Notes: generated from the sequence alone by a model not told the origin. 54,437 bases of DNA from Alphaproteobacteria bacterium (GCA_016735395.1 JAERRO010000007.1:1-54437), one strand, 5' to 3'. Positions 1 to 54,437 are shown, counted from the first letter of the stretch. Numbers and translations: made by a program.

Positions 1-82
1 AAATTCTACTACAGTTTTAAGAAAAATTATTTTTCCCAGAATCTCCCATATTTTTTTAAAAAATCTCTACCCCCAACCCCCT

Positions 83-119
83 CACAAAACTTGACAAACA
101 AGAATTAAAGCTCAACAGA
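83..119 (+). repeat. 37-nt dispersed repeat containing TTGACA (other copies at 920-956 and 1247-1280)
   Basis: CACAAAACTTGACAAACAAGAATTAAAGCTCAACAGA is identical at 83 and 920 and near-identical at 1247. Confidence 0.9.
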
Positions 120-120
120 C

Positions 121-290
121 ACCCACGAGATATGACGGTTATCCCACGGAGTAATAAAATTTATATATGTATAACAATTATATATGCATAACTATCATAT
201 ATCATAGATATATGATAGTTATTCCACGGAGTAATAATAAAATACATTTTATTATTACGACCCGTCTGCAGAATAATCTGCAGACTTTTT
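121..290 (+). repeat. Structured repeat unit, copy 1 (41-nt leader, two AT-rich hairpins, terminator hairpin); candidate ncRNA
   Basis: 121-161 is identical to 524-564; perfect 16-bp inverted repeat 188-203/207-222; 12-bp stem 231-258; 9-bp stem 264-285 plus T5. Confidence 0.85.
264..290 (+). terminator. Intrinsic terminator-like hairpin (also at 659-685 and 1101-1127)
   Basis: GTCTGCAGA-ATAA-TCTGCAGAC-TTTTT. Confidence 0.65.
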
Positions 291-364
291 AAAACCAGCA
301 ACAAAGCACAAAACAAAAGTCCTTCTCTCCTTCCCAAATTTTCTACTTTTTAATTTAAAAAAAT

Positions 365-393
365 TTGACATTTAAACTAATTCAACCTATACT
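365..393 (+). promoter_or_regulatory. Sigma70-type promoter upstream of repeat copy 2
   Basis: TTGACA (365-370), 17 nt, TATACT (388-393); same hexamers and spacing as the HU promoter. Confidence 0.7.
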
Positions 394-523
394 AAAATAG
401 GTTGTAGAGGAATTTATTCATTTACAACCTACTTATAGACCTTCTAGATACATCAAAATTTATTCTCGCAGAGACTTCGCAAAAAAACACCAACTCAACC
501 TATTATAGAAAATAAGGTCTTAA

Positions 524-685
524 ACCCACGAGATATGACGGTTATCCCACGGAGTAATAAAATTGTAAAATTTATATAAGCATAACAATTATATATCTAT
601 GATATATAATTGTTATTCCACGGAGTGATAAAATTATAAAATAATTTTAGAACGACCCGTCTGCAAAATCCTTTGCAGACTTTTT
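524..685 (+). repeat. Structured repeat unit, copy 2
   Basis: Same leader; 16-bp inverted repeat 582-597/601-616; TAAAATTAT/ATAATTTTA stem within 625-653; stem 659-680 plus T5. Confidence 0.85.
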
Positions 686-985
686 AAAAATATCCCCACC
701 CTACACGATTTCTCAACCTTTCTCCGCCTAGCACAGTCGTTCAACTCCTCGTTTCACAATCTCCCGACCTTTCCACCGCTATCTCTAGATTTTTCCACCG
801 ATCTCCCGATTTTTTTATCTTACCTCCACAATGTTCAAATGTCTCGCCGTCCTCCATTCACGATTATCCGATTTTTCTCCGCCCCTCACGATCCTCCGAC
901 ATCTACCATCTTCACCTCACACAAAACTTGACAAACAAGAATTAAAGCTCAACAGATATACACTCAGCCTATAGTAATATACAGA

Positions 986-1127
986 CATCTCACAAAGTAA
1001 TAAAATTATAGAATTTATATATGCATAACGATTATATATCTATGATATATAATTGTTATTCCGCGGAGTAATAATAAAATACCTTTTATTATTACGACCC
1101 GTCTGCAAAATCCTTTGCAGACTTTTT
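986..1127 (+). repeat. Structured repeat unit, copy 3 (degenerate leader)
   Basis: Inverted repeat 1025-1040/1044-1059 with one G-T pair; stem 1068-1095; stem 1101-1122 plus T5. Confidence 0.85.
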
Positions 1128-1314
1128 CAGATCTTCGATAATATAAAAGACGAAAAAATTACCCCCCTATACTAGATCCGACAGAACGAGAAAAATTTCT
1201 AGTATTCTCTTCCGCAAACTTTCTCCGTTTACCCCCCGCCACACAGCACAAACTTGACAAACAAGAATTAAAGCTCGACAAACACCCACTCAACCTATAG
1301 TAATATGTACGAGT

Positions 1315-2397
1315 TCACAGATCTAGGTATTTATCGAAGTTATCGACGACGAGATGCCCTATTTTATCGAATGTTTTGTTTCCTATTGTCTTTAACTTTT
1401 CGTGATTCAGAAGTTTTTTCATAGTTTCATTAAACACCTTTTGTGTAATTGTATCTTCGTAGAAAATCGCAGATCCGTTTATTTTATGAATTTGCGATGC
1501 ATTTAATTTCTGATGATTTCCGAACGATTTTGAGATAGGGATGATGACTGCGGTTCTTTTCGAAGCTACTATTTCAAAGATTCCTGCTCCGGCTCTAGCG
1601 ATAATGAGGTCGGCCCATTGAAACTGTTTTGGCATATCATAGAAGAATTCGTAGAATTTCACATCTACCTTTGCCTTGTTGTATATATTTTTTGCGATTG
1701 GTCTGCTATCGACTTTCATGGCTTGTCGGATATGTATTTTGCCTCGTAAATTTGGAGTTATTCCTGCGATTAATTTTACTAGGTCGTTCATAAAAAAGCG
1801 AGAGTTTTGCGATCCTGCGACGATCAGAATATTGAAGTCGTCATTTTCGTTACGATCTTTAGATTTGATCTTCAAGAATTCTTTTCTAACGGGCATCCCC
1901 ACATTGTGTTGTGTTATATTTAGTGGTATCCCTGCGGTATTTTTGAAGGAGGTAAATAGTTTTACTTTAATTTTAGGTAATTTTAGGACGAAGGAATTTA
2001 GATTACTTAAAACGGCATTTTGTTCGTGCAGGACGATATTTTGTCCGGTTAGATATCCTGCTAGGACAGTTGGGAAGCTTGCATAGCTTCCGAACGATAT
2101 GACTAAATCAGGTCTTTTTACGATCATCGACAGCACCATACGAACGGAGTATAACCCTGCGACAAGTATCCTTATGACTTTGTTATGTATTTTTCCTACG
2201 AGGAAAGACTTCAACCTCATAGTAATGATATTGGCACCTTTAGGGAAGATATCGTCAAAAAGATTTTTACCTTTGAGATCCGTAGTCATAGTCACCTCGT
2301 ATCCTCTATCTAGAATTGACTTTGCGATAACGGATGCTGGCACGGTATGTCCCCCGCTTCCTCCTGTAGCTATAATAATGTACTTCCGTCTAGTCAT
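1315..2397 (-). CDS. murG: Lipid II GlcNAc transferase MurG
   Basis: TGGSGGH, FGSYASFP, HEQNA, VGMPVR, AGSQ and ARAGA motifs. Confidence 0.95.
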   Translation of the reverse strand: MTRRKYIIIATGGSGGHTVPASVIAKSILDRGYEVTMTTDLKGKNLFDDIFPKGANIITMRLKSFLVGKIHNKVIRILVAGLYSVRMVLSMIVKRPDLVISFGSYASFPTVLAGYLTGQNIVLHEQNAVLSNLNSFVLKLPKIKVKLFTSFKNTAGIPLNITQHNVGMPVRKEFLKIKSKDRNENDDFNILIVAGSQNSRFFMNDLVKLIAGITPNLRGKIHIRQAMKVDSRPIAKNIYNKAKVDVKFYEFFYDMPKQFQWADLIIARAGAGIFEIVASKRTAVIIPISKSFGNHQKLNASQIHKINGSAIFYEDTITQKVFNETMKKLLNHEKLKTIGNKTFDKIGHLVVDNFDKYLDL

Positions 2398-2411
2398 TGT
2401 GAGCGGTCCTT

Positions 2412-3596
2412 TTAAATTAGAGCAAGTTTATTTTCCGTCGCCCACTTTTTTATTTCTGCACTAGGATCTTTTTTACTAGCATCTTCGAAGGTCTTCAGAA
2501 ATTTTTCTACATCTTCTATTTTTTCTATATGAATATCGGTTTTATATATTTTCGACACATCGTGTGCGAGTTGACTATGGAGTATTATAGAGGCACCGCT
2601 ATCCGTGAGAAGTAGTATCTGAAACGAGATATCTTTGTATTTTCTATTGAACCGACGAATATATTTACCCGAGTTAAAAATAGGAGAATCGATCATACTC
2701 CCGGCTTTCGACCATTGAGGATTTTCTTGTAAAGGTGTAATTTTTTCTTCATGTATCCAGTTACCTTTTATATCTATTAAATTTAAGAAAACGACCTTAT
2801 TTTTAGCGGTAGCTATGATTTCGCCATCTAACCCTTGATACCAGTTTAAATTCAGTTTACTATTTTTTGCAAGTTTTATAACTTTATCATTTACGACTTT
2901 GACCTCTTTTACTTTTACTTTTTTCTTTACATCTACTGGAGTCTGAGTCTTAATTTTCCCAATGACATCTTCGAAGTTAGACTTAACCTTCGTGTTAACT
3001 TCAGATTTGATTTTCTCTAGTTCTTTGTTTACTTTGTCCGTCTTCTTGATGATCTTATCTGGTTCTATCGTTTCTGTGGTATTGAGTCCGACGGTTGTGT
3101 CTACAGATATTTTTTTCTTTGCGGGCGGTATTGCGGTACTTTTATTACTATCGAGTCCGGAGTCACGAATAACTTTCTGTTTATATTTTACTCCTACAGG
3201 GATCTCGACTGATTTTATTATCTCATCTTTATTTTTATCGCTACTATTTTCATTTTGTTTTATGATATTATCGTTTCCCTTTTTAAAGAGTTCTAAAAAA
3301 TTACGAAAAACATTTACGGAGAAATTTTTAACGGACTCTAGAATTTTATCAAAGACATTAAAATTGTTCCAAACTTTCCAGAGTTTGATTATTATTATGG
3401 GAGCAGAGAAGACTATACAGTTAAAAAAAATAAAAATGGAGGATGCTAGAAAAAGTTTTTGCGACCAAAGGTTAAAGACATATTCCCAGTGAACTTTATC
3501 GAAGACATCGAATCTAAAAAGAGCCCACAGGATAATGTAATATTGAATACATATAAGAGATAAGAAAATCAGTTTATTAAAGATCGGTTTTAGCAT
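2412..3596 (-). CDS. Hypothetical membrane-anchored protein; Lys-rich linker, possible degenerate NERD-like C-terminal domain
   Basis: Two N-terminal hydrophobic segments; C-terminal ..IKGNWIHEE..PQW..IDSPI pattern; in line between bamD and murG. Confidence 0.6.
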   Translation of the reverse strand: MLKPIFNKLIFLSLICIQYYIILWALFRFDVFDKVHWEYVFNLWSQKLFLASSIFIFFNCIVFSAPIIIIKLWKVWNNFNVFDKILESVKNFSVNVFRNFLELFKKGNDNIIKQNENSSDKNKDEIIKSVEIPVGVKYKQKVIRDSGLDSNKSTAIPPAKKKISVDTTVGLNTTETIEPDKIIKKTDKVNKELEKIKSEVNTKVKSNFEDVIGKIKTQTPVDVKKKVKVKEVKVVNDKVIKLAKNSKLNLNWYQGLDGEIIATAKNKVVFLNLIDIKGNWIHEEKITPLQENPQWSKAGSMIDSPIFNSGKYIRRFNRKYKDISFQILLLTDSGASIILHSQLAHDVSKIYKTDIHIEKIEDVEKFLKTFEDASKKDPSAEIKKWATENKLALI

Positions 3597-4311
3597 ATTT
3601 TGTCCATCGTGAGTTAGGGTATTTATCTTCGAGAGTCTGTAAAAGTTTTCTAGATTCTTCGGTTAGATGCAGTTCTTTGTGTGCTATCATAGATCTATAA
3701 ATTGCCTCTGGTATAACTGAAGATTCTGGATAGAGTTCTATAGCTTTATTGAACCTATGAATAGCTGACGGAAAAAATCCCTTTTTAGAATTATCTACAC
3801 CAATTTTAACAATTTTATATGCCAATATATCTTGAATAAGTTCTCTTCTAAATTTGACATCTGCGATATAAATAGAATCGGGATATAGTTCTATAATTTC
3901 TTGATAGATATCGAAGGCCTTGAGGGCGAAAGTCTGGTCTCTACCGACTTGTTTAATCTGCGATTCGAAAGTTCTGCCCTCTAGATATTTCATATAAAGA
4001 GATTGTTTATGGACGGGGAAAAATTGTGAAAATCTGTCTATTAGGATAAGAGCTTCGGTGTATTCTTTTTTAGAATACAGCAGGTAAGAGGCTCTAATCA
4101 TCGCATAGGAAGACTCAGAGGAATACGGGTAATATTGTTCTATCTTTTTATATTTATCGATAGCTAGAAAAGGTTCATCGTTTAATTCTTTGGCCCGTGC
4201 CTCCTCGTATAACTCCGTTGCCGACAACATTTCAGTCTGATATTGAACTGCACAGGAAGACATAAAGAGACAAATTACAGGGATAAAAAAAAGTTTAACA
4301 AAAATCTTCAT
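3577..4311 (-). CDS. bamD: Outer membrane assembly lipoprotein BamD
   Basis: Lipobox MSSC, YPYS, RF..FP.H, RDQT, YP.S TPR motifs. Confidence 0.93.
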   Translation of the reverse strand: MKIFVKLFFIPVICLFMSSCAVQYQTEMLSATELYEEARAKELNDEPFLAIDKYKKIEQYYPYSSESSYAMIRASYLLYSKKEYTEALILIDRFSQFFPVHKQSLYMKYLEGRTFESQIKQVGRDQTFALKAFDIYQEIIELYPDSIYIADVKFRRELIQDILAYKIVKIGVDNSKKGFFPSAIHRFNKAIELYPESSVIPEAIYRSMIAHKELHLTEESRKLLQTLEDKYPNSRWTKYAKTDL

Positions 4312-4391
4312 AAAGTATACTAGAAGACAAATTCACATAAATCAACAAATTGCAGTTTGACAATATATAGTTGTATGTATAACATAAAAAT

Positions 4392-5876
4392 ATGTCTTTA
4401 TTAAAAAAATCATTTAAGATGAGTATTCTCACTATGTTAAGTCGTTTATTGGGCTTTTTCAAAAGCATAGTATTGGGCAACTATTTCGGGCTATCGGTCT
4501 ATACGGACATAGTAGGTTGGCTAGAAAGAATACATACTAGTGGTATTGTGGTAGGGGATTCAAGTCCATCGGCATTTACTCCACTATATAATAGATCTAG
4601 AAAGAAACTACTATTTTTTCAAAGAATAAGTCTAGTAATTATTATATTAAGTCTTTTGGTAGGGTTGACTTTATATATATTTAAAGGGCCTATTTCCAGC
4701 GGTTTTATAACAAGTTTAGACAGTAGTTATCATAGTATGGCTAGTACCTTATATAATATAATAATTCTAAACACCGTACTATCTATATTCGTTTTATATT
4801 TAATAGGTGTACTAATGATAATAGACAGGTGGAAATTACCTGCGATGTTAGGTCTATTGTCGAATATAATAACATTATCAGTTTTATTTATATTTAAGGA
4901 CAACCCTACGGTATTCTATGCTTTATTTATTAGTTTTACTGTAATAAACATCTTATTTATAAAAACAGGGCTATCAATATTGAAGAAATACAACCTATAT
5001 TTAAGCTTTAACTTTTCTATATTTAAGGGGATAAAAAAGTTAAGTAATTTCTTTAAAATGTACGGGCCGATAATGTCTATAGACTTATTAAAGACGACTC
5101 CAACATTGTTATATGTCTACATAGCTTCATCTCAAATCGGTTATATTACAGCTTTCTCGTATGCATCAAAAATGTACATATTCCCTTATGCAATAATAGG
5201 AGTATCTATTATAGCTTTCCTATTTCCTCTATTAAGCAGGAAGAACAAGTCATTTGTTAAAGGCAAAAGCAGTTCATCAGATTTAATAAATGTCTTTTTA
5301 AAAATAATGCTATTGTACAGCCTCCCTACGATGATAGTCTTACATATATTTAGCGAACCAATGATATCATTTTTATTCGAACGAGGGGAGTTCAGCGGAG
5401 AAGATACATTATTAGTCTCGAGATGTCTACAACTGTTAAGTCTACAGATACCGTTTATGTTTGTAAAATCGTTATTCGATCGGAATATAGTATCTTTATT
5501 AAAGGTAAAAATGTTAACATACTTTCAGTTGCCGATGATAGCATTGTCATTGATACTATTGTATAGTATGTATAGTATAGGTGTATCGCTAGAAAACCTC
5601 TTATATATATTCTTACTTACTAATTGTATAACGGTAGTAGTATTCTTCTATTATCAGCAGAGAATAGGAGTACTATCTTTCAAGGAGAAAGATTACAGGA
5701 AGGTTAGGAGGATACTATTATTACAGGCAGAGTTTGTTCTAGTATGCGGATTGATCTACAGTATGGTTAATTTAAACGATGTTATGTTATTTGGCACATC
5801 TATGATATTTTTAACGGGCTACTATCTATCTAGAGTGATGCACTTGTCTTGTAAAAACAGGATACATACTACATAA
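4392..5876 (+). CDS. murJ: Lipid II flippase MurJ (MviN)
   Basis: N-terminal TMLSRLLGF, LFERGEFS motif, multi-TM, 494 aa. Confidence 0.9.
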   Translation: MSLLKKSFKMSILTMLSRLLGFFKSIVLGNYFGLSVYTDIVGWLERIHTSGIVVGDSSPSAFTPLYNRSRKKLLFFQRISLVIIILSLLVGLTLYIFKGPISSGFITSLDSSYHSMASTLYNIIILNTVLSIFVLYLIGVLMIIDRWKLPAMLGLLSNIITLSVLFIFKDNPTVFYALFISFTVINILFIKTGLSILKKYNLYLSFNFSIFKGIKKLSNFFKMYGPIMSIDLLKTTPTLLYVYIASSQIGYITAFSYASKMYIFPYAIIGVSIIAFLFPLLSRKNKSFVKGKSSSSDLINVFLKIMLLYSLPTMIVLHIFSEPMISFLFERGEFSGEDTLLVSRCLQLLSLQIPFMFVKSLFDRNIVSLLKVKMLTYFQLPMIALSLILLYSMYSIGVSLENLLYIFLLTNCITVVVFFYYQQRIGVLSFKEKDYRKVRRILLLQAEFVLVCGLIYSMVNLNDVMLFGTSMIFLTGYYLSRVMHLSCKNRIHTT

Positions 5877-7083
5877 CCTTTTCTTCACCGAATTGCAGAC
5901 ACCTAATAGCAGAGAATAGCACTCCGAATCCTATACAGTTAGACGAAAAGCTAGAACCTCCATAAGAGATGAAAGGCAAAGTCATACCTTTAGTCGGCAG
6001 TATACCTAGATTTGATCCTACAACGATTACAACTTGAGATATGATAATAGCTGACCACCCTATAGTGAAGAAAAAGGCTACAAATTGATAGAAAGAACGA
6101 CATTTAGCTTGCCTAATTATTCTAAAGATAAATAGAATTATGAAGCTATAGGCACCAAGAATAATTACTGACCCTATGAATCCGAAGTCTTCGACGAAAG
6201 AAGCGAATATGAAATCGTTTACGACATCAGGAATTTTATCTTTATCGAATCCGCTACCTAGCCGACCGAACATATCACCTGCCTGAATAGCGGTTGTAGC
6301 TTTATTTAGTTGATAAGCTTGATCAGGGTTTAGAAATAGTTCTATTCTATGTTTAAAGTGGGGCATAGAGAAAAACATTATTGTTAGGAAAGCTATTGCG
6401 GATAAGAACAGTGCTATTAAGAATCTCCACCTAGCTCCGAAGACAAAAATCATCGATACAAGTGTTATGGTAAAAAGAACTATAGATCCTATATCTGGTT
6501 GTTTTATTAACAGGACGACTTGAGACAGAAAGATGACGGACAGGACGACTTGTCCGACGATTTTTAAATTATGAGAATTATCTCCCCTGAGGAAAGCGAA
6601 GAATTTATTAAAATTTGATTTATATTGAATAACACTTTTCGTACCTTTGAGTTTAAACAATCTAGTAAGTATAAATGCCGATAGGAGGATAAAACTAACC
6701 TTCATAAACTCTGAAGGCTGTATATTAAAGAGAGGAAATCGCAAAGCTCTAGTGGCACCTTTTACATCGTTAGACAGAAAAAATATTGCTATCATTAGAG
6801 CGGAGATTAGAAAGAAGATTATAAAATTAGCCTTCGTAATATTTTTAAATGAGACGGTTGAAACTGCTATACCGGCGACGATACTAAAGACACTGTATAT
6901 AAGATATCTAACAAAAATGAAGTAGTCTGGAATATTATTATTATCTACGAATGCGGGCGAAACTGAAAGCATAGAAAAGAATCCAGCTATTATTAGTACG
7001 AAGATAGGGACTATCAGTTCACGATTGATCTGAAACCACCACCTATGAAATTTAGATCTTGAAGCACGGTTAAACTTTACCAT
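5869..7083 (-). CDS. ftsW: SEDS protein FtsW
   Basis: IQPSEFMK, QPDIG, DFIF, PTKGMTLPFISYGGSS; follows mraY. Confidence 0.93.
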   Translation of the reverse strand: MVKFNRASRSKFHRWWFQINRELIVPIFVLIIAGFFSMLSVSPAFVDNNNIPDYFIFVRYLIYSVFSIVAGIAVSTVSFKNITKANFIIFFLISALMIAIFFLSNDVKGATRALRFPLFNIQPSEFMKVSFILLSAFILTRLFKLKGTKSVIQYKSNFNKFFAFLRGDNSHNLKIVGQVVLSVIFLSQVVLLIKQPDIGSIVLFTITLVSMIFVFGARWRFLIALFLSAIAFLTIMFFSMPHFKHRIELFLNPDQAYQLNKATTAIQAGDMFGRLGSGFDKDKIPDVVNDFIFASFVEDFGFIGSVIILGAYSFIILFIFRIIRQAKCRSFYQFVAFFFTIGWSAIIISQVVIVVGSNLGILPTKGMTLPFISYGGSSFSSNCIGFGVLFSAIRCLQFGEEKVM

Positions 7084-7084
7084 A

Positions 7085-8170
7085 TTATATAACGGCAGTT
7101 AGTCGGAGAGCTATAAAAACGAAGACAGAAGATACGATAGACACGATTGTAAAGATAGTTGCTATTCTATTTCTACTTATCCCTTTCATCTCTAGATGGT
7201 GATGATATGGTGCCATCAGAAAGATCTTTTTTCCCTTTCCGTAGATTATCTTGGTAGACCTAAAGTAGAGAACTTGGAGTAAAGAAGACACAAATTCTAC
7301 TACTAGAATTATGGCAAAGAGGGCAAAAAGTATTTCTTGTTTAATTATGATGGCCGATATAGCGATGAGAGCTCCGACAGAATAACTACCGGAATCGCCC
7401 ATAAATATCTTTGCCGGTTTTGTGTTAAACCACAAAAAAGCTAGCATCATACCTATAGAGCCTAAAAGGGCGACAAAGACTTCTGAAGTTAAATCTAAAA
7501 ATTGCAGGTTAAACATAGTCGCTATATCTATGTTAGATACGATTACGGTTAACACGGCCAAAGATGTCAAAACCGAGATAGCTACTTTACCGGCTTGTCC
7601 GTCGATACCATCAGTAAAGTTGAATCCCGAGACGGTACAGAACATAACGATAAAAACAAAAACGAAATAGAACCAACCTAGATCGACCGCTAAATCTAGA
7701 AACGGTATAAAAACGGTATTAGTAAAAGGATGGATAGCATTGATCGAGACGGCGATAATAAGAGAAAACACGACTTGCATAGCGGTTCTAGATTTGATAG
7801 ACAACCCAGAATTTGATTGGAGATTATCTTTATCTTTATTCTTGAGTTTAAAGAGATCATCTACAAGCCCTATTATTCCGAAGGCTAAAAAGGTACATAT
7901 AATCAAAACAGAAACGGGATTTTTTAGATCCAAAAAGATGAAGGCAGAAATAGGAAAAGCGATTAAAAATGCGATACCGCCGAGTGCTGAAACGGAGTCT
8001 TTATAGCCTCTTATCTTCTCAAGATTTTCTTGAGTGGTTGAGTGAAACTTTTTATTTCTAGTCAGTCTAATTATGACCTTTATCAAGACAAAACTCAAAA
8101 AAAGGCAAAAGAGAAACATCAATCCCCCACGAATTATATCGTTATCCATCATTTTAAAAGACATAGGCAT
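7085..8170 (-). CDS. mraY: Phospho-MurNAc-pentapeptide transferase MraY
   Basis: GLVDD, NFTDGIDG, PAKIFMGDSGS, APYHHHLE. Confidence 0.97.
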   Translation of the reverse strand: MPMSFKMMDNDIIRGGLMFLFCLFLSFVLIKVIIRLTRNKKFHSTTQENLEKIRGYKDSVSALGGIAFLIAFPISAFIFLDLKNPVSVLIICTFLAFGIIGLVDDLFKLKNKDKDNLQSNSGLSIKSRTAMQVVFSLIIAVSINAIHPFTNTVFIPFLDLAVDLGWFYFVFVFIVMFCTVSGFNFTDGIDGQAGKVAISVLTSLAVLTVIVSNIDIATMFNLQFLDLTSEVFVALLGSIGMMLAFLWFNTKPAKIFMGDSGSYSVGALIAISAIIIKQEILFALFAIILVVEFVSSLLQVLYFRSTKIIYGKGKKIFLMAPYHHHLEMKGISRNRIATIFTIVSIVSSVFVFIALRLTAVI

Positions 8171-8241
8171 CTCCTAAATTGAGGGGTATACTATTATGCA
8201 TATGATAACGGTTAAAAGAATTGGAAGTCAATAAAAACATC

Positions 8242-9852
8242 TTATTCCTCCATCATTTTGTATATATCTAGGAGCGGGATAATTTCTTCTAGTATATTGT
8301 GAGCTGTCGGCACGACATTGTAGTATGACAATCTACTTGGCACTACACCTTTTACTGTTTGCGGTTCATCTAGTACTATTAACATTGAGTATTGCGGTTG
8401 CTGAATAGGGAGGACAACAAGAATAGAAGTATAAACAGATTTAGAATTATATTTGCCATCTTTAAATTTATTGGCTGTTCCCGTCTTCGCACCGATCGAT
8501 ATATCGAGGACTTTTACCCTAGAAGCCGTCCCCCCTTGACCTGTGGCATCGTGAAGGATCTGCAAAATTTGGCTAGAAATATGTGGCAGTAATATCCTTT
8601 CAGATTTATCTACGGATCTATTTTTCAAGAGAGAAGGTTGTATTAGCAGTCCTCCGTTGATAGTCGCATTAAAGGCGACGAGCATAGTAATCGGATTGAT
8701 TGAAAGACCATAACCGTATGATATAGACAGCGATTTATTTTTAGACCATTCTTTTGGTTCTCCTGATCTAACTAATTTTATGGAAGATACAAAATTTTGT
8801 TTTCCTATTATGCCTAACTTTTCGAAACATTTTTTCTGATTTTGGATTCCCATCTTCTCTGCGATCTTTATAGATCCTACATTAGAAGAAAACTTAAAGA
8901 TATCTTTAACAGAAAGTTCATCGTGCTTGTGTCGTCCTGCGTCCTTGACGGTAAATTTGCCTATCTTATAAGATTTAGGTATATCAAAAACTTCATCGAC
9001 GGTTACAGAATCGGTGGCTAAAGCACATGCGGTATTAAAAACTTTTAATACAGATCCAAGTTCGAACCGTCCGTCTATAGGTTCTATTCTATAGTGAGAA
9101 TTTTCATAATTTGAAACCAGAGCTATAATTTCATTAGTCTTAACATCCATAATTATTGCAAAAGCACCTTTCGCCTTAAATTTTCGAATTGCAGACTCTA
9201 GTTGATTATTCAGACTCCGTTGAATTCTAGAGTCGATAGTCAAAAAGGCATCATTTTTCTCTTTTTCAAAGAACGGGTTCAGTTTATATTCTAGTTTAGT
9301 CTTACCGGAGCAGTCGTCTGCGGTTCCTATAATATGTTCAACAGACTTAATCGGATAGATCCGTTTTTTTACGGGAATAAGTTGAACACCTTTAAAGTGT
9401 CCAATGGCCGATTTTATCTTCGTATATACTTCGATATCCACATTTCTTTTTATGTAGACGAATTTTTTATTTGCATCTAGCTTACTTAAATCTACAGACG
9501 GCAAAATACTCTTTAACTTTTTAGAGATTGTGTTAATATTTTCTACTTTATTTGGTTGTATAGCGAAGTCAAAAGCGAGAATTGATTGTGCTAAAATAAC
9601 TCCATTCCTGTCAAAAATGGTAGGTCTATAGCAACTGTCTTTTTGATATATTATGTTATTAGATGACGACGATTTAATAAATATAGTAAAAAAAGTAGAA
9701 CCTGTGAGAAAGAAACACAGGGCGAGACATGTTATATAAAAAATTTTTATTCTCTCTGTATTGAGACCACTAGGAGTACGATCTTGCAAAAAATGTTTAA
9801 TTTCCTTACCTACATTAAAGTCGTCAGTCCTATTCTTAACCATATTATTCAT
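8242..9852 (-). CDS. ftsI: Penicillin-binding protein FtsI (PBP3)
   Basis: DRNG..LA, SxxK (SVLK), SxN (SSN), KTGT; follows ftsL. Confidence 0.92.
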   Translation of the reverse strand: MNNMVKNRTDDFNVGKEIKHFLQDRTPSGLNTERIKIFYITCLALCFFLTGSTFFTIFIKSSSSNNIIYQKDSCYRPTIFDRNGVILAQSILAFDFAIQPNKVENINTISKKLKSILPSVDLSKLDANKKFVYIKRNVDIEVYTKIKSAIGHFKGVQLIPVKKRIYPIKSVEHIIGTADDCSGKTKLEYKLNPFFEKEKNDAFLTIDSRIQRSLNNQLESAIRKFKAKGAFAIIMDVKTNEIIALVSNYENSHYRIEPIDGRFELGSVLKVFNTACALATDSVTVDEVFDIPKSYKIGKFTVKDAGRHKHDELSVKDIFKFSSNVGSIKIAEKMGIQNQKKCFEKLGIIGKQNFVSSIKLVRSGEPKEWSKNKSLSISYGYGLSINPITMLVAFNATINGGLLIQPSLLKNRSVDKSERILLPHISSQILQILHDATGQGGTASRVKVLDISIGAKTGTANKFKDGKYNSKSVYTSILVVLPIQQPQYSMLIVLDEPQTVKGVVPSRLSYYNVVPTAHNILEEIIPLLDIYKMMEE

Positions 9853-10132
9853 CGACTTTTTTATCTGGCAGATCGTCTATGTAGAGTGCATCGGAGAAAG
9901 TTATAGGCACAAATTTGAGGTCAAACTCTTGATTGATATTCTCTAGTATCTCGGGCTGACACTTCTGCTCTAGAGTTAACAAAAGAGTTTTATATCTATT
10001 ATCGAGGTTAGATATTTTCTTCTGATTAACGGCCACATTATATTGCAATTTTCTAGCATATGTCTGAAATACGAACAGAGCTGAAAGTTGAATTAAAAAA
10101 AGTGTAATTAAAATGGAGTTAATGATCCTCAT
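9845..10132 (-). CDS. ftsL: Cell division protein FtsL
   Basis: Single TM plus coiled coil, between rsmH and ftsI. Confidence 0.75.
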   Translation of the reverse strand: MRIINSILITLFLIQLSALFVFQTYARKLQYNVAVNQKKISNLDNRYKTLLLTLEQKCQPEILENINQEFDLKFVPITFSDALYIDDLPDKKVDE

Positions 10133-11025
10133 TTGTTTACCATTATGGCACCCCTCAACTTTGCAGATCTAGCTCTAGGGTTATGTCTAATTTCTTCGTC
10201 ATCGGGTACCATAATCTTTTTAAATAATGGTTTTAACTCTTTATTATTTTTAAAGAAGAACTTTACATATTTATCTTCGACGGAGTGAAAATCTACTACG
10301 AGAACGATGCCATTTTTCCCAAGAATTTTAACCGAGTTATTCAGTGCTATCCATAGATTATTTATTTCATCGTTAACTTCAATTCTGATCGCCTGAAATA
10401 TTCTAGTTATAGATTTAGGATGTTTTGAGACTACTTGCACGGCCGTTTTGAGGTCTGCGACGGTTGTGAGGGGTCTACTTTCTATAATAGAATCGGCAAT
10501 CTTATAAGAGGCCTTTTCTCCACCGTAATTAAAGAAGGCATCTGCCAGTTGTTTTTTCGTATAGTTATTCAAAATATATTCCGCCGATTTATCATCTAGT
10601 TTCGAGTCGGACATATCCATATCTAGCGGAGAATCATCGAACCTAAAAGAGAAACCTCTATCTTCACTATCCAGTTGCATAGAAGACATACCCAGATCAA
10701 AAATTACGAGATCTACATTTTCGATCTGTTTATATTTATCTATGTTAACAAAATTATCACAGATAAATTCAAACTTATCTACGGACTTTCTGTCGCTAAC
10801 AATTTTACGAGTATCTTGCACGAACTTTTGTATTGACTTATCTTGATCGAAGGCAAAAACTTTAGCACCTCTACCTATAAAAGCATTAGAATATCCTCCT
10901 GCTCCGAAGGTCGCATCAACGACGACTTTTTCACTCCAGTCTTCTATCTTCCATGTATCATCTAGAAGTCTCATAATGGACTTTATTAAAACAGGTTTAT
11001 GGGTCAAATTGAGGTTAGAAATCAT
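10129..11025 (-). CDS. rsmH: 16S rRNA m4C1402 methyltransferase RsmH
   Basis: HKPVL, DATFGAGG, DLGMSSMQLD, FQAIRIEVNDE, NPRARSAKLR. Confidence 0.97.
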   Translation of the reverse strand: MISNLNLTHKPVLIKSIMRLLDDTWKIEDWSEKVVVDATFGAGGYSNAFIGRGAKVFAFDQDKSIQKFVQDTRKIVSDRKSVDKFEFICDNFVNIDKYKQIENVDLVIFDLGMSSMQLDSEDRGFSFRFDDSPLDMDMSDSKLDDKSAEYILNNYTKKQLADAFFNYGGEKASYKIADSIIESRPLTTVADLKTAVQVVSKHPKSITRIFQAIRIEVNDEINNLWIALNNSVKILGKNGIVLVVDFHSVEDKYVKFFFKNNKELKPLFKKIMVPDDEEIRHNPRARSAKLRGAIMVNK

Positions 11026-11106
11026 ATCTTGAGTATAGCATAGAAGTAGATAGAAACCAAATAGCAGTTCAAAAAAAATCGCTTTGGTATTAGAAAAAAA
11101 CCGTCT

Positions 11107-11343
11107 TTAAATGTCGGCTTTATTTCTATACATTTCAGTCTTCGAGTCAAGTTCTAGTCTCTTTTCCGGAGACATCTTTCTCAATTTTATAATCATAGTT
11201 ATGAACTTCCGTTCGAATCCTGCAGATACGGCCTCTTGATAAACCGACTTAATATCGTCTTGAATATTGGCTTGATCTTGTTGTAGTAATTCTATTCTCT
11301 CTATAAATTGATTTAGAATTTCTCCAGAAATATCGTCTTGCAT
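11107..11343 (-). CDS. gapR: GapR/DUF2312 nucleoid-associated protein
   Basis: L.QFIERIE.L...DIK.VY.EA..GF...II.LRK signature. Confidence 0.85.
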   Translation of the reverse strand: MQDDISGEILNQFIERIELLQQDQANIQDDIKSVYQEAVSAGFERKFITMIIKLRKMSPEKRLELDSKTEMYRNKADI

Positions 11344-11438
11344 ATAGTATCCTTTTGTTATGATTATAAGATTTTATATTATATCACAGAAAAGAAGACA
11401 TATCAATAATCGTAGGATAAAGATTTTTTATATCTTAA

Positions 11439-13763
11439 CTAGTCGAGTTTAGCGGAGATCATCTCTTTTTTATAGCACACGATTTTATCACCGATTCTAT
11501 AGTTATTAAATGATTCTATAAACAGACCGACATCTACTCCGACTTTAGCTTCTTTAACTTCGTCCTTCTCTTTTTTCATAGCAGAAATATTACCATCGAA
11601 CAGCACTTTTTCTCCCCTAGAGATTTTAAACAGCATATCTTTTTTCATCATACCAGTCTTAACTCTAGCTCCGGCGATTTTATTTATTTTACCATAATCG
11701 AAGACTGCGATAATCTCTGCGGTTCCTATGGTAGTAATAATCTCTTCCTGTTCTAGTTTACTTTCGATATCTAGTTTAATATCTTCGACGATATTATATA
11801 TAATATTATGTTGAAGTATCTTCACATTTTTATTCTCTGCATATTTGGCGATAGCGGTAGAAGTTTTAATATTGAATGCTACAATAATAGAGCCCGTCAC
11901 AAAAGCATTATCTACATCTGATTCTGTGATTACTCCGACTGAAGTCTGAATTATATTAACTTTAGCTTTATTATATTTCAAAGCATTTATAATATCTTTA
12001 ACGGCCTCAAGAGATCCATCTACATCGGCTTTTATGATAATATTAGAATTGACTTTAGTAGAAGATATATCACTAAAGGACATCGTGGCTAAAGTGCTAG
12101 CGACATTTTCTTGTTGTTTATTCCACTCTGCGACTTCTTTAGCTATGGTGGCAGACGGCACAGCAAAAAGTCTATTCCCGGCATCTGGCATAATATCAGG
12201 GCCCGTAATTACTACAGGTTTTCCCGGCAAAATATCATTTACGGCTTTGTTATTATCGAAGATAAACCGAACAGAAGAAGCTTTAGATCCTATTACTATT
12301 GGTTGATTTCTCTTTAAAGTTCCGTTCGTAGTAATAATAGAAAGGGCTATTCCGTGTCCCTTTTGAATATAGCTTTCTACTACAACTCCGGTCGCCAAAG
12401 CATCTGGATCTGCCTTCAGATCTAGCATCTCGGCTTGTATCATAATGGTATCAAGAAGTTTATCGATATTATTATTTTCGGTAGCGGAAATTTCTACTGC
12501 GAGTACATTTCCTCCCATAGATTCTACTTGTATATCGTGAGTTAACAGATCCGTATAAACTTTATTAGCATTAAATCCTGCGACATCGTTCTTATTAACT
12601 ACAACTATCATAGTCGCATTTGCTTCTTTAATCATACGAATAGCTTCAACTGTTTGAGGTTTGATACTATCATTTCCAGCGATTACCAGCAAAACTATGT
12701 CTGCTACAGAAGCTCCTCTAGATCTCATAGCAGAGAATGTTTCATGCCCAGGAGTATCGACGAAGGTAATAAATTCTTCTTTATATTTTACTTCATAAGA
12801 GGCTATATGTTGAGTTATACCCCCTGCTTCACCTTCGACTACATTAGACTTTCTCAGTGTATCAAGCAGAGAAGTTTTCCCATGATCTACATGTCCCATA
12901 ATAGTTATTATAGGTTGTCTTTTAGTTATATTGTTTACAGGTTTCAGCATCTCTGGAAAAGGATGACTCTGTTTCAGTTTAATAGTGTGTCCAAGTTCAG
13001 TTGCTACGACGGAGGCAGTATCGAAATCGATAGAATCATTTTCTCCGACTATGATAGAATTTTTCTTCAACAGTCTAATTATATCTTTAGACTTTTCTGC
13101 TAGCCCCGTTGCAAGTTCATTGACGGTGATATTTTCTAATATCTCGACATCTTTAAAGACTTTCGCTCGTCTAACTTTAGGGCCTCTATTATGGGTTCCT
13201 CTAATAGTAGGTTCGTCCATTACCTGCGGATTTATCCTATTCAACAGATCTTTAGCAAGTATTTTACGATTGGGATTTAGCAAATCTGATGCCGAAGTTT
13301 TATTAGAATTTCTAGCAATTTTAGCTCTTCGTTTATATCTAGGACGATCTACTGTGGCAGTATTAGTAAAAACTTTAGGAGCTATTTTAGGAGTTATTTT
13401 AGGAGTATTTTTTTCATCTTTAGTCTCTACAACTTTGACTACCTTATTTTCTTCTTCAGATTCTTTAGAAAATTGTCGTTGAGCCTCTTTTAGTCTAGAA
13501 AGTCCATCGTCGTTTCCACCGATAGAGAGTGCTTTATTATCTTTAACTCGTTGCATCATAGATCTAGCATCTTGCATTCTTCTCTCTGCAGGAGACAAGT
13601 TGTCTTTATCAGAGTTATCTTTTTCTACAGGTTTACTAGTTTTCACTACGGGGTTAGCATTAAAAGTTCTTCTCTTCCTTTCCACTTGAAAAGTGCTACC
13701 TCTAGCATGATTAAAAGAACCCGTTGCCCCTTTAAGTGTTAAAGTTTTTCTTTCTGCGACCAT
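11439..13763 (-). CDS. infB: Translation initiation factor IF-2
   Basis: MGHVDHGKTSLLD, GGITQHI, DTPGHE, IKADVDGS. Confidence 0.98.
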   Translation of the reverse strand: MVAERKTLTLKGATGSFNHARGSTFQVERKRRTFNANPVVKTSKPVEKDNSDKDNLSPAERRMQDARSMMQRVKDNKALSIGGNDDGLSRLKEAQRQFSKESEEENKVVKVVETKDEKNTPKITPKIAPKVFTNTATVDRPRYKRRAKIARNSNKTSASDLLNPNRKILAKDLLNRINPQVMDEPTIRGTHNRGPKVRRAKVFKDVEILENITVNELATGLAEKSKDIIRLLKKNSIIVGENDSIDFDTASVVATELGHTIKLKQSHPFPEMLKPVNNITKRQPIITIMGHVDHGKTSLLDTLRKSNVVEGEAGGITQHIASYEVKYKEEFITFVDTPGHETFSAMRSRGASVADIVLLVIAGNDSIKPQTVEAIRMIKEANATMIVVVNKNDVAGFNANKVYTDLLTHDIQVESMGGNVLAVEISATENNNIDKLLDTIMIQAEMLDLKADPDALATGVVVESYIQKGHGIALSIITTNGTLKRNQPIVIGSKASSVRFIFDNNKAVNDILPGKPVVITGPDIMPDAGNRLFAVPSATIAKEVAEWNKQQENVASTLATMSFSDISSTKVNSNIIIKADVDGSLEAVKDIINALKYNKAKVNIIQTSVGVITESDVDNAFVTGSIIVAFNIKTSTAIAKYAENKNVKILQHNIIYNIVEDIKLDIESKLEQEEIITTIGTAEIIAVFDYGKINKIAGARVKTGMMKKDMLFKISRGEKVLFDGNISAMKKEKDEVKEAKVGVDVGLFIESFNNYRIGDKIVCYKKEMISAKLD

Positions 13764-13777
13764 GTATAAACCTCTGC

Positions 13778-15439
13778 TTAAAATTGTCTATCGTTAGTAG
13801 AATTATCTTCTTCTATATTTTCACCTTCTTCGATCTCTATCATACCTAGTATAGTTCTACACTCAAGAATGACATCCTCTGCAAATTTTGCGGATATTTC
13901 TTCATCGGGAAAAATCTCTAAAAGTTCGTCCGTAGCTAGATCTGCAAGATCTTGAATAGAGAAAACTTCATTTTCTGCTAGAGTTAAAATCTGTTTATGA
14001 TTAAGTTTATCGAATTTGATAAGATCGTCTTTGATACCTAGTTTAACAGCTTTATCTACGAATGCTTTCTGTTTTTCGGCGATAAAAGTCGTTGCTCTCT
14101 GTTGGATTTCTTCGGCGAGTTCTTGACTAAACCCTTCGATAACAGAAAATTCTTCAATAGTTACATCTACAAGATCTTTAACGGATCTAAACCCTTCGGT
14201 ATAAAGAAGTCGAGCAATGACATCGTCTATATCTAGAGCCTCTACAAACAGAGCTACTTTTTCTTTTATATCCTTTTGAAATCTTTCGGCTTCGTCGTGT
14301 TCTGAAATTATATCAACTTTCCACCCTGTCAGTTGTGAAGCTAGTCTAACATTTTGTCCTTTTCTACCGATAGCGATAGATTGTTGATCTTCGGCTACAA
14401 CGACTTCTGCTTTTTGATTTTCTTCGTCTAGAATTATCTTTTGGACTTTTGCTGGTTGAATAGCTTGAGCTATAAACATAGCTGGATCTTCGGACCACAC
14501 GATGACATCAATTTTTTCACCTTGAAGTTCGTTAACAATAGAGTTAATTCTCACTCCCTTCATACCGACGAGGACACCGACGGGATCTAGATAATCATCT
14601 TGAGATATGACACTAATCTTTGCATGCGACCCAGGTTCTCTAGCGATAGATTTAATCTGTACGATACCTTCGTATACTTCTGGCACTTCCATAGCAAAAA
14701 GTCTTTCCATAAATTTAGGGTGTGTCCTAGACAACAATATAGAAGGGCCCGAGACATTTTTATTCACATCAATAACCAACGAAGAAATTCTCTCTCCAGG
14801 TCTAAAAGATTCTCTAGCTATCATTTCGTCTCTACGAAGCATAGCCTCTATATGTGGTGTAAGTTCTACCCATACATTACCGTATTCTATTCTTTTAACA
14901 GTTCCAGAAACGATTTCTCCAACTTTTCCGTTAAACTCTGCAAATTGTTTATCTTTCTGTAGCATTTTAATTCTTTGCATAAGAATTTGTCTAGCCTGCA
15001 TAGAAGAGTGTCTAGTAAAAGTCGGCAGAGGGATATCTTCTGACAAGACTTGTCCTATAGATATATCTTTGTTCTCTTTTCCAGCTTCTTTTAGTGTGAT
15101 ATGTTTATAAAAGTCAAAAATGAGTGGTACTTCTGATTCTCCGATTGCGAGTTCATCTCCGAAGTTTTTCTCTAGTATATAGTCGTCTTCTGGTTCTATT
15201 TTTTTATTTGGCAGGTCATCGTCGACTACTGTCATATTTTTAAATAGTTTAATAGTCCCGTCGTCTCTATTCACGGACACAGATAGATCTAGATTTCCTC
15301 CGTATGCAGAAATACATACTTGAGAGATGGTAGACTCCAAAACGTGAAATAGATCGTTAACTTCTATACCTATTTCTTCAGAGATTCTTTTTATATCGAA
15401 GATAAGTTCTTGTAGAGGAAAAGTTCCAATTGAAGACAT
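13778..15439 (-). CDS. nusA: Transcription factor NusA
   Basis: S1/KH motifs LSRTHP, EVPEV, GEKID, AIGRKGQNVRLAS; C-terminal acidic repeats. Confidence 0.97.
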   Translation of the reverse strand: MSSIGTFPLQELIFDIKRISEEIGIEVNDLFHVLESTISQVCISAYGGNLDLSVSVNRDDGTIKLFKNMTVVDDDLPNKKIEPEDDYILEKNFGDELAIGESEVPLIFDFYKHITLKEAGKENKDISIGQVLSEDIPLPTFTRHSSMQARQILMQRIKMLQKDKQFAEFNGKVGEIVSGTVKRIEYGNVWVELTPHIEAMLRRDEMIARESFRPGERISSLVIDVNKNVSGPSILLSRTHPKFMERLFAMEVPEVYEGIVQIKSIAREPGSHAKISVISQDDYLDPVGVLVGMKGVRINSIVNELQGEKIDVIVWSEDPAMFIAQAIQPAKVQKIILDEENQKAEVVVAEDQQSIAIGRKGQNVRLASQLTGWKVDIISEHDEAERFQKDIKEKVALFVEALDIDDVIARLLYTEGFRSVKDLVDVTIEEFSVIEGFSQELAEEIQQRATTFIAEKQKAFVDKAVKLGIKDDLIKFDKLNHKQILTLAENEVFSIQDLADLATDELLEIFPDEEISAKFAEDVILECRTILGMIEIEEGENIEEDNSTNDRQF

Positions 15440-15513
15440 TATAAACTCCTTTTTTTTAATATTAGTCCTAAAGTTTTCTATTAAGACTCTAGACTTCGGT
15501 TATAACTAGCAAC

Positions 15514-15536
15514 AAAAAAAGATGCTTTTAGCATCT
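15514..15536 (-). terminator. Terminator-like hairpin between rho and nusA
   Basis: Minus strand AGATGC-TAAAA-GCATCT followed by a T run. Confidence 0.55.
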
Positions 15537-15565
15537 CTCAAGTTTCCGGTTAAAATTATAATTAT

Positions 15566-15594
15566 ATAATACACCAAAATTTACCATAAGTCAA
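15566..15594 (-). promoter_or_regulatory. Putative nusA promoter
   Basis: Minus strand TTGACT, 17 nt, TATTAT. Confidence 0.5.
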
Positions 15595-15619
15595 GCCTTA
15601 CAATCTTATATATTTAATA

Positions 15620-16906
15620 TTAACTTCTATTCATAAGTTCGAAGAACCCTTGATTAGATTTAGTACTTTTAATTTTATCTAGTAAAAATTCTATGGCATC
15701 TACTGGTGTCATAGGATTAAGAATTCGACGAAGCACCCAAAGTTTAGCGAGTTCGTCTTTATCTATGAGCAGTTCTTCTTTTCTAGTCGCAGATTTGACG
15801 ATATCGATGGCAGGGTAAACTCTACGGTCGGCAATTTTTCTATTTAGAAGTATCTCGGAATTACCTGTACCTTTAAACTCTTCGAAGATAACTTCGTCCA
15901 TTTTAGAACCGGTCTCGATAAGAGCAGTAGCTATAATAGTCAGAGATCCACCCTCTTCTATATTTCGAGCCGCCCCAAAGAACCTTTTAGGTTTTTGCAA
16001 TGCGGAGACATCTACTCCACCTGAAAGCACCTTACCCGAGGACGGCACGGCCGTATTATAAGCTCTAGCAAGTCTAGTAATAGAGTCCAGCAAAACTATA
16101 ACATCTTTTCCGTATTCTACGAGCCTTTTAGCCTTTTCTATAACCATCTCTGCGACACGGATATGTTGAGAGGCAGGTTCATCGAAGGTAGAAGAAATAA
16201 CTTCACCTCTAACAGTCCTCTGCATATCGGTAACTTCTTCAGGTCGTTCGTCTACTAGTAGAACAAACAACTTCACATCTGGATAATTCTCATTGATAGA
16301 TTGAGCTATAGATTGTAATAGCATAGTTTTACCTGTCTTCGGCGGAGCTACTATCAGAGACCTCTGTCCCTTTCCTGTAGGAGAGATAATATCGATGACT
16401 CTTCCAGGAACACCTGCTAGATTTTTCTTTGGATCATCTTTATGTTCGACCTCTAGTTTCCACTTTTCTTGTGGGTATAGAGGGGTTAGATCTTCGAATC
16501 TAATTCTATGTTTAAGATCTTGAACAGGTTTTTCATTAACATTCTCTACAGATTGAACAGAAAAGTAATTTTCTCCATCGAGAGGCGGTTTAACTACACA
16601 CTGAATATTATCTCCTGTCTTTAGACCTAGAGATCTTATAAAATTGTTAGGCACATATATATCGTCTGGCGAGGCTAAATAATTAGACTCTAGAGATCTT
16701 ATAAAGCCGTATCTTTCTGGAAGTATATGAATAGTCCCTTCCCCATGGATCTCGGCAGACTCATCTTCGGCCCACTTTTTCAGTATTTCTACTCGCAGTC
16801 TTTTTACTCCTAGTTGAGAAGAGTTTTCTATATTGAGTTCTTCTGCTATGGAAATAAGTTTACTAGCAGATTGACTTTTGAGGTCTTGAATAAATAGTGT
16901 TTTCAT
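15620..16906 (-). CDS. rho: Transcription termination factor Rho
   Basis: [44 protein letters not shown]. Confidence 0.99.
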
Positions 16907-17119
16907 CGTTTTCCTTTATATTGAGGGCAAGATTATCATTTTTATATATTTATTATGGTTATTGATTTAATATAAAAGATATCGATTAACAGAGAACGGT
17001 GTCTCTTCGTAATGTATTTGATTATAGTATTGAAAAAATCAAAGTCAAGTATATTTTAGTTGAAAACACAGAAAAAAGTCCTATATATAACATATCAGGA
17101 AATTGCAAGGAGAGTATTG

Positions 17120-19651
17120 ATGGTAGAGAAAACAAAAAAAACGACTTCATCGACATCGAAGAAAGTTGTTAACGGGGTTCGTCATAGACTATTGAAAGAC
17201 AAATTATTGAGTAAAGACGAGTCTACGATGAGGTTATTTTCTTATATAAATAAGATATTACATAGATCCGAGAAGGGCGAGAGTTTTTTATCGATAAATT
17301 TACCGAACATAATAGTATGGCCACATAGCAATATGCACTTACGAATAGAAGGACCAGTAGTAGATTTATTATCTAAATTATATGCTAACCGAGAGTCATT
17401 CTTTATAACCACAAAAATAGGAGAATCAAAATCTGAAAAGGATGCTAAAAACTTATTATTGACAGGGACTTTTGGTTATATTGAGAAGTTTACTAAAATA
17501 TCGAATAACAGTTGCAGGTTATCTTTTAAAACGACGGTCAGAGGTAAAGCTAGCGGTCATCAGATAAGAGACAAGATATTGAGGTCTAAAGTTATGTTAA
17601 AAGATATAAATCTTGAGGACCTAAATAAAGGCAGTAATCCCAGAGAAAAAGCATTATTAAAAACAATATTGGGAACTGTGGTCTCTATAAGTTCGAAGAC
17701 TTCATTAAATTTTGAGAAGTTTCATTCATTAGAGGAGGCTTTTAACTCTAACAAGTGGGTATCTATAGACGGAGTATTGTCGTTAACAGGCCTACCTTAC
17801 GAGTTTGTATCTACCTTGTATAGCATTTCTAGTGCGGGAGTTATATTATCTAAAATACAGAACTTTTTATCAGAGGAGATAGAGAAGTTATCTATAGATA
17901 AAGAGATAGACGACAAAGTAGGGAAGAATATGAGCGAATTTCAAAGGAGTGTATATTTGCAGGAAAAGTTAAAGGTGATACAAGAAGAATTGGGAAATAA
18001 CGGAAAAGAGAAGATGTTAGAGAAGATGAAGGAGAAGAAAGTCCCTGAGAGGGTATTAAAGGTTATCACGAAAGAACTAGAGCGGTTAAGTACGATGTCT
18101 AGTATGTCTCCGGAGTCCTCTATAATAAAGCATTATGCAGAATGGATACTAGATTTACCGTGGGGTTCAGAGAAAAATTCTCCATTGAATCTCTTGAAGG
18201 CGAAGAAAGTGCTAGATGCAGATCATTACGGGATAAAAAAAGCAAAAGAACGAATATTAGAGATGTTATCTGTATACAGTAGAAAAGGCGACTTGAGTAA
18301 TAACATTTTATGTTTTGTAGGGCCTCCAGGTGTGGGTAAAACTTCATTAGTGAGTTCTATATCGACTGTATTAAATAGACCTTTAGTAAAAATATCTTTA
18401 GGCGGTATAAGCGACGAGTCGGAGATCCGAGGACACCGTAGAACCTATATAGGGGCTCAACCCGGTAGAATAGTTAATGCACTAAAGCAGAGTAAAACCT
18501 TATCTCCTGTCATACTGTTAGACGAGATAGACAAGATTCATAGCGGAAGTCATGGAAGTCCTATTTCGGCTTTATTAGAGGTATTAGACCCCTCACAAAA
18601 CAAGCACTTTAGAGACAACTTTATGGAGTTCGACATAGATCTATCGGGCATTATATTTATAGCTACTGCGAACAATCTAGACAATATACCATTACCGTTA
18701 TTAGACAGAATAGAAGTCATCAACTTATCTTCTTATTCTGAATTGGAGAAATTAAAAATAGCTAAAAAGCATATATTACCTAGAGCGATAGAAAAGATAG
18801 GTATAAGAAAAAGTGAGTTTAGCATCAGCGAATCTGCCTTAAAAGATTTAATACATAATTACACTATAGAAGCGGGTGTCAGACTGTTATCTAAAAACAT
18901 AGAGAAGCTACTCCGCAAATCGTTGAGTATGTTATTAAGTATTGAAGACGATGAGACTACTACACCGTCGAAAAAGAAGATAATTGTCAGCAAAGAAAAT
19001 CTAAACAACTTTATAGATCCCGTCGCAAAAGAAATAGAAGTAAATCCTAAACCGCGAGTTGGCAAAGTAAATATATTATCGGTCGGTCAGTTCGGTGGCA
19101 GTTTAAAACAGTTAGAGACGATAAAAGTGTCAGGGGTTCCACAGGTAATAAAAACGGGGTTATTAAAAGAGCAGTTTCAAGAAAGCATAGATGTAGCTTT
19201 AGCCTGGATAAAGTCTAATATAAATCTACTAGGCATAAGTTCTTCTGTTATAGAAGGACATACTCTATATGTCCACATACCACATTCCAGCGGTATAGAA
19301 GGACCGAGTGCGGGACTTGCTATAACAACTTCGTTGGTATCTACTCTATTAAAGGTTCCCGTGAGAGGAGATATAGCAATGACGGGCGAGATTAGTTTAA
19401 CAGGCGATGCATTAGCGGTAGGAGGAGTTGTAGAGAAGATTATGGGGGCTTATTCTAAAGGCATTAAAAAAATCATAGTTCCACGGAGTGTTCTACCTGT
19501 AATAAAAGAACTAGATACGGAGATAAGGGACAATGTAGAAATTATAGCCGTCGACTCAATATTAGAAGTGTTAAAATTAACGATATTGGGTTTCGAAGAT
19601 AAATTTGACTCTATAAATTTATCTCGTCATTCTTATATAGGTTATCGTTAA
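17120..19651 (+). CDS. lon: ATP-dependent protease Lon (start moved from 17060 to the ATG after AAGGAG)
   Basis: GPPGVGKTS, EIRGHRRTYIGA, LLDEIDK, catalytic GPSAG. Confidence 0.96.
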   Translation: MVEKTKKTTSSTSKKVVNGVRHRLLKDKLLSKDESTMRLFSYINKILHRSEKGESFLSINLPNIIVWPHSNMHLRIEGPVVDLLSKLYANRESFFITTKIGESKSEKDAKNLLLTGTFGYIEKFTKISNNSCRLSFKTTVRGKASGHQIRDKILRSKVMLKDINLEDLNKGSNPREKALLKTILGTVVSISSKTSLNFEKFHSLEEAFNSNKWVSIDGVLSLTGLPYEFVSTLYSISSAGVILSKIQNFLSEEIEKLSIDKEIDDKVGKNMSEFQRSVYLQEKLKVIQEELGNNGKEKMLEKMKEKKVPERVLKVITKELERLSTMSSMSPESSIIKHYAEWILDLPWGSEKNSPLNLLKAKKVLDADHYGIKKAKERILEMLSVYSRKGDLSNNILCFVGPPGVGKTSLVSSISTVLNRPLVKISLGGISDESEIRGHRRTYIGAQPGRIVNALKQSKTLSPVILLDEIDKIHSGSHGSPISALLEVLDPSQNKHFRDNFMEFDIDLSGIIFIATANNLDNIPLPLLDRIEVINLSSYSELEKLKIAKKHILPRAIEKIGIRKSEFSISESALKDLIHNYTIEAGVRLLSKNIEKLLRKSLSMLLSIEDDETTTPSKKKIIVSKENLNNFIDPVAKEIEVNPKPRVGKVNILSVGQFGGSLKQLETIKVSGVPQVIKTGLLKEQFQESIDVALAWIKSNINLLGISSSVIEGHTLYVHIPHSSGIEGPSAGLAITTSLVSTLLKVPVRGDIAMTGEISLTGDALAVGGVVEKIMGAYSKGIKKIIVPRSVLPVIKELDTEIRDNVEIIAVDSILEVLKLTILGFEDKFDSINLSRHSYIGYR

Positions 19652-19705
19652 AGTATACAGATAAATCTGTTTGCAAGAAGTTAGAAAATAAAGTATTATA
19701 ACGAT

Positions 19706-20197
19706 ATGTCAAAAGTAGTAAGTTTTTTTAAAGATAAGTTAAAGTTAAACTATATATCTGCTCGCATACTATTTGTTGCTATAATCATATTCGTGTTATT
19801 AGTTTTATTATTTCCAAAGGGCGACTTGACGACTAGCGATTTAGTTTATGTGTGTCCGTTGGGAGACAGTCTTCTTAACGAAGATGTATTTAGCATATTG
19901 ACATACGGGTTATATATAGGACTACTCATAAACATTCTATCTTTTTTAAGCCATTATGTAAAAGTAGTGATAGAAGGTTCTAGAGTATCGTGGAAGAAAG
20001 TGGATCAAATGATACTAGGACTACTGTTGACCGTCTTGATATATTCATTTATAATAGTTGTATTAGGTGGCAAGGGAAATTATCAAAAGGTATATGTTAG
20101 CAATCTAGGCAAAAGTTATATGTTATGCCGTCCAGACTCAAAAGGATCTAGAGGCATTCCCCCAGAAAATGTTTCTATAAAAAAACGAAACAAGTAG
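19706..20197 (+). CDS. Hypothetical membrane protein (3 TM)
   Basis: 163-aa ORF with three hydrophobic segments and its own promoter-like sequence TTGCAA-17-TATTAT. Confidence 0.7.
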   Translation: MSKVVSFFKDKLKLNYISARILFVAIIIFVLLVLLFPKGDLTTSDLVYVCPLGDSLLNEDVFSILTYGLYIGLLINILSFLSHYVKVVIEGSRVSWKKVDQMILGLLLTVLIYSFIIVVLGGKGNYQKVYVSNLGKSYMLCRPDSKGSRGIPPENVSIKKRNK

Positions 20198-20214
20198 AAG
20201 AAGAACCATAAATT

Positions 20215-20298
20215 TGGTGGGCATAAAAGGACTTGAACCTTCAAGGATTACTCCGGTAGATTTTGAGTCTACTGCGTCTACCATTCCGCCATATGCCC
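20215..20298 (-). tRNA. tRNA-Leu(CAA)
   Basis: GGGCATA acceptor strand, GTAGA-CTCAAAA-TCTAC anticodon arm, long variable arm, GGTTCAAGTCC, encoded CCA. Confidence 0.96.
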
Positions 20299-20364
20299 AT
20301 TATTTACAATATTACTAAAAAAAGTAGAAAAATCAATAGTAGCCTGAAACTTTATGATATTACC

Positions 20365-20393
20365 TTGACATTTGCCTCTACAACCACTATACT
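20365..20393 (+). promoter_or_regulatory. Sigma70 promoter of the HU gene
   Basis: TTGACA, 17 nt, TATACT. Confidence 0.75.
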
Positions 20394-20444
20394 GCGGTAG
20401 TTTCTAGAAACTTATCTAGAAATAGTCTACAAAGGAGATTAACT

Positions 20445-20729
20445 ATGGCGAACACATTTTCAAAATTAGAATTAGCATCAGCGATATCTGATAAACAAGA
20501 AATCAGTCAAGCATCAGCTAATGAATTAGTCCAAGCAGTTCTAGGAACTATTATGGAAGAAGTCAAAAACGGCAAAGAAGTTCGGCTAATGGGTTTTGGA
20601 ACATTTTCTAAAGCACATAGAAAAGCTACAACAGGTAGAAATCCATCTACAGGTGAGAGCATAAAGATATCTGCTTCAAACAGACCTAAATTTAAAGCTG
20701 GAAAAGGTTTTAAAGATCTTCTAAACTAA
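20445..20729 (+). CDS. hup: DNA-binding protein HU
   Basis: GFGTF, GRNPSTGE, PKFKAGK; AAGGAG RBS. Confidence 0.95.
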   Translation: MANTFSKLELASAISDKQEISQASANELVQAVLGTIMEEVKNGKEVRLMGFGTFSKAHRKATTGRNPSTGESIKISASNRPKFKAGKGFKDLLN

Positions 20730-20751
20730 TTTAAGTTTAAAAAACATAAAT

Positions 20752-20782
20752 AAAAAGAGCCTACGAAAGTAGGCTTTTTTTT
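20752..20782 (+). terminator. Intrinsic terminator after HU
   Basis: AGCCTAC-GAAA-GTAGGCT followed by a T run. Confidence 0.85.
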
Positions 20783-20842
20783 ATTAAGTTGAATAAAAGA
20801 CTAATATATACTATAATATATAAAGTTATAGTAGGAGAGTAA

Positions 20843-22507
20843 ATGTTAGATATAATACAGAATAGTATTTTTATAGAGATAGCAATACTATTATTATTGG
20901 GTACAGGTTTAAGTATATTGGCACTAAAGTTTAAACAGCCATTATTGATAGTATTCATATTGACAGGATTTTTAGCAGGGCCGGCAGTTCTAAATATAGT
21001 CCATTCTCCGGATCTATTAAAATTTTTATCCCATATAGGAATAACGATATTATTATTTTTGGTCGGATTAAAATTAGATCTAAAGATGGTGAAGAATGTC
21101 GGGACGACGGCCTTATTGACAGGTCTAGGTCAAATATTATTCACGGCTTTATTCGGATTTTGGATATGCAGATTATTAGGTTTAAGTTCTTTAATAAGTC
21201 TGTATGTATCGATAGCTCTAACATTTTCTAGTACGATAATAATAATCAAGTTATTGTCGGACAAGCGAGAGGTAGACTCATTACACGGTAGAATATCTTT
21301 AGGATTTTTAATAGTCCAAGATTTATTCGTAATAATAGCGATGATAGTGTTCTCTGCGTTCGGTATGGACAGTCAGGCAGAAGGCGGATCTATAGCTATG
21401 TTGTTAGGTTCTCTATTGTTATTAGTGGTGTGTCTAATTTTATTTATAAAGTTCTTCGCAGAGAGGGTATTAAGTTTTATATCTAAATCGTCAGAACTGT
21501 TATTATTATTCGCAATAAGTCTAGCGATGATAATGAGCGGGATAACAGAATTATTAGGTCTAGGTATGGAGTTGGGAGGACTAATAGCGGGAATAGCTTT
21601 AGCCTCAACTAGTTCTAGAGACTCTATAGCATCTCGTCTTTCAGGTTTGAGGGATTTTTTATTATTTTTCTTCTTCGTATCATTAGGATTATCTATAGAA
21701 TTCGGTGCATTGTCCAGTCAGATAGTTCCGGCGGTAATATTATCATTATTTATCTTGATAGGAAACCCTTTAATAGTGATGATAATATTAGGATTATTGG
21801 GGTATAGAAAAAGGACAGGATTTTTAGCGGGTCTAACTGTTGCTCAAATAAGCGAATTTTCTTTAATATTTTTACAAATGGGAGAAAAATCTGGTCATGT
21901 CCCACGAGATGTTATAAGTATGGTGACGATAGTAGGTCTATTAACCATAGCGGTATGTTCGTATATGATGATGTATTCGCACCAGCTTTACAATATATTA
22001 CAAAAATATTTAAGTATCTTCGAGGGTCGTCATACAAAGAGAAAAGTATCAGAATACAAGCAGTTTAATTATGACATAGTGGTGTTAGGACTAGGAAATT
22101 ATGGACAAATGATAATGGAAGAGTTAAAGAATCAGGACTTTAAAGTATTTGGGGTAGACTTCAATCAAGAGAATGTCAATATGATGAAAAAAAAGGGCTA
22201 TGATGTCTCACAGGCAGATATATCAGATGTCGAGAGTTTATCTTCGCTACCTATATTACAGTCGAATGTGTGTGTGTGTGTGACGACACCTTCGTCTTAC
22301 AGTGCCCTTGTAACTATAGACCCTAGACATATATTATTACAGCACCTAAAGAATAACAAATATAAAGGTCGTGTAGTAATGAGAGCCGGCAGTAATAACG
22401 AGGTAGACATTCTAAAGAAAATAGGGGTAGAAATAGTGCTAAACCCTTACCAGTATAGTGCTAAATATCTACATATGATGTTAAATAGAAGGAAAAAATT
22501 GCTATGA
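20843..22507 (+). CDS. CPA2/Kef-type cation:proton antiporter with C-terminal TrkA-N (RCK) domain
   Basis: LLFLVGL, FSSTIII, LIVQD, QISEFS, GLGNYG Rossmann motif. Confidence 0.9.
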   Translation: MLDIIQNSIFIEIAILLLLGTGLSILALKFKQPLLIVFILTGFLAGPAVLNIVHSPDLLKFLSHIGITILLFLVGLKLDLKMVKNVGTTALLTGLGQILFTALFGFWICRLLGLSSLISLYVSIALTFSSTIIIIKLLSDKREVDSLHGRISLGFLIVQDLFVIIAMIVFSAFGMDSQAEGGSIAMLLGSLLLLVVCLILFIKFFAERVLSFISKSSELLLLFAISLAMIMSGITELLGLGMELGGLIAGIALASTSSRDSIASRLSGLRDFLLFFFFVSLGLSIEFGALSSQIVPAVILSLFILIGNPLIVMIILGLLGYRKRTGFLAGLTVAQISEFSLIFLQMGEKSGHVPRDVISMVTIVGLLTIAVCSYMMMYSHQLYNILQKYLSIFEGRHTKRKVSEYKQFNYDIVVLGLGNYGQMIMEELKNQDFKVFGVDFNQENVNMMKKKGYDVSQADISDVESLSSLPILQSNVCVCVTTPSSYSALVTIDPRHILLQHLKNNKYKGRVVMRAGSNNEVDILKKIGVEIVLNPYQYSAKYLHMMLNRRKKLL

Positions 22508-23100
22508 GGGATTACAAATTTCTAGGATCCTTCAGAGAGGACAATCACCCGTCTCATCTACCGATATTTCCGGCGACTGTGTGGATAGGCAGATCGAATA
22601 GTGGAAAAAGTTCTTTAATCAATGCAGTCAGCGGTAAAAACAGACTTGCCTTTACATCGAAACTACCAGGTAGAACAAGAGACATAGTATATTTTGGAGA
22701 TAAAAACAGCTATTATATAGATCTACCAGGTTATGGTTTTGCTAAAGCGGGAGACAGTCATAAAGACTTTTGGGAGAAGTCCTTGAGTAGCTTTATATTA
22801 AAGAACGACTGTATCAGTATGATATTTTTACTAATAGACAGCCGAAGATCTTTTCAACCACTAGACATAGAGATGTTAGACTGGCTAGAGTTAAACGATT
22901 TACCGTATCAGGTAATTTTAACAAAGATAGACAAATTAAAATTGAAAGAACTAGAAAGAGTAAAAAAGGAAATCGAGTCATTGTATAAACTCAAAAGAGA
23001 AGTATTGATCAGCTCTAGCAAAACAAAAAAAGGCATAACAGAAATCCGCTATGCTATAGAGGACAATAACAACTTATTCTTCACTAACCGACACCAGTAA
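22504..23100 (+). CDS. engB: GTP-binding protein EngB (YihA/YsxC)
   Basis: GRSNSGKSS, PGRT, DLPGYG, TKID. Confidence 0.95.
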   Translation: MRDYKFLGSFREDNHPSHLPIFPATVWIGRSNSGKSSLINAVSGKNRLAFTSKLPGRTRDIVYFGDKNSYYIDLPGYGFAKAGDSHKDFWEKSLSSFILKNDCISMIFLLIDSRRSFQPLDIEMLDWLELNDLPYQVILTKIDKLKLKELERVKKEIESLYKLKREVLISSSKTKKGITEIRYAIEDNNNLFFTNRHQ

Positions 23101-23180
23101 AAAAACGGTATAATTTAAACTTTTATACTATATATTTATTATACAGATTATTAAGATTAGATATTTTAACAGGAAGATAA

Positions 23181-23573
23181 TTATCTATTCATTTTTTTGA
23201 GATAATTATTTAAAGAGTTTAAAATTTTAGATTCTTGATCGCCAGAAAAAATTTCTATCTGTTCTATCTGTTCTATTATTTTTTCAACAAAACTACTACT
23301 TACCACCCCTTTAACAGAGTAGTTATTTGGTATCTTTATAATAGGATGACAAGAAAGATAACTATCTTTATCAAGATAAAAACATTCTTCTTTTGTTATT
23401 TTAATACAGTGATACATCGGTCTATTTTTTGAGTTAATTTTCAAACACCACCCTTCACTAATATAAACACAGACTGCTATGATATTGTCATCTGGATCTT
23501 TTCCTCTAAAATTTTGTAATGCATCAAACATCACAACATCGCCTACACTAAGATCGCCAGGAGTAAAGTCCAT
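23181..23573 (-). CDS. Putative toxin, probable MazF/PemK-like fold
   Basis: Abuts the Panacea gene (TAA-ATG); GDVV..VCV..INS..YLDKDSYLSC..G pattern with a C-terminal helix. Confidence 0.5.
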   Translation of the reverse strand: MDFTPGDLSVGDVVMFDALQNFRGKDPDDNIIAVCVYISEGWCLKINSKNRPMYHCIKITKEECFYLDKDSYLSCHPIIKIPNNYSVKGVVSSSFVEKIIEQIEQIEIFSGDQESKILNSLNNYLKKMNR

Positions 23574-24092
23574 TTAAATTACCATAAGTTTTGAGATTTT
23601 TTTTAATTCTTCTTTTAATTCTTCGTCATTTATCATATCTTCAAAAGGAATTGGCGGAGAATTAGACTCCCTATTTTTACGAGCTTTTTTCCAACATTCT
23701 TCATTGTGATTTTTAGTTTCAACTTCAGAAAAATCTAAATTATCATATTCTTTTATTCCAAAATCTAGTGCTTCCAAGTCGCTTTTTGATAGCATTGATA
23801 AATTTGCGGGTCTAGACACGGATAAAATATTCTTATCGACTTTTGTAAAAGGAAAGTCTTTGTTTATATCATTTTGCTTAATGATATCGTATATTCCTAC
23901 AGGCACTGTTCCGTATCTCATTGCTACATAGTTGTCTCCAGTTATAGGTCTTCCATATGTATTTAAATGATACCTTTCAGCCTCAAAAAAAACTTTTATT
24001 ATATTATATTGATCAGACTTATTCATCTTATCTATAACATATAACAAAGCCTCTAAAGCCTTTTTGTAATTAGGTGTAAACTCAATAGAAAT
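23574..24092 (-). CDS. Panacea/SocA (DUF4065) family antitoxin; start extended to ATT at 24092
   Basis: KALEALLY, K..F.AE..HL..YGRPITGD.YVAM.YG.VP, LSKSD.EAL, H...W motifs. Confidence 0.82.
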   Translation of the reverse strand: MSIEFTPNYKKALEALLYVIDKMNKSDQYNIIKVFFEAERYHLNTYGRPITGDNYVAMRYGTVPVGIYDIIKQNDINKDFPFTKVDKNILSVSRPANLSMLSKSDLEALDFGIKEYDNLDFSEVETKNHNEECWKKARKNRESNSPPIPFEDMINDEELKEELKKISKLMVI

Positions 24093-24303
24093 AAGATTCT
24101 CCTTTATTTGTTTTAATTATTGTATAGCAATTTACTTATACGGTCAAATTTTTTATAATGTATTTTAAAGCAAGAACTAAATATAACCTTTTATAAATAT
24201 ATCACAAAATGACAAAAAAATCAAGTAAAAAGCTCTGTGATATAGTATAATTTTCTTGAAAATCCATATTATATAATATATTCTAATTGACAAAGGACTA
24301 TTT

Positions 24304-24816
24304 ATGAGGAAGCTTCACATTATAATATTGATAATTGCTATATCGTTTATATTGGATCAGTTAACGAAGTTTATAATAATGGGTCAGTTTTTCGAGGTGG
24401 TTCCCCTTTACAGTCTTGAGTTATTGCCCGAAGTATTTTTATATAAAGTGAGCAGTTTTTTCAATTTAGTATTGGTGTATAACACAGGTTCTAGTTTCAG
24501 TCTTGGTGCAGAGATAGGCATAAAAATGCCGTGGATTTTCTTAATTATTTATGTTCTAATAATGTCGTACTTGATCCGTCTACTATTTATCGGCGATAGA
24601 AGATTTGAGATAGTATCTTTATCGTTAGTGTTAGGTGGAGCATTGGGGAATTTTATAGACAGGATCAGATTTAACAGTGTCGTAGACTTCCTACATTTTC
24701 ACGGCTGGGGTTATCATTGGCCGGTGTTTAATCTAGCCGACAGTTTCATAGTTATAGGTGTTTTTCTGTATATAATTTGCGGTATAACCGCATCAAAAAA
24801 GAAGGTTATAAAGTGA
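24304..24816 (+). CDS. lspA: Lipoprotein signal peptidase II
   Basis: LDQLTK, NTGSSFS, GGALGNFIDR, VVDF, FNLAD. Confidence 0.97.
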   Translation: MRKLHIIILIIAISFILDQLTKFIIMGQFFEVVPLYSLELLPEVFLYKVSSFFNLVLVYNTGSSFSLGAEIGIKMPWIFLIIYVLIMSYLIRLLFIGDRRFEIVSLSLVLGGALGNFIDRIRFNSVVDFLHFHGWGYHWPVFNLADSFIVIGVFLYIICGITASKKKVIK

Positions 24817-25175
24817 TTTTACCAAACATAGAAAAGACAAACAAAAAGTACATTAGGGAGCAACAGATAGCCGAAGAATCTTATAAACGGCTTATCCAAA
24901 TTATGAGGGATCTGACGGACGAAGACGAGAATTTATCTGGGATTAAGATTACTAAAGTGAGGGCAAAAGGGCTACAAGTTTTACGAATTTATGTAGACGG
25001 TTGTTCTACGGCACAGTTAAAGTCTCTGAACGGCGAGTATAAGAACCGTATCCGCCATCTACTAGGCAAATCTCTTCAGCTCCGCTACAGTCTCAGCATT
25101 TCATTTTATATAGACACCGAGTTATCGGCTAGAGAAGAGTTAGAAAATCTTTTACACGACAACGATCTATCGTAG
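24813..25175 (+). CDS. rbfA: Ribosome-binding factor A (GTG start overlapping the lspA stop)
   Basis: ITKVR..L..RIYV, IRHLLGK.LQLRY...F..D; typical size. Confidence 0.75.
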   Translation: MILPNIEKTNKKYIREQQIAEESYKRLIQIMRDLTDEDENLSGIKITKVRAKGLQVLRIYVDGCSTAQLKSLNGEYKNRIRHLLGKSLQLRYSLSISFYIDTELSAREELENLLHDNDLS

Positions 25176-25187
25176 GTCTACTAGTTT

Positions 25188-26501
25188 TTAGTCGACGAAA
25201 GGATTTTTAGTAGCCTTAAATTCTAGTTTAATAGAAATACTCTCTAGTTGAAATTGTTTTGCGAGGGACTTTGCGAGATACAGTCTATATCCTTGAGGCA
25301 GATCTCCCGGTCGGTTTAGAAATATAGTAAACTTGGGCGGTTTAAAGTGTGTTTGAGTGATATACTTTAGTTTAATAGGTCTTTTAATCTTCGAGTATGG
25401 TGGAGATTTTTTATCTACGGCAGTCTGTAGCCATTTGTTAAGTTGATTAGTTTTGGTCTTGATGAGTGTTGCCTCTCGAAGTTTTTGAATATTATTTTGC
25501 AGGGTTGTCATATTCCATTTATCTATTGCAGAGACAGGAATAATCAGAGGTTTAGTAATTTGAAAGAACCTTTTGTGAAAAAAATGGTTGATGTCTGCCA
25601 GTATCGTTTTCCTTTGAGAATCAGGAATGAGGTCCCACTTATTTAGAACTATAATGATACCCTTTTCTTTTTCGATGATATCCATCGCTAGTCTTTTATC
25701 AAAAGCATTCATACCAGCTTGAGCATCGATTAAAAGCAGAACTATTTGAGAAGAAAAAATAATTTTTTGAGCTTTGATATCCATAATAATATCGAGTCGT
25801 CCGTGCAGGTCGTTTCTTTTTTTTCTACCTGCGGTATCGATGAGAGAGATATCATCGTCAAAGAGTTCTGCGGGTACAAACACGGAATCTCTAGTCGTCC
25901 CTTCTATAGGACTTGTGGCGAGCCTATCTTGTTTAGTCCAAGAGTTTATTAGAGTCGACTTCCCTGCATTAGGTCTACCTACGACGGCAATTTTGAATTC
26001 TACGGCTTTGGCATCGTCTACAGACTCACCTAGATTATTTTGAATTAGATCTATAAGTTGACTTTTTCCCGTGCCGTGTTCTGCGGAGACAGGAGTTATA
26101 TTAAAAGGGAGAGTTACAAAATTGGAGAAATCGAATTTTGACGAGTCCGATTTATTTATGACCCCAATGATAGTCTTATCGAAAGAGAATGCGAACCTTA
26201 TAATTTCGTCATCTCGATGTGTAATTCCTGCGATACCGTCTAGCACGATGATAACGAGATCTACCTCTTCTATAATATTTTTCCACAGTGTTGGAAAGGT
26301 ATTCCAAGACAATTTTATATTTTCTAGTCCCGGAGAATCATAAACGACATAAGAGTCATTATCTACGGTTAGCTTCCCTTCAATGATATCACGAGTAAGA
26401 TTTTCCTGATTTAATACTAGAGCGGAGTTAGACTTCGAGAGCAAGTTAAATAGTGTAGACTTACCAACATTAGTTCTCCCTATAAGCAATATTTTTTTCA
26501 T
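25188..26501 (-). CDS. der: Ribosome biogenesis GTPase Der (EngA)
   Basis: Two GTPase domains (GRTNVGKST, GRPNAGKST, DTAG, NKWD) plus KH-like C-terminus. Confidence 0.96.
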   Translation of the reverse strand: MKKILLIGRTNVGKSTLFNLLSKSNSALVLNQENLTRDIIEGKLTVDNDSYVVYDSPGLENIKLSWNTFPTLWKNIIEEVDLVIIVLDGIAGITHRDDEIIRFAFSFDKTIIGVINKSDSSKFDFSNFVTLPFNITPVSAEHGTGKSQLIDLIQNNLGESVDDAKAVEFKIAVVGRPNAGKSTLINSWTKQDRLATSPIEGTTRDSVFVPAELFDDDISLIDTAGRKKRNDLHGRLDIIMDIKAQKIIFSSQIVLLLIDAQAGMNAFDKRLAMDIIEKEKGIIIVLNKWDLIPDSQRKTILADINHFFHKRFFQITKPLIIPVSAIDKWNMTTLQNNIQKLREATLIKTKTNQLNKWLQTAVDKKSPPYSKIKRPIKLKYITQTHFKPPKFTIFLNRPGDLPQGYRLYLAKSLAKQFQLESISIKLEFKATKNPFVD

Positions 26502-28147
26502 ATTCTATCCTTTTTATTTTGCGATGCTATATATTTTTGAATGTATTCTCTTCTAGTAAAAATATCGTCAAATGCCGGCAGTTTTATATTAACGACGGAC
26601 TTCAACAGATCTGGAAAATTACTATCGACGATCTCTTGAAAGTCTTCTACAGAGATTTTGTTATTATCATTTTTTGCATATTCTGTTATGAATGTACTTA
26701 TCATAAATTGCAGAAGTTCGTTAATTTTATCGTTATAGATATCTATATATTCGATCTCTGGCACATCTAGAATTAGATCTGGGTTCATAAAAATGACCTT
26801 GACTATTTCTCTATCGAAGTAGGAGGTTTGCACTGACGGAATTTTATTTAATTTAGTTTTCTTCTTATACCGTGAGAACCGAAAAATTTTATCCTTTATG
26901 TCGGAGGTATAGTTTCTTTTAAGGATATTATCTTTAATCTCTGCGATGTCGTTTATCAGATTCAGTTCTGCTTTAGCCCTATGATTAGGATCATCTTGGT
27001 TTATATTTTTAAAATGAAATTGGAATAGGAACTCTGGTATATTGAGGCTACCTTCGACAATCTCATAGAATTTTTGTTTACCATTTTCCATAATAATCTG
27101 GTCTGGGTCTTTATCCAACGGCAGAGTTACAACGGTAAAAATATTATTAACATTGATATCTGGCAACAGCCGTTTAGTCGCACGATAGCTAGCATTAAGT
27201 CCTGCGGTATCACCATCGAAACACAGGATCGGTATACATTGTCTCTTCCACAGATTTTGCATTTGTAGTACAGAAATAGCGGTACCTAGAGTTGCTACGG
27301 TATTATTTATATTGACATTTGTCAGTGCAATTACATCGATATAACCTTCTACTACGATGATATCTTTTTGCCTAGAATCGATTGCATTTCTAAAGTTAAA
27401 AAGGACGGTCTTCTTCGAGAAAAGTCTATTTTCGGCAGAATTGATATATTTAGGCATCTGTTGATCATCTAGAACTCTACCACCAAAAGCGATACACCTA
27501 TTCTTATAATCTAAAACTGGAAACATAATTCTTCCGTAGAATGCATCATATTTACGATTTTGTTTACTAGTTTTAATGATACCTAGAGCTTGAGCAATTT
27601 CCACCCATTTTTGTTTATCGGCAGGAATATCGTCTATAAAACTTTTGTACTTCGGAGAGAATCCTAGAGCTTGACTTTTGATAGTATCGAGAGAGAGTTT
27701 ACGACTACTGGTCAGATATTGCAAAGACGAAGAATTTGCTAGAAGTTGTTTATGATACCAAGATTTGAGCCATTCCATAAATTCTATATCGAGTTGAAAT
27801 TGAGATATTTTTTCTTTATCTTTGGCAGAATATTTAGGGAGTTGCACTCCGGATCTATCGGCAAGTTCTTTTAATGCCTCTGGAAAAGACAACTTTTTAA
27901 AATCTATCAGCCATTGAAAGGCATCGCCTGAAACTTCACAACCGAAGCAGTGGTAGAAACCTTTATCGTCATTGATGTGGAAAGAGGGGGTCTTTTCGTT
28001 ATGAAATGGACAGCAGGATACGAAAGTATTTCCCCGCCGTTGCAAGGAGATACTATCTCCTATCAGTTCGGAGAGGACAGTCCTTTGAACGATTTCACTT
28101 TTAATTCTATCTTCGATCATACTTAACCTATTATTTTGAGTCATCAA
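26498..28147 (-). CDS. dnaG: DNA primase
   Basis: CPFHNEKTPSF..HCFGC zinc finger, FGGR, KYINS, VEGYID, FDGD, DPD. Confidence 0.97.
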   Translation of the reverse strand: MMTQNNRLSMIEDRIKSEIVQRTVLSELIGDSISLQRRGNTFVSCCPFHNEKTPSFHINDDKGFYHCFGCEVSGDAFQWLIDFKKLSFPEALKELADRSGVQLPKYSAKDKEKISQFQLDIEFMEWLKSWYHKQLLANSSSLQYLTSSRKLSLDTIKSQALGFSPKYKSFIDDIPADKQKWVEIAQALGIIKTSKQNRKYDAFYGRIMFPVLDYKNRCIAFGGRVLDDQQMPKYINSAENRLFSKKTVLFNFRNAIDSRQKDIIVVEGYIDVIALTNVNINNTVATLGTAISVLQMQNLWKRQCIPILCFDGDTAGLNASYRATKRLLPDINVNNIFTVVTLPLDKDPDQIIMENGKQKFYEIVEGSLNIPEFLFQFHFKNINQDDPNHRAKAELNLINDIAEIKDNILKRNYTSDIKDKIFRFSRYKKKTKLNKIPSVQTSYFDREIVKVIFMNPDLILDVPEIEYIDIYNDKINELLQFMISTFITEYAKNDNNKISVEDFQEIVDSNFPDLLKSVVNIKLPAFDDIFTRREYIQKYIASQNKKDRI

Positions 28148-28202
28148 AATGCATTATATCATAAATTGTAGTCTAGAAAGTTTAAAAATCAAATAAGATA
28201 AA

Positions 28203-28769
28203 CTAGATCCAAAATATCAAAGCTAGTAATAGGAGAGACAGTAGGATAATAAGTTTAAAATGTTTAGTAAATATAAAGTTAAACTCTTTTTGAAATTTAG
28301 AGAGTATCCAGATCGAGATTGCGAACCGCAGTCCCCTTCCAATTAAAACGGTCGTTATAAAAACAGGAAAAGACATAGAGTACATTCCGGCTACAAAAAC
28401 GGTCAACTTAAATGGCAGTATAAAAGTTGCACCTACAAAAACTACGATCCACCCATATTCTTCCATCAGTTTGTATGTTGAGGCGATTTTTTCTTGTGGT
28501 ACGATATGGTTTAAAAAAGGTTCTATTCCGTTAAAAAACAAGGCACCTAGAAAATAGCAAATTATGGCACCGATAACGGAGGAGAGTACGGCGACGATCC
28601 AAAGGTTTCTATATTTTATTTTATTTTTCAGAGCAATCAATGGCATAAAGAACATCTCTGCGGGGATATGTAGAAATATAGCCTCAAGAGCGACTAGCAG
28701 GGAAAGCAGAGGGTAAATAATTTTGGAATTTACGGTATCTTCTAAATATTTTTGAATTTTTTTCTGCAT
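28203..28769 (-). CDS. DedA/YqaA family membrane protein
   Basis: EAIF..IP.E, SSVIGA..Y..G, PFKL..AG, GRGLRF. Confidence 0.85.
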   Translation of the reverse strand: MQKKIQKYLEDTVNSKIIYPLLSLLVALEAIFLHIPAEMFFMPLIALKNKIKYRNLWIVAVLSSVIGAIICYFLGALFFNGIEPFLNHIVPQEKIASTYKLMEEYGWIVVFVGATFILPFKLTVFVAGMYSMSFPVFITTVLIGRGLRFAISIWILSKFQKEFNFIFTKHFKLIILLSLLLLALIFWI

Positions 28770-28781
28770 ATTTATGTTCTG

Positions 28782-29555
28782 TTATATATCTAAAGTTAAT
28801 TTAATAGGAGTATGATCGGATGGTTTCTCGAGCAGTCTATACTCTGTTAGTATTTCCATAGATCGAACTTTTCCGACAAGATTTTTTGTAGTTAAAAAAT
28901 AGTCTAAACAGATACCTTTATTGAGATCCCTTCTAGTATTTCTATAACTCCACCATGTATAAGAGTTTTTCGTCGGATATAGGAATCTAAATATATTGGT
29001 CCAGCCATCGGCGGTCCAGTCAGTCATAAATTTTTTAGCTTCATCCGAGTAGATTGCTAGATTTTTTATAATTTTTTCATCATAGACATCTTGAGATGCG
29101 AGAACAATGTTAAAGTCTCCAGCGATTACTATGTTATCGTATTCACCTTTGACGGTCTCTATATATTCAGAAAATTTCTTCGTCCATTCCATCTTATAGA
29201 AGAACTTTTCGGATCCTATATCTTGTCCGTTAGGCATATAGACATTTATAAACAAAGTGTTATCTATGACGGCTTGAATAAATCTAGCATTGGGATCTTC
29301 GGCAAAAGTAGGGAGTCCTTTAATGACATCTTCAGCCCTCGATTTAGAGACAATAGCTACCCCATTATAAGACTTCTGTCCTATGGCAGTTATATTATAC
29401 CCTATGGTATGAAAGAAATCTATCAGTTCATCTATCTTTTCCATCTTGATCTCTTGCAGAAGCAGTACATCTGGTTTTTCATTTTCTATTATCTGTTGCA
29501 CTATATGAAGTCTAGCGCGAATAGAATTTATATTAAAAGATATGACTGAAAACAT
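28782..29555 (-). CDS. xth: Exodeoxyribonuclease III
   Basis: NINSIRAR, LQEIK, YNGVAI, GDFN, YTWWSYR, SDHTP. Confidence 0.96.
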   Translation of the reverse strand: MFSVISFNINSIRARLHIVQQIIENEKPDVLLLQEIKMEKIDELIDFFHTIGYNITAIGQKSYNGVAIVSKSRAEDVIKGLPTFAEDPNARFIQAVIDNTLFINVYMPNGQDIGSEKFFYKMEWTKKFSEYIETVKGEYDNIVIAGDFNIVLASQDVYDEKIIKNLAIYSDEAKKFMTDWTADGWTNIFRFLYPTKNSYTWWSYRNTRRDLNKGICLDYFLTTKNLVGKVRSMEILTEYRLLEKPSDHTPIKLTLDI

Positions 29556-29679
29556 TTTAGATAGTAGTAAAAAAATAGTAATAAATCAAGAGGTACAACT
29601 AATTCTAAACATATTTAAACTTAGTTAACTTGCGAAATTTAAAAAAGCAAATAGACTAGTTAAAGGCGGGAGTATTATT

Positions 29680-32469
29680 ATGACTTTACAAGAATCAACT
29701 TACAAATTAAAAGTAGGATTTGAAGATTTTTACAGTTTATTATCGTCTACCGTCAAAAACGATGTTAGCGGAGACATATTGATAGTTCCGAAGTCTATAG
29801 TATCACACGGGTTAAAAGACAGACTATTAAAAAGGGGTTTTGTAGGATTATTGCCAAAAATAATGACCTGGCAGGAGATACTATCTGAATCTGGAGGTTT
29901 ATTAGTCGGCGAAAATTGGGTAGACGATAATCGGCATAAAAACATTTTTGTAATTTTATCTATTATGGAGTTCGTTCAAAAGAGAGACGACACATTAACA
30001 TATAGTCGTGCTTTCAGCGAGAGCGAGCTATTAAAAAGATGGCTAGACGGAAACGACAGAGACGGAATAGAAGACTTTTCCACGGAACTAGAGAACATAA
30101 TTAGCGAATACTCTGTCAGTTATAAAAGTTATAATCACGACAACAAGATGAACTTATTACGAGACTTTTTATCTTGGTACGAAGACAACAGTTCTAGATT
30201 TTTTTATAAAGAAAAAAGCAGACGGTTATCAAAATTGCACAATTACTTTAAGAATTTTTCAGGTTCTATCACGGGAGTCTTGACTTTAGATAATATATCA
30301 TTTGACAGGAGGGAGTTGATCCGTGGAATATCATCGAACAGTAAAAGTTGCCTAATTTTGCCTTACAGTTTTACAGAGAAACTATCCGCAGATAGTCCTA
30401 TAGACATTGATAATCAGCTTCGTAGTTTCATAGAATATACTGGAGATATGGTTCTAGAACAAGAAGAGAATTTGCAGAGCCGATTTGCGAAGATATTCGA
30501 AGGTTCTATCTTTGACGAGGGGTTAAAAAACAGAATTGTAAAGAACGGTGATATGGAAAAAGTAGAAGAGCTATTGACTACAAAATATGATGATATGTTA
30601 AATATATTATCGAGCAATCTAAACACAGACTTATTAAACGGTGAGAGACCTATAATAGTCACGGGTTGTTATGAAGAGGCATCGTTATTAGAGAATCATC
30701 TATCGGCATTAAATTTCAGTACAAATCACGAGTACCCTATAAACGGAATAGAAAGTCTGAGCGGGATATTCATAATCCAATTATACAATTTTATACTAGA
30801 AGATTTTAGCATCTCCGACCTTCTAGGAATATTACATCATCCATTTCTAAACGAGGGAGAAAATTATAAAAGTATGTTATCTTACTTTGAGAGAGAAGTA
30901 TGTCATAAAACGAGATTAACAAGTTTAGAAGATACGATTGAAGTGGCTAAAAGGTGGCTAGAATTATTACCTAACGATAAAGAACTAGAATTCGGAGAGA
31001 TTGAAAAGACAGAGATAATAAAATATGCGACAGAATTATTGGCATATCTAAAAAGTCTAAACGAAATTATAGGTTCGACTAGAAACAAAGAGAAGTCTTA
31101 TAACAAGGCGGAGTTAAAATCATTATTTACAAACATATTATCTAACATAGATACAGAGGAGCAGGATGAAAATTTATTCTTCACTAACCTATTTACATTT
31201 TTAGAAGATCTACCGAAAATTGATTTTAAATTGACCGACTTTAGGATTGTCTTAAAATATTATATAAAGGGCGAAACACATTATAGAAAAATAAAAGACA
31301 TTAGGATAGTCGATATTAGCGATATAAATTTATACAGAGATAATTATAGTAAAATTTATGCATATAATATGAGCGAAGAGAGCTGGGGCAAGAGGCAAAC
31401 TCACGAGCAGTTTCCGCCGTTACGACCGACTAGAAGCACTGCGAATTTTGAGTACGGATGCAAAAACTTTTTAAATCTATTTAGTCAGTCTAACACCAAA
31501 AAAATAGTATTTCTCCGCAGTTCTTATAAAAACGGCGAGATTCAAATCGAGTATAACATCTTGAGATATTTTAAGGAAAAATTACGATTAGCAGGTCTAT
31601 CTATTACATCGTCAAGTTATGAAGTAAATTACACTATTACTAATCAAGAAAATTTGACACCTGATTATATAAACATTTCTAGCAAGAACTTTCCTAAAGA
31701 GCTATATGTTAGTCATATAGAAAGTATAATCGACAGTAGCGAAACTTTTTATCACAAGCAGATATTGAAGTTGAGAGAAACTAGAACTTTGACTTCAAAA
31801 TGGGATTATGGGGAATTGGGCAGTCTAATTCACGAGGCTATAGAAAATTACATTAAACAGGGAGATTTTGACGGAGATCTAGAATCGTGTCTATCGTCTT
31901 TTAAGAAACATTACGAACTAAAATCGCGGGGCAATCTAGGCCAGCTATCGTATGCGATAAACAGTATAAAAAATGCTGGAACTTTTTTATATAACAATCT
32001 AGAGAATTTATACAACATAAAAAAGAGCGAAGAGAAATTAAGCGGACAACTATTTGGAGGTGTCTTCAGTGATGTTAAAACCAGTGCGGTAGTCGATTTA
32101 ATCTGTTATCAAGAAGACAAATTAAAATTTATAGACTTTAAAAGTTGGAATTTATCTAAAAAGCATTATAAAATACAGCTACCTATAATATACAAATTGC
32201 TAGAACAGAGTGTCTCGTATGAAAGTTATGCTAAAAACATTGAGTCTAACATCTGGTATCATATGAGTTCATCGAGAAATTCTAATATTGCAAAATATGA
32301 TGCTTTTACGATGGAGAAGGAATATAAATCTTTAGATGATGATTTATCGAAAAAAATAGAATATAATAATGGTATGTATAAGCTACTATTTAAAAGAAGA
32401 TCCAGAGATTTTCTATATTCTCTATTTAGATATGACAGTCGTGGGACATACGGTACTAATCTAATCTAG
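29680..32469 (+). CDS. addB: Divergent AddB-like double-strand-break repair protein (C-terminal PD-(D/E)xK nuclease)
   Basis: ILIVP, LLPKI, LLGILHHPF, GSLIHEAIE, D-x-IDFKS..QL..Y; 929 aa. Confidence 0.7.
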   Translation: MTLQESTYKLKVGFEDFYSLLSSTVKNDVSGDILIVPKSIVSHGLKDRLLKRGFVGLLPKIMTWQEILSESGGLLVGENWVDDNRHKNIFVILSIMEFVQKRDDTLTYSRAFSESELLKRWLDGNDRDGIEDFSTELENIISEYSVSYKSYNHDNKMNLLRDFLSWYEDNSSRFFYKEKSRRLSKLHNYFKNFSGSITGVLTLDNISFDRRELIRGISSNSKSCLILPYSFTEKLSADSPIDIDNQLRSFIEYTGDMVLEQEENLQSRFAKIFEGSIFDEGLKNRIVKNGDMEKVEELLTTKYDDMLNILSSNLNTDLLNGERPIIVTGCYEEASLLENHLSALNFSTNHEYPINGIESLSGIFIIQLYNFILEDFSISDLLGILHHPFLNEGENYKSMLSYFEREVCHKTRLTSLEDTIEVAKRWLELLPNDKELEFGEIEKTEIIKYATELLAYLKSLNEIIGSTRNKEKSYNKAELKSLFTNILSNIDTEEQDENLFFTNLFTFLEDLPKIDFKLTDFRIVLKYYIKGETHYRKIKDIRIVDISDINLYRDNYSKIYAYNMSEESWGKRQTHEQFPPLRPTRSTANFEYGCKNFLNLFSQSNTKKIVFLRSSYKNGEIQIEYNILRYFKEKLRLAGLSITSSSYEVNYTITNQENLTPDYINISSKNFPKELYVSHIESIIDSSETFYHKQILKLRETRTLTSKWDYGELGSLIHEAIENYIKQGDFDGDLESCLSSFKKHYELKSRGNLGQLSYAINSIKNAGTFLYNNLENLYNIKKSEEKLSGQLFGGVFSDVKTSAVVDLICYQEDKLKFIDFKSWNLSKKHYKIQLPIIYKLLEQSVSYESYAKNIESNIWYHMSSSRNSNIAKYDAFTMEKEYKSLDDDLSKKIEYNNGMYKLLFKRRSRDFLYSLFRYDSRGTYGTNLI

Positions 32470-32471
32470 AA

Positions 32472-33431
32472 TCATTCAACGGCTGTTATGGCTCTAATAC
32501 CACCATCTGCGGATAATTGAATAACATGAAACTTTTTCTTAACATCTTCGAGGAGATCCAGTTGACTATAGTGATCTGAAGTCTCTAGAATTCTATCTAC
32601 GAGAGTTTTGTATGCCCCTTGAACGGACTCTGCATGAATAGTTGTATAAAAATGCGAGTGTCCTGTATTTACGATGGACCACAAAGCAGATGCATTTTGC
32701 ATAGAAATTTCCGATCCTATTATTGCATTGGGAGAAAATCTTACTATTAGATCTATAAGATGCTGATAAGAAAATTTGTTAGTCGCTTGAGTTCTAGAGA
32801 GTATAAAATGTATATGATTTTTTTGTGGTACAGACAACTCGTGTGTATCTTCCACCGTGATAATCCTCATAGAACTTTTGAGTTGTGATATTATGTAGTT
32901 TAAAAGAGAAGTCTTCCCCGTCGCCGTTGCCCCACTAATAATAATAGGTTTACCTGATTGAATTAAAAATTGAATCTTACGAAAGGCATCGTCTGGCAAA
33001 TCATATTCTGTCTTATTGATCTGTTTCAGAGGTTGTCCCTCCTCTACATGATAAGAGCCTAGATCATACCCTCCGGCTTTTGTTGCAGTTCTAATGACGA
33101 GTGCTACTCCTCCCTTTGAGTCTTTAGAATCGAACATAACATTTTTACCGATTATTCCAGAAAATCTATGTTCTCCGGGCAGTGTTGCATATATCATAGG
33201 AAAGCCAGATTGCGGATTGAAAGACAGTTGATAAAAAGAAGAAATTATATGAAACAGATCTTGAAAATATTTTGTGGTGAGTTTTGGATCCTTTTGTTCT
33301 ACCCATTGCGGATTCATATTCCGCAGTCTCAACCAAACCGAGTGAGTATTATTGACGGCAATTTCTTCTATCCAAGGCAAAGAATACCATTTATGTAGAG
33401 GTTTTAAAATTTCATTAAGTACAATTGACAT
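32472..33431 (-). CDS. virB11: VirB11-family type IV secretion ATPase
   Basis: EEIAVN, Walker A GATATGKTS, ITVEDTHEL, His box TGH..TTIHAES. Confidence 0.85.
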   Translation of the reverse strand: MSIVLNEILKPLHKWYSLPWIEEIAVNNTHSVWLRLRNMNPQWVEQKDPKLTTKYFQDLFHIISSFYQLSFNPQSGFPMIYATLPGEHRFSGIIGKNVMFDSKDSKGGVALVIRTATKAGGYDLGSYHVEEGQPLKQINKTEYDLPDDAFRKIQFLIQSGKPIIISGATATGKTSLLNYIISQLKSSMRIITVEDTHELSVPQKNHIHFILSRTQATNKFSYQHLIDLIVRFSPNAIIGSEISMQNASALWSIVNTGHSHFYTTIHAESVQGAYKTLVDRILETSDHYSQLDLLEDVKKKFHVIQLSADGGIRAITAVE

Positions 33432-33505
33432 CGTTCTCTCCTATATAAATTATATATTAAAAAGGTTGTTTAGTAAACCCTAGAATCTACTTTGAAACAT
33501 TTCAT

Positions 33506-34330
33506 TTAAAAGCTTTTGTCTGTGTGAGCTACAGATATTATTCTCACGGATCTAGCTCCCTTCTCTAACAACTCTTTGGAACAGGAATTTGCGGTAGCAC
33601 CGGAAACTAGAACATCGTCAACGAGTAGTATATTTCTATTTTTGATATCGTCTATATATTTAACTAAAAAGGCATCTTCTAAATTTTTCCTACGGTCTTT
33701 CACAGACAGATTCTTTTGAGGGGCATCAAATTTACACCTAGTCAAAGCCCTAAAATTGATAGACACATTTACATCTTGCCTCTTCAACTTTTTATATAGA
33801 CTTTTGGCTAGCATAGCAGATTGATTGAAGCCTCTTTTAACTAATCTCTTTTTATGCAGAGGAACGGGAACTATAATTAGATCTAGATTTTTCCAGTCAT
33901 CGAGGAACGATGCATTATTATTTTCCATAAATTTCAGTGCAAGTTGTCGACCTAAAAAGTCTATTGATCTCATCTTATTATTATATTTGAGACCGAGTAT
34001 TAACTTTTTGATCAGCTCTTCGTAGATAAAACAAGTTTTGGCTTCAAAAAAATTCGGTTCATATTTATGACAGTTAAAACAGATAGTACTATCTTCGGGT
34101 TTAACTTTAGAACACAACCTACAGGAATTTTCGGAAGGCACCTTATATTTTAATTCTACAAAGCAGTTATGACAAACGGAGGAGGCTTCAGTGATAACAT
34201 TGTGGCACCCTAGACAGACATTGGGATAGATAAAACTAATAATATTCCACCCTATCTGCGATATTTTCGATCTAGTAGTTTTGAAAGATATTAAAAATTG
34301 AGGTATGTATCTTGAGTACAGTTTTACCAT
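33506..34330 (-). CDS. comF: ComF family protein (zinc ribbons plus PRTase domain)
   Basis: Four CxxC, LKY, PVPLH..R..RGFNQS, LVDDV..GAT. Confidence 0.92.
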   Translation of the reverse strand: MVKLYSRYIPQFLISFKTTRSKISQIGWNIISFIYPNVCLGCHNVITEASSVCHNCFVELKYKVPSENSCRLCSKVKPEDSTICFNCHKYEPNFFEAKTCFIYEELIKKLILGLKYNNKMRSIDFLGRQLALKFMENNNASFLDDWKNLDLIIVPVPLHKKRLVKRGFNQSAMLAKSLYKKLKRQDVNVSINFRALTRCKFDAPQKNLSVKDRRKNLEDAFLVKYIDDIKNRNILLVDDVLVSGATANSCSKELLEKGARSVRIISVAHTDKSF

Positions 34331-35742
34331 TGCATAGAGTTAACTTTATTGGAGGTACTAGACCCAAAGATATCTACTTGTTCACGACTAGGTTTACCTT
34401 TGAGTTCTATAATTTTCAAAATCATAGTATGTTTATCGCGGGGTGTGAGAACGGGAAAAATTCTTCTATTTGATATACCTTCATTATTGAGAATTTCCTC
34501 AATTACGGCTAACCTAGAAGCAGTAACCTTCTTGATTTTATCGTTAATCACAGTTTCGGTACTCATCTGAATTTGAATACCTTGATTAGGCTTTAGCAGT
34601 ATCATCTGTGCGAAGTCTTTTATAAGTTGATAGTTCATCATAGACAGAGAAGTTTTATCTTCTTGAAAATGTAGTTTAACGGCAAGTTGAGATATGCTAC
34701 CGACTTTATTTTCCCTCACATTTTTAGATACACTAGACTTCTGATTATATTCGTCGGCGATGTCTAGATCTTCATAGTGTTTTTCTCTATTATCGGCAAG
34801 CAGAGAGATATGTTTATTACTAGAAATGTATGTCGAGAAAAATTCTTTTCGAACATCTATATTATTGCTATAATCAGAACTTTTATCGTCTAAAACTTTA
34901 GTAACGATACCGTCTTCACTTGTGTTAAAAACGACAGGATTATCACTTACTTTATTATTATTTTCTTCTTTCATAGTAGAGATTATTATATCTTGAACTT
35001 GATCTTTTTCGTTGTTATCTATAAGAGAGATATTTTTTTCTTCTTCGGATTTTTTTTCAATAACAGGCAGATAGAACACCTTTTGAGAGGTCAAAGCAAA
35101 GTCGATTTTAGGTTCCGTGTTGTCTATAATATCGTCTGAATTTTCGGCTATCTCTTCCATCGTCAAGGCTTCTTCCATTGCCAGAGCTTCTTTCACAGAA
35201 AATTTCTCTTGAGAATAAAGTTTATAGAGGTCTTCATAGCGGGTATTTTCATTTGCTATATTATCTACGGCTACTATATTCTTTACTTTTTCATATTGAT
35301 TATCATCTTCTACTATATTTTTTACTTTTTCATATTGATTATCTTCTTCTACTATATTCTTTGCTTTTTCATATTGATTATCATCTTCTAGTATATCGTC
35401 TATACCTTTGAGAGTCGAACTCTTGTTCCACACATTGATAGAGAGTTTAACAGGTTTCAATTTTTCTATTGATTCATTTCTATTTACATTTCTATTAACA
35501 GGTCTTATTTTTTCTATTCTGTCTTCTTTATTATCTTCTACCCTTTTTACGGTTAACTCTTGCGGTATTTTTTTAACAGGTTCACTTTGTCTTTCGATGG
35601 AAGAAACTGAATATGCGGAAACAGTCTTCAAAGACGGGGAAGAGATATCGTTAGAGAGAAAGAAAGAAGAAGAGTGCAGTCTATCGATATTAAAAACAGC
35701 GACAACAAATGGCACTATAAAAATAATATAAAATTGTTTCAC
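34324..35742 (-). CDS. Exported acidic low-complexity protein with a degenerate OmpA-like C-terminal domain
   Basis: Hydrophobic N-terminus; 3x13-aa repeat; C-terminal LHF...L...RL..I...L...GI...RI pattern. Confidence 0.6.
   Translation of the reverse strand: MKQFYIIFIVPFVVAVFNIDRLHSSSFFLSNDISSPSLKTVSAYSVSSIERQSEPVKKIPQELTVKRVEDNKEDRIEKIRPVNRNVNRNESIEKLKPVKLSINVWNKSSTLKGIDDILEDDNQYEKAKNIVEEDNQYEKVKNIVEDDNQYEKVKNIVAVDNIANENTRYEDLYKLYSQEKFSVKEALAMEEALTMEEIAENSDDIIDNTEPKIDFALTSQKVFYLPVIEKKSEEEKNISLIDNNEKDQVQDIIISTMKEENNNKVSDNPVVFNTSEDGIVTKVLDDKSSDYSNNIDVRKEFFSTYISSNKHISLLADNREKHYEDLDIADEYNQKSSVSKNVRENKVGSISQLAVKLHFQEDKTSLSMMNYQLIKDFAQMILLKPNQGIQIQMSTETVINDKIKKVTASRLAVIEEILNNEGISNRRIFPVLTPRDKHTMILKIIELKGKPSREQVDIFGSSTSNKVNSMQW
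35272..35388. repeat. 3 x 39-nt coding tandem repeat
   Basis: Units start at 35272, 35311 and 35350; encodes E[DE]DNQYEK[AV]KNIV. Confidence 0.95.
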
Positions 35743-35915
35743 TTTCTGAACCTATGATAATAATTACATACCATAATAGCGGACTAATAGCGGTAAAATC
35801 AAGCAAAAAGTTCATAAAACATTGAGGGCGGATTATTAAGTTCTATGCAAGAAAATTTTCGGTATTGATTTCTTCAAAAGAATAGTTATACTATATCAAA
35901 TAAAAAAGGAAAAAA

Positions 35916-36206
35916 ATGCCTAAAGAAGGAATGTTGCAAGCGACTGGGATAGTGGTAAAAAAGCTACCTAACACGATGTTTAGAATTGAATTAGAAGGAG
36001 AGGAAGGCATCTCTGGTCACGAAGTACTAGCGAGCATCTCTGGCAAATTGAGAAAATTTAGAATACATATAGCTATAGGCGACAGAGTTGATCTAGAAAT
36101 GACACCTTACGATCTATCGAGAGGCAGAATTATATCTAGAGAAAAGAACAAACCTATTACTAATGACTCTACATCAAAAGACAAACCGAGTCCATCTAAA
36201 GATTAA
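35916..36206 (+). CDS. infA: Translation initiation factor IF-1
   Basis: [32 protein letters not shown]. Confidence 0.97.
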
Positions 36207-36217
36207 AGGATACTATT

Positions 36218-36370
36218 ATGGTAAAAAGAACCTATCAACCGTCTAATCGTAAAAGAATTAGAAAGCACGGATTTTTAAAAAGAATGGCTACTAAAGCAGG
36301 AAGAAATATTCTAGCGAGACGGAGAGCCAAAAACAGAGTTCGTTTAGCTTGTAAAAAAACAAGAAATTAG
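36218..36370 (+). CDS. rpmH: 50S ribosomal protein L34 (not in the ORF track)
   Basis: Translates to [50 protein letters not shown]. Confidence 0.97.
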
Positions 36371-36404
36371 TTATATTTTGACAGTTTACTGTGAGATTTA
36401 AAAT

Positions 36405-36749
36405 ATGAAGTATTATAGTAGAATGAAGAAAACGGCATCGTTTAATACCTGCTATAAGAATAAGTGGGTTAGCGCTATTGGTGTTAAAATTTTCAGATCG
36501 ACGAAGCCAAGTTTAATTCCTTTAATGGGAGTTAGTGTATCTAAAAAGAATGTTAAGAAGGCGGTCGACAGAAATAAAGTCAAAAGACTTTTACGGTCAT
36601 TATTCAGCAAATTAGAATTAGATATGACTTCCCCGTATAATAACATAGTACTAGTCGGTTATAAAGAGTTATTAGAAGCAAATTTTGAAGAGACTTTGTC
36701 CTCTATAGAGAAAATCATTAAACAGAAAAAAGAGAAGGATACAGAATGA
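36405..36749 (+). CDS. rnpA: Ribonuclease P protein component
   Basis: GVSVSKK..KAVDRNKVKRLLR; between rpmH and yidC. Confidence 0.93.
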   Translation: MKYYSRMKKTASFNTCYKNKWVSAIGVKIFRSTKPSLIPLMGVSVSKKNVKKAVDRNKVKRLLRSLFSKLELDMTSPYNNIVLVGYKELLEANFEETLSSIEKIIKQKKEKDTE

Positions 36750-38392
36750 AAAAGTTATTCCCCGACAGCATAATTCCCCCGCGAGACAGCTACAAGTCTA
36801 CTAGCGAAGTTAAGAAGAAACCGTCTTTTAAGAAGATGATATTTTTATCTATTGTTTTGTATGCACTATTATTATGGCTATTTCCTATAGGCGGAAACAA
36901 GACTATAGAAGAAGACAAAGGTAAAACTGCTATAGAGATGAACAAAGTATTGGAGTTAAAGGAAGACAGAGTTAAATTAGAGAACGGCGATTTATCTCTA
37001 TCGTTAAACCTTTATGGCAACAGGATAGACGACTTTAAAAACAGAGATATCGACACTCCCCTATTGAGTTCTGGAGTACGATTTATAGAGATAGGAGAGT
37101 CTACACAACACAAAGATATAAAATGGGAAATAGAAAGTAGAACTTCGAACAGCATCGTGATGAAAAGAGGATTAGACAATAAGACTCACATTGTCCGTGA
37201 GGTAAAATTATTAGAGGACAGAATTTTATTATCTGACACTATAATCAACAACTCAAACACTAAATCGATACTACTTCCTTATACTAGGGTTGTCAGCGAC
37301 ACTTATATATCATCTGATTCTAGCATTCCGTTTGGAAAAAACGGTGCTATATACAGCACAGACGAAAAGACAGAGATCGTCAAATTCAAGAAGATAGATG
37401 GGGAAGATAGAGCGGTATTAAATAAAGAAGGGATGTTAGGATTTACTTACCCCTATCATACAACATTATTACAGAGCGGTATAGAGAGTTCTAAATTACG
37501 GGTTCACGAAATATCTAACTTTGTAAATACGAAGGGAGAAAAGTCTTCAAGGTATCAAGTTGATCAAATGAGCGATGCAGTGATTATCAATTCAGGAGAA
37601 AACACTAAACTAGACTATGTTATCTATAGCGGTATAAAGAGACAATCTACGATAAACGGTATAAGCGAAGGGGCAAATTCTATACCAGATGCGGGAGACA
37701 GTATAGTTTATGGTCTATTAAAATTTTTAACATACCCTATGTTAAAGCTACTAGAATTTTTACACACTCATATATTATCATTAGGTCTTGGCATAATGTT
37801 ATTTACTATAATAATAAAATTATTGATGTCTCCGTTAACGAGGAAGGCATTCGGTTCTATGGACAAGATGCGATTATTGCACCCAGAAATGACGGCAATA
37901 CAAAAGCAGTTTAAGGGCAATCCATCGGCATTACAAATAGCACTATTAGGACTATACAAGAAGCATAAGGTAAATCCCTTCAGCGGTTTTTTCTTCTTAC
38001 TATTACAAATGCCTATATATATAGCTATATATAAAGTATTGATAATAGACACAGACCTATATAATAATGGTTTTCTATGGATAGAGAGTCTACACAAGCC
38101 TGAAACAGTTACGGTATTGAATTTATTCGGTTTAATCCCGTGGGCAGGTGCCAGCGAGTTGTTAGTGATAGGAGTTTTACCTTTATTGATGGCTATTACT
38201 ATGTGGATGCAACAGAAGCTACAAACAAAGATATCTGGTAATACGACGAACAGTATGAAATGGATAAAATATCTACCGTGGGTATTTATGTTTCTATTTG
38301 CGACTATGCCGTCGGGTGTAATGATATATTGGGTATTATCGAATATATTGATGATAGTGCAGTTGTATATATTTAAGAAGATATATATCTAG
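36746..38392 (+). CDS. yidC: Membrane protein insertase YidC
   Basis: SMDKMR.L.P, LYKKHKVNP, LLQMPI, PSGVMIYW..SN. Confidence 0.95.
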   Translation: MKKLFPDSIIPPRDSYKSTSEVKKKPSFKKMIFLSIVLYALLLWLFPIGGNKTIEEDKGKTAIEMNKVLELKEDRVKLENGDLSLSLNLYGNRIDDFKNRDIDTPLLSSGVRFIEIGESTQHKDIKWEIESRTSNSIVMKRGLDNKTHIVREVKLLEDRILLSDTIINNSNTKSILLPYTRVVSDTYISSDSSIPFGKNGAIYSTDEKTEIVKFKKIDGEDRAVLNKEGMLGFTYPYHTTLLQSGIESSKLRVHEISNFVNTKGEKSSRYQVDQMSDAVIINSGENTKLDYVIYSGIKRQSTINGISEGANSIPDAGDSIVYGLLKFLTYPMLKLLEFLHTHILSLGLGIMLFTIIIKLLMSPLTRKAFGSMDKMRLLHPEMTAIQKQFKGNPSALQIALLGLYKKHKVNPFSGFFFLLLQMPIYIAIYKVLIIDTDLYNNGFLWIESLHKPETVTVLNLFGLIPWAGASELLVIGVLPLLMAITMWMQQKLQTKISGNTTNSMKWIKYLPWVFMFLFATMPSGVMIYWVLSNILMIVQLYIFKKIYI

Positions 38393-38405
38393 TATTTGAC
38401 AAAGG

Positions 38406-38433
38406 TTGACAACGAAAAAATCCGTTCTATACT
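38406..38433 (+). promoter_or_regulatory. Sigma70-type promoter
   Basis: TTGACA, 16 nt, TATACT, followed by an AAGGAG RBS. Confidence 0.65.
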
Positions 38434-38464
38434 TAACATATAGTAGAAACCAAAAGGAGAAGCT

Positions 38465-38734
38465 ATGACAACAAAAAAATACGAATTTATCGGAGAACCA
38501 AAGTTGATTGGAGGTATATTACTTCACCGTATCAGATCTTTAAAGAACTTCGGCGATGTTAAAAAAGGCGACATTGGCGGTTGGATAGGAAGCGAGAAGG
38601 ATCTATCACAAGAGGACAATTCTTGGGTTCCACTACTTTCTGTTGTATCTGGTTATACAAAGACTAAAGTCAAAGAACAGAAACAAAGAAGAAAAACTAG
38701 ACTACTGGGATTTGGATCAGGTCAAGAAAGATAA
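38465..38734 (+). CDS. Phage-type hexapeptide-family N-terminal domain protein, paralog 1 (short, basic tail)
   Basis: KKYEF..L.RIRSL..FGDVKKGDIGGWI.SE..LSQ..SW; strong RBS. Confidence 0.8.
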   Translation: MTTKKYEFIGEPKLIGGILLHRIRSLKNFGDVKKGDIGGWIGSEKDLSQEDNSWVPLLSVVSGYTKTKVKEQKQRRKTRLLGFGSGQER

Positions 38735-38771
38735 TAGAACATCTATAAACAAAAAAATGAAGGAAACAACT

Positions 38772-39098
38772 ATGACAAACAAATCAATTAAAAACAAAAT
38801 GAGATTGATACTCGAAGAACTTTTAGATCGCGAGTTACGGATACAAAGAGAAAAGAAGGTTAAAGAAAAAATTCTTATCAAAATTTTCAACAGAGAAAAA
38901 TCTATATCGCCGAATAATATGAAACTCTTTATCAAAACCCTTATTAGACCAGATTCAGATAAATTAATAACGGAAAAGTTAAAAACTATGATAGCTAGGA
39001 TAGAAGGATATACAGAAGAGAAGAAAAGCCATAGTTGTGAATCATATGAAGATAAAGATATAAGACAACTTGATACGAAAAAAACGATAGAAAGATAA
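38772..39098 (+). CDS. Hypothetical basic helical protein (start moved from 38643)
   Basis: AAGGA 7 nt before ATG 38772, which removes the overlap with the upstream gene; ends ..KKTIER. Confidence 0.6.
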   Translation: MTNKSIKNKMRLILEELLDRELRIQREKKVKEKILIKIFNREKSISPNNMKLFIKTLIRPDSDKLITEKLKTMIARIEGYTEEKKSHSCESYEDKDIRQLDTKKTIER

Positions 39099-39144
39099 TC
39101 AAGTCGCTCTTGTATTTCTACACGATTATGATTATATAGTAGAA

Positions 39145-40728
39145 ATGAGACAGTTATACTTATTATTAGTTATATTATTATTTCCGAGCATTTTATTGGG
39201 TACATCTTCTAGTAGTACTTTCTCGTCTCGACTAGGGTATTTATCGTCAGGAGACGATATCTACGGAGGCATATTCTTATCTAGCAGTTATAATAACGAG
39301 TTAGAAGATTTCTTATTGGATCGTCTATATTCTTCAGTAAAACGGGTATCTACGAATTTAGAAGTTTTAGACAACCTTACGATATCATTAGACATAAAAG
39401 AAAACCTCTATTTTAATAACGGAGAAAAAATAGATGCCAGTTCTATTAAATCTTTGATAACAGATATGTCTACATCAGACAGATTATTAAGTTCCTATTG
39501 GGGAAAATTACAGATAATTGCAAATGGAGACAAAGTTATTATCAAAAGGCTAGAAAAAAATATCAGTCCAAGTTATATATCTAGCATTCTAAATTTGCAT
39601 GTATATTCCCGCGACTTTTCCACGGATCTATCCAAAGAAGACATCACTAACATTTTCGGAGACAGAGGAGAATTATATAGAACCACCGAAGGAGAAACTC
39701 TTGTTTTAAAGTTAGAAAAAGTAGAACTAATTTTACACCCCTACCCTACGGTAGTCGAGCTAGCGAACTCTTTTAAATCGGACGACATAGATATAGTACT
39801 AGAAAATCTATATAGTACGGAAGACACATTCGGCGGTCGACCCAGGCAAATTTTGGACGAAGAAAAACTAGAAGTATTATCGTTAGTTATCAACCCTACA
39901 TCTAGAACATTCTCTAACAGAGACATAAGACGAGGTCTATCCTATGCACTAGACGACTCATACTATTACCCAGATAACAAAGAACTAGATATATTCAAGA
40001 ACGGTCTATCGTTATCTATGTTCTCATATAACTACCCTACAGAATACAGAGACAGAAAAGAACTAAGATTTTCTCCTAGTACAGAAAATTTCACGAGTAG
40101 ATTGAGAGCAAGACAGTGCAACTTTTCCAAAAGACCTAATACTCCACAGAATTTTTCGTCTCCTTTACCTCCTACAGAAAACCGTGTTGCCAGAGCGGTA
40201 GAACCTAGTAATTTTATAGGAAATTGTGATAATATAAACCGTGGCACACTACAAGTCCGTCTAACTGCGGGACGATCGATACTATATAACAACGGCTTCG
40301 GCAGATCATTTTCTAGAGTTAAATTACTTTTACCTTCGTGGTATAATATAAAGACTTCTAATTCTGGCATCTTGTGGGAGTATGTAGAGAACTTAAAAAG
40401 TCTAGGCATAAGAGATGTGGAGGTTATCGTCTCAAAGAACAGACGAGATTTTGAAAAACGGCTACACCGTGGAAATTTTGACATAGCGGTAGTCCGCGGA
40501 ATACCGTTTAAAGACGATTGGAAAATAGTGGTATGTAGTAGTTCATCGTTTAATAGTTGTATGCCGACTATATTACCTCGTCATCTCCAAAAGATATCTA
40601 GAAGCTACGAGTTAGAAAAAGATTTAAAAATCAAAGCCTTCCAAAAGAATTTTTTCAGCAGAAATCTAGAGTGGGAATTTTTATTTTTACCGTTAGTAGT
40701 AAAACCACAGATGTTCATAACGAAATAG
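39145..40728 (+). CDS. Highly divergent ABC solute-binding protein family 5-like
   Basis: Signal peptide; F.NG..IDA..I; L.INP...FSN.DIRR.LSYALD; G.FDIA. Confidence 0.6.
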   Translation: MRQLYLLLVILLFPSILLGTSSSSTFSSRLGYLSSGDDIYGGIFLSSSYNNELEDFLLDRLYSSVKRVSTNLEVLDNLTISLDIKENLYFNNGEKIDASSIKSLITDMSTSDRLLSSYWGKLQIIANGDKVIIKRLEKNISPSYISSILNLHVYSRDFSTDLSKEDITNIFGDRGELYRTTEGETLVLKLEKVELILHPYPTVVELANSFKSDDIDIVLENLYSTEDTFGGRPRQILDEEKLEVLSLVINPTSRTFSNRDIRRGLSYALDDSYYYPDNKELDIFKNGLSLSMFSYNYPTEYRDRKELRFSPSTENFTSRLRARQCNFSKRPNTPQNFSSPLPPTENRVARAVEPSNFIGNCDNINRGTLQVRLTAGRSILYNNGFGRSFSRVKLLLPSWYNIKTSNSGILWEYVENLKSLGIRDVEVIVSKNRRDFEKRLHRGNFDIAVVRGIPFKDDWKIVVCSSSSFNSCMPTILPRHLQKISRSYELEKDLKIKAFQKNFFSRNLEWEFLFLPLVVKPQMFITK

Positions 40729-40729
40729 G

Positions 40730-40758
40730 TTGACAATTCAAAATTATCAGTCTATATA
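40730..40758 (+). promoter_or_regulatory. Sigma70-type promoter of the paralog cluster
   Basis: TTGACA, 17 nt, TATATA. Confidence 0.55.
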
Positions 40759-40790
40759 TAATATATAAAAAAACAAAAAAAGGCAATACA

Positions 40791-41348
40791 ATGTTCTTAC
40801 AAAAATATGAGTTGACTGAAGAAACAAAAATAGTCGAAGGAAAGACACTTTATTGCCTTCGTGCTATCAGAGACTTTGAAAATGTCAAAAAAGGCGATTT
40901 CGGCGGTTGGATAGAAAAAGACAGTTATCGTCTTGAAGTTTCTTGTTATATAGCATCATATTTGACTGTAAAATATTCAAAAGTTAAAAATATGTTCGAT
41001 AAATTTATAGAACACTCAGAGAACGATCTAACGGATCTACATAAAGACGATTACGACTCTAAAAAAAATATAGCATCATATTTGACTGTAAAATATTCAA
41101 AAGTTAAAAATATGTTCGATAAATTTATAGAACAGTTAGAGAATAATCTAACGAATATCGACAAAGACTATTACAGCGATAAAAAATATATGGAAGAGAG
41201 AAAAAAACTAACTATAAAATACTCAAAAGTTAAAAATATGTTCGATAAATTTATAGAACAGTCAGAGAACGATCTAATGGATCTCGCCATAGACGATTAC
41301 GACTCTAAAAAATATATAGAAGAGAGAAACAACCAAAAGGAAAGATAA
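40791..41348 (+). CDS. Paralog 2: same N-terminal domain fused to three ~40-aa repeats
   Basis: KYELTEETK..LY.LRAIRDFENVKKGDFGGWIEK, then LT.KYSKVKNMFDKFIE x3. Confidence 0.8.
   Translation: MFLQKYELTEETKIVEGKTLYCLRAIRDFENVKKGDFGGWIEKDSYRLEVSCYIASYLTVKYSKVKNMFDKFIEHSENDLTDLHKDDYDSKKNIASYLTVKYSKVKNMFDKFIEQLENNLTNIDKDYYSDKKYMEERKKLTIKYSKVKNMFDKFIEQSENDLMDLAIDDYDSKKYIEERNNQKER
40949..41330 (+). repeat. 3 x 120-126-nt coding tandem repeat
   Basis: 45-nt core AAAATA(T/C)TCAAAAGTTAAAAATATGTTCGATAAATTTATAGAACA at about 40970, 41090 and 41216. Confidence 0.95.
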
Positions 41349-41830
41349 TGGCAATGATTATGAAAATAAAAAAAATGAAATACGAGTTTACTAAAGAAAC
41401 GAAAAAAGTCGACGGTAAACTTCTATATAGGATAAGAGCCTTTAGAGACTTTGGCGATATTGATAAAGGTCAACTTGGCGGTTGGGCAGAAGGAAATTGG
41501 AATTTATCTCATGACGGCGATTGCTGGATACATGATGATGCAATGTCCTACGACGAAGGTTCAGTATCAGGCAATGCTCAAATATATGATAATGCCAAAG
41601 TATTTTATAAGGCAAAAATATCTGGAAATGTAGAAATGAGCGATACAGCTATAGCCTGTGGTAATGCTAATATATCTGGTGATGTAGTACTATCTAATAA
41701 TGTTAGAATTGGTGGAGATGTAATTTTATCTGGAAACATAATGATAGATAAGAGAAGCAAAAAACATTTTAGAAAAGAAAACTATTTAGAGACTCGAGAA
41801 AATTACGGAAGAAGACGATTACAGCGATAA
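41348..41830 (+). CDS. Paralog 3: N-terminal domain plus hexapeptide (beta-helix) repeats
   Basis: KYEFTKETK..RIRAFRDFG..GGW..NLSHDGDCWIHDDA, then six-residue periodicity (VSGNAQ IYDNAK ISGNVE). Confidence 0.85.
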   Translation: MAMIMKIKKMKYEFTKETKKVDGKLLYRIRAFRDFGDIDKGQLGGWAEGNWNLSHDGDCWIHDDAMSYDEGSVSGNAQIYDNAKVFYKAKISGNVEMSDTAIACGNANISGDVVLSNNVRIGGDVILSGNIMIDKRSKKHFRKENYLETRENYGRRRLQR

Positions 41831-41880
41831 AAAAAGATAAAAGAGAGAAGCAACCAAAATAACAACCTAAAGGAAATATA

Positions 41881-42342
41881 ATGGCAATGGCAATGGCAAT
41901 GGCAATGAAAAGAGTAAAATACGAGTTTACTAAAGAAACGAAAAAAGTTGACGGCAAACTTCTACACAGGATAAGGTCTATTAGAGACTTTGGCTATGTT
42001 GATAAAGGTCAATTAGGAGGGTGGATTGAGAGTGAAGCTAATTTATCTCACAATGGCGATTGTTGGATACATGATGATGCAATGTCCTACGACGAAGGTT
42101 CAGTATTAGATAATGCTCAAATATATGATAATGCCAAAGTATTTTATAAGGCAAAAATATCTGGAAATGCAGAAATGAGCGATACCGCTATAGCCTGTGG
42201 TAATGCTAATATATCTGGTGATGTAGTAATACTTAATAATGCTAGAGTAGCTGGAGGTGTAATTTTATCTGATAATATAACAATAGATAAAAGAAGTGAA
42301 AACTATTTAGAGATTACGGAAAATTACGGAAGAAAAAGATAA
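41881..42342 (+). CDS. Paralog 4: tandem duplicate of paralog 3
   Basis: Long identical nucleotide blocks at a 539-nt offset from paralog 3. Confidence 0.85.
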   Translation: MAMAMAMAMKRVKYEFTKETKKVDGKLLHRIRSIRDFGYVDKGQLGGWIESEANLSHNGDCWIHDDAMSYDEGSVLDNAQIYDNAKVFYKAKISGNAEMSDTAIACGNANISGDVVILNNARVAGGVILSDNITIDKRSENYLEITENYGRKR

Positions 42343-42350
42343 AAGCCGTT

Positions 42351-42396
42351 AAAAAAATCGACTCTGCTATTGGGAGATCATTAGCAGAGTTTTTTT
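42351..42396. terminator. Bidirectional terminator-like hairpin between the paralog cluster and tRNA-Tyr
   Basis: A run, ACTCTGCTA...TAGCAGAGT, T run. Confidence 0.7.
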
Positions 42397-42433
42397 GTGC
42401 TAAAATTTATGGAGTTATCTATAAGATGTAAAA

Positions 42434-42518
42434 TGGTGGGAGTAGATGGAATCGAACCAACTCAGCAAAAGCAACGGATTTACAGTCCGTCCCGACTCTC
42501 CAACTCCGGCGTACTCCC
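42434..42518 (-). tRNA. tRNA-Tyr(GTA)
   Basis: GGGAGTA/TACTCCC acceptor stem, ACGGA-CTGTAAA-TCCGT anticodon arm, GGTTCGATTCC, encoded CCA. Confidence 0.96.
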
Positions 42519-42577
42519 AAATATAGTTAAAAATAATCTATTTATATTAGAAAGTCAAACATATGAGTATAAAAGAT

Positions 42578-43708
42578 TTACATTGATTTATGTCGATATA
42601 ATAGAGCCGATTGCACGAGTCCTATTGCGATCATAGTCGCGATTAAAGAGGATCCACCGAAGGATATAAAAGGGAGAGGTTTACCTACTACTGGAAAAAA
42701 CCCTAGAGCCATTCCCATGTTTAAAAAGGCAGACAGGAATAAGTTAACGGCTACTCCAAAAATAACCAGAGCCGAAAACGGGTTATTTATTTGTCGAGAG
42801 AGTTTAAATAAGATGGTTATTAACAATGCAAACAGAGCTATAACGATACAACCTCCGATGAACCCGAATTCTTCTAGAATCAGACTAAAAATGAAGTCAG
42901 TATGAATCTCCGGCAAAAATTGCAGATGGGCTTGAGTTCCCTGAAGAAATCCCATTCCGTTAAGTCCGCCGTTTCCTATAGCTATCTCGGACTGAATTAT
43001 GTGATACCCTACTCCACTAGTATCGAAAGCAGGGTTAAAAAAGACTAAAATTCTATCTCTTTGATATTGATGCAAGCCGAACAACCAGATAAATGGGACG
43101 GCTACCAATAGTACAGCGAAAGTTCTCACAAAGAACCTAGACGACAAACCGGACACAAACAGAAATGCGACAAGCAGGCCGGAGCAGAGCATTGCGGTTC
43201 CAAGATCTGGTTGTTTTAATATAAAAATGAGAGGAATTATTACTAATAGAGATGGCACTAACCAAACTGTAGATCGATTTTCAAAGAGATCTGAAGAGAA
43301 ATATTTTGCTAAAGCAAGGACTAGAGCTACTCTCAAGAATTCTGCTGGTTGAATGATGATACCTGCGATATTTATCCACCGTTGAGCCTCTCCAAGTTTT
43401 CCTACTTCTCCGACGACAAACACGAAGACGAGTAGAATCAGAGCTATTATATATATAGGATATGATGCTATCCTCCAGAAAGTGATTGGTACGAGTGTTA
43501 CGACGAACATAGCGATAAAGCCGATAGCGAATTTACCTATTTGTGTATTTAGATAGGGAGTCCACGAGCCTACTTGAGTAGTACAGAAACCCCCACAATA
43601 AGTTTCTCCGGCAGAATATAGCATTACAAACCCGACGACACATAGAGTTATTACGAGTAAAAATATCTTAAAGTTTATCTTAAAAATTTTATGAATAGGA
43701 ATAATCAT
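42578..43708 (-). CDS. rodA: Rod shape-determining protein RodA
   Basis: AQRWI, QPAEF, QPDLGT, GYHIIQS.IAIG.GG, LPE.HTDFIF; follows mrdA. Confidence 0.95.
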   Translation of the reverse strand: MIIPIHKIFKINFKIFLLVITLCVVGFVMLYSAGETYCGGFCTTQVGSWTPYLNTQIGKFAIGFIAMFVVTLVPITFWRIASYPIYIIALILLVFVFVVGEVGKLGEAQRWINIAGIIIQPAEFLRVALVLALAKYFSSDLFENRSTVWLVPSLLVIIPLIFILKQPDLGTAMLCSGLLVAFLFVSGLSSRFFVRTFAVLLVAVPFIWLFGLHQYQRDRILVFFNPAFDTSGVGYHIIQSEIAIGNGGLNGMGFLQGTQAHLQFLPEIHTDFIFSLILEEFGFIGGCIVIALFALLITILFKLSRQINNPFSALVIFGVAVNLFLSAFLNMGMALGFFPVVGKPLPFISFGGSSLIATMIAIGLVQSALLYRHKSM

Positions 43709-45537
43709 AGTAAACTTTTATTATTATATTGGTCGACTACAAACTTTAGCAGTTGACTAGCGACATTTCCTGCGATAGATCCTGCACCATTATGATCTAG
43801 TACTACGGTTGCGACGAATCTAGGCGACTTATGCGGGGCGAACCCTGTAAACAGAGCATGAGGTCTAGAAAAAAAATCGGTAGTCTCTAGATGAACTAGA
43901 TCTTCTCTTTCGGAGTTAGAAAACCCCTTCACTTGGGAAGTTCCAGTTTTACCGCCCATCTTTTCTTTACTACCTTTCCAAATATGAGAAGACATAAATG
44001 CAGTTCCCATATAATTATTGACTACACCTAGCATAGCCTTTTGTACTTGTTTTATGTGTTCTACATTCAAATTGAGAGTTTTAAATTCAGATTTATTTTT
44101 ATGTTGTACTATCGTAGGTGTTATCATTTTATTAGTTAAAATTCTGGCCATCATAACAGTTAATTGTAGTGGGGTAGTCAAGAAATACCCTTGACCTATC
44201 ATAGATATGAGTGAATCTCCGACTCTCCATTCCTCTCTAAATTTATCAAATTTATATTTAGGAGACGGGATAACACCGTCAATTTCTTGTAATAGATCCG
44301 TCTGCAAAAATTGTCCCAGACCAAATTTAGAGCAAAATTTTGCAAAATCTACGATATCTATTTTAGCACCTATCTCGTAGAAAAAAGTATCACAACTTTG
44401 AATAATGGAGTCAGCCAGGTTTAAATTTCCGTGCCCCCCTTTTTTCCAGCAGTAGTAGAACCTATCTCCAAAATGAGCTTTACCTTCACAGTTTACTGTA
44501 TGATCTTTATCGAAGGTCTTATTTTGCATAGTATATAGTGCTACAAGCGGTTTAATTACTGAACCAGGCGGATAGTGTGCGGATATGGTCTTATTTATCA
44601 GCATTGAGTGAGGATTTTTAAAAAGTTTATCTGCGGTCTCTTGAGTCATTCTAGAGTTAAAAACTTGCGGATCGAAACTAGGATGCGACACCATAGCAAT
44701 GATATGCCCCGTCTGAAGGTCCATTACTACGGCAGATCCTTGAGGATATTTTGCTAACAATTGAGATGCTTTCTGTTGAACTTTAGAATCTAGAGTCGTA
44801 AACAGATCATCGCCTTTAATAGGTTTAGTCTCGTGTGTAGAAGCTATATCTGCGATACCTAGAGCATTAGTATTGAGTCTAATACTCCCAAGTTTTCCAC
44901 GAAGTTTTCTATCATACGACAGTTCTAATCCAAACTTACCTTTCTTGACATTGGAGTTAGCGAGAACTTGTGAGTAGCCTCTTTTCACATCAACTTTAGA
45001 AGGTCTTCCTGTGTACCCGACTATATGTGTAAAGACATCGTTAAAAGGATAGTCTCTTTCAAAGTCGTCTACAACGAGCAGTCCAGGCAGAGACAGAGAT
45101 TGACTTAACAATATTCTTTTAACTTCACCGGACACATTATTTTTTATTAAAATGATCCTATTAGGATTTATCTTAATTTCGGTCAAAATTTTATCTAGTT
45201 GAGTAGAGTTTAGTCCGACTAGTTTAGCTATATTTTTTATGACACTATTATTAGAAGGAGCTTCGCTAGGAGAAAAATAGATTTTAGACAATTTTTTGGA
45301 ACCTGCGATAATAGACTTATGTCTATCGAATATGTTTCCACGAGCTGGAGTTATAAAATAATAGAGAGATCTATTCTTCTTTGCCCTACTCTTATAGTAT
45401 TTAGACTTAACAATTTGAAGGTTAAACATCTTATAGATAAGAAAAGCGAAGCCAGCTATAGTGGCGACACTAACGATAAAAGTTCTACGATCATATTCTG
45501 CGATCCAAGAAATCTTTACCATCTTTTCGAGAGCCAT
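43705..45537 (-). CDS. mrdA: Penicillin-binding protein 2
   Basis: PARG.IFDR, YPPGSVIK, SCD.FFY, IGQG, KTGTSQV. Confidence 0.96.
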   Translation of the reverse strand: MALEKMVKISWIAEYDRRTFIVSVATIAGFAFLIYKMFNLQIVKSKYYKSRAKKNRSLYYFITPARGNIFDRHKSIIAGSKKLSKIYFSPSEAPSNNSVIKNIAKLVGLNSTQLDKILTEIKINPNRIILIKNNVSGEVKRILLSQSLSLPGLLVVDDFERDYPFNDVFTHIVGYTGRPSKVDVKRGYSQVLANSNVKKGKFGLELSYDRKLRGKLGSIRLNTNALGIADIASTHETKPIKGDDLFTTLDSKVQQKASQLLAKYPQGSAVVMDLQTGHIIAMVSHPSFDPQVFNSRMTQETADKLFKNPHSMLINKTISAHYPPGSVIKPLVALYTMQNKTFDKDHTVNCEGKAHFGDRFYYCWKKGGHGNLNLADSIIQSCDTFFYEIGAKIDIVDFAKFCSKFGLGQFLQTDLLQEIDGVIPSPKYKFDKFREEWRVGDSLISMIGQGYFLTTPLQLTVMMARILTNKMITPTIVQHKNKSEFKTLNLNVEHIKQVQKAMLGVVNNYMGTAFMSSHIWKGSKEKMGGKTGTSQVKGFSNSEREDLVHLETTDFFSRPHALFTGFAPHKSPRFVATVVLDHNGAGSIAGNVASQLLKFVVDQYNNKSLL

Positions 45538-45983
45538 TTGTGTATATTAAAGGCTATGAGGAAGTAAAACGGATAGAGGATAATATTTAGCCCTGCGAAT
45601 TTTATTGAATTTAGGAGTTGAGTTATGGATAAATCGGTTAGGGGAAGAAAGAGCAGTAAATTGAGGAGGACAGATAGAATAATAAAATATGGGAAAGCAA
45701 AATAAGGTGCGATAGTGAAAGGGAATTTCAAATTCAACAGAAAAATAATAGCGGTAGAAAGCACTATAATAGGAGAAAGTCCTATTAAAAGTTCTAGAAT
45801 AAAAACAGGTATTATAATTTGAATAAAAGAGAATTTTGAAAATCCGACGATAAAAAACAACGGAAGTATCCAAAAGGTATAGAGCCAGTTATATTTGGAC
45901 AAGAAGATAACTAGAAGGAAGTTTAAAACGATAAATAGGAAAGTACCTACTGTATACTTCAAACCTAATTTATTATATTTCAT
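45516..45983 (-). CDS. mreD: Probable MreD
   Basis: Very hydrophobic 155-aa protein between mreC and mrdA; call rests on synteny. Confidence 0.6.
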   Translation of the reverse strand: MKYNKLGLKYTVGTFLFIVLNFLLVIFLSKYNWLYTFWILPLFFIVGFSKFSFIQIIIPVFILELLIGLSPIIVLSTAIIFLLNLKFPFTIAPYFAFPYFIILSVLLNLLLFLPLTDLSITQLLNSIKFAGLNIILYPFYFLIAFNIHKWLSKRW

Positions 45984-46777
45984 ATTTTTGTATCCTCTAC
46001 CCTCTGGTCGTCCAACTCTGTAGAAATTTTCTTAATCAAAGAATTATGATCTATAATTATGATATCTACGGATTTAATATTTTTTATATCTACGATAGGA
46101 GATGTATCTGTATCTTCACCGACGATTGCGACAGGAATATCTGGAATGGCATAACCATCGAAAATGAAGGTAGTAATTATCTCGTCTTTTACAAATTCAG
46201 ATTCAGACTCTATCTTGAGGAGTTCATTTCCTTGTCCGTAAATTGTACCTATTGAGTTTGACTTTAGCCCTTTAACAGGAAACACGAACCTTCTATCAGA
46301 GATCAACCTTACCCGAGAGAAATCGGAGATTGTAGTCTCAACGATACCTACTAGCGAGTCTTGAAATACTACCATCATATGTGATTTTACACCGAGTTTT
46401 GATCCGGCATTGACTATAATAGATCTATCTAGAGGGTTTAGAGATTTAGCAACTATGTCTACTTTAATAGCATCAGACATTTTAAAGGATTCTACTGTAT
46501 TAAATTGATTTATCTTGTCAAATTTCTGTTGTAGAACCTCTAATTGTACTAGACAAGAGGAGTATTGTTGTTTCATCTTATTGTCTACGATGATTGTGTT
46601 ATCTTCAGAGTCATTATCTAGAAACATAGATATAACCGCCAGTTGAATTTTTTGCAGTCCGTTATCGGGAGTAATTTTTATCCAAAGAGGAGTAAAAGCG
46701 AGTATTAAAATGAGGCCTATTAAAGGGACAGTTCTAATAATAAAGGTTTTTCGATTACGATGTCTTTTCAGTGGCAC
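45980..46777 (-). CDS. mreC: Rod shape-determining protein MreC (start moved to the GTG after GGAG)
   Basis: TM, coiled coil, IIVNAGS..GV, LVG.V, SRV.LI.D. Confidence 0.85.
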   Translation of the reverse strand: MPLKRHRNRKTFIIRTVPLIGLILILAFTPLWIKITPDNGLQKIQLAVISMFLDNDSEDNTIIVDNKMKQQYSSCLVQLEVLQQKFDKINQFNTVESFKMSDAIKVDIVAKSLNPLDRSIIVNAGSKLGVKSHMMVVFQDSLVGIVETTISDFSRVRLISDRRFVFPVKGLKSNSIGTIYGQGNELLKIESESEFVKDEIITTFIFDGYAIPDIPVAIVGEDTDTSPIVDIKNIKSVDIIIIDHNSLIKKISTELDDQRVEDTKI

Positions 46778-46929
46778 GAGATATTCTCCTAAAATGTATA
46801 GTACTAATTTTATAGAACAGAAGAGTAAAAAGGTCAAGCATCGGTTTATAAAAAACGGGTTATGAGGCTTGCAATTACAATAAGAACTATTATACTTATA
46901 ATGCTAGTTATTATAAAAGGGAAAGAAAA

Positions 46930-47058
46930 ATGAAGATATTTTCATCATTAAAAAGTAAAAAATTACGAGGTAATGTTAAATTAGTGAGAAGAGGCAAGAG
47001 GGTCTTTTTGATAGACAAAGAAAACCCTAGATTCAAAGCATGCCAAGGCAAAAAATAG
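46930..47058 (+). CDS. rpmJ: 50S ribosomal protein L36, zinc-free type (not in the ORF track)
   Basis: Translates to [42 protein letters not shown]. Confidence 0.92.
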
Positions 47059-47069
47059 ATACTTAACGG

Positions 47070-49541
47070 TTAATCTAGATTTATCTTTAATTTCTCCATA
47101 GAAGCCTGAATCTTTTCGGCTCTAGTTATAATGTCTTTATTGACTCCTGCCAATTTAGCTATATACAGTCCAAAAGAACTACCTGCATTACCAGGAATAA
47201 TTTTATAGAGGAAAGACACGGCATCATTTTCTTCTACGATCTGCGGAGTATAGCACCCTATATTTTTGTGCGGTTTAGCGAGTTCAGTCAGTTCATGATA
47301 ATGGGTTGCAAAAAGAGTTCTCACCCCTTCCTTTGCGAGAGTTTCTATTACAGACCATGCGAGAGCCATTCCGTCATAAGTAGAAGTCCCTCTACCCATC
47401 TCATCTAGTACTACAAAAGAATTTTTCGTGGCATATGTGAGCATATAAGCGATATCCATCATTTCCAGCATAAAAGTAGATTGACCTGCGATCAGATTAT
47501 CTGAAGCACCTATCCTGGTAAAAAGTCTATCGACTATACCAAACTCTGCGGAGGATACAGGAATAAAGCTACCTATCTGTGCCATAACTATCAAAAGAGC
47601 ATTAGTCCTTAAAAAAGTACTTTTGCCACCCATATTAGGGCCTGTAAGAATCCAAAGCGATTTTTTTGTATCTTCATCATTGAGTATAATATCGTTAGGC
47701 ACGACGACTCCACCTTGTTTTGAATAGACATTTTGTAGAACTGGATGTTCGGCACCTTTAACGGAAAATTTAGTAGAGTTATCAAGCATAGGTCTTTTAT
47801 ATCCGAACTTAAAAGTTAGGGCGGTTAGAGAAGAAATAAAATCTACTTCTGCTATAACATCGGCTACGGATCGCAGAGACCAAAAGGCTTCTAAAGTTTG
47901 TAATACTACTTTATCGTATATCTCTAGTTCTATAGCGAGTAGTTGATTTTTGACGGTAATAGTTTCTGCCTCTATATCGATAAGTTCTTTAGTTAGGAAC
48001 CTACATACATTGACTAGAGTCTGCCTAGAAGTAAAAAGTTCGTGTTCTATCAGTTTCTGTGCGAATCTAGAAGGAACCTCGACAAAAAGCCCTATAATAT
48101 TTGTCCTCTTAATTTTCAGAGAAGGAATCTGCAAAATATCTTTATATTTGTTCTCTAAATTACTAATAACTTCGTCTTTAGAATTTATCAGCTTTCTGAA
48201 GAGATCTACTCTATCGTTAAAATTTTCTCTAACGAAGTTTCCGTCTCTGGTTAGAGCGGGCGGATTATCGATAATAGCTTTATCGATGGTATTAAAAATG
48301 TGATCATGAAACTCAAGTTTAAGTATCTGTTTTAAACAGTTCGGCATAGTAGTCTTACAGGTTCTATAGAATTCGTTGATAGTCTTTTGAGAAACGAGGA
48401 CAGCGGTTTTAACGGAGACTAGATCTCTAGGCGAGTGATCTTTTGTAGAAAGTCTAGACAGCACTCTATGGAGGTCTGGAAAATTTTTGATATTAGTTCT
48501 AAAATTAGAATAGATATCTTTATGTTGAATAAAGAAGTCTATAGCATCGTATCGATCATAGATGAGATCTATATCTGTAGAAGGTCTTGCTAAAGCTGTT
48601 TTAAGAAATCTAGATCCAGGTGCCGTTATCGTTTCGTCTAGAGTCGCGAGCAAACTTGTGGAATATTTAGAATTTGGTTTTAATATTTCTAGAGACTCGA
48701 ATGCGGAGTAGTTAAGTTTAAGGGTATTAGAATTATCGATAATTTGAACGGGGTTTAATTTTGGCGGATTCTCACAAAAGGTTCTATAAATATAATCACA
48801 AATGAGAGCTATAGAAGACTGTTGCGATTTAGAAAAATCTTTAACAATTTGAGAGGCATCTCCGTGGTACATCTTATTAAACATTTTTATAGGTTCTATA
48901 ATTTTGAACCGTTGAGCGGGGATAAAAGTTATTTTATCTTTATAGTTATCTCGTAGAAACTGGATAGTATCTTTATCATACAGATCTTCTATACAGAGTA
49001 TCTCTGCAATTTGAATCTTCGCAAAAAATTCTTGAATAGGCTCGTTAAGTGTTGCCGTATAAAATTCTCCTGTAGAAGTCTCACACCAGCTAACAGTAAT
49101 TTCCTCTAGATTTTTCGGATTTGGACAGATAGCTACTAGAAAATTATTATCATTAGAATCGATGAGACTTTCGTCGCAGATAGTTCCAGGAGTAATAATT
49201 TTAGCCACCTTACGATCTACAAACTTTGCTCCTCTAGCCTTTGCCTCCTCTGGAGTTTCTGTCTGTTCACAAATTACGACTTTATAGTTCTTCTTAACTA
49301 ATTGCGAGATATAACTTTTTGAGGCATGATGAGGAATACCGCACATATCAATCGGCTTATCTAGATATTTTCCTCGAGCGGTCAGTACTATGTCTAACTC
49401 TTTAGAAGCTATGACGGCATCTTCAAAAAAAATCTCGTAAAAATCCCCTAGTCGAAATAGTACTATAGCTTCCTTGTGAAGTTTTTTAATATCGACATAT
49501 TGTTGCATAACTGGAGTAAGACTTCCTGCATTATGGTCCAT
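47070..49541 (-). CDS. mutS: DNA mismatch repair protein MutS
   Basis: TPVMQQY, GDFYE, GPNMGGKSTFLR, STFM.EM, DEMGRGTST, ATHYHEL. Confidence 0.98.
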   Translation of the reverse strand: MDHNAGSLTPVMQQYVDIKKLHKEAIVLFRLGDFYEIFFEDAVIASKELDIVLTARGKYLDKPIDMCGIPHHASKSYISQLVKKNYKVVICEQTETPEEAKARGAKFVDRKVAKIITPGTICDESLIDSNDNNFLVAICPNPKNLEEITVSWCETSTGEFYTATLNEPIQEFFAKIQIAEILCIEDLYDKDTIQFLRDNYKDKITFIPAQRFKIIEPIKMFNKMYHGDASQIVKDFSKSQQSSIALICDYIYRTFCENPPKLNPVQIIDNSNTLKLNYSAFESLEILKPNSKYSTSLLATLDETITAPGSRFLKTALARPSTDIDLIYDRYDAIDFFIQHKDIYSNFRTNIKNFPDLHRVLSRLSTKDHSPRDLVSVKTAVLVSQKTINEFYRTCKTTMPNCLKQILKLEFHDHIFNTIDKAIIDNPPALTRDGNFVRENFNDRVDLFRKLINSKDEVISNLENKYKDILQIPSLKIKRTNIIGLFVEVPSRFAQKLIEHELFTSRQTLVNVCRFLTKELIDIEAETITVKNQLLAIELEIYDKVVLQTLEAFWSLRSVADVIAEVDFISSLTALTFKFGYKRPMLDNSTKFSVKGAEHPVLQNVYSKQGGVVVPNDIILNDEDTKKSLWILTGPNMGGKSTFLRTNALLIVMAQIGSFIPVSSAEFGIVDRLFTRIGASDNLIAGQSTFMLEMMDIAYMLTYATKNSFVVLDEMGRGTSTYDGMALAWSVIETLAKEGVRTLFATHYHELTELAKPHKNIGCYTPQIVEENDAVSFLYKIIPGNAGSSFGLYIAKLAGVNKDIITRAEKIQASMEKLKINLD

Positions 49542-49549
49542 TATCTATC

Positions 49550-49744
49550 TTATTTAGAGTCTACAGATTCATTTACATCTGCAAGTTTTAGTTCCATAGT
49601 CCGAAGATATTCTTGAGCTTCCTTATGGATTTTGATTGCCTCTTCGTATAAAGACATAGAATTTTCAATAGAGACATCAGCCTTTTCCAGTTCTTGAACT
49701 ATGGAAGAAAACCGTTTCATTTTCTGTTCGAAGTTATCGGTCAT
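49550..49744 (-). CDS. xseB: Exodeoxyribonuclease VII small subunit
   Basis: FE..M.....IV..LE.....IE.SM.LYEE. Confidence 0.88.
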   Translation of the reverse strand: MTDNFEQKMKRFSSIVQELEKADVSIENSMSLYEEAIKIHKEAQEYLRTMELKLADVNESVDSK

Positions 49745-49897
49745 ACACGATCCTTTAATATTTATAGATATTTTATGTTATAATTAAAAGGACTAGAGAA
49801 AGCAAGGTTAATATTGACGAATCTACTTTAAAAAAACACAGAATTATTTGCAATCAAAATTAAAACTCTTTATACTATTACAATAAAGGAGTTTCTA

Positions 49898-50806
49898 ATG
49901 GATTTTCGCAGATGGATCACGGCATTTATTCTTATAGGTGTATTATTACCGATATTGTTATTTTTTCCCAGCTACAGTTATATATTATTAACGATATTAT
50001 TTTTAGGCATATGGGGGGAATGGCAAAGAGTATTTTTCCCTAAAAAGCGGTTTAAGCTAAAATTATATTTAGCTATTATAGTTCTAGGGGACTTGATATA
50101 TCAGTTATTGAGTCATACATCTAATACTATATTGACATCGATATCATCGGCAGGATTTTTGACTATAGGACTATTCTTATTATTATGGAGCATCAACTAT
50201 ACTAGAAAATTATTGAGTATAAAAGACAGATTTATCTATTTCAGCGGTATATATTTAATACTAGGATGTTTATTCAGTGTCCATACTTTAATCTATTTCG
50301 GCTATGAGTTATTACTATTACAACTAGGAATATTGATAGGTTTAACAGATAGTATCTCTTATGTATTCGGTAAATTTGTTTTGAGAAAGAATAAGCATCT
50401 ATTGTGGGTCGCTATAAGCCCTAAAAAAACATGGACAGGATTTTTGGCTCCTCATATTATATGGACAGTAATCGTGGGGGTAGTATCTATGTATCTATTC
50501 GTAATAGCAGGAACACAGTTTATAAGAGGCTTCGAATTACCGATTAACCCTATAGACAGTCGTTTAGTGGGAGCCTTATTGTATGTGGTACCTACAGTCT
50601 ATACATTGATATTTATGAGTCAAATGGGAGATCTATTTGCATCTTGGGCGAAGAGAAGTATGCGAGTTAAAGACTTCGGGAACATCTTACCAGGACACGG
50701 CGGATTATTAGACAGATTTGACAGTTATCTATTTACTCTTCCATTTATAGGTGTAGTAGTATTTATATACGAGATATTGATAAGAAACACTATATATCAT
50801 CTATAG
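49898..50806 (+). CDS. cdsA: Phosphatidate cytidylyltransferase
   Basis: ISPKKTW.G, GDLF.S..KR...KDFG.ILPGHGGLLDRFDS. Confidence 0.96.
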   Translation: MDFRRWITAFILIGVLLPILLFFPSYSYILLTILFLGIWGEWQRVFFPKKRFKLKLYLAIIVLGDLIYQLLSHTSNTILTSISSAGFLTIGLFLLLWSINYTRKLLSIKDRFIYFSGIYLILGCLFSVHTLIYFGYELLLLQLGILIGLTDSISYVFGKFVLRKNKHLLWVAISPKKTWTGFLAPHIIWTVIVGVVSMYLFVIAGTQFIRGFELPINPIDSRLVGALLYVVPTVYTLIFMSQMGDLFASWAKRSMRVKDFGNILPGHGGLLDRFDSYLFTLPFIGVVVFIYEILIRNTIYHL

Positions 50807-50862
50807 TACTTTATTGGAGTTAGACTATCAAAAAACATAAATTAAATCCAAGGTAAAAAATA

Positions 50863-51903
50863 ATGTTAGTAGCAACAATAGTAGCTCTTTTTATAGTAAT
50901 TATGATACACGAGTTAGGTCATTTCTATTTTTGTCGCAGAGCTGGAGTTTATGTAAAATCGTTTTCTATAGGATTCGGAAAACCCATATGGAAAAGAACC
51001 GACAAACACGGTACAGAGTGGAGAGTTGGGTGGCTATGGTTAGGCGGTTATGTTCAACCACACGGACAGAGCGATATCCTATCCCAAAAAGAGAAGGATG
51101 CATATTCTAAAGAGGACAGAAAAGGACATTTTGCTTTTATCAGTTATACTAATAAATTGTTAATAATGTTCGGCGGAGTTTTATTTAACTTTATAACTGC
51201 CTTCATCTTATTGTGGGGTCTATTCTTTTTCAAAGGCATTCCTAGCACTGGTTATACGATATCTGAAATAGTGGTGTCTACAGAAAACGAGCCTTCAAAA
51301 TTTCAGGTTGCAGACAAATTACAGAGTATAAACGGAGTTAGTGTTGCGGAGAAACACCCCGTCAGAATCTTACGAGAGTCCGAGTCAGACAATTTTACGG
51401 TTGTGGTAAAAAGAGGCGAAGAGGATGTTAAAATAAATTTAGTATTACCTCAAGAAAATCGCAAAATGGGAGTTATGTTGTCTAGCGAAATCAAAGATTT
51501 TTCACCTCAAAACATTTTTCAAAGTTGGCATTCGGCGGGTATAGAGTTCTACAAACAGTTAAGCAAAGTGTTTAATACAGTTAAAGGTCTAATTACGGGA
51601 GTCTATAAGATGAACGAAATGGGCGGGTTGATAACTATAGCAAAAATGTCTGGCGATGCTTTAAGCAGTGGAGTATATATATACATATTTTGGATAGTAG
51701 TATTGCATATTAGCATAGGTTTTTTCAATCTACTTCCTATTCCAGGGCTAGACGGCGGGCATATTGTGTTTACGATTATAGAATCTATAATCCGCAGACC
51801 ATTACCACCGATATTTATAAAAGTAGTGTTTAATTTAGGGTTCATTCTTTTAATAGGACTAATGATATATGTATTGTGGAATGATATTGTAAGAATGTTA
51901 TGA
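50863..51903 (+). CDS. rseP: Site-2 metalloprotease RseP
   Basis: HELGH, FSIGFG, PDZ-like middle, NLLPIPGLDGG. Confidence 0.96.
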   Translation: MLVATIVALFIVIMIHELGHFYFCRRAGVYVKSFSIGFGKPIWKRTDKHGTEWRVGWLWLGGYVQPHGQSDILSQKEKDAYSKEDRKGHFAFISYTNKLLIMFGGVLFNFITAFILLWGLFFFKGIPSTGYTISEIVVSTENEPSKFQVADKLQSINGVSVAEKHPVRILRESESDNFTVVVKRGEEDVKINLVLPQENRKMGVMLSSEIKDFSPQNIFQSWHSAGIEFYKQLSKVFNTVKGLITGVYKMNEMGGLITIAKMSGDALSSGVYIYIFWIVVLHISIGFFNLLPIPGLDGGHIVFTIIESIIRRPLPPIFIKVVFNLGFILLIGLMIYVLWNDIVRML

Positions 51904-54236
51904 TGATAAGGTTATATCATCTTTATTTTCTATTGAGTTTAACTCTTATATTTTCTTATCCTGTTGTGTCGTCTCCTACAAAAGAAGTACAGTCAATAGA
52001 AGTTTCTGGATCGCACCGCCTAAACATAGAGTCTATAAAATCTTTATTACCTATAAAAAAGGGCGATAATATTACTGAAGAAAAAATTCACGGTGCATTA
52101 ACAGAAATGTACTCTAGCAAATTTTTCTCACATGTAGATATAAATTATGATAGAGGCATACTATACCTAAAAATAGTTGAGGTACCAGTAATAGCGGACA
52201 TATCGGTAGAGGGCGAAAGAGGCATCAGCAAAGGCGACATAAAGGCAGAAGTTCATTCATCTTTACGATCTCCCTTTCAAAAGTCATTAGCATCTCAAGA
52301 TGTTAGGAGGCTACTCTCATTATATAACCGCCACGGCTATAACAAGACATCAATAGAATACAGTACAGTCGACCTAGACGAAAACAGAATCAGTCTATCA
52401 TTTAAAATAAACGAGGGGTATAAGACGAAGATAAAAGAGATAGAGATAAAAGGATCTAAAGCATTTTCTAGCAGGGAATTAAAGAGGCAGTTATTATCGA
52501 AGAAACAGAAATGGTGGAGATTTTTGAGCAAGAGGGATGTATATGACAAAGAACGAATGGAGCAAGAGCTATTGATGTTAAAGTCATTCTACGGCTTCGA
52601 GGGATACCTAGATTTTAAGGTTGTGTCTAACCGTGGTGTCTATACGGAGGAGGGAAAATATTACAGTTGGTTCATAGAAATAGAAGAAGGCGACAGAAGT
52701 AAATTAAGACATATTACGATAGAAAACCCGTATAAAGATTTAGACTCTAGAAAGATAAGAGAGCTAGTAAAATTGAATCAAGGAGAGATATTAAAATTGA
52801 GCAAAGTTCAGAGTAGTCAGCGAGCTATAAGCGATTATATTTCGGAGAGCGGTTATAGTTCTTCGTTAGTTACATTCGACTTTAATCGAGTAGAATCGGA
52901 GATCGACTCTAGTCCTAGTTATGATTTGGTATATAAGATAATGAAAACACCGAGAATATATGTCAGGGAGTTTAATATTAATGGCAACAATAAAACTCTA
53001 GACACAGTCATATTGCGAGAGATAAATGTTAAAGAGGGGGACATATTAAATATGAGTTTACTAGGCAGAGGAGAACAGCAGGTTCAAAAACTAGGTTATT
53101 TTAGTTCTGCTACTGTCCGTCCTATCTCTATTGTGGGAGACGGGAGCCGTAAAGACATAGAGATAAGAGTCGCGGAGAAACAAACAGGTTCTATCAATGG
53201 CGGTGTAGGTTGGTCTACACTATCTGGATTCACGATAGATCTAGGGATATCGAACAGTAATTATAAAGGCACGGGTAACAATGTAAGCATAGATGTAGAG
53301 GTAGGTTCACGAATAAAATCTGGTAGTGTAAGTATATTTGACCCGTATTTCTTCGGCGAGAAGGCAAGCGGAGGCTTTGTATTAAGTTATAGGGAAAGCA
53401 ACTATACAAGTTTAGAAGGATTAAATTATGAGGAAGATCAAGTCAGTCTAACTTTGAGTTCTGGTTGGGAGTACTTTAACAATTTGACAAATACTTGGCG
53501 GTTAACGGCATTAAGAGATAATTATGTAAACGAAGAGCTAGGTTATAATTTTGATAACGGCATAACAGATCTACAGTTAGTGTCTCAAAATTTAATATAC
53601 GACTTAACTACTTACCATCTAGATGCTAGAACTAGAGACGGTCTATTATTAAGTTGGGGTGCGGGCTATGCGGGGTTTTTCGGGACTGAAAACTATTTAA
53701 AGAACGACTTTTCTGCAGGCTTATATTTTGCCTTTTTTAACAATGCTATACAATTTAAAAGTGTCGCAAAATATGGAACCATACAGGAAATAAATAACAA
53801 GCCGTTAAAACAGCAGTACGGTTATATATTAGGAGGAGACTCATTTAGAGGTTTTGACTTTGGAGGTGTGAGTCCAAAATTAAACTTGAATACAACTGCA
53901 TCTTATAGGTCTGAATGGATGTTATCTGGAACAAACGAGTTCAGTTTCCCTTTAGGGCTACCAAAAATGTACGAGGTCAAAGGTCTATTATTCTCTGATT
54001 ACGGTGTTACAGGCGATGCAACAGACAATGTCAAGAAAGGAGTCGAAGATCTACAAAACGGGGCTTACCCTGATGCCGTCATACTATATTCCAATAAAAT
54101 CAGAGTCAGTGCTGGAGTTGGTATTACTTGGAATTCTCCTATGGGTCCACTAGCTTTATCTTGGGCGATACCTATAGTCGAAGAACCATGGGATCAAAAA
54201 CGACTATTCTGGCTAACCTTCCGAAGCACTTTCTAA
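51900..54236 (+). CDS. bamA: Outer membrane assembly factor BamA
   Basis: POTRA domains (GN.KT.D.VI.RE), RGF motif, SPMGPL, terminal Phe. Confidence 0.96.
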   Translation: MMIRLYHLYFLLSLTLIFSYPVVSSPTKEVQSIEVSGSHRLNIESIKSLLPIKKGDNITEEKIHGALTEMYSSKFFSHVDINYDRGILYLKIVEVPVIADISVEGERGISKGDIKAEVHSSLRSPFQKSLASQDVRRLLSLYNRHGYNKTSIEYSTVDLDENRISLSFKINEGYKTKIKEIEIKGSKAFSSRELKRQLLSKKQKWWRFLSKRDVYDKERMEQELLMLKSFYGFEGYLDFKVVSNRGVYTEEGKYYSWFIEIEEGDRSKLRHITIENPYKDLDSRKIRELVKLNQGEILKLSKVQSSQRAISDYISESGYSSSLVTFDFNRVESEIDSSPSYDLVYKIMKTPRIYVREFNINGNNKTLDTVILREINVKEGDILNMSLLGRGEQQVQKLGYFSSATVRPISIVGDGSRKDIEIRVAEKQTGSINGGVGWSTLSGFTIDLGISNSNYKGTGNNVSIDVEVGSRIKSGSVSIFDPYFFGEKASGGFVLSYRESNYTSLEGLNYEEDQVSLTLSSGWEYFNNLTNTWRLTALRDNYVNEELGYNFDNGITDLQLVSQNLIYDLTTYHLDARTRDGLLLSWGAGYAGFFGTENYLKNDFSAGLYFAFFNNAIQFKSVAKYGTIQEINNKPLKQQYGYILGGDSFRGFDFGGVSPKLNLNTTASYRSEWMLSGTNEFSFPLGLPKMYEVKGLLFSDYGVTGDATDNVKKGVEDLQNGAYPDAVILYSNKIRVSAGVGITWNSPMGPLALSWAIPIVEEPWDQKRLFWLTFRSTF

Positions 54237-54437
54237 CATCACAACACCTCTATACATAAAAATAACGAACGAAAAATTAGAAAATCGTTGCCCTATATAT
54301 TGAACTACATCGACACAAACAAAGACAAAACGACAGAAAAAATTAAAGAAAAGTATTCGAAAAATCAACCCGCATTTGGTATCTCGTAGAGATGCAACAA
54401 ATGCCCCGAAGGGTCAACGACTACCACAAACAAATCT

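Follow-up and report, generated by a model that had tools for sequence, protein, structure and literature searches.

Three-hairpin units with a terminator-like 3' end: a probable lineage-specific mosaic repeat between the genes of a small alphaproteobacterial genome

The beginning of contig C7 in an alphaproteobacterial assembly (GCA_016735395.1) raises a simple question: are the three hairpin-rich units lined up there a small set of RNA genes, or something else? The window, i.e. the whole stretch of DNA that was analysed (54,437 nt), is the complete contig, and the array makes up its initial 1.3 kb (positions 1-1310). An earlier note on this DNA had put it forward as a candidate local array of three small-RNA genes, with a MITE-like element or cruciforms at a replication origin as alternatives. 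The reading that we arrive at, and hold to be reasonably probable, is that the array is one part of a lineage-specific mosaic intergenic repeat with an intrinsic terminator, of the BIME, BOX, SPRITE and NIME kind.

The three co-oriented units (121-294, 524-689 and 961-1131) share one order: a leader, a 16-bp AT-rich hairpin (hairpin 1), a YCCRCGGAG linker, another AT-rich hairpin (hairpin 2), CGACCC, and a 9-bp GC hairpin followed by T5. All the sequence features described in the earlier note are present, in that order and at those positions. Hairpin 1 is 16 bp long and 100% complementary both in unit 1 (188-222, loop ATA) and in unit 2 (582-616), which differ by the compensated change TATC/GATA versus AATT/AATT; in unit 3 (1025-1059) it is 94% complementary, with a single G opposite T on the + strand. 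The linker that follows, at 223, 617 and 1060, is TCCACGGAG or TCCGCGGAG. Hairpin 2 occupies 231-258 in unit 1 and 1068-1095 in unit 3, and unit 2 has a different sequence here (629-649) that still forms a stem. The last stem, with its swap of G-C for A-T, belongs to a terminator-like hairpin with T5 that is confined to the + strand (264-285, 659-680 and 1101-1122); the array region holds five terminator-like sites, compared with 0.6 ± 0.8 in shuffles. There is indeed no ORF of 60 aa or more in the 1.3 kb, the longest in 1-1310 being 58 aa.

Between and around the units lie further recognisable segments, all described here on the + strand. The first of them is spacer module F (15-40), which is also found after terminators in arrays of contigs C2, C4, C5 and C16; next is the first of three copies of the P1 box (87-120; the others start at 924 and 1250), where TTGACA is present without a -10 hexamer at 16-18 nt and which is unlisted by the promoter scan. 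The leader of unit 1 (121-187) already has a linker of its own, CCCACGGAG, at 143-151, followed at 171-185 by an orphan 5' hairpin arm; this leader, like that of unit 2, is homologous to the 3' arm of hairpin 1 plus the linker. Hairpin 1 of unit 1 and its linker (TCCACGGAG, 223-231) together span 188-231, and hairpin 2, CGACCC, the GC hairpin and T5 form an end resembling an intrinsic terminator (231-290). Module S (365-434) combines a sigma-70-type promoter with a 19-bp imperfect hairpin (395-434) and precedes unit 2, whose linkers lie at 546 (in the leader) and 617-625. Next come the C-rich spacer modules C1 and C2 (693-845), repeated on contigs C23, C2 and C11 at 85-89% identity, and a P1 plus P2 box (924-980), in which the P2 core reads CAGCCTATAGTAATAT where the usual form is CAACCTATAGTAATAT. 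Unit 3, here counted from the end of that box (981-1131), has a second type of leader, and its linker, TCCGCGGAG, lies at 1060-1068. A final P1 plus P2 box (1250-1306) forms the 3' edge of the array, 9 nt short of the stop codon of a MurG-like glycosyltransferase gene (1315-2397, - strand; best NCBIfam match murG, E 6.7e-45, under the equivalog cut-off), which converges on the array.

The array is one of many. A BLAST search of the window repeat against the assembly (674 kb in 23 contigs, 93.5% complete) gave 127 pieces, and nhmmer gave 64 matches. A covariance model of the terminal 114 nt found 43 matches at E<=1.5e-10 and a further one, C9:22855-22965, at 5.5e-9; 32 of these matches are the training rows and 12 are new. 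Sequence like window 1-1310 totals 12.9 kb in the assembly, and the arrays, within the limits that we set for them, take up 16.1 kb or 2.4% of it. They number at least a dozen and are up to 1.5 kb long. The idea of a local array of three small-RNA genes had been offered on the understanding that dozens of scattered copies would speak against it, and it finds no support now that the 43 units found at E<=1.5e-10 are spread over a dozen arrays or more. Cruciforms at a replication origin are excluded, because the arrays occur at many dispersed loci.

All arrays are built from one kit, as revealed by a motif map: the spacers F, S, C1, C2 and P1, the P2 box, one to five L modules and one terminal T module. 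The L module consists of a palindromic hairpin, then YCCRCGRAG, then an A/T-rich tail, and the T module runs from hairpin 2 through CGACCC and the GC hairpin to a T-run; a variant of it lacking the GC hairpin recurs on C5 and C23. Arrays run in the order P2, L modules, T, with spacers in common, and all units within any array have the same orientation; the window itself reads F P1 L L T S P2 L L T C1 C2 P1 P2 L L T P1 P2. The P2 box is 28 nt long, with the 12 nt ahead of its core also conserved, and 22 of the 26 boxes found within two mismatches sit in arrays. Many dispersed copies, each put together from a few kinds of module whose number and order vary, are what defines a mosaic intergenic repeat, and this is the picture that the motif map gives. 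Two other kinds of repeat were rejected. A CRISPR-like array does not fit, as the variable parts are palindromic and the constant parts are not. One reading frame is open through some of the units, but a coding repeat is rejected because unit lengths (110-117 nt) differ by non-multiples of three and changes in the stems are paired.

How far does the family reach beyond this genome? Rfam models found nothing near the gathering score in window 1-1500 even at E<=10, and 0 matches at the gathering score in 12 array loci totalling 22.9 kb, while on contig C1 they found rRNA and tRNA genes only. Among same-order genomes, none of which belongs to the same genus or family, there was no match in 40 searched with DNA or in 60 searched with the covariance model, and blastn gave none in plasmids or phages. 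The linker, as an IUPAC pattern, has three single matches in the genome_contigs set and four in metagenome_contigs, about a chance number; the sole one of these seven that was inspected (L014) is GC-rich, unlike the repeat, and looks like chance too.

Base pairing is kept throughout the family. In 32 aligned terminal units, with the three helices laid out as 32 column pairs (for hairpin 1 only the outer 10 pairs, which are in register across all classes), standard pairs make up 95.8% of 1019 cells, which count sequences and not events, compared with 82.3 ± 0.7% in shuffles and 31-49% with slid partners. Both sides have changed in 20 of the 32 column pairs, all three helices covary, and none of 500 shuffles reached any of five pairing measures, which bears out the earlier view that structure is being maintained. 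Hairpin 1 occurs in 14 perfectly paired versions among 88 matches to the linker motif (about 50 of them with a stem of at least 10 bp, by our count), and hairpin 2 in at least five paired versions, including A-U, G.U and G-C at one position. Folded as RNA, the 114-115-nt cores of the window units give the three hairpins and nothing else (z-scores -8.4 to -10.9). Three solitary diverged copies (C1:7523-7632, C1:19418-19534 and C9:22855-22965) retain all three hairpins with largely different stems.

Does this mean that the units are RNA genes? The hairpins are DNA palindromes, foldable on either strand, and so kept pairing alone is no proof of an RNA. Folds of the two strands produce the same hairpins (z-scores -5.3 to -10.9) and do not distinguish between them, and a wobble test on the 32 units, with 7 G.T versus 5 A.C cells, favours neither strand. 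Hairpins with a single mismatch show 6 G.T events versus 1 A.C by our count (one-sided p ~0.06), which is only suggestive and which we do not count as evidence. Template switching in replication is reported to make perfect hairpins, to keep them perfect and to render the arms of inverted repeats alike (PMC8794818, PMC8604942). Compensated changes can therefore arise in one DNA-level step, and the perfect palindromes may be kept partly by arm-to-arm copying in DNA replication, in addition to selection. With hairpin 1 present in 14 different but perfectly paired forms, all set within constant flanks, the family offers a setting in which selection on RNA and arm-to-arm copying can be compared.

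The 3' end of the units is, in contrast to the hairpins, strand-specific, and as judged from sequence motifs it has the anatomy of an intrinsic terminator. In the window the geometry consists of 9-bp stems with 4-5 G-C pairs, a 4-nt loop and T5 (264-290, 659-685 and 1101-1127). A 9-bp GC-rich stem with a 4-nt loop and a run of T5-T8, on one strand only, was found in all 35 extracted units (37 regex matches minus two false ones), including the diverged C1 copies. The position of the arrays fits such an end: 17 of 19 visible array edges adjoin the 3' end of the neighbouring ORF (raw, uncurated ORFs; one-sided binomial against 0.5, p ~4e-4 by our arithmetic), the exceptions that adjoin 5' ends being the C3 start and the first array of C16, and both fully visible arrays are situated between converging genes. 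The T module would then terminate transcription, and the first unit of an array may end the transcript of the upstream gene, with further copies being harmless. Most copies would be passengers rather than genes. The genome also contains the Rho protein.

By sequence the repeat is a new family, and by kind it belongs with BIME, BOX, SPRITE and NIME, from each of which it differs in recognisable ways. SPRITE of S. pneumoniae is a similarly interspersed AT-rich repeat with a stem followed by a U-rich tract, resembles Rho-independent terminators and is strongly enriched at the 3' ends of convergent genes, a placement interpreted as tolerated insertion behind genes with possible co-option as terminators (PMC3049150). 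However, SPRITE has a single 18-bp stem and is not described in arrays in that account, whereas our family has three hairpins, invariant linkers, modules and arrays; the two apparently have no sequence similarity. BOX of the same species is likewise modular, with variable internal boxes and a length of 67-637 bp, and is highly base-paired if transcribed, with open frames that are probably untranslated (PMC3049150). In contrast to our family, where we see neither, BOX has terminal inverted repeats and target-site duplications according to the same paper (PMC3049150), and our hairpin modules are all direct repeats with a terminator at the end. REP/BIME and REPIN sequences are also short intergenic palindromes in mosaic clusters behind genes, with pairing kept among copies (PMC3333891, PMC3337134), but the REPs in BIMEs and REPINs come in inverted pairs (PMC3337134) while the modules studied here are co-oriented. 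Further differences from the REP/REPIN-RAYT systems are the lack of a Y1/RAYT gene (PF01797, 0 matches at E<=1 in the 93.5%-complete assembly) and the stems, which are AT-rich, 12-17 bp long and very variable between constant flanks. The NIME of Neisseria resemble our family in that short constant dRS3 repeats alternate with variable RS units in intergenic arrays; NIME units are not known to be hairpin-terminator units, and organism and sequence differ.

Arrays appear to have exchanged segments. Of 32 units, 26 have their nearest relative in another array, most with 1-9 differences, and a single base may be all that separates units of different arrays. Loci also share runs of several modules, as in window 543-1127 versus C11:264-806 (78% identity), and chimeric hairpins with arms of different classes and two mismatches are found at C11:91, C5:568, C23:21162 and C23:21581. 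Because of these chimeric arms and of the near-identical units in different arrays, we infer that arrays grow and swap segments by homologous recombination or gene conversion between copies, and that this exchange is probably ongoing. As for how the family originally spread, the assembly yielded no transposase, in that Y1/RAYT, IS110, rve and TnpB-type families have no match over their cut-offs, and no integron integrase (models scored far under cut-offs); the spreading enzyme has probably been lost or left unassembled. The MITE alternative of the earlier note fits the dozens of scattered copies. But the units have no terminal inverted repeats: the leader with which they start does not match, in reverse complement, the P2 box or T-run with which they end, and the internal hairpins are the only inverted repeats found. 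Target-site duplications are unclear: of the two arrays with both flanks visible, the one on C23 has a 9-nt AT-rich word on each side and the one on C16 has none clear. By this anatomy the family is not a textbook MITE. We saw no insertion polymorphism and no pair of empty and occupied sites, and mobility of the units is hypothetical.

Several observations sit less easily with the terminator-repeat reading. It is hard to see what purpose the second and later terminators of an array would serve, and neither an insertion polymorphism nor an empty site nor a target duplication was seen. The unpaired motifs CCACGGAG and CGACC are unchanged in both diverged C1 copies, which differ from the nearest unit at 37-39 of about 114 positions, and this looks like a sequence-specific constraint beyond the terminator. 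Solitary copies exist, and C1:7523-7632 misfits a terminator role: it lies after the 5S rRNA gene in the opposite direction and so cannot terminate that operon, being antisense between two + strand genes, and it looks like a free-standing unit. Finally, a P2 box with a -10-like TATAGT stands ahead of many units.

These same features lead to an explanation that we consider unlikely, namely that the units are a multicopy structured small-RNA family, in which P2 acts as a -35-less promoter and each unit gives an RNA of ~150-350 nt ending at its own terminator. To the same low degree of likelihood, and jointly with it, CCACGGAG and CGACC would be recognised by a protein or RNA, with the variable stems serving only as scaffold. 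The covariation in all three helices, the invariant unpaired motifs and the way in which, in every fold, the linker's GG pairs with the CC of CGACC to enclose hairpin 2 would all be expected of such an RNA, and the C1:7523 copy would resemble a free-standing gene. A P2-like box is also found ~65-75 nt upstream of the solitary C1 copies. But is P2 a promoter? It shares the -10 region of module S, with TATAGT as its own -10-like hexamer, yet lacks a -35 at 16-18 nt (P1 does have TTGACA, but 36 nt upstream) and fails the sigma-70 scan, whereas the rRNA operon of the organism has a full TTGACA-17-TATATT, i.e. standard promoters are in use. In window units 1 and 2 the TATAGT is lost. The only promoter listed by the scan of the window is that of module S (365-393; TTGACA, 17 nt, TATACT, 11 of 12 matches), upstream of unit 2, which could drive a transcript through that unit. 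Module S occurs three times in arrays overall, twice of these in C16 arrays, and once solitary on C22.

Most units have no recognisable sigma-70 promoter. Read-through from the gene upstream would transcribe the first unit of an array, and the later units would perhaps not be transcribed at all. The boundaries of arrays are also unlike those of transcription units, as arrays open with a hairpin module and close with a bare P2 aimed into a converging gene. Neither Hfq nor CsrA/RsmA was found in the 93.5%-complete assembly (for PF02599 the best E was 0.14, within a 611-aa frame), G.T cells are not clearly above A.C cells, chimeric hairpins with two mismatches persist, and there is no homologue in 60 same-order genomes. 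Known families of tandem sibling sRNA genes are similar in that several copies stand in one orientation and that each has hairpins and a terminator of its own. They typically comprise 2-5 copies at one or two loci with a clear promoter each; here there are more than 40 copies at many loci, most of them without a recognisable promoter. Missing promoters, array bounds, the lack of Hfq and CsrA and the absence of a strand signal in the pairing therefore weaken the structured-RNA reading. What survives of the earlier small-RNA proposal is the maintained structure; the three-gene local array is not supported, only unit 2 having a sigma-70-type promoter.

The strongest form of that proposal, in which the genome has more than 40 self-contained genes for a ~170-nt structured RNA with a P2 promoter, scaffold hairpins, an invariant CCACGGAG...CGACC internal loop enclosing hairpin 2 and its own terminator, appears to us a shade less likely again. 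If it were true, the family would be private to the symbiont lineage and take up ~2% of a 0.67-Mb genome, the RNA could be a decoy for a protein or an RNA-level selfish element, and selection acting on nothing but shape would explain why the stems vary so widely and yet pair perfectly. Units transcribed as discrete RNAs would be among the largest bacterial RNA gene families relative to genome size. Under the terminator-repeat reading, too, the abundance deserves attention, as repeats are usually thought scarce in a 0.67-Mb host-associated genome and here one family amounts to ~2% of the assembly.

A role at the level of DNA strikes us as improbable. In such a scheme the perfect AT-rich palindromes, together with the constant flanks, would be binding or recombination sites, P2 an attachment point, and the units cassettes inserted serially by the Xer pair or by a lost recombinase. 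The edges of arrays fit it: 5 of 10 visible 3' edges fall exactly at the P2 core and a sixth at a degenerate copy, several 5' edges consist of a degenerate 3' part of P2 plus a leader, and the P2 box ends in the very 9-nt word that bounds the C23 array on both sides. The 5' edges share no single fixed point, however. Either strand forms the hairpins equally well and the central 8 nt of the linker form a perfect or near-perfect palindrome, as would suit DNA sites, but the T-run and terminator geometry are strand-specific and needless in this model. The assembly has only two tyrosine recombinases, with best matches to XerC and XerD, and no integron-type or extra recombinase was found in it; elements that exploit Xer are known from the single dif site, not from many loci. 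The missing pair of empty and occupied sites also counts against serial insertion.

It is hardly credible, finally, that the array is an assembly artefact, i.e. a collapsed or chimeric contig end without a biological array: it does sit at a contig start, is spanned by no public contig and receives many alternative joints, but such joints are expected from the other arrays of the family, two arrays (C23:21085-22560 and C16:2100-3540) lie wholly inside contigs, flanked by unique genes at either edge, and pieces of the window array recur without differences in two public runs. These two runs, labelled annelid metagenome, contain short contigs matching at 144-215, 355-545, 1100-1276 and from 1247 onward, and a 39.8-kb contig that runs into the array at 1247; the module order in the window therefore rests on the original assembly, while the sequence of these pieces is confirmed. 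Summed word depth in repeat bins versus neighbouring unique bins reaches ~49x (X1) and ~50-75x (X2), which is not a copy number and matches the 43 units only roughly. Contigs break within arrays at both ends of C2, C4, C5, C11 and C16, at the starts of C3, C7 and C10 and where C9 and C23 end. Arrays thus account for about 15 of the 46 contig ends, so that the repeat largely explains the assembly breaks there, and knowing the family behind about a third of the breaks should be useful for closing the genome.

Within the hairpin-terminator family, the strongest candidate for a free-standing gene is a diverged, solitary three-hairpin unit on contig C1 of the same assembly (C1:7523-7632, - strand), which lies ~150 nt past the 5S rRNA gene on the strand opposite to it and has a P2-like box ~75 nt upstream.

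Another solitary element comes from module S, one of the spacer modules, which is found in the window (365-434), twice on contig C16 (2880-2950 and 3385-3455) and once on contig C22 (14216-14284, - strand). It contains TTGACA and TATACT separated by 17 nt, that is, a full sigma-70-type promoter, followed directly on the 3' side by a 19-bp imperfect hairpin. The C22 copy stands alone, flanked by two + strand ORFs and opposite in direction to both, and could represent a separate small transcription unit.

The terminal module recurs on contigs C5 (79-150 and 208-280) and C23 (21225-21300 and 21581-21655) as a variant in which the GC hairpin and T-run are lost and the next hairpin module directly adjoins. 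If transcribed, units ending in this variant would read through into the following unit. The window also holds the gene for the Rho termination factor (16523-16741, - strand, inside a 431-aa frame), and therefore factor-dependent termination also exists in this organism.

Do the units encode a peptide? A reading frame is open across some of them (window 167-292; C4:6348-6641, - strand; C16:179-454), the longest reaching 98 aa (on C4), and the peptides are alike between loci. Since the length differences between units are not multiples of three, we reject a coding frame and regard the opening as accidental, a by-product of the repeat's AT-rich composition; open frames that are probably untranslated are likewise reported for the BOX elements of S. 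pneumoniae (PMC3049150).

The end of the rRNA contig C1 is also repeat-bound, since its - strand carries three P1-like boxes (C1:19100-20177) and a direct repeat of ~100 nt or longer, with copies 800 nt apart (20177-20077 and 19377-19277). On contig C9, two copies of an additional ~130-nt repeat with GC-rich hairpins (23000-23130 and 23530-23640, - strand), outside the module kit of the window, each precede hairpin-terminator units.
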